The notes: generated by a model from the sequence alone, not told the origin. A stretch of DNA of 62,947 nucleotides, filler included, from Collodictyon triciliatum (GCA_043381765.1; 10 parts of 10 records of this genome joined end to end with filler, not necessarily neighbours in it); one strand, 5' to 3'. Shown: positions 1 to 62,947, counted from the first letter of the whole stretch. Numbers and translations: made by a program.

Positions 1-142
1 TTTCTTTTTCTTTTTCTTTTTCTTTTTCTTTTTCTTTTTCTTTTTCTTTTTCTTTTTCTTTTTCTTTTTCTTTTTCTTTTTCTTTTTCTTTTCTTTTTGA
101 TCTACCTTCCATAGAACTCTTCGACGAAGGCACCAACTCCAC

Positions 143-3100
143 ATGAGCGGGGCCGAGACCTTGGAGCAGGAGAATGCACGCCTGCGGACGGAACTTGAAG
201 CCCTCCGAGCTGAGCTTCACGAACAAAGCCGGAGAAAACCCGAAAGCGCAGCCCACTCGGGTGTTGCAGACTCGGACGAGACTCCTTTACCCGCGCCGCA
301 CCCGCTCTCGAAAGACGATATTTGTCGATACAGTCGCCAACTTTTGACGCCAGAGATTGGAGCCCAAGGTCAGCTTCTTTGCATCGTCCTTGCATCTTGG
401 CTGTATCGTCTTTGTGTCTCCTTTGTAGCTTCTCTGTATTGTCATTGCATCGTCTTCGCATCGTACTTTTTTTTCTCTCATATGATGCGCTTACTTTATG
501 ATACCTACTTTATTCGCAAACACCAAGGTCAAAGTAAACTCAAAGCCTCTTCGATGTTGATTGTTGGTGCTGGTGGATTGGGAGCGCCACTGATGCAGTA
601 TTTGGCTGGGGCAGGTGTTGGTATGTCATGTGAATATGTAGCAGTACAGCTCTGCGGCAGTTTGTGATGAAATCGACCTCCTTTATTTTCTCCTAAATGA
701 TATCAATAAATATTTTTCTCAAAACATTTACCTAAATTGCAAAACGAAATAGGTCGCATCGGTGTTGTTGATTCTGATGTTGTGTCTTTGGATAATCTCC
801 ACAGGCAGGTAACTAATATGCATTTCTCTGAAAAAAAAGTAGAAAATAAATAAAGAAAAAAACAAAGAAAAGAATGCTTTGATATATCATTTACTTTTGC
901 ATATTTGGTTTGAGATAATATTTGTTTTTCTTGTTTCCTTATAACAGATTATCCACACTGAGGCAAATGTCGGTATCCCCAAGGTGGAGTCAGCGGCTCG
1001 AGCCGTGAAAGGGTACACCGTCTCATACAATTAACGAAATACTTTCTTTCCTGACATATGACGCATTCAATCGTAATTCTGAATATCTGGTCCTTTCATA
1101 TGATGTTATTATTTTTTTTTCAATTGATACTGAATTAACTTATGAATAGACTCAATTCCAGTGTTGAAGTAGTCACCTATAACAAGCGCTTCACTTCGGA
1201 AATCGCCCTTGAACTCGTCAAGAAATATGACATCATCCTTGACGCCACGGACAACGTTCCGACTAGATATCTGATAAATGATGCTTCGTTAGAAATTAAT
1301 AATACAATCATTTATTTCGCTTGTAACTTCACAGCAATAGTCATGTAGCATGCAGCCATATCTTTTTTTCTGTATCCTAATCATTCTTCTTGTGTGAAAT
1401 ACCATTCATCTATTATGAAACGAAAAATATAAACGTTCCTTATCTTAGGATGATGCTTGGAAAACCTTTAGTCTCTGGAAGTGCTCTTCGCATGGAAGGA
1501 CAGGTTTGGTCAATCATCTTTAAGAAGACACTCTGAGTTTTCTCAGATGTGTTTATACTCGATTTCATTTCCCTTTCGCATTTACTCATAATTGTTCCCT
1601 TTTTACTCTCCTCATTTATTTTAGACCTCTCTTAGATACACTGCAATGCTAAGGCGTTACGCGAATTAATGGGACTCTTTCTTTCTTGACAGCCACGTCC
1701 ACACCATAAATATTTTCCACTTGTTGTTCTCGCAATATAGGTTACCGTATATGGCTTGAATGGACCGTGCTACAGATGCATCTTCCCGAAACCTCCACCA
1801 CCTGAGGCTGTAACAAACTGCTCCGATGGCGGTGTCTTGGGTGTCAGTATGTAATTTTTTCTCTTTTCTTTTTCTTTTTATCCCAAAATAGGAACAAACA
1901 TTTTTGATTATTTTTATCTGTAGTCAAAATTGTCATGAACTGTGAGTTTTTTGTTTTGTTTTTGTTTTTGCACGTTTCAACAGAGTTTCATTTTCCATGA
2001 TACGCCTCCGTCCTTTTTTTTATGCATCTTTTCGAACTCATTTAGTCCCTGGTATCATCGGGTGTTTACAAGCTTTGGAGGCCATTAAGATAGCAGCTGG
2101 TGTTGGAAGTTCAGTTTTTGTTCTTTTTTGTTTTTTGTTTCAGTTGTTTACCCTCATTTCTTGGATTATTTTTGTGATTCACACGACTCAATTATTATTC
2201 TCATCTATGATTATTTTTTTTTTTATGGTTAGGTATGATTTTGCTTGATTATTTTGCTCTGATGCTTTCATACCTTATTTAAGCCTGCATTCACTTTTTT
2301 TCTGCTATCTCTGTAGCATCTATATCTCAAAAACTTCTCCTCTTTGATGGAACTACAACAAGGTTTTCTCTGCTTGCCCATCATAATTATGAAGCATTTT
2401 AAATCACCAAGTAGTATCCCTAAAATCTACCTGTTAGGTCCAAAATCACTATATTCATTTGTGGTTTTGGAAAATTGATATCACTTACTGTACTGAGCAG
2501 ACTTTGTGGGCTGTCGCTCATAATCAAATTTGATAAAAAAAAAAAAATTATTTATTTATTTTAGGTTCAGAACCATTCAACTTCGTGGGAAAAATCCGGC
2601 ATGTCTGGCATGTGGTACTGCAGGTAACCTACCACCTTCAAGCCACCTATAATCCAACAAATCAATACACACAAATATATATAAATATATTTATAACGAA
2701 GGCTTAATTAGCAAAGTGCTGAAATCTCCCCGCAAATAAATTTTGATAAACTGACGCATTTGTAATCAAATACTTATACAAACAACTAATTTTTCATTAC
2801 TTAAATAAACACATTTCCCGTGTATTTTTCTTTCTGTTGTATTTGTCTTTCCTCTTAGAGGTACGAATGAAAGAATTGATCGATTACCAAGAGTACTGCA
2901 AAGCTCCTCTTCACGATCAAGTTTGCCTTTTTTTTTTTTTTTCATGTAATGGGTATACAATCGGTGCTTTATATATGTGATTCATGTATCTTATATCTTA
3001 GGGCAGCTATGTATCTGTGTTGAGTTCATTTGAGAGAGTGTCCTGCGAGGTTTGTTGTTGCCATCGTTCTTTTCATATGTACAATACATTCATTTCCAAT

Positions 3101-3736
3101 CAATCATCCTTTCGGACTAAATGAAGCATCGACAAACTAAACTAGACATACAAAGAATTCCTCGACAAAAAAGAGTCACATGTCCTTCTGGATGTGAGAC
3201 CGCACCTTGAATACCAAATATGCCACTTGGACAATGCAATTAATATCCTTTCAATCCCCATCATATTTTCTTTTCATATTTTCTTTTTCTGCTTTTCTGT
3301 GTTTTCTTCTTTTTTTTTCCTTTTTCCTTTTTCCGTTTTTCTGTTTTTCTGTTTTTCTGTTTTTCTGTTTTTCTGTTTTTCTGTTTTTTCTTCTTTTTTT
3401 CTTTTTTCCATCGCAATTCTTTGCGAAAGAATATTCATCTAACCGGTTAACTCGCATCTTTCTTCGATCAACCTGGTTTCCTCTTTGCTATCCCCTTTGC
3501 ACAGACCTTGACTATGTCTCAAGCATGCCACTCGCTGAAATTCCGTCACGCATCGAAGAAATCAGGAATCTCGCTGCCACATCACCCAGCAAACAGAGTA
3601 ATTGAATTCGAATGATGGACGAATACACATACATACATACATACATACATACATACATACATACATACATACATACATACATACATACATACATACATAC
3701 ATACATACATACATACATACATACATACATACATAC

Positions 3737-3828
<92 letters not shown>

Positions 3829-4002
3829 GTGACGTCAAAGTGATGTTGCATCATAGTTTTTGTCATCTGCCGCAAGGGAAACGCTTCTCAAATCGCTGTG
3901 CGGACGCTGCAGTCGATGGGCTTGGACGGCGTCTTCAAGGATGTTGTGGGAGGTGTTTCTGCGTGGGCTCGCGAGGTTGATCCGGCTTTCCCAACCTACT
4001 GA
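143..4002 (+). CDS. MOCS3: Adenylyltransferase/sulfurtransferase MOCS3/UBA4 (ThiF/MoeB domain plus C-terminal rhodanese), multi-exon, complete
   Basis: Spliced exons read [100 protein letters not shown] and end [11 protein letters not shown] (4000-4002). Introns are GT-AG except one U12-type intron starting at 3243. Confidence 0.95.
3243..3522 (+). other. U12-type (minor spliceosome) intron, probable AT-AA termini
   Basis: Donor ATATCCTTT at 3243-3251. CCTTGAC branch motif at 3506-3512. Splicing after AA at 3521-3522 restores the frame as NAI-S-MPL. Confidence 0.75.
3625..3828. repeat. Compound (TACA)n(TAGA)n microsatellite in a MOCS3 intron
   Basis: Direct reading. Many other simple repeats occur, e.g. 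(TTCTAT)n at 6303, (AAAAG)n at 14945, (AATAGAC)n at 26450, (AAAG)n at 27170, (AAAC)n at 31555, (TTA)n at 34418, (TTTTG)n at 36246 and (AAT)n at 19536 and 58408. Confidence 0.95.
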
Positions 4003-4067
4003 GTCACGTCGTCTCCACAATAATAAAGCACCGTGCTTGATCTCTGACCGTGTTGTGTAGTGTTTAT

Positions 4068-4135
<68 letters not shown>

Positions 4136-4159
4136 AGAAGCAGCTGGGATCGTCCTCTG

Positions 4160-6260
4160 ATGGAATCGACGGCGCCATCCTTGACACCAAGCGCGCCTCT
4201 TTCTCCCTCGTCATTTCAACCTGTGCCTTTGTCGGTTGAGCTGCGGGGAGAGCAAAGCAGGAGCGCACACTCTGCGTTGCCACTGATCGTCGTCGCCGGT
4301 GCAACAGGGACGGGGAAGTCGCGTTTGGCGATCGAACTGGCGTGTGCGTTGTCAGGCGAAGTCATCAACGCAGATTCGATGCAGGTCTTTCTCTCTCTCC
4401 ATTTGTTTTTGTTTTTCTTTTCTTTTTCTTTTCATTTGTTTTTTCTTTCGACCGCTCTTGCTTTTCAATAAGATATATCCTAAATATATATCAATCAACT
4501 TCATTATCTTTTTACATCTTCATGTGTCTTTTGTATATCTATTTCTCATATTTATACTTTAATATCTTTTATTTCTTTTAAATCTCTTTTTCTTTTTATT
4601 TATTTTGTTTCTTTAAAATTTTATTTCATTATTTTCTATTTTTATTTGCTATTTGTTTTAGAGCATGAAACTGTATTTCTCGTAATTTTTCGACTTGTTT
4701 TGTACGGACACCGGGCGTACTCGGTTGCTGGTTTCATTAGTATTGCGTGCCTGTATATTTTGACCTTTTCTAATTCATTAAAATCATCCAACGCATTATG
4801 GTGCGACCTTCTATGTAGATATACAAGGTCTGATTTTATATTTCTCTACAGAAACAAAAACAAAAGCGGCGATAAGCTATTTTTCATGATTCCCACGCAG
4901 GAGATTAAGGAAAATATTGAAACATATGCATTCTTGTAACTTGACGATGAGAATACTGATAAGGCATTGACTTTTTGCTCGTTCAGGGACTTGACATTGC
5001 TACAGCCAAAGTGACAGAGGACGAAAAATTAATCGTTCCTCATCATTTATTGGACATTTTGGAACCACATGAATCCATCACTGTGGTTGAATATCAAAAA
5101 ATGGCTCTTGAGAAGGTTTCATCCATCTTTTTGTCACCAAGAAATATATCCATCAACGCTAGAAACGCTATTTCATTACCTATTCTCTCCTAAGTAACAC
5201 AGCAAAATTACATAGATTCGCGATATTCATATGCGTGGGAAAATCCCGATACTTGTTGGCGGAACAAACTACTACATTCAGTCTGTAATTTGGACAAATG
5301 AACTCATTCACCAAAATGACGCCTCATCAGAGGTGTTTCCTCATTCTATGAATACGTTGTTTTCAATCAAGTATTGGTATTGACATTAAAGGTTTATTTG
5401 CGCTAATAATTTGACCAAACGCACACCGTTAATTTTCTTCTATTTTTATATTCAAAGGAAGACAATGAAGACAATGAAGACGAGGAAACAGAGGAACACC
5501 ATACGAAAGTCTCAATGAATTCATCAAAGCACAAAACAAATTTAGACGTCATAAACCTTCTGGATATGTGCTCTTCTATGTTGCAAAGGCAAATATCGCC
5601 TCTTCTAAAAAGCACTCCTATCGATTTATTGATTAAAGAACTCCATACCGAATTAATTGAAGCTATGACTCCTGCAAAGAATTCTTCTGCAAAACTGTAT
5701 GAAATATTGTGCATAATCGACCCAAAAATGTCCATTCTGTACCACCCGTCCGATTTTCGTCGAATTTTTCGAAGTCTACAGGTAAAGATAATTACAATGC
5801 AAATGCATATACCTAAATTCTCATTTGGCTGCATACTTTTTTTCTTTCATGAATAAAATATCTACAGGTATTTTCTATGTCTGGAAGAAGACAAAGCGAT
5901 TTAATAAGTGAGAACAAAAGAAACAACCAGCTTCGCTTTCAAACTTTGGTTTTTTGGGTTGATACGACTCGTGATGTTCTTTACAGAAGACTAGACCAGC
6001 GAGTCATTCAAATGAAGCATGTTTGTTACTTTCTATCTAATTTAAGTGCCATGGAAAAGAATTGCCACATCCAATCCTTAGTATAATGCTTTGTAATTGG
6101 TTGAAAGCTAAACTCGAGATGTAAGAAAACTTTTCCTTATATTTTATCTAATCCAAAGCTTTACAGAAAGGACTTTTAGAGGAAGTACTTAATCTGCACT
6201 CTGCTCTGGTCTCAAGAGGAATAACAACACCTTTTTATCATGGGACTTTACAATCAATCG
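4160..6260 (+). CDS. TRIT1: tRNA isopentenyl(dimethylallyl)transferase (MiaA/MOD5/TRIT1 family), 3' end truncated by contig end
   Basis: [13 protein letters not shown]-loop; [65 protein letters not shown]. Confidence 0.92.
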
Positions 6261-6458
6261 GTATCTATTCAGGCCCTTTTTTTTTTGCATGCGCCGAATT
6301 GTTTCTATTTCTATTTCTATTTCTATTTCTATTTCTATTTCTATTTCTATTTCTATTTCTATTTCTATTTCTATTTCTATTTCTATTTCTATTTCTATTT
6401 CTATTTCTATTTCTNNNNNNNNNNNNNNNNNNNNNNNNNNNNNNNNNNNNNNNNNNNN

Positions 6459-6470
6459 TTAATTAATTAA
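6459..6470. other. Artificial contig linker TTAATTAATTAA flanked by N runs (also at 12971, 19480, 25989, 32482, 38990, 45497, 52019, 58519)
   Basis: The identical six-frame-stop 12-mer sits inside N runs at a regular spacing of about 6.5 kb. Confidence 0.97.
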
Positions 6471-6514
6471 NNNNNNNNNNNNNNNNNNNNNNNNNNNNNN
6501 NNNNNNNNNNNNNN

Positions 6515-6608
<94 letters not shown>

Positions 6609-6764
6609 AAAAAAAACAAAAAAAACAAAAAAAAACAAAAAAAATTAAAAACCAAAACAACAACGATTTACCCCATCCCCTCTTGAAAGAAAAAGATATA
6701 TGATCAAGAGGCAATAAAATATTCACCTTATCATTTAGGGTCAAGTCATAACTACCGAATAACA

Positions 6765-9700
6765 ATGGCCATACATTTTTCATCAACACATATGCTTCTG
6801 ATAGGTAAGTTATATTTTAATATCAAATGGTATTAAAGCTTGCTGAATTCCTCGCCATACAGCATTTCTCGCAATCTGAGGTTTTTTTTTTGTTTCTTCC
6901 TTTCAATTTATGTAATTTGAATTTTAGAAAGATTTATCCTTGTACATTAGGATTAATTATCTGCAGTAAAGCTTGTCATGTTGAAGGAGAAGAAAATCAA
7001 GTCTACACTATCGGTAGCCCTGGCCCAGTCAGCAGTGTTTCGGTTTCTCCTGATGGTTCAAATATTGTCTCTGGTAGTGTCGATGGAACAATCAAAATTT
7101 GGAATTTTTCAGATGGGGCTTTGATTCGCACATTGACTGGGCACATTTCTGGCACTTACAGTGTTACCGTTACTCCTGATGGTTCAAAAGCTATCTCTGG
7201 AGGTGGTGATAATACAGTTAAAATATGGACCATTTTTGATGGAAATTTGATTCGCACATTGTCTGGGCACACTTCTAGTATTTACAGTATTGCTGTTACT
7301 CCTGATGGTTCAAAAATTGTATCTGGAAGTGCCGATGGAACAATCAATATTTGGAATATTTCAGATGGAGCTTTGATTCGCACATTGAATGGTCATACTA
7401 ATAGTGTTCTCAGTGTTGCGGTTTCTCCTGATGGCTCAAATATTATATCTGGAAGTGAGGACAGAACAATCAAAATTTGGAATCTTTCAGATGGAGCTTT
7501 GATTCGCACATTGACTGGGCACATTTCTGGCGTTTCCAGTGTCACTGTTACCCTTGATGCTACAAAAATTATATCTGGAAGTGAAGATGCAACTATAAAA
7601 ATTTGGAGCCTACCAGATGGAGGTTTAATTCGCACATTGAATGGTCATTCTAGCAAAGTTTCCAGTGTTTCCGTTTCTTCGAATGGCTCAAAAATTATAT
7701 CTGGAAGTGACGATGCAACTATAAAAATTTGGAGCCTACCAGATGGAGGTTTAATTCGCACATTGAATGGTCATTCTAGCAAAGTTTCCAGTGTTTCCGT
7801 TTCTCCTGACGGGTCAAAAATTATTTCGGGAAGCTATGATAATACAATCAATTATTGGAATCTTTCAGATGGAAATTTACTTCAAACTTTGGAAAATCAT
7901 TACAACAGCATCTCCAGTGTTGTTGTTACACCTGATGATTCAACAATTATTTCGGGAAGCTACGATAATACCATTAAAATTTGGAACCTTTCTGATGGAG
8001 CTTTAATTCGCACATTGACTGGCCATTCAAGCAAAGTTAACAGTGTCGCTGTTACACCTGATGGTTTAAATATTGTATCTGGAAGTGAGGATAGAAGAAT
8101 CAAAATTTGGAATCTCTCTAATGGGGGTCTAATTCGCACATTGATTGGTCACACAGGCTGGGTATGGAGTGTTGCTGTTACACCTGATGGTTTCAAAATT
8201 GTTTCAGGAAGTGGCGATTATTATAGAAGTGTTGATTACTCAATCAAAATTTGGAATTATTTTGACGGATCACTTATCAATACATTAGTCGGGCATATGT
8301 TTGCCGTTCAGAGCGTAACGGTAACTCCTGATAGTTCAAGTATTGTCTCTGGAGGCGGTTCAGATATAAAGATTTGGAATATCTTTGACGGGACCCTAAT
8401 AAATACCCTGAAAAGCCATCATAGTAATGTTAGGAGTGTTGTTGTTACCCCTGACGGTTCAAAAATCGTTTCCGGAAGCTACGATAATACAATTAAAATC
8501 TGGAATCTATCTGATGGAGCGTTGATTCGAACTTTGACACGGGTAACATTTTCTGGTCATGTTTATTGCGTTGCTGTTACTCCTGATAGTTTGAATATTG
8601 TTTCTGGAAGTTACAGCGGGACAATCTATATTTGGAATATTTCAGATGGGGCTCTCACCAAATCATTGACTGGTCACACCAAAAATGTTAATGGGGTTAC
8701 TGTCACCCTTAAGGGCTCAAAAATCGTCTCTGGCAGTGACGATTTTTCCACAAGGATTTGGAATATTTCGAATGGAACCTTAATTCGCACATTGAGAGGC
8801 AATTATGGAGCGGTTAATAGCGTCACAACTACTTTTGATGGATCAAAAATCATTTCTGGAAGGGACGACCAAACGGTTGAAGTTTGGAATTTTTCTGATG
8901 GTGTCTTGATTCACAAATTGACAGGTCATGCTGGTTGGGTCTCATGTGTCTCTGTTTTTCCCGATGATTCAAAAGTTGTTTCAGGAAGTCAAGATTGTAC
9001 AATAAAAATCTGGAATCTTTCTGACGGAGCTCTGATAACGACATTACGCGGACATAAATATGACGTTTTCAGTGTTGTTGTCACTCCTGATGGCTCAAAA
9101 ATTGTTTCTGGTAGCGGCGATAGTACAATTAAAATTTGGAATAGCTCTGGCGGAACTTTAATTCGTTCATGGACTGCGCACACTACTTATGTTTACACTG
9201 TCGCCGTTACTCCTGATGAATTAAAAATTGTGTCTGGGGGTAATGATAACTTTATCAAAATTTGGAATCTTTCTGATGGAACTTTAATTCGTTCCTGGAC
9301 TGCGCACACTACTTATGTTTACACTGTCGCCGTTACTCCTGATGGATTAAAAATTGTTTCTGGAGGTGGCGATGGAACGATTAAAATTTGGAATCTTTCT
9401 GATGGTTATCTGATTCGTACGATCCATGATAACTATGGTGTTTCCTGGGTTGTTGTTACACATGATGCTTCGATGATAGTCTCTGGAAGTGGCGATTCTT
9501 CAATAAAAACCTGGAATTTTTCCGACGGAGCTTTGATACGTAGATTGACTGGTCATACTGGATATCGTGTTGAAGATATTGCAATTTCTCCTGATGACTC
9601 AAAAATTGTTTCTGCAAGCAACGATAACACCATCAAAATTTGGAAAGTGTGCAAATATGGCTTTTACTTAGACTGGCTGTCGGACGAATGCAAGATATGT

Positions 9701-12394
9701 CCAGAGGGAACTTATAATAATCCAAACGATATGAATTCGTGCATCAGTTGTACCCCTGGAACTTTTAATCCAAATAATGGCTCATTTAGTGAGTTCAATT
9801 GCTTACCGTGTGATGTTGGAGAATTTAATCCATTTTCGGGACAATCCTTCTGTCGGACTTGTCTCCCTGGAACTTACAACCCAAGCAAGAGATCAAGTTC
9901 GCTATACAATGCTTGCATGGATTGTTTCGCAGGTTCGTATGGGGATAAATTTGGATCGAAATCATGCACCTTGTGCCCATCAGGGACCTATAGTATGGAT
10001 GTGAGGTCGTCTTCGAGTTCTTCGTGCATTGAATGTGAGCATGGATCGTATAATGGAGCTGAAGGACAATCAAGGTGCCAAGACAGTAAACCTGGATTCT
10101 ATGTTCCCAATAAAGGTGCATCTGCTCCTTCTCCTTGCCAACCAGGAACATTCTCTAATACTACTAAAGCTGTAGAATGCAATAAATGCCCAGCTGGTAC
10201 ATTTAATCCTGATGTTGCATCGGCGAGTATTTATGGGTGTCAGCCTTGTCCGAAGGGAAGATTCTCATCAAATTCAGGAAATTCAACATGTGACTTATGT
10301 CCTTCTGGTTCTTACAATGAATATGCAGGCCAAACCGAATGCACTAATTGTACCAATGGAACATATAATCCAAAGTTTGGTTTAAGCACTATTGATGCAT
10401 GTATTGAATGCCCGAAAGGGACATACGGGACTGAGCAAAGAGATGAATGCATTTCATGTCCAGATGGAACATTTAATAACATAACTGGGCTATATAGAAA
10501 TACGTCTTGTCTTTTATGTCCAAAGGGAACCTACAGTTCAAAAAGAAGTGCTTCATGCAGTTTATGTCCCACTCGTTCGTCAACAACTAATGAAGGATCC
10601 AAATCAATTGATGATTGCAAATGTATCAAAACATATGTATCAGTAGATAGCATATGTACTTGCCCCCCAGGAAAATTTGAGGATGAGGATATGTGTGTTG
10701 CGTGCAGGGTTGGTTCATATAAATCAACTTATGATACTAATTTCTGTCTCTCCTGCGAGGATAAATTCACCACAAATAATGAAAGTTCAGTGAGCCCAAC
10801 GGAGTGTATTTGTAAACCTGGGTTTGAGTTGAGAAACTCTACTTCCACTTCCATTCCAAGTTGTGAATGCAAACCAGGGTGGTATGAAAACCAGAAAAAT
10901 TGTTACGAATGTCCCATAGGAACTTACAATGAAAAATATGGACAAACTTTTTGCATTGACTGTCCTGAAGGATTTACATGCCGTGGAAGTATCAATCCTG
11001 TTGTCTCATCAGGATATTGGCAGGCTCCTAGTTCAAATGGTGAATACATTGCTTACAAATGCATAAATAAAGACGCTTGCAAAGGAGGAAACAATACTTG
11101 CGCTGAAGGATACAGCGGAGCTCTATGTAGTGTTTGTGAAAAGGGATATGGAAAGACAGGCGTGTTTTGTACTAAATGTCCCAGCAAAGAAACGGGAGGA
11201 TTCCTAGTCTTCCTTAGTATTGCTGCACCCTTGGTTTTTGTTTTATATATGATAGAGCAATCAAGACAACCTAAAACTGCCAACATACAAAATTTAAAGA
11301 CTCTAGCAACTCATTTTCAAGTCTTGTCTTACTTGGCTAATTTTGATGCAGATTGGAGCTCTACTGTCATTTCAATAATGAAAATTCCAGCGCTATTTTC
11401 GTTTTCTCTTTCTGTCGATACTTATCCAATGGAATGTAGATTTGAAATAACAATTTATGACAAGGTGTTTTATTCAATTATGACTCCACTAATTTTGATA
11501 GGAGTGGTAATTCTTATAATAGCAATAAAAACGATATGGAAGCTAAAAACTGACCTGGCCCACACCAAGAACATCACTTCATTCAATATAATACATGAAT
11601 TTATATATTCCATCCTAGTTATGCTTTTCTTTGTTCATCCAACAATAACGTCATCGATTTCAAGCATATTCCGCTGCGAGAATTTTGGAGAGGAAAGTTA
11701 CTTGAAGGCAGATATGTCGATTATGTGCAATGATGCAACATACCTCGCATGGAAAACAATTGCTTTGATCTACGTGATTCTGTATTGCTTTGGTGGCCCG
11801 CTTATTCTTGCTGCGTACATGTTTTACAAAAAAGTGTCATTGATTGATTCGACCTCGAATTCTTATAACTTACTACGATTTTTAGTCGACGGTTATACCA
11901 AAGAATGCTATTACTGGGAGATTGTAACTATGGTGCAGAAGCTTATTGTGGTCGTCATCAGTGCATTCTTTTCCCCAGCTCTTCAAATTTACTTTGGGTT
12001 ATGGCTGCTTTTAATTAGTATTATACTATCCCTCTACTTCAAACCTTTCATGTTTGATATGCTGAGAAAGTCGCAACTGTACTCGATATCAGTTCTATAT
12101 TTTACGTTGATGACAAGCCTCTTATTCAAATATTCAGACATTAGCAATGCAATCGAGTACTTGCTAGTTGTACTGGTTGTTTTCTCCAACGGACTCATTG
12201 CACTTGATTCAGTAATCAAAGCTGGACCCACTGTAGTGGCTTTGTTTGGCGGAAAAATGGTAAGTTTGGCAACATTTGTTTTCGATGCTGTGACCGACTC
12301 ATCTGCAACCACAAACTTTAAAGGAAAATGGACAAACTCGAAAAAAAGAAATGAGATGAAGAGTTTCGTTGCAAGTTCAGAACCGCTGCTTTAA
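6765..12394 (+). CDS. Secretory-pathway membrane protein: signal peptide, 21 WD40 repeats, GCC2/GCC3 (ephrin-receptor-like) Cys-rich repeats, TRP-like multipass TM domain
   Basis: Exon 1 (6765-6804) splices via GTAAGT...TAG (6805-6950) in frame to the long ORF, giving MAIHFSSTHMLLIGLIICSKACHVEG. WD40 repeats LIRTLxGH...SGSxDxTIKIW span about 7015-9645. CxxGTY/FN repeats span about 9650-11185. About 8-9 hydrophobic segments follow, with YLKADMSIMC and GYTKECYYWE motifs. Confidence 0.88.
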
Positions 12395-13512
12395 AAACGA
12401 AACGAAACGAATCAAAAACTCGCCCAAAACCCACACCCATCATTTTATGGCCTTTTTTTTTTTTTTAAAAAAAAAAATACAAAATCAAGTAACTGGTCTG
12501 TGGCTAAAGTGCGCGAAGAGAAGTGAAGGAATTCTTTCATTTTTTTGGTTTCTTTTCAACAGTTATTTGAGAGGAAACAAAGCCGAAGGGAATTCTTTCA
12601 TAAAAGAATTAAGAGAATAAAATGAAATAAAGGACATAAAATCAACTGATATTCCTGGTTCAATTCGGAATACACTTAATTCTTTGAGTTTATTCTGATC
12701 ACTTCTCAATTTAACAGCAGAGAAACGGTAGTTATATACTCAAACTAAGCGATTAGCTTGAAAGACAAAGAAATACGAAAAAAAGAAAATGAAAAAAATG
12801 AAAGAAGAAAATGAAAAAAGAAAACGAAAGAAAGAAAAAGAAAGAAAAAGAAAGAAAAAGAAAGAAAAAGAAAGAAAAAGAAAGAAAAAGAAAGAAAAAG
12901 AAAGAAAAAGAAAGAAAAAGAAAGAANNNNNNNNNNNNNNNNNNNNNNNNNNNNNNNNNNNNNNNNNNNNTTAATTAATTAANNNNNNNNNNNNNNNNNN
13001 NNNNNNNNNNNNNNNNNNNNNNNNNNCAAAAAAACAAAAAAACAAAAAAACAAAAAAACAAAAAAACAAAAAAACAAAAAAACAAAAAAACAAAAAAACA
13101 AAAAAAAAAAAAAACAAAAAAACAAAAAAACAAAAAAACAAAAAAAAACAAAAAAACAAAAAAACAAAAAAACAAACAACAAACAACAAACAACAAACAA
13201 CAAACACCAACAAACAACAAACAACAAACACCAACAAACACCAAAAAACAAAAAAAAAAAAAAACAAGAAAAAAAACGTTGGCTCAAAACCTGCTGGGGC
13301 ATTTTTTGTCTGGCTCCTTCACCCGCACATAAAAAGAAACAGCCAGTTGTTGGTGCGGCGCAACATAATTTGGGTATTCAGTCAGTTTTACCAGGATTGT
13401 ATATTTTTTCCCCCTTATTCGATTCAAAGTGACTGGGCTTGTGTATTCTTCTATTATGGTGCCAATATGAATAGCTTCAACTCAACGATTGTCTACTCGC
13501 GTCGAACTAGGA

Positions 13513-16179
13513 ATGACCTCCTCCTTATCGCTGAACGCGGCAGACTTTACTGCACCAACAAGGTATCTCTACTCCCCATTGTCACTGGATCAATCACTCG
13601 CGTCGCTCAAGGACGAAAGTGTCCCAACTGTGGGGTTGAGGAATATTGGGAATACTTGCTTTCTAAATGCTGTTCTTCAGTGCCTAGTGAGTTTTATTTT
13701 CCCTTGCTGCAGCTGTTGTTAAGCGCTCTACATTGTCCATCATTATTTTATTTTATTTTATTTTATTTTATTTCATTTGACACGAGAACTTCATATGTCA
13801 TGGTCAAGACAATTTGAATCATAATTATTCCGGCACAGTCAGCATCCCCTCATCTGCTGGCGATGTTTCTGGACAATCACGGGCATACTGCATGCACCTT
13901 TCCAGCGGGTTCATTCTGTTGTTTTTGTGCTTTGAGGTCGTTTATACGCAAGAAACTAAGAGTCACACAGTCTTTTGCTCCCTCCGAAATCGTTATCGGC
14001 CTTAAGAGTACTTTTATTATTTTATTTTATTTTTATTTATTTTTTCTTTTGTTGCCTAGCTCAGGATAATTTATTTATGTATCAGATAGAGCTGAATGAT
14101 TGATTTCTCCAAAAAAAAATTAATTGATATAATTTTTCAAAAATTTATCCAACGATTTTTCAATGTTTCAATCAACAGGAGATTCAAACAATCTTTTATT
14201 TTTTTTATTAGAACGTCTGTTTATCTGACACTTAAACTATAGGCATATGCAAGGCCTTTGTTCTGGGGAGGCAGGAAGACGCCCACGAATTCTTGATATA
14301 TTTGTTGGACTCTGCTGTCACGTCATATATGGGCACTATTTCAAAGTAATAATACCTCATAATCAAATATTGTTGTTTGCAATCAGAAATCGGTCATTTT
14401 TTCACAATACCAGACTTCAACCACGTCGTTATTAATTATGCGTGTATAGCTAAATTTTGATATTTTTTTTTTAGAACTACAACGAACCGATTACAAGAAA
14501 CAACTCCCATACACGCAGTTTTTGGAGGATATCTTCAGAGTCAGATTGTGTGCTCGAGATGCCATGCAAGATCAAACACATACGAGTTGGTGACGAATAT
14601 CAGTCTCGAAATTAGCAGTATGTCAAATACACGCATAGTGATGTTAAATTTAAAATTTTCACTCCATAGAGTGCTTGGTTGTCATTGGAACATATGTATA
14701 TGTACGATTTCCATCGCATTTCCATCATAACGTTTGTTCTTGAATGCGTAAAAGATTGCAATAAGCTCTCGGATGCCCTTTCAAGCTTTTTTAAAACAGA
14801 CATACTTGATGGCTCCAATAAATACAAATGTGAAAAGTAATTAAATTTTTAATTTATATTTGGTAGATTATTGACTTTTTTATTTTGTTTTCCTCCCATT
14901 AGCCATTCTTTACAATTATTGAAATAAAACAGAATTGTATGAAGAAAAGAAAAGAAAAGAAAAGAAAAGAAAAGAAAAGAAAAGAAAAGAAAAGAAAAGA
15001 AAAGAAAAGAAAAGAAAAGAAAAGAAAAGAAGACCGCAGACACAATGCTCTAATTCACTGACTTGATGTCCCCCATATACATCCAAGGTGCCTTGCCTAC
15101 GTCAGAGCCACAAAAAAATTCCTATTCCTAACCCAACCCAGAACTTTAATCATCCATCTGAAGAGATTTAGTGCTGCCGGATATCTATACAATTTTTACT
15201 CTGGTACCAAAGTATCACACCATGTGAGTTTTGACCAAAATCTCAACCTATCTCCATGTGTGAGCGCTGACAAGGTAATTCCATATCTTAAGTTGATTTA
15301 AATATGCAAGTATTTGTATAACAAAGCAACACTGTCTCCAGTTTTTTTTATATCAATTGAATTAAAAAAAACCTCCGTCACTGCTGCATCGCATATATAC
15401 ACATACATCCATTCAATGCAAATAAGAATATGAGAACAACTACAATTACTTTGGAGCATATTTTCACAAATGGAAATATTAACGCATTCGTAAACAACTA
15501 GGTCAATCTCATTAAACCTCAAAGTGCCACGTACTCTCTTCGAAGTATTATTGTCCATAAAGGAAATTCTGTATCGAATGGGCATTACATTTCATATGTT
15601 CGCTCCAGGAGAATGGACTGGTACATGGTGGACGACGAATCCGTGAGTTTATCGATACTTTGGTTCCTAAGAAAATGAACTAGCCATGATTTTGAATCGA
15701 AGAGGCTAATCCTTCACCTATGTAACATAATATGGTGCCCCAGGTGTCTCCAGTTACCTTCGACTATGTCAAAACGCAGCAGGCATACATCCTTTTATAC
15801 TCGCTCAACCCACAGGCTGCTGTCCGCAATCCAAGTCCCATCCAATCAGCTTCTTTCCACCAGTATCAAAGACCTTCTCTTCAAACACCACTTCATCCAC
15901 TCGGTACTAGAGATGTACAGCCTAGCCTCTCGGCATCGCTTAATCAGAACTCTGCCAATTGTCGTCCCACAAACACATCAACAGCCACCTCAACTTCGCC
16001 CCGATCCTCTGTGACATTGCAAACGCAAACGCAAACGCAAACGCAAACGCAAACGCAAACGCAAACGCAAACGCAAACGCAAACACAAACACAAACACAA
16101 ACACAAACACAAACGATAGTGCAGCAGCCTGTCCCACTAACGCAGAAAATCGTCTTTCGAATTCCCATGAGGCATGTTC

Positions 16180-16259
<80 letters not shown>

Positions 16260-16841
16260 CCAAAAGCGGCTTCTGTCAGCTCACCACAAAATCAAAAATC
16301 TGTGCCCAGCATCTGCTCATCCGTAACAAATCACGCTGCTCAATCAAACGCCTCATCACCAGCCATGTCTGATATTCCATTGAATTCACCAACCCATCTG
16401 CATAACCATTCATCTGCCGCCGTAAAGAAGGATGAAAAGCTTTTCTCACTGGTACCGTATGATAGCGATAGCGAAGAAAGCAAAGAAGAAGACCAGAAGG
16501 CAGAGACAGATGGAATGGATACTGCCGGACAAAAAAAAGTATGCAGCTCACCAACAAGCTGTTCTCTAAAAGCCCATGTTAACTTTGAGCCGAAATCAAC
16601 GAGGAAACTCGAAGCACAAGTGGCTGACATGCCTGGGGTGTGTGATGCAACGGACGAATCTTCGATGGGGAAAGATGTGCCATTTGTCCGAACAGATCGA
16701 TTTCATAAGCGAAAGAGATTAGTAAGTAACATTTTGACACGAAACAATATTTCCCATGATAATGATAATGTGAATAAGAATACGACAACGCCGGGCGAAG
16801 TTGGATATTGCTCTTTATCTATATTGAAGGAAAAAAAGTAA
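13513..16841 (+). CDS. Ubiquitin-specific protease, USP36/USP42/USP17-like, with TQ and polyQ low-complexity tail; 3' exons uncertain (may extend to about 17342)
   Basis: Cys box GLRNIGNTCFLNAVLQCL; RQEDAHEFL; VFGGYLQSQIVC; LDGSNKYKCEKC; IIHLKRF; His box VHKGNSVSNGHYISY; WYMVDDESV; QQAYILLY. Confidence 0.9.
16019..16260 (+). repeat. Coding microsatellites (CAAACG/CAAACA)n and (CAA)n encoding TQ repeats and polyQ in the USP tail
   Basis: In frame within ORF 15732-16841. Confidence 0.9.
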
Positions 16842-17397
16842 TAATTGCTTTATTATGTGTTATGAAAAAAATGCATTCTCTTTTATTTGTAATTACTGTA
16901 AACTTAATACATATATGTGTATTTGTTGGATATGCAGTGCGCTACTAATTGGGACTCTCTGGAAAAAGAGGAGCACGAGATGTACGCAATGCGATAATAA
17001 TTTTTTTTATTTATATGATATTTTGCTTGATTACTTTATATATAACAAATGGAATGACAGAATTAGATGAAAGGTTGCGTGAAGCTTTTTTTCTTTTGCT
17101 TTGTTTTATTTTTCCAATGTTGGGGCCATCACTTTCATTCTTTTTCCGGTCTTAGAATTCGCAAAAGGACGAGAGACATTCTGGTGCAATCCGATTGGTT
17201 CAAAGCGCTTCGGAAACAACTCATGTGTATTCATCTACTTAAACTTTACATATACATACATAATAATTTCTGCAAAAAAAAAAAAAAAATGTCGACTTGG
17301 CGCTTCATTCGCAGAATATGCAGCACTTTGTTTCGCGTTTAACGTGGTGATTATGTGCCGCTGGCACGCACACAACAAACAACAAACAAATAATAAA

Positions 17398-17847
17398 ATG
17401 TCGTCAACACTCACTGCAGATGCGGCCGATAACACCCAAGAGACGAAAGCTGACACCTCGACCCAGCCATCTGCAAGCGAAGGTTATTGTTGACATCACA
17501 TTAACAAAGGAACTTTGCATGAACGCGACAGCCAGCGAGCTTTCTTTTCCACATACACACATACACACACACGCACGATTGTTTTCCCTTTATATTGAAA
17601 CATCTCTTATCTTTCTGAATGTGTCAAACTCCTATTGAAATTCTGTCTTACTTTCGTTTCGTTTCGTTTTGTTTCGTATCTGCCTTCTATCAATAATCCT
17701 ATACCTCTAAAACAAAATAAAATGGCAGTAAAAATGATAAAATTAACAAATAAATCTATGTCAACCATAGAATGCCTCGGAAAACATGCGTATAAAGAGC
17801 TCTACGAACTCGCCACGAAATACGTCTGCCGCAAAGGGCGCTTCTGA
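17398..17847 (+). CDS. Putative two-exon 53-aa small protein of unknown function
   Basis: A-rich start context (AATAAAATG). Intron 17483-17770 (GT...TAG) joins in frame to give MSSTLTADAADNTQETKADTSTQPSASEECLGKHAYKELYELATKYVCRKGRF. Exons are GC-richer than the flanks. Confidence 0.45.
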
Positions 17848-18409
17848 GTGAGCATCGAGAGCGTGGACATCTTGACCTTCTGTGCCATACTGTGCTTCTA
17901 GAAAGACACGCCCATTGAACTTGCCATTCCATTCCATTCCCTTCCCTTTTCCTTTCCCTTTTGCACCATTTACCATATAAAAACAACAAAAACAACAAAA
18001 ACAACGAAAACATCAAAAACAACAAAAACATCAAAAACAACAAAAACAACAAAAACAAATGAAAGTGCCAAGGTAATTGTAATTATTGCTGTTCAATATC
18101 TGTCAGGCCAATTGAGTTGAGCAATCAAGAAACTAGGATGGACACAACCCGAATACGACAAAGAGCCACAGATGCAGGCGTGAGTGTATGATTGCAATCG
18201 AAATTGTAGTTGTCTGTCTGTCTGTGTAAGTGAGTAAGTAAGTGAGTAAGCGAGTGTCAGCTTGTGCTTGGCCACCTGACAAGATGCAAGAAGCAAACAA
18301 AGAAAGCACTAAAAAAAAAACAAAAAAAACAAAAAAAAACAAAAAAAACAAAAACAGGAGCAGCAAAAAGCGAGAGGGGAAAGAGGGGGAAAGGGGAAGC
18401 AGGACGCCT

Positions 18410-19168
18410 TCATTCAGCCAGAGCGGCACGCAGCTCAGCCAGGGTGGGGCGCTCCTCGGGAGTCTTGCTGAGGACCGGGGTGAGGAGGTCCCTGAGGGCC
18501 TGGTCGGGGACGAGCTTGAGATCAAAGCGGGCGACCTTTGGGATCCTGTTTGTGGCGATCATCCAGAGGACGAGGCCGATGGAGTAGACGTCGCTCTTCT
18601 CCTTCTGGTAGCCGCCCTTCTTGAACTCGGGCGGGGCAATGACGATGTCTGCGCCTTTTGTGGACTTGCCCCTGCGCTGGAGGCTGTCGCGCAGGACAAG
18701 CAGGGCGTAGTCGCAGAGGGCCACGTTGCCGTCGCGCATGAGGATGATGTTGTCGGGCTTGACGTTGTAGTTGAAGAGGCTGTGCGTGTGCAGGAACGCG
18801 ACGGCCTCGCACATCTGGACGCCGAAGCGGCGGATGTCTGCGGGCGGGAAGGCGGTGGTGGGGATCAGCTCGGCAAAGACGCGGCCCTCCACGTAGCCGC
18901 GGATCACGTGCAGGCTCCCCGTGTTCATGAACGCCCCCACGTACGGTACCAGGCCCGCGTGCGCAGGCAGCTCCACCAGCCGCCCCACCTCGTGCATGAT
19001 CGGCCCCACGTCCTCCTCCTTGTGCAGCAGCGACTTGTGGTACTCCTTGATCGCAACCTCCCGCCCGCTCCCCTTCACCACCGCCTTGAGGATCCGGTAG
19101 TCCTCCGCCGACTGCACCACGATCCCGAGGTCCACGTCCTCGTCCTGCAGGTTCACGTACGTGCTCAT
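18410..19168 (-). CDS. Protein kinase-fold pseudokinase, intronless, GC-rich
   Basis: VAIK, helix-C Glu, KPDNI, PPE and SDVYSIG are retained. HRD is NYN, DFG is DYA and there is no Gly-rich loop. First ATG at 19168. Confidence 0.85.
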   Translation of the reverse strand: MSTYVNLQDEDVDLGIVVQSAEDYRILKAVVKGSGREVAIKEYHKSLLHKEEDVGPIMHEVGRLVELPAHAGLVPYVGAFMNTGSLHVIRGYVEGRVFAELIPTTAFPPADIRRFGVQMCEAVAFLHTHSLFNYNVKPDNIILMRDGNVALCDYALLVLRDSLQRRGKSTKGADIVIAPPEFKKGGYQKEKSDVYSIGLVLWMIATNRIPKVARFDLKLVPDQALRDLLTPVLSKTPEERPTLAELRAALAE

Positions 19169-19535
19169 CGCCCTGCGCTCTGGGCTTTCCACCTCGGCTT
19201 TGGGCAGGTTCTGCGGTTCTTGAGTGAGTAGCCCTCTTGTTCTTGTTTTTGTTTTTTTGTTTTTTTGTTTTTTATTTTTTGTTTTTTATTTTTTGTTTTT
19301 GTTTTTGACAGCCGCCTGGCGGATTCCGAGTTTGTGGACGCCAAGGGCACACTATTTTTTTTTTTTTTTTTTTTTGGGGGGGAAGGTTTTTAAAACGGGG
19401 GGGGGGGTTGGGTTTTTTGTTTTTTTTTTGTTTTTNNNNNNNNNNNNNNNNNNNNNNNNNNNNNNNNNNNNNNNNNNNNTTAATTAATTAANNNNNNNNN
19501 NNNNNNNNNNNNNNNNNNNNNNNNNNNNNNNNNNN

Positions 19536-19628
<93 letters not shown>

Positions 19629-19733
19629 GTAAAAAGGAAGCGCATGTCAATTTAATATTGCCTTATCTTTATGTGGTGCATTTTTCAGAAGTTCGACTGC
19701 AATATTATTAAGTTTTGATCATATCTCCCACAG

Positions 19734-22700
19734 CTCTCCCAGTTGCCACTTGATATGTCCGTATTGAGCATGATGAAAACGGTTAATATATCGAAAAACC
19801 TGGTATGTAAATCCTCACACGTGAACGATTCACGATATTATTCTAGTTGATATTGCCTATCTTTCGAGTTAATTCATGATTGCATCTATTAAAGAAATGC
19901 ATGTCATCTCGTTAATAATCTACTTTTTAAAAATAAATAAATATAAACTCAGTTCGTGAAGCTTCCAGACTGCATTCAATACTATTCCAGCCTCGTAGAA
20001 CTTGTCATTTGGGGAAACCCCGTAATTTTATTTTGAATTCATACACGAGCATACCTGCTCATAACGAAGTAACCCACACTCAAAAATAATTATTTTTTTT
20101 TTTATTGAAATACACCAGATGAGCGAGCTCTCAGTATGGATAACTACACTACATTATCTAAAAAACCTTGAAATCGAAAGAGGAGGGGAAATATGTATAA
20201 ATAAGGCCCCGGCCGGCATTACTGCTCTCCCTTGTTGGAAAAATGATCAAATTTGGCACGGAATGACTATGAGTTACTCCAAGGCTCTTCAATCACTTGT
20301 ATTAGAGGAGCCATCATATCCGTGCAACGAGGTTATCATGGACAACAGTCATATAACCCCTACTCGAAGGGCATTACACATCTATCCGCCATCGGCTCAT
20401 TCATCACAATTAGTATATGTATGTCTCTCCAAAATGAGCTATTTCTTTTCTTTTTTTTTTTAAAAAAAAACCTTTTATTCAAGTCAAGGAATAAGGAATT
20501 CGTAATACCTCTGAAAGAATTTTAAGCTCCAATTACTACTTGACTTTCTCATTACTTTCTCATGCCAATTTATGTGCTAAACACTTACTGCATTTTAGTT
20601 GCCAAATGTTGTTGTGGAATCACCAGTATCTATGTCGCCATCGAGTAGTTACACGACCTCACCAGATGTATATTACTATATATTGTAAAAAATAAAAAAA
20701 AGAGGAAAGAAATGTCGATTTTGTTTCAATATTCATCCTATTCAAATATTATACAGAACCGTCTTCATGATTTAATGAGCATACCTGAGAAGAAGGCCTC
20801 TCTGAGATACCAATATGTAATCGCATTTATATGATTCTTTCTTTTTTCTTTTTAGCAAATAAAATATAGTCATTATATATCACCATACCTCAGATACGTC
20901 ACGTAATTTTTTTTTCCTTTATTCGATTCAAAGAGATACGTCACGTAATTGAATAGCTAATATTACCCACTAAGGTATGCGATATTCCACCGTGGATTTT
21001 TGATATGCAAGGGCTTACTTATTTGTGCCTGTCTAGTAATAAGGTTCACAGTGCATTTTTTCGGAGCAATACTTTTTTTCCCTCAACAATTACTGAGTTG
21101 TTAGTTTAATGTATTTATAAGTATTTATTTTAATGTTTTATTATAGATATCCATGATTCCAGATTCTATCACAAAATTACAGGCCCTTGAGATTTTAGAT
21201 CTGTCTGTAAACAACGTATTATTCAATCTAAACATCGAGATAATATTGAAATCCCCATCAATTTTTCCAACTATAAAAAAATGATTCATCACGACATTAG
21301 TTAACGCAACTTGTATCCTATCTCTCTAATATTTCGTCGCTTCGGAGTCTTGATTTAAGTCAGAATAAGGTTCATATATTTTTTTCTTCATCTCCATCAT
21401 CACAGTTTTCCAGGGAAAAAGACGTATAAACGATAATTTATTTTTTTTAACAATATTTATATAATTATTAAAAATTTCAACAACAAAAAAGATTTCTGAA
21501 TACCCGACCTGGATAAATCAAATGACGAATATGACATCATTAAACATATCCAACAATATGGTGAGAGCATGTAAATTAGATTGAGTTACCTTATTTTTTC
21601 CGTTGCTATTCGTTTTTGTATATCTGATTATGTCGCTCCTAATTTACACATTTATCTCACAATTGACTCTATCAATCGGCGTTATTTCTTTTCATAGATA
21701 TCAGAATTACCTGATATTAGTCTGAAAACCGGTCATGTACAACATCTAGATTTATCATACAACCAGGTCTTAATCTCTAACCTCAATATAGTAATAAAAT
21801 ACTTTCATCATACAACGTTATTCACTGGCTAGTTTTCATCGTTTTATGTTTTCGCTTTTTTTTTTTAAAAAAAAATATCATGATTATTCATAGATTACCA
21901 ATATCCCAAAGCCCTTATTGTCGTGGGGGAGAAACAAAACATTTTTTATTCAAGGAAATCGACTAAATGATGTACCAAAGAAGATAACCTATGGAAACTC
22001 CCAGCATCTAATCAACTACATGATCGAATCTTCAAAAGGCACTCAAAATTTGGCGCGTGGACAAGTAATCTTGCTGGGAGAGGCTGAATCAGGGAAAACT
22101 ACATTGCTGAAGACAATATCTCAAAAGTCCTTCTTTTTTAACAGCACGATTGACGAGCGCCAGGAACGAACTGAAGGTATTGCCAGAATTGATGTGGATG
22201 ACTTTAATGGCGGAACCTTCAGACGCGGGATCGATGCCAGCTTCTGGGAATTCGGTGGTCAGGAAGAATCTCAAGCTACCTATCCATTATTTCTTGCCCC
22301 AGGAGCTCTTTTCTTGATATTGTATCGATTAGACCAAGGAAAAGAAAGAAACAAGCTGAGGCATTGGGTAACTTTGGTAAACAGATATGCCCCAGGGTCG
22401 GTTCTGTTCTTCGTCGGGACACATAATGATGTAAATATTCCTGAATGTTCAGAGGATATGCTCGCAGAAATAGAGCAAATCAAACTTGAATCGAGCCAAC
22501 ATTTAATCATGAAATCGTCTATACATGTTGATTGCAAGAATGGAATTGGTGTAAAGGAATTAAAAGAGGTAATACATCAAGAGCTGGTGTCCACTGAACT
22601 GTCCATTGTGGCACCAATGTCTTATTCACCACTAAAGGACTATCTGTCTCAAAGGAGTAAAGATGTCATATATTTGAAGACAAGCGATATTTTAAATTAT

Positions 22701-25285
22701 GCGGATGAACGGCTAAAGTACAATCAATTACAATCGGAGTCTGTCTTAAGTTTTTTACACACCAATAAATTCCTTACATGGTACTCATCACATGAATCTC
22801 TCAAGGACATCGTCTTCTTGAATTCGATATTCTTGATGAACGCATTACGCCTGATTTTCAACTTAAGAGGACTAGGCAAGAGTTCCAACGGTTATGTACT
22901 TCTTTCTGAATTGCGGAAAAGTATATTCCAAGGATTTGAAACCCAATTGGATAGTACGGCTTTTGTCTATATAATGGACGTCTTTTATACCTTCGGGCTG
23001 GGTATTAAGTTTAACAAGGAATGTGTAGCATTCCCATCTATGATGGAAACAAGCAGCAATTTAAAGCTCATATGGAACAATATACCAGAATCAGATTGTG
23101 AGTCGGAACTATCAGTTGATTTCGTGTGTGATGGAGAACTGCAGCCACCTGACCAGAGCCATATCATCTCACAAGCATTCCACTTATCCAAGGAATTTTC
23201 ATCGCACTCCCCTCATGAGAATATATTCTTTAAGAATCTTGCTTTGATCCATTTATCGAATATCCCATTAAGTTTTACGGGCACTAGCAAACAGGAAATA
23301 CCACTGGACCTATCGAATAGATGTACAAAGGTTTATGACATTGAGGTATTGATTCAACTATTCTCAAGCAAAACTAGGGTCGTAATCAGAGATTATCCTT
23401 CAGGCGCCTCGGAACCAAAGTTAAACAAATTTCAGCTTCTTGACTACATCAAAAACAGAATATCATCTTATAGAGCTGGTATTGTCCAACAATGCATATT
23501 TGACTGCTATAAATGCCAGGATGAAAATGTAAGCGGGGTCACTATAAATTTGTCAAATTTTGACCAGTTATCAGCTATCAGATGTTCATATGGACATGTG
23601 CTTGATGTAAGGACTTTGAAGAAAGAAGGGGCTTACTCAAAAGGTAAGCTTCTTAAAGTCAAAATATAATGTCCACAATGACTAAATACTTCAAAACAGT
23701 TGAACCAAACGAACTGATGCAGACGGTTTCTGGAAGCTCTAAATTACTGGTAGTCTAACATACTGATTTTAAACATAAAATGCATATTCAACACAGCGTC
23801 CAATTCAAATATATTGCAATTAACTTAATTCTTCTTTCATTTTTTTTTGTCATAGATATCGCCAGCACTTGATTCAGAGGGTTTTTTTTTAAAATCATTT
23901 CCTTTTTTTCTTTCTTTCATATTCTACATTTGATTTACAAGACCATATATGGCCTGTATTACCTACTTAAACTTTCATAAGGATACCTTCCAGTGTCATA
24001 TTTAAAAACATATTAATGAAGATTATCGCACCCTCTTTTCGATTTACTTTAAAATGAAGGCGTTTATGGCCTTATTCTATAATTTCAATTAGACGCCAAC
24101 TATGGGTTGATTGACCACGAATTGAAAGATATCTGGGCCAAACAAGAAGCTGAACTCACGGATTACATCTCGCAAGGAATTTACGGGAGAGTATACCGCG
24201 CAAAATCATACGACGGCAATGAAGCTGTTGTTAAAATTCGGACTATACAACCGATTAGAAATCACACGAGTCACGACATTATGAAATCGCTAATATTAGA
24301 GTGCCAATATATGAATGAATGTCGTGAGTGTCAAAACACAGTCGAGCTTTATTGTGTTTACCGAAAAGATAACGAACTTTATATGGTGCTCGAATATGCT
24401 GGGCTGTCCTTAAAGAAATTAATGGAGAATGGCAAGGAAAGAAAACTGAAACTAATGCACATAGTTCAATATTCTAAGCATATTTGCCAAGGACTTTTGT
24501 TTATGCAATCCAAAAATTTATATCATGAAGACCTAAAAGCAGACAACATCGTGATATCAAACGGGGTAGCAAAGATATGCAACTTTAGGCATGTCACTCG
24601 AAGGGATACTCGACAGGATTGTGGCAATCTGCTGGCCAGGCAAGAAGATTGGGAGGCATATGGGGCACTAAATTGGCAAGCACCAGAGATTCACAATGTC
24701 GTTTGCAAGCTAGCCATAACCAAAACCAAGACAGCAGAAAATGGTGGTGGTTCTGAAGAACCAAGTGTTGGCCATAAAGGTGAGCTAAGCACTGTTTATG
24801 CTCTCGGAGTTGTTGTCTGGTATATGTTTTCTGGTGTGGAACCGTTCCTCGGAGAGCGACAGCCGCAGAAATTCACTTTCCTTGGTACGAGGCCAGATAT
24901 CCCTGCGGAAACCCCTAGGATGATAGAAAAAATGATAAGGTGCTGTTGGAAGCAAAACTATCAACTTCGGCCGGGATTGGAGAAAATCTTTAACTACTTA
25001 CAAACCATTATTGTTCAAAATCTGGCAGTTGAGGAGTCTAAGTTGCAACAGTTCTTTCCTTCGAGCTACGCGAGCCTTGGCGACATGCATCTCGGGGAAT
25101 TCATAGAGTTTCTTCGCGACCATGGGTGTCATCACACAATTGAAGCGTTGAAGGATGAGTCTCCATCGTCCATGCCTGAGATATTGGAAGGTTTTAGCAG
25201 AGGCTCTCTCCCTGAATTTTTCAACATCCCTCAGAAAGAAGCCGTGCTTCTTACCCAATTAGCGAAGGGAAAGAGTTCTGCTTGA
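19734..25285 (+). CDS. Roco protein: LRR - Roc GTPase - COR - degenerate kinase - SAM-like tail; 5' end probably outside the contig
   Basis: LRR exons, then Roc motifs GEAESGKTT, RTEGI, WEFGGQE, VGTHND, and COR-like FLHTNKFLTWY...VFLNSIFL. Linker exons 23699-23749 and 23856-23880 join in frame to the kinase exon (SQGIYGRVY, VVK, HEDLKADN, WQAPE). Confidence 0.88.
20909..20933 (-). mobile_element. Ultra-short retroposed insertion CTTTGAATCGAATAAAGG-polyA in a Roco intron
   Basis: Flanked by the exact 17-bp direct repeat AGATACGTCACGTAATT at 20892-20908 and 20934-20950. Confidence 0.8.
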
Positions 25286-39306: not shown

Positions 39307-42300
39307 GAATTCCGTGAATCTCAGGGGCAACTAACGAGACTGTACAGCAAAATCAACACTGCCAGCTCAGAGGTGTATATGAAATATATAGCAGCGCTTT
39401 TTATGATTTCTTTTGTCTATTTTACAGTAAGATCCATCGATAGTGTTTTCTAATTTTATATTTATCATATGCTTTAAAATTTATGAAAATTATTCATTTA
39501 CTGTTTCCACGCTGCTTTCAAAAGCAACAATTGGCTATTGAACAAGAAAACGACCGACTTCGGAAGCAACTAGAGTCGAAAAACTCATATGTATTTTTCT
39601 CCTATAAATCCATGGCGTTTTCTTTTTTGGTATCCTTTACAAAAATGTATCACTTTTTTTTTAACTATTATACTCATCAATATAGAACGATCATCTTAAA
39701 CAGGAATTGGATTCAGAAAGGTCAAAATACTCCCAAAGTGCCGCAAAGGTATTCAAGAATTTCCTATTGAAGATAAATCATTAGATCTTTTTCAAGTATT
39801 TTGTATTCAAGTCCAAATTTTTTTAATTCTGTGACGTTTCTAGCTACCAAGTTTTTATATAAAATGAAATTAAAAACGAAATATATAAAAATGAAATAGA
39901 ACTAAAGTAACCTAATTATGCGACCGGTCATATTCTTATGAATAGATTGGACTTCTCGAAAGGCAAGTCAAAACGATAAAAGCAGAAAATGAGGACCTTC
40001 AAAATAATCTACATGACATTCAACTCAAGTACGTGTGCTTATCATATTCATAATCATCTAGTTTTTATTTATCGATGATTTTTTTGAATTGCCACATTTA
40101 AATAGACTGGAAATGGAGAGGAATAAATTCAAGAGTCTCGAGCAAGAATATATCGGTATGCACATAATTTGACTGCAACATATGTCAGCATATTTGCCAA
40201 AGTAAAGATAATAATTGTAAATTACTCTCATATAAATCGTTTACATATTTTCCCCTTTTTTTCTTATTTAGTCATCGAAAAAGTAACTCTGCCTCAAAAG
40301 ACGGAAGAAATTAAAAGTACGCCTTTAATACTATGACGGGAAAGAACCGCATCATATTGTACAATTAAATAAATATCATTTTTAAATGTTTTATTCACAT
40401 AATTATTTTTTGGTCAAGACTTGCATCAAGAATGCGCCAAATTAAAGTCGTTACTAGACACCAAGCCACAAACACATGATGTCAGGGACTTGATACTTCA
40501 GTGTGACGAGTTAAGAAAAATTAGCGATTCTGTAAAGAAAACCAATGCCTTTTTAGAGAATGACCTTTCCTCAACAAAAAAGGTTTGCATTCTTACATAA
40601 AAACCATTTCAAACACCTAACGAATGTATGTCTTTTGAATATTCAAATGCAGCTTGAACAGATACCAACCCTAAAATATTTGCCTTTTTGCCTTTTTGCC
40701 TTTTTGCCTTTTTGCCATTTTCGTCTTTTTCGTCTTATTTCGTCTTTTTCTTCTTTTTCGTCTTTTCAGAAACTTATGGAAGCAAGAGAGCTGATTGATT
40801 CTTTAAAAAAATCGACTGCACCAAATATAAAACCTTCTGAGTATAAGTCTGCTGGGATGAGTGCTGAATACGAAGCACCAGAGTCTCAGACACACGAATC
40901 TGGGCCGTATAATACGCATGCATCAATAATAGAGTTACAAAGAGTATAAACCTTTAGTTTACTTATAATAATTAGTATGCTCTCGATATAATATTTCCCC
41001 CAAATATTATCATTCTCACAGGTTCACCAATTGTTCTTGGAGGGCCTGCTAAATCGCCTGTGTTCCATTTTTCCAGAGGATGGTCATGTAATCATTACTA
41101 TTTAACTGGAAATAAAAGCTTCCGTTACGTTTTTTTCTCTTAGTACCTCTCCTTAACTGTTAGATAATTAGCACCACATCTTTTTAAATTCCGTTTCTAT
41201 TTTTTTATTTGTTAAAATTATACGATTTCAGATATATTTCTTTACCTGTATGGGGTATTGTCCTGTTTTTGTTTTATCTTTAATACAAAGCAACAGTTTA
41301 CTTATATATGTTTTCTTAAAACACCCCCATAGACACAAGAAAATAGCTCTTCCGACAAAGGAAAGCCTATTCCACAGAAAATAACACAAAAGTTACAGGT
41401 TTCTAAATTTTATGTCAGTTATTTATGCAACAATCCACATCAATTACTTTTTTCTGAAATCATGTTACTGTATGGTTTTGAGATGATTAAAATTGTTCTT
41501 TTCACATCATCCATCATTGAAGAGAATAGAGGATGACATAGCAAGGAGAGAGATAGCTTTGTCGCGATTGCACCAAGAATGGAATGCTGTTCTCCAGTGA
41601 GACTATTATCTCATTAATTGGGGTATTAATTCAATATCCCTAGAGTTTTATTAAAATTTTACGACACCACTTTTTTCTCAAAAAAGTTCAAAGATGGTGA
41701 GCATGGGAAAGCTGGAGTCAAAATATGAACTAAATCTTCAAGAACAAGAAAAACTCCGCGTTTGTGCTGAATTAGATTGCTCTTTTCATTATCAACAACA
41801 GTATTATTTAATTCATGTCATTGACTGTCTATCCACTTTCCTGTTATCTCATAGGATGAAGTAAATCAGCTGAAACGACAACTCGCTCAATCACATACAT
41901 CAAAAACTGTGTATGTTCTCAACTAGGGATCCATTCAATCATTCTGTTGATTTTCTCGGATTTATTTTGAGAGACAATTTTTTTTTAAAAAAAATAATCT
42001 TGCTATGCGTACCTATATTATGAAAGCTCACATTACCATCGTTTTTTTTTAATACCATTATTATTATTTGACTCATTTATCCTTTGTTACCACATTAGCA
42101 CAAGACCCGTTTCTGATGTCCAGATTGACGAGAGTGTGAAGGTAGAATTGATTATTTTTTTTGTTTACCAATATTCATTTTTCATGAAATCCACAAGAAT
42201 TAACTTCAAGTATAAGGGGGCTTATGTATTCAAGGATCTTTTCATTCATCACTTTTATTTGGGGGTACAGGAGCTAATGCGTTTGCTGCGTGGAGCAAAG

Positions 42301-42751
42301 ATGGATCTTATTCAAGGACGTGAGGTTCGGTGTGATAGCCTTAAAAACTAAAATTCTTCTGGGTTTTACCAGAAGTGATAGATGACTCCCTATTGTAATA
42401 ATTTTTTTTTAAAAAAAAAAGTAATACATATTGATGAACTATTTTTCACAGGACTCAGAGCTATGGCAGTCTCTCCATTTTCGATTAAGTCAAATATCTG
42501 AGGCCAATACACTTTTGAAACGAGAAATTGAAGACCGAAAAATTGAAGAAGAATATCTTCGCAAAAAGCTATTTCTTTTGAGAGATGAGGTATAACTTTA
42601 ATATCGCATATAAATAAAATAAATGCGTTTGTATATTTTTCACCAATTTAACTGAGAGCGAAATCATAGCATTTAAGAGGACATTTCTATATGCATATTC
42701 TCTATCGCGCACAAATTGAAAGGAAGATTAAAGAAAACCAATAAAATCTAA
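39307..42751 (+). CDS. Coiled-coil protein of unknown family, many short exons, 5' end missing
   Basis: About 17 phase-compatible exons give a heptad-rich sequence (QQLAIEQENDRLRKQLE, IGLLERQVKTIKAENEDLQ, LKREIEDRKIEEEYLRKKL). The last exon is uncertain. Confidence 0.7.
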
Positions 42752-43419
42752 AGACTCTTTAAAATATTTAACGCATGGTGTTTAAAAGATGATTAAGTAT
42801 CATAATATGTCTCTAGTATCAAAGAGTCGTAGCCCAGATGCATGAAATGGCGAGACAGGTAAAACTATAAAAGACATGATTAATTGGTGAACCTCAGAAT
42901 AGTCGAATCAAATTAGTCCTAAATTACATCAAAGGGAATTAATTCATACGCTTATTCGTAAACAAATATTTTGAATAGCTGAGGATTCCTTCTGAATTTG
43001 TCGCGGTTAGGCAGGCCGAAGAATTTCTCGGCTCTGTCATCAATCCGCCTTCTCATCGCCATTGAGACCCTTCCAGCATACTGTCGCTTCTTGCTACCTT
43101 GACTGATAATTATTTCTTCTCTACTGAACAAGATAACACAACTATAAAATGAATGAATAGACCAAGACATAGATGTTTATAAATTCTTACTTTATTGATT
43201 CAGGCAACCACAAAGCTCCAGATTAATGCATTCTTATGTTAATCTGAACTATAATTTGGTGAGCTCGAAAAACTCAATGGAGAGGTACAGATACGAGAAT
43301 TAGTCACAGGCTTGCCCTAAACTCTATCATTCTAGATATCGCATATTAATTTTCAAAAAACAAAAGAAAAAAAAAGGTACTGGGCTACACAAATCAAGTA
43401 GTTCAGTTTTTTTTTTTTT

Positions 43420-43756
43420 TTAAAAAAAAAAGTCGGGTTCAATCGAGTCTGCAGTTTCTACGACAATGTCAATGGGTCGCTGTGAAGCATCTGTCATTTT
43501 GACAGGTTCAATCAGCATTGGTTCTGTTTTGGCGAGGCTGATGATTTTTGAGAAGGTGCTCTGCAAAAAGATAAATTCGTGGCAATTTAGATTTCAATAA
43601 TACGCAAAATAGCGGAATACTTTATCGAGGCAAGCGTTGATAACCTTGATGAAAGGCGCCATCGTATCAGGCTCCTGACGGAAAAAGTACACAAGACCAC
43701 CTATCGACAAAGCGAAAGGATACACTTCTCCATTAGGAATCGATGACACCCATTTT
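43420..43756 (-). pseudogene. Two-exon C-terminal fragment resembling TMEM135/PMP52; no upstream exons found
   Basis: KWVSSIPNGEVYPFALSIGGLVYFFRQEPDTMAPFIKVI followed by a GT-AG intron. Confidence 0.35.
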
Positions 43757-44888
43757 CTGAGGAATTATTGTCCTTGAAGCATAATATGTTATTCAACCAT
43801 AACACACACAGAAACAAAAACGTGCTCGTCCATGAGACTCATCGATTTTTCAGGATTAGCTAAAAAAAAAATAATATTTTTTTTTAATTCTAAAAGTCTA
43901 AGCTGTTGAGTCCGTCTCAACAATCTTTCATTCAACCATCAGGCAAGTAGTTCCAAAGTAGGTGGTGATGTGTGCGAGATAGAAAAGAAAAACAGGGATA
44001 TAGATAAAAGAAAATAAAGGAAAAAGGGAAAAGAGATGTCCTTGAGGCTTGATAAGAGACGCATGGATTTCTTTTGGGGACGCGTGATAGTGTCCCACGA
44101 GTATGAGAAAAAAAGGGACGGGTGATATTGATTGGATGGAGGTGGGGGAATACTGTTTTGATGGCGCAAGGTGTCGAAAAGGATGGTGAAAAGAGAAGTG
44201 AGGTTCGTTTGATAAGCACTAGGTCGAGTGCAAAGAGGACTTCTCTGCATGGTTGACTCACCTCCTTCCAGATCGTATTAGGGTCTTAAATTCGCAACAT
44301 TAAATTAGAAGATTAAGGTTGTTTCTTGGGCAAGTGTGTCTCTTAGTTTCTCAATCAAAATGATATTTGAGGTATGAAAAGAAAAAAAGAAAAAGAAAAG
44401 AAAAGAAGAAAAAAGAAGAAAAAAAGAAGAAAAAAAGAAGAAAAGAAGAAAGAAAAGAAGAAAGAAAAGAAGAAAGAAAAGAAGAAAGAAAAGAAGAAAA
44501 GAAGAAAAGAAGAAAGAAAAAGAAAAAGAAAAAGAAAAGAAAAAAGAATTGACATAAGCTTAATAAAGAGAAGGAAAAGAAAGAACCACAACCATGGACA
44601 CGAACCAAGCCACCGAACCAACAGAGGCAGCGCCCGCCCGCGTCCCACAAGTCCAGCACCTGATTCAAGCCATGTTCGCAACACACAGCAGCGTCTTCCT
44701 GCAGGATCTCCAACCGCTCCTTCTCGACAACGTCTCCTTCCCAAGCAGCCAACACAGCCAAGGCCGATGCACACGCGGGACTTGCAGCCACATTATCTCA
44801 CACAAAGCCCGAGAGGCAGGCTTCACTGGAGACCCTGTAATATCTCGGCCGAGCGCTCCCGCTCATCAGCAAGGAATGGTCGCTGGGC

Positions 44889-45048
44889 CAATTGGCCGCA
44901 TGGCAGGACCATCTGCAGACGTGGCTGGACTAAAACAATTGGCCGCATGGCAGGACCATCTGCAGACGTGGCTGGACTAAAGCAATTGGCCGCATGGCAG
45001 GACCATCTACAGACGTGGCTGAACTAAAGCAATTGGCCAAATGGCAGG
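44889..45048. repeat. 47-bp minisatellite, about 3.4 copies
   Basis: The unit CAATTGGCCGCATGGCAGGACCATCTGCAGACGTGGCTGGACTAAA(A/G) starts at 44889, 44936, 44983 and 45030. Confidence 0.9.
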
Positions 45049-46671
45049 CGCTTCTGGACCGGCTGACCCTTTCGGTGTGGATGCATTGGCAGGAGATGGG
45101 CTGGTGAGTTGGGCGGTTGATATGCTCCGAGCCATGGGACTTCTTGCGTCGTTTGCATCGCCTGCATCGCCTGGAAAGGGCGGCTCTCTTCCCACGGGCC
45201 GGCCGAAGTCGCTTAGCATGAGCAGCGTCTCTCGGACGCAGTCTGCGCAGAATCTTTTGCCGGTTGCTGTGCTTGCGCTTGGGGAAACCGGGAACGAACT
45301 TGCTCGATGCTCTGGCTGGGGTGCGCGGGCAAACATCTCGGAGGCGGGGCTTGAGAAGTTTATGGCCAGGCTTGTCTACAGCCCTGTGGTGCTTCTGGAC
45401 CAGTGGGAAGTGAGTCTCGCGTCGGAGGCAAGTGATGCTGGGGAGTTGGCTGNNNNNNNNNNNNNNNNNNNNNNNNNNNNNNNNNNNNNNNNNNNNTTAA
45501 TTAATTAANNNNNNNNNNNNNNNNNNNNNNNNNNNNNNNNNNNNNNNNNNNNCTGGCGGAGACTTCTTCACAAATATGACCCTGTTAAAGAGGTCGAAAC
45601 AAATGCACTCAGCGCAGAACCCGACACATCTTCCATCCAAACCAAAGAGAAAGCAGACTTAACCCCTAGCTGATTTGGGGACCTTTCTCAGGAACACATC
45701 ATCATTTTGTTCATAAAGTGTTAAATGCACAAAACAAGGAGCCTTCAAGAAGAAACTTTCACTATGCCCCAGTTCATATCAAATGGGACACACCAAACAC
45801 CAAGAAGGCCAGTGAAGCGATTAAGACGTGTTCATCGTATATAGATGTCTTGCATGATAGTAAAAACAACGACTTTCTTGGCTCTGTAGACTCCTTTCTT
45901 TGCTGAACCGTTGGTAGTCTATTACTCTCGTGGAGTATGGTTGCTGATCGAGAAACTAAAGCATCGACAATGATACGAACCCGGACTCACTCTCTGGGAG
46001 AAGTTTGGATGCATGGCTGTGCATCTCTTTCTTCAGCGCACCCAGTGTAACCCAGTCCACAGCCTTTGTTTTAAATCCTCTCAAAATCCCAATCGTGCGA
46101 GAGAAATTAAAGAAGCAAAATAAGTGACGCAGTTCACCATAGCAATGGGAAATTGATTAATGTTAATCCATAAGAGTTGCTTTGAATGCAAGAGTGAGAG
46201 GTTGATGTGTCAGAAAACTTTAGCGTGAAGGCAACCACCAAAACAGCCTAGACAAAGAAACAGAGACAGAGATTTCCGGATGAAGAAGCGATGGCAGAAG
46301 TGTCATCTGGGTTCTGAAGAAGAGAGCTTCTCCCTTGGTCGCGGTATTTTATGATTATTTTTTTTATTCTTTCTTTCAATTTTGCGCAGGATGGTGGGGA
46401 TGTTGGCTTTGGTTCGCTAGTCATTGTTTGCACGCGGTATTTTATGAGTTTAATTTGAAACCATTAATTGGACATTTATTACATCCTGTTTAAAAAGACT
46501 GGTGGTCCTGTTTCGCTTGCAGTGAGAAATGGAGAGGTGTTGATAATGACGATACAGGAGAACGATTCCCACCACTCTGGTAGATGGCATTCTGCTTGCT
46601 TTGAATATATGTGAACGGATTTTTATGATTTTTTCCACTAGATAATGAATCACTTTTGCCAACTTCACCAT

Positions 46672-46709
<38 letters not shown>

Positions 46710-46719
46710 CCAAACCTCC

Positions 46720-46753
<34 letters not shown>

Positions 46754-46785
46754 ACCGGAGTCGCTCGCTATGGCAATTTTACTTC

Positions 46786-46850
46786 TTTTTTTTCCCCCTT
46801 TATTCGATTCAAAGTGCAGCGAGGTTATGCCATACAAGGGGCGAGATAGG
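46786..46850 (-). mobile_element. 5'-truncated retroelement 3' end (about 55-60 nt plus polyA)
   Basis: The reverse complement CGCCCCTTGTATGGCATAACCTCGCTGCACTTTGAATCGAATAAAGG-A(n) nearly matches 54539-54610. Confidence 0.75.
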
Positions 46851-46925
46851 TGCAAACTGGCGTTTTTCTTAGAGCAGCGCTAATTGTTGTAGTTTTCTTT
46901 ATGCACTGTACTGACACAAAAGGTT

Positions 46926-48609
46926 TCAGTAGCGCGTAATCCGCGCACCGTAATAGTCAACTATGTACATATCATCGGATGGAGAAAAGCAAACACCCCG
47001 TGGGCTATGCGAGACAATAGAATGCAGATGCGCGCCCTCTCGGCTGTACATCCGAACCATTCTACCTTCCTCATCACTTACTATAAAACCACCACACGGG
47101 CCTTTACATATTCCGGACGGAGAATTCACATCCCTTAACTCGTGTGTCCGAAGATATACACCGGCCGTGGTGTAAACACGGACCTGGTTGACAGGTTGGA
47201 GTAGGACCAAGATTTCTTCAAAATCATTAACCGCAACACCCACAGGGATCAAAGCTGGTGCCTCAGTCAATCGCTTCTTATAAATAAATCGAACATAAAC
47301 ACCATCCATAGTAAACTTCTGGACTGTCGCATTCTTGGAGTCTGTCACATAAATATTTTCTTCGCCATCAAAAGCAACATATTTCGAAGAGCCCATAGAG
47401 AATCGACCAGGCCCGGAACCTTCTTCCCCAAAAAGCCTGCCGTGACCAAAAAAATCTGTGAAAAGCTGAATATAGTAAGAAGAATCGCAAATAGCAATTA
47501 GGCCCGACGGAGAGATGCTGATTGAGAACGGGTTTGTGAATCGCCCCACACCAAACCCTTTGCGCCCGAAACAGGATGACTGCTTCAATTCAAGGTCAAA
47601 TACTTGGATGCGGTGATTTCCGTACTCGGCCACACATATCTTGTTGATGATTGGGTTGTAGGCAACTCCCGTTGGTTGGTTGAAGGCCATGAGCCCAGAT
47701 CCGTATCCAATCACTTCACAATTCTTTTCTGTGATTGTCGTAGGGTTCCTACGCACGGGCTCGGGTGCTTGGTGATACCAGCGGTATTGGAGGTCGTCAT
47801 TTCGTTGAATATCAATCAAGCTTACCTCGCGTAGACTGAGTTTGGGGATGGAGAATACATTTGGGATTGTGTATTGAAGAATATTTTCAATCAGGCGCAG
47901 ATTTGCTTGGTTGGTACTAAATTCATTTTTCCTTGGCACCCTTGCAATTACTCTACACAGATGCTTGACAGGACTGATGCCTGATTCATAAAGGGAATGG
48001 CTCTTTGTCAGTTCCCTGGCTTTCCTTCGGATCTAGATGTAATACGATTCAAAAGAATATGTTTAGGTACTCGTAATAATGAATATAATGATATTAATGA
48101 TGATAATTATAATGAGAATGAGAATGAGAATGAGAATGAGAATGAGAATGAGAATGAGAATGAGAATGAGAATGATAATGATAATGATAATCAAAATAAT
48201 GAAAATAATGAAAATAATGAAAATAATGATAATAATGATAATAATGATAAAGTAAAAGAGAAGGCATAATTTCAGTTTACCAGCCTGATTGACCTCTTTT
48301 CGATTTCAGTCACTTTTTTATGGATTTCTGCTATGCGCTCAATGACCGCAGCGTCAAGCTCTTCGAATACGGCGCCTATCTATGTTTTCATGTCGAGAGT
48401 GCTTATTGTTTGTATAGTCTTCTGGATAGGGGTATTTCAGACAGGTTGGGCTCCCAAATGAAAATAATCACAAAACAAGTACATTTCGCTCCAAGTACCT
48501 GATCTATAGTGCTGTCGAAGGAGACAAAGCACGCCCTGGCATTAGCATGAATTCTTCTGGCGTCGTCTGGTAAATCACTCATATTGGTAATATCCTGGGT
48601 TTCAAGCAT
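46926..48609 (-). pseudogene. Coiled-coil plus NHL-repeat gene with an in-frame TAG in exon 2; NHL exon intact
   Basis: NHL repeats FNQPTGVA, VAEYGNHRIQVF, FTNPFSISI, IYVTDSKNATVQKF, SPRGVC. TAG at 48380-48382. Confidence 0.65.
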
Positions 48610-49189
48610 ATTGACTTCTGTTTCTTCTGCCTCCTATTCAGCGCATTGTTAGACTTATTGTAGAGCCAGCCGAACTTTTCTTTCGCTAGCGCGCCTGCGT
48701 TGCTGGGTGGGATAATTTATTCGGGCCTCACCAGCCTATCGGAAGCAGGCCCGCTAGTGGCCCAGTTTTTTATATCAATAGCAGATTCGAAAATCGCAAA
48801 GGTGCCATATGTAAGAGGCAATCGCTCTTCATAGCATATGGGACAGTCGGCTGATGTTCACACCGATTCAATCGACAAACTCGCATGGCCGTCAGTGCTG
48901 TTGCGCCTTGTGCTGAGCAACTTTATCCAACGTCTTAAAGAAAACCTGAAAAAAAAAAAAAGATGGGGTAATACCCCAATGTGAATATGAGAAACAGAGG
49001 AACGCAGCATTTATACTTTGGTTTTTATGGGCTTAAAACCCAAGCGCAGCCCAAACACGTGTTATCTCGTCACCACTTCTGCGAAGAACACATACTTTGC
49101 CACATCATCGCGCGGTTACTTCACTTTTCTGGAATGTGCAAAGGGAAGAAGGACACCGCCCACTGCATCTGCCGGTTTGCCCGCCGAAC

Positions 49190-50946
49190 TCAATAGTAAA
49201 CCACACGCGCAGGCTCGGAGAGGATTGCGTACAACCGGTCACTGGCGCCAAATGCAATACCATGGACCTTATCGGCCGGGATTGAGTGGCACAGTTCGCC
49301 GCCCTTGTTGAAATACTGAAGGGCTGATTTCGAGCGGTTCGTAACAACAAAGCCGCCATTCGTGCCGCGACAAAGGTGCTCGGAACCAGTTACGCGGTCG
49401 ATTGGTACACGCACCAGGAATTCTGGGGTGTTGTTGTATACATGAATGTGATTTTCATCCTCAGCAGCAATCACAAGGTTATCGTCATCAGTTATGGTAA
49501 TGCCCCAAGCCCATCCCACAGGTACGGCAGAACCACTATTCCCAAAAATGCAAATAAATATCCCATCCTCAGAGTACATTTGCATCTGGCGGTTGGCGCC
49601 ATCAGATATGAAAAGGTTTCCTTTGGTGTCAAACGCCACACTTTGGGGATAGTAGAAAGAACTCGGACTGTTTGGCGTGTTCCTTCCAATCACAACCATT
49701 TTTTCCATGTTGCTATCAAACAGGCGAATAGTAGAATCACCGTTGCTGACGACAGCGATAGTCCCGTTCAATGAAATGGCAATTCCACGAGGTGCTTTCA
49801 AAGCAGGAAAGGTTTCTGATGAAGGAGACACGACGCGACGGAAATTGAGCTCGGGGTCTAGAATTAATACACTTCCAGAGTTGGAGCACGTTATGTATAC
49901 ATCCTGCGTGACTGGATGGACGGCCATGCCATACATGTAATCCACTCCTTGGCAAGGAAGTGCAGATATGGGGACAGTTTTTTGGATGCAAGTGATAGTT
50001 TCCGGGTTGCGTGTGACTGGTGGAAACCCTGTATAAAATGAACGTGTTGGCAGTGGCATGAGTGCCGGTTGAGGGCCTGTTGCTTTGGTTAGAAGTTCAG
50101 GTATGGAAAACAAGATATGCCTTGGTAGCAAAGTGCACTCGTGCTTTTCAAATAATGCAGATAAAACTTTGCGCAAATGGTGCTTGAAGAAAGCATCATC
50201 GATTTTTTTCATCTTGCATTGGGAGATTGCAGTAATATATTGCATTTTCGTTCTTACTATCGATTCTTCGAAATTGATCGGCTTCAATGAACTTATGCGG
50301 CAAGCATCCAACTTAAAAAGGACATAGTTGTTTGTTTCTGGTTAATTAATACATCGATATTTTTTGAACAATTTAACTTGATATACATGAAATGATTAAA
50401 CATGGTATTTGGAATTATACACATATTAATTTAAGAATATATGTATGTGTGAAAATAAAGTTCTCAGATTAGGATAGAAAGGGATATAATTGTGCACTAT
50501 AATGAAATATATGCGCGCAAGCGAAAATACAGTAAAGTTCCAAGATGAGCGTTTTTGGAGGCTATTTTATTTTATTTTTTCGTTTGTTTATTTTTGTTTA
50601 TAATTTATATTTTTTTCATAGAGCTCACGAACCTGGTTTTGAAGCTCTTGCTGGGTGAGTTGAAGAGACTCTGTAAGATGACTGAAATATTGATTCAACT
50701 CCTTGAGCTTATCCTCACTAAGCTCTTCGATCTGAATAAAAAAAAAAAAAAGGAAAATTATTATGAAGGTTAGTAGGAATGAGGTATAGTTGGCTCTTTC
50801 CAAAGAAAGGTTACACGGGCATTATTGAAACATTTAGACGTGTTCCTCTGGTCATAACATACACGATCCATGGCCTTTTCGTAGCCTTCAGAAGAATACG
50901 ACGCCCTTTTCCTTGACTCCTTCGCCTTTTCCAGTTGATTGCCCAT
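49190..50946 (-). CDS. Coiled-coil plus NHL-repeat beta-propeller protein, three exons
   Basis: ATG at 50946 (MGNQLEKAK), two in-phase introns, and NHL motifs LKAPRGIAIS, FYYPQSVAFDTKGNLFISDGANRQMQMY, WAWGITIT. Confidence 0.85.
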
Positions 50947-52075
50947 GTATATCTTTTTGCCAAAGTACTCGGCTTGACCTTTATGCGTTGCTACTTTTGT
51001 AAAGACGCGTTGGTTTTTCTTTCAAGTCGATCTGCGCTTTGTGCGTCGTGCGCTTCGTGTGCGATTCGGCGGTGTGCCTGACTCGACACCCACTGCCGCC
51101 AAAAGTATTCCATTTGCTTATCATCCATTTATGGAAAATATAATTAAGATGCTAAATTGTTTAAAATTTCATTGTTTTAGCCTTTATTATTCAAGAACTT
51201 GCAATTTAATGATCGATTCACATTTTATAATCGCATGAATTTGGCAGGCGGAGCGCGCACGTGCAATTGAAAACGCCTGTTTTCTCAGTCCCTTTGTTGT
51301 CACCCCGTTGCTCACCAGCGATGCGTAGCATTTTATCGGCGGGCCGCAATTATGCTTGATTTTTTTTTAATGGGCCACTCGAGAGAAATTCTTTCAATTC
51401 TTTTTTCTCATCTAACGCGCCTGAATGAACAACTAACCCCATTCCCGCACCACTCTCGTGATAGCACGCACCGGAGCTTCCATTTTTTTTTTAAAAAAAA
51501 AAAACAATTTTGAAAGAATATAGGTTAAATACAGATACGATTGCCACAAAAACATCATCAGAAAAGATTGCATGTTAGCAGGAAAATTATCTCATGTGAT
51601 TAAATAGTTGCACTCGGGCATTATGCCATGTATGTTGTCTAGTAATAAGCATTAGATGAGAAAATATGGCAAGCCTTTCAGGATTTGTGTTTCTTCAACG
51701 GAGGCCCAAACGCGATTTCAAAGCTATAGAATCTGAACTTATAAAGGAAAATTAGATAAAATAAAAGGGATTATTATCCAAATGGACCTCTTGGTAAAGT
51801 GTAGAGATAAGTCCATGGACTGCTTGGCGCCCTGCGATATCCTGAATGAATTTTTCCTTTTTTTTCTTTTCTTTTCTTTTCTTTTCTTTTCTTTTCTTTT
51901 CTTTTCTTTTCTTTTCTTTTCTTTTCTTTTCTTTTCTTTTCTTTTCTTTTCTTTTCTTTTCTTTTCTTTTCTTTNNNNNNNNNNNNNNNNNNNNNNNNNN
52001 NNNNNNNNNNNNNNNNNNTTAATTAATTAANNNNNNNNNNNNNNNNNNNNNNNNNNNNNNNNNNNNNNNNNNNNT

Positions 52076-52195
52076 TTTTGCAAAACCAAAGGGAAACGTG
52101 GTTTTTGTGCAAAACCAAAGGGAAACGTGGTTTTTGTGCAAAACCAAAGGGAAACGTGGTTTTTGTGCAAAACCAAAGGGAAACGTGGTTTTGCA
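52076..52195. repeat. 29-bp tandem repeat with an internal hairpin, at least 4 copies, cut by the contig start
   Basis: CAAAACCAAAGGGAAACGTGGTTTTTGTG starts at 52081, 52110, 52139 and 52168. Confidence 0.9.
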
Positions 52196-52904
52196 TTCAG
52201 CCTGTAAATAGAAAAAAAAATTCATTACAAAGGTTGCGACGAACTTGGTTTTATCCCTTTCAAGGCACAACACTTTTCATACAACGATAGTGTACCCATA
52301 GATACAGCAGTTTATTGCACAGACAACCATCGAATTAAATCTGAGTTGACAAAAGCAGGAGCTTTGATGAATCCAAGAAACAACCTGAATAATATAATAG
52401 TATGACTAGTAGTATAATATAATAAGATTAAAAAAATACTTAAAAATCTCATTCCATTCATGTAATCGGCTTATATTTTAATTTTCATTTATGTAAATAT
52501 TGTTTCACATAAAACTCAAAAATTACAAAGAAGCCCTTGTGTTGGCCCAGACAAAACCAACCCTATAAACCTGCCACCAAACATGCATTTCAAAAAAGCA
52601 TACTATCCACAATTGCGGCGGTAATCATGTTGTTTGGGGCCGATATGTTGACTTTCAGTCGCAACGGCTATAAGGCCGTCCTTTCGAACTCGCCGAGTCG
52701 GCTCTCAGCGTTTTGTCACAAATCACTTAAAATAAACTTTGAGTTTTCCATAATGCGCACATTTTAAGAGCCTTGATAGATGCTTAATTTTACCTGAATT
52801 GATTCTGTGCAGTTGTTTTTGTGAAATTAACAATAGACTAAAGTTTTATTAAAATTGAAAACTCTGTAGTTTTCTAAAGGAAAATGTAAAACAAAGACTT
52901 TCAG

Positions 52905-62947: not shown

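Follow-up and report, generated by a model that had tools for sequence, protein, structure and literature searches.

We describe an intact gene of Collodictyon triciliatum (positions 6765-12394, plus strand) whose product joins an array of 21 WD40 units, a Cys-rich stalk and a membrane domain modelled with nine helices. With moderate confidence, we read this product as a large multi-pass surface receptor or adhesin, composed of a WD40 head, a Cys stalk and a nine-helix core of the CRMP (cysteine repeat modular protein) type. The reading builds on the domain order, folds and variable-residue positions observed, on the family to which the membrane domain belongs and on the rarity of the combination. 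It is an unusual combination of domains and not a new type of system, the WD40 array representing an ectodomain swap in a known receptor type.

Gene model and predicted N-terminus

The analyzed window, 62,947 nucleotides in all, consists of unlinked contigs of ~6.4 kb concatenated via 100-nt linkers, so that neighbouring genes give no context. The gene occupies its own 6.4-kb contig, bounded on the left by the linker at 6415-6514 (44 N, TTAATTAATTAA and another 44 N) and on the right by the linker at 12927-13026; all gene features given below lie on the plus strand. Exon 1 (6765-6804) begins with an ATG in good sequence context, runs for 13 codons and stops one base into a split Gly codon; it encodes the N-terminal half of a signal-peptide-like segment. 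Upstream, the region 6650-6765 contains only two ATGs, of which that at 6700 starts a uORF of 5 codons. Exon 1 is followed by a proposed intron of 146 nt (6805-6950, GTAAGT...TTAG, 28% GC) and by exon 2 (6951-12394), which was taken from the ORF list and includes the stop codon at 12392-12394. With 6804 joined to 6951 the frame is preserved, and the computed spliced coding sequence has 5484 nt, one terminal stop and a product of 1827 aa. We infer from the sequence that this intron is spliced: the splice sites are canonical and a complete hydrophobic core is obtained from this donor/acceptor pair only. The spliced N-terminus reaches a 9-residue Kyte-Doolittle maximum of 3.2 and is similar to the hydrophobic N-termini present in 49 of 137 Met-starting relatives. 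Provided that splicing occurs, both the in-frame join and the hydrophobic core agree with the initial annotation, which had proposed that a short first exon creates a signal-peptide-like N-terminus.

Alternatively, the N-terminus could be wrong and a functional signal peptide absent, with translation beginning at an unspliced start or in an upstream exon that lies on a different contig; this would place the WD40 array in the cytosol, with the Cys and membrane parts arranged differently. The intron is indeed proposed from sequence, and the exon-2 frame reads without a stop through its last 43 codons (P ~0.046 for 43 stop-free codons by chance, as estimated by shuffling), which include an ATG at 6827. 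In addition, the poly(A) run at which the contig begins lies only 250 nt before the 6765 ATG, and to our knowledge WD40 domains of the present type are otherwise cytosolic in eukaryotes. However, the unspliced start also has hydrophobic stretches, albeit with a weaker hydrophobic N-terminus (Kyte-Doolittle value of 1.99 in the first 30 residues), and the splice-site pair described above speaks for the spliced form. A cytosolic WD array would moreover imply a cytosolic 57-Cys stalk, as no membrane segment lies between them, whereas Ephrin_rec_like repeats such as those of the stalk are extracellular in every relative inspected. We therefore regard a misplaced N-terminus as very improbable.

The WD40 array and its propellers

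The WD40 array (6974-9643, residues 22-911 of the spliced product) is made up of 21 units of GH-WD type, mostly 42 aa long, with only ~21-35 residues preceding the first blade. Pfam WD40 (PF00400) matched 20 stretches with E 1.8e-186 (597 bits; cut-off 27), and the delimited units bear out the 21 repeats counted previously. In an AlphaFold2 model of the array (mean pLDDT 88.7), 83 strands are arranged in four-stranded blades closing into propellers. The first modelled propeller (7013-7894, model residues 14-307) has seven blades and superposes on seven-bladed propellers, and the second (7892-8896, model residues 307-641/642) has eight in the best model. Tako8, an eight-bladed designer protein, aligned with 312 residues of model positions 307-642 at an rmsd of 1.3 A, and ODA16 and Rsa4 aligned over model residues 307-641; pLDDT is lower in the last blade of the second propeller (68-82 at model residues 600-660). 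A third propeller of about six blades (8897-9655, model residues 642-894) was delimited from strands and pLDDT, and none of the top 50 structural matches listed falls in this region. While the partition of blades between the second and third propellers is uncertain, the best model divides the array into 7+8+6 blades and not into the three sets of seven first suggested.

The best Foldseek match of the array, 2ymu_A (E 1.3e-54, 42% identity), described as a "highly repetitive propeller structure", is also the closest solved structure. The closest WD40 sequences are bacterial (40-50% identity) and, among the matches listed, arrays of nearly identical units occur in NTPase proteins. These bacterial relatives carry their WD40 units attached to NTPase or Fn3-like/T9SS modules and, unlike the present protein, have no Cys-rich stalk with a nine-helix domain. 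A T9SS sorting domain in the bacterial protein P0252 (Por_Secre_tail, 39.4 bits) places the same WD40 type on an exported bacterial protein.

Variable residues on the propeller top face

The columns of highest entropy in the unit alignment are 20, 46, 17, 38 and 22, in line with the variation originally noticed after GH and around SGSxDx. Mapped onto the AlphaFold model, the variable columns fall in loops between strands (the d-a loop and the b-c turn) and lie on one face, the propeller top. Columns 20 and 22 flank a conserved Val and columns 38 and 46 a conserved Asp, and these four match HET-E codons 7/9 and 25/27, the top-face codons described as being under selection in the Podospora HET-E/HNWD family in the sections of PMC1805685 used here. 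The coincidence upholds the proposal that the variable sites form the HET-E face. As far as that source describes them, HET-E, HET-D and HNWD also share with the present protein the 42-aa WD units, the conserved framework and the two variable residue pairs flanking Val and Asp.

Such likeness could indicate a HET-E-like, actively diversifying, NLR-style recognition repertoire placed outside the cell, in which repeat shuffling and positive selection produce new specificities. Besides the match in position, all 21 units differ at the four top-face positions, the most alike adjacent pairs (r6/r7, 85%; r18/r19, 84% DNA identity) point to some duplication or conversion, and the nearest sequences listed are the near-identical unit arrays of bacterial NTPase proteins mentioned above. 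At the DNA level, however, units are 49-85% identical and synonymous sites are saturated (pS ~0.57-0.61), whereas HET-E-family repeats are up to 100% identical and evolve in concert according to the sections of Paoletti et al. 2007 (PMC1805685) used here; no sign of concerted evolution was seen between the present units. The WD repeats are thus old at the DNA level, and the framework that had been called nearly invariant is so in the protein but not in the DNA. Omega is 1.02 at the top-face columns and 0.22 elsewhere, both values being derived from intragenic repeats with both rates saturated. Framework codons are under purifying selection, while at the top face relaxed constraint and diversifying selection are inseparable, which makes the value uninformative on positive selection. 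The WD, Cys and membrane parts account for the whole protein, with no NACHT or other NTPase domain; in contrast to HET-E/HNWD, no HET or NACHT domain stands ahead of the WD array, and HET-E is cytosolic whereas the present array is predicted to be extracellular. An actively diversifying repertoire is accordingly unlikely, and the HET-E mechanism of near-identical repeats under concerted evolution is ruled out by the DNA identities and saturated synonymous sites.

The Cys-rich stalk and sequons at blade junctions

The stalk (9644-11194) contains 57 Cys and 10 N-glycosylation sequons in 517 aa, and comprises 11-12 Ephrin_rec_like repeats with additional NCD3G- and TNFR-like signals. Ephrin_rec_like is the former GCC2_GCC3 of Pfam, and the Cys-rich GCC2/GCC3 stalk recognized at the outset is confirmed. 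A Cys-rich DUF7630 domain (PF24633; 11057-11179, 27.8 bits; cut-off 27), also present in 9 of 20 family members, adjoins the membrane, and a weak EGF-like signal is found next to the membrane as well.

Sequons also mark the WD40 array. An N-x-S sequon immediately follows the Trp at 15 of 20 WD unit junctions, as compared with 0-2 blade-junction sequons in 23 of 24 aligned homologues, and in this alignment the junction sequon is lineage-specific. The total for the WD region (17) is not significantly above the composition-shuffled expectation (12.4 +/- 3.0). The propellers are probably N-glycosylated on their bottom loops.

The gene could also be an assembly artefact, a short contig on which a WD40 fragment, possibly bacterial, was fused in frame with the gene of a eukaryotic receptor. 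It lies on a 6.4-kb contig among concatenated unplaced contigs, its nearest listed WD40 relatives are bacterial, RSCU values of the WD and membrane parts correlate only modestly (r 0.32), and the identically matching metagenome contigs cover the Cys/membrane half only, none spanning the WD/Cys junction. On the other hand, the 5.5-kb frame is uninterrupted, and GC3 is uniformly low in the three parts of the gene (0.28, 0.30 and 0.38), unlike a typical foreign insert. The lineage-specific junction sequons likewise oppose a chimeric origin, and the last WD unit passes straight into the first Cys repeat with no low-complexity or repeat boundary. We consider such an artefact the least probable of the explanations weighed here; the gene comes from an AT-rich free-living protist and is intact, as judged from a single ORF of 1855 codons, the purifying selection on framework codons and the low GC3.

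Membrane domain and topology

The membrane domain (11195-12238) was modelled by AlphaFold2 as nine long helices (pLDDT 83.9), with a beta-hairpin loop bearing two family-invariant Cys. Of these helices, the one at model residues 111-130 lacks a hydrophobic character, and the helix count and topology consequently depend on the model together with charge bias. The C-terminal tail (12239-12391) is ~50 aa long, basic (7 K+R) and disordered in the model (pLDDT <50 at model residues 453-481). No Pfam domain was found in it, consistent with the multi-helix domain and short enzyme-free tail seen initially. Putative cytosolic loops and the tail are K/R-rich, while the loops presumed to face outward are acidic and contain the conserved Cys; these loop charges fit an N-out/C-in topology with nine helices.

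The WD40 propeller fold normally works inside cells. Here, no hydrophobic segment was found between the WD array and the 57-Cys stalk, and continuity with this disulfide-rich Ephrin_rec_like stalk, the signal-peptide-like N-terminus, the loop charges and the sequons at blade junctions together suggest that the array most likely faces outward or into a lumen. The extracellular placement put forward earlier is retained in this form.

The initial annotation had further described the membrane part as TRP-like and channel-like. The PF06011 "TRP" profile gave no match at E<=1 in the 481-aa C-terminal part. Two of 20 aligned relatives matched it (best E 3.9e-5), as did 11-15% of the members of the nearest Atlas clusters and P0002, and an Aphanomyces family member bears the UniRef name "TRP C-terminal domain-containing protein". 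PF06011 (fungal Flc/TRP-like) is the only Pfam membrane family tied to this domain, and no solved TRP or PKD channel appeared among the top structural matches listed for its model. Judged from these profile matches, the relationship would be at superfamily level at most and does not imply ion-channel activity.

A large modular receptor family and the rarity of the combination

Profile searches with the membrane domain recovered 8349 cluster representatives at E<=1e-3 (2408 at E<=1e-10), with members in ciliates, oomycetes, corals and trichomonads; Paramecium and Tetrahymena proteins matched with E 4e-45 to 1e-28. Ectodomains of relatives carry TIG, FG-GAP, LRR, RCC1, Ephrin_rec_like and DUF7630. 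The membrane domain and its juxtamembrane Cys modules are the conserved core of a very large modular eukaryotic family, which is widespread yet poorly understood. As this core is common to the family, the gene represents a domain swap in a known type, and this replaces the earlier notion of an NLR module coupled to a channel.

By description, not by sequence comparison, the family corresponds to the CRMP receptors of Apicomplexa and ciliates (Singer et al. 2023; Sparvoli et al. 2022). The sections of these papers used here (PMC9815656, PMC9670195) describe a signal peptide, a Cys-repeat ectodomain with Ephrin-receptor-like and EGF-like juxtamembrane modules, a 9-TM core with extracellular N-terminus, and a short cytosolic tail at the C-terminus. 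They also describe homologues in Dictyostelium and expanded repertoires in free-living alveolates. The present protein has 11-12 Ephrin_rec_like repeats, the weak EGF-like signal and, if spliced, the signal-peptide-like start. Within those sections no CRMP is described with GH-WD-type WD40 repeats, unlike the present protein; the preprint version of the work modelled a six-bladed propeller in some ectodomains. A role in rhoptry or mucocyst exocytosis is, as presented there, specific to alveolates. A propeller followed by a Cys-rich, TNFR-like domain is also described for the CRINKLY4 plant receptor kinases, whose seven-bladed ectodomain is N-glycosylated (10.1101/2020.08.10.245050, in the part used here).

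The same protein and topology could alternatively serve inside the endomembrane system, with the WD array in the secretory or phagosomal lumen and a role as a cargo, sorting or exocytosis-trigger component. Topology arguments are the same for a lumen and the cell exterior, and Toxoplasma CRMPs are described as located chiefly in the secretory pathway and reaching the surface only transiently, and as acting in the triggering of regulated exocytosis (PMC9815656, PMC9670195, sections as above). Against a purely internal role, which we hold to be unlikely, stand the long and rigid Cys-rich stalk and the ectodomains of adhesion type (TIG, LRR, FG-GAP) in relatives. Cys-rich stalks and adhesion-type ectodomains are typical of cell-surface proteins.

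The combination of WD40 array, Cys stalk and nine-helix domain is rare. WD units were absent from the 150 closest membrane-domain relatives and from all 158 relatives collected, and none of the 120 best whole-protein matches listed covered both halves (each <=52% of the query). In the ectodomain of one member from Tetrahymena (P0288), Pfam gave WD40-like matches below threshold (40 bits; cut-off 200); given this signal, and with the best 150 of 8349 representatives inspected, the combination may not be unique.

Proposed function

In the surface receptor or adhesin that we favour, a cleaved signal peptide would direct the N-terminus into the secretory pathway. Three tandem WD40 propellers (21 blades) would sit on a rigid stalk of ~12 Ephrin_rec_like repeats and DUF7630, followed by the nine-helix membrane domain (N-out, C-in) and the short basic cytosolic tail. 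The swapped-in ectodomain module would be a WD40 array of bacterial/STAND type whose units are highly conserved among themselves. Its blade-specific top faces may bind external ligands such as prey, substrate or conspecific surfaces, and the nine-helix core may pass the binding event on, as has been proposed for CRMPs.

A more speculative extension, which we put forward tentatively and think rather doubtful, is that a STAND/NLR-type WD40 array was captured by the protist, possibly from bacteria, and adapted to secretion with a sequon in the bottom loop of nearly every blade. It would now supply the ligand-recognition head of a nine-helix receptor of the CRMP type, through which encounters with prey, microbes or kin would lead to exocytosis or uptake. 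If true, intracellular WD40-based immune sensing would have a counterpart outside the cell.

Gene model and N-terminus of the receptor

The receptor gene (6765-12394, + strand) is carried largely by an uninterrupted open reading frame of 1855 codons (6827-12394), unbroken for 5.5 kb. Further upstream, an ATG at 6765 in a favourable-looking context (A at -3, G at +4) is followed after 40 nt by GTAAGT, and a TTAG ends at 6950. Joining 6804 to 6951 keeps the frame and gives a predicted product of 1827 aa. Among the in-frame GT/AG pairs that we compared, only the 6804/6951 pair had a consensus donor and also left the hydrophobic core complete. In the spliced N-terminus, Kyte-Doolittle hydropathy over 9 residues peaks at 3.2 (residues 10-18), within the range of the hydrophobic N-termini seen in 49 of 137 Met-starting family members, and a small-residue site (S-K-A) follows. 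The unspliced N-terminus is partly hydrophobic but weaker (Kyte-Doolittle 1.99 over the first 30 residues). The 3' end of the putative intron (6821-6950) is open over 43 codons in the exon-2 frame from ATG 6827 (P ~0.046 by shuffling). These open codons before the acceptor make an unspliced start possible; judged from sequence, intron retention could provide an alternative N-terminus.

A 21-blade WD40 array with blade-specific top faces

The predicted extracellular part begins with an array matching the Pfam WD40 family (E 1.8e-186, 20 stretches). Splitting at the conserved Trp yielded 21 units, 15 of them of 42 aa and five of 41-48 aa, with a divergent first unit. Two units depart locally from the otherwise regular 42-aa length: in unit 10, six additional residues, rich in Tyr, extend the top-face b-c turn (8150-8167), and unit 13 (8546-8551) lacks the GH dipeptide at its usual place and has a 2-residue insertion. 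An AlphaFold2 model of the array, built with 24 homologues, had a mean pLDDT of 88.7 and 83 six-residue strands. Its top Foldseek match was 2ymu_A, a "highly repetitive propeller structure" (E 1.3e-54, 42% identity). The initial annotation had counted three propellers of 7 blades each. The best model instead divides the blades 7+8+6, with a putative boundary between the second and third propellers; pLDDT drops to 68-82 at residues ~600-660, and the five models range from 88.7 to 71.4.

Variation between units is greatest in a few alignment columns. Entropy was highest at columns 20 (3.35 bits), 46 (2.86), 17 (2.75), 38 (2.72) and 22 (2.68), and G5, S35 and W51 are invariant across units. The loop connecting the strands before and after GH holds columns 17, 18 and 20 in the model; column 22 comes second in the strand that follows this loop, and columns 38 and 46 surround a conserved Asp in the turn linking the next pair of strands. 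This top-face mapping uses DSSP strand positions of the model, not 3D distances. The entropies and loop positions bear out the concentration of variable residues after GH and around SGSxDx described in the initial annotation. At columns 20, 22, 38 and 46, all 21 units differ from one another. Top-face columns are richer in aromatic (18% versus 8% elsewhere) and polar residues (45% versus 28%), and aliphatic residues are nearly absent.

The arrangement recalls HET-E, a Podospora NLR with WD40 repeats, in which Paoletti et al. (PMC1805685) place codons 7/9 and 25/27 in the d-a loop and the b-c turn at the top of the propeller. Columns 20/22 and 38/46 reproduce this geometry exactly, with a conserved Val between columns 20 and 22 and, 18 positions further on, a conserved Asp between columns 38 and 46. 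The two systems differ in the likeness of their repeats: those of the HET-E family are described as up to 100% identical and evolving in concert (PMC1805685), whereas unit pairs here share 49-85% of their DNA sequence, the highest values being those of the adjacent pairs r6/r7 (85%) and r18/r19 (84%).

Nei-Gojobori estimates over units 2-21, with unit 1 dropped as divergent, gave pS 0.61, pN 0.62 and omega 1.02 for the seven top-face columns, and pS 0.57, pN 0.20 and omega 0.22 for the remaining columns. With pS at 0.57-0.61, synonymous sites are saturated. These are old repeats whose framework is kept by purifying selection and whose top-face sites are randomised. The top-face omega would be compatible with relaxed constraint and with diversifying selection alike, and the pattern as a whole fits blades that each hold their own fixed surface. 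NLR-style diversification, for which the initial annotation proposed dN/dS across repeats and isolates as a check, found no support in the tests that could be run: the ratio sets the framework (0.22) apart from the top face (1.02), with synonymous sites saturated in both.

Stalk, membrane domain and topology

The stalk (aa 912-1428) contains 57 Cys and 11-12 Ephrin_rec_like stretches; its NCD3G and TNFR-like signals are weaker, and DUF7630 scores at threshold. A model of the C-terminal 481 aa, built with 19 relatives, reached a pLDDT of 83.9 and a pTM of 0.79 and shows nine long helices, plus a beta-hairpin loop with two Cys that are invariant in the family. With the ectodomain placed outside, the alternating loops agree with the positive-inside rule: most K/R fall in the putative inner loops and in the tail (7 in the tail), and the putative outer loops are acidic and contain conserved Cys. 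The helix at model positions 111-130 is polar, so the arrangement of nine TM helices, N-out/C-in, is put forward as a prediction from the model. The tail of ~50 aa is disordered in the model, and no Pfam domains were found in it.

No hydrophobic segment occurs between residue 22 and the first membrane helix (~residue 1430), which places the WD array in the same compartment as the disulfide-rich stalk; the array is thus probably outside. Its sequons are consistent with this location. The WD region has 17 N-x-S/T sequons. Of these, 15 directly follow the Trp, at 15 of the 20 unit junctions, and in the model this junction site falls in a loop of the propeller face that points away from the variable residues. 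Among the aligned homologues, 23 of 24 have 0-2 of the same junction sequons. The total of 17 is not significantly above the composition-shuffled expectation of 12.4 +/- 3.0, so the argument is positional, not numerical.

Integrity of the contig and its surroundings

We also considered whether the contig is an artefactual chimera. We regard this as unlikely: GC3 is 0.28 in the WD, 0.30 in the Cys and 0.38 in the TM part, and the reading frame runs through all 5.5 kb. RSCU correlations between the three parts were 0.32-0.65. Contigs of a subsurface-metagenome DNA run (X1, ~2x depth) were identical over 10076-10402, 11026-11312 and 11838-11988, which are parts of the Cys/TM half only, and none of its contigs bridged the intron or the WD/Cys junction. 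Diverged pieces from the same run (<90% alike, 23 of 38) match the WD region; they may represent paralogues or different WD40 genes.

Identical 100-nt linkers (44 N, TTAATTAATTAA, 44 N; n = 9) recur about every 6.5 kb, at 6415-6514, 12927-13026, 19436-19535, 25945-26044, 32438-32537, 38946-39045, 45453-45552, 51975-52074 and 58475-58574. Their identity and regular spacing mark the window as a size-sorted string of similar-sized unplaced contigs, not one chromosome stretch, and gene neighbourhood across linkers therefore carries no linkage information. The receptor gene is the only gene on its contig (6515-12926), which has ~130 nt of poly(A) at its start and simple repeats at its end. In the rest of the window, tblastn with the WD, Cys and TM parts gave 0 HSPs outside the gene, and no Rfam families were found in the window.

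Other contigs carry further genes. Open reading frames with Roc (Ras of complex) and COR-A domains (21918-23666, + strand) and with a protein kinase domain (24107-25282, + strand) share one contig and probably belong to a single ROCO/LRRK-type kinase gene that an intron interrupts. Two NHL-repeat reading frames (46929-47939 and 49193-50311, both - strand) also share a contig and show no similarity to the TM or Cys parts of the receptor. NHL repeats form another type of beta-propeller, often extracellular. A zinc-type alcohol dehydrogenase/oxidoreductase reading frame (33165-34181, + strand) has a GC3 of 0.76, compared with 0.28-0.38 in the receptor gene and 0.40-0.43 in the Roc and kinase reading frames; its contig may be of different origin, or the gene strongly biased. 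Finally, a reading frame with an FkbM-type methyltransferase domain lies at 55453-57021 (- strand).

Relatives of the membrane domain

A HMMER search with the 481-aa domain recovered 8349 cluster representatives at E<=1e-3, of which 2408 passed E<=1e-10 and 114 passed E<=1e-30. The top match was a 293-aa metagenomic fragment (57% identity), followed at ~30% identity by proteins from the Rigifila ramosa and Clastostelium recurvatum transcriptomes. Eight relatives were scanned for Pfam domains, and in the five with matches the domain is preceded by TIG, FG-GAP, LRR, RCC1-propeller, Ephrin_rec_like or DUF7630 modules. A profile search added members among longer proteins of Paramecium, Tetrahymena, Bigelowiella, Aphanomyces, Montipora and Tritrichomonas. 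Relatives were not found in a metagenome scan with the 481-aa domain, and a scan with an alignment of two sequences gave a single distant locus of 2.5 kb (L001).

The membrane part had been annotated as TRP-like and channel-like. PF06011 ("TRP") is the only Pfam membrane family linked to the domain, and the link is weak: it matches 2 of 20 relatives and 11-15% of the members of the nearest Atlas clusters, and gives no match to the window protein at E<=1. Foldseek found no PDB fold like the membrane-domain model at E<=1e-3, and a sequence-profile search of the C-terminal part against the PDB gave weak matches only, to the EphA2 Cys-rich and Notch EGF regions. No solved structure convincingly resembles the model, and the TRP-like channel assignment is not supported by these tests.

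A closer counterpart is provided by the cysteine repeat modular proteins (CRMPs). These are described as carrying Ephrin-receptor-like and EGF-like modules in an ectodomain of Cys repeats, with a conserved core that joins two EGF-like domains to nine TM helices, the N-terminus lying outside the cell and the C-terminus in the cytosol; homologues are reported in Dictyostelium and expanded repertoires in Paramecium and Chromera, and a role in environmental sensing has been suggested (PMC9815656; PMC9670195). This description fits the window protein closely, the comparison being one of description, not of sequence.

Rarity of the combination

In eukaryotes, WD40 propellers of the GH-WD type are considered to be scaffolds of the cytosol or nucleus. 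When 158 proteins, made up of the best 150 of 8349 membrane-domain relatives and the matches of a separate search, were searched with an HMM of the 21 units, none had WD repeats. Similarly, the 120 matches listed from a whole-protein search (of 3154 significant among 8000 scored) were WD40-only and covered at most 52% of the query. Our search of the literature for extracellular, secreted or ectodomain WD40 found nothing beyond a cyanobacterial review and the CRINKLY4 paper, in which the CRINKLY4 propeller and bacterial BLIP-II are named as WD40 domains found outside the cell (10.1101/2020.08.10.245050).

Three database relatives put this rarity into perspective. The ectodomain of a Rigifila ramosa transcript product (P0014, 2047 aa) combines an RCC1-type propeller with TIG, Ephrin_rec_like and DUF7630; it is a second "intracellular-type" propeller on the same receptor core and counts against uniqueness of the window protein. 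A family member from Tetrahymena thermophila (P0288, 3006 aa) shows WD40-like Pfam matches below threshold (WD40_CDC20-Fz, 40 bits against a cut-off of 200) at ~897-1047 of its ectodomain, by which WD40-like propellers on the same core may exist in ciliates. Among the closest WD relatives listed is a bacterial metagenomic protein (P0252, 1510 aa) with a hydrophobic N-terminus, repeated beta-rich modules, 12 WD40 stretches 47% identical to the window's units and six unit junctions reading W-N-x-S/T. It carries a T9SS C-terminal sorting domain (PF18962, 39.4 bits), and exported WD40 arrays of this type thus exist in bacteria. Overall, the architecture of WD40 array, stalk and nine-helix domain is real and rare.

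Implications for the receptor family

The most likely product of the gene is a CRMP-like surface receptor with nine helices. As its ectodomain module it carries a WD40 array of 21 blades, probably glycosylated, in which a conserved framework bears top faces that are specific to each blade. By analogy with CRMPs, ligands would be captured at the WD40 top faces and the signal relayed through the nine-helix core. To our knowledge, neither ligands nor a signalling mechanism have been established for this family, even in Toxoplasma and Plasmodium. If our reading is correct, the distinct top-face residues of each blade on a constant framework would offer a handy natural scaffold for testing receptor ligands. 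A glycan-decorated 21-blade WD40 head at the cell surface would mean that this fold functions under the oxidising and glycosylating conditions of the secretory pathway, and would give the family of CRMP-like receptors a striking additional module.
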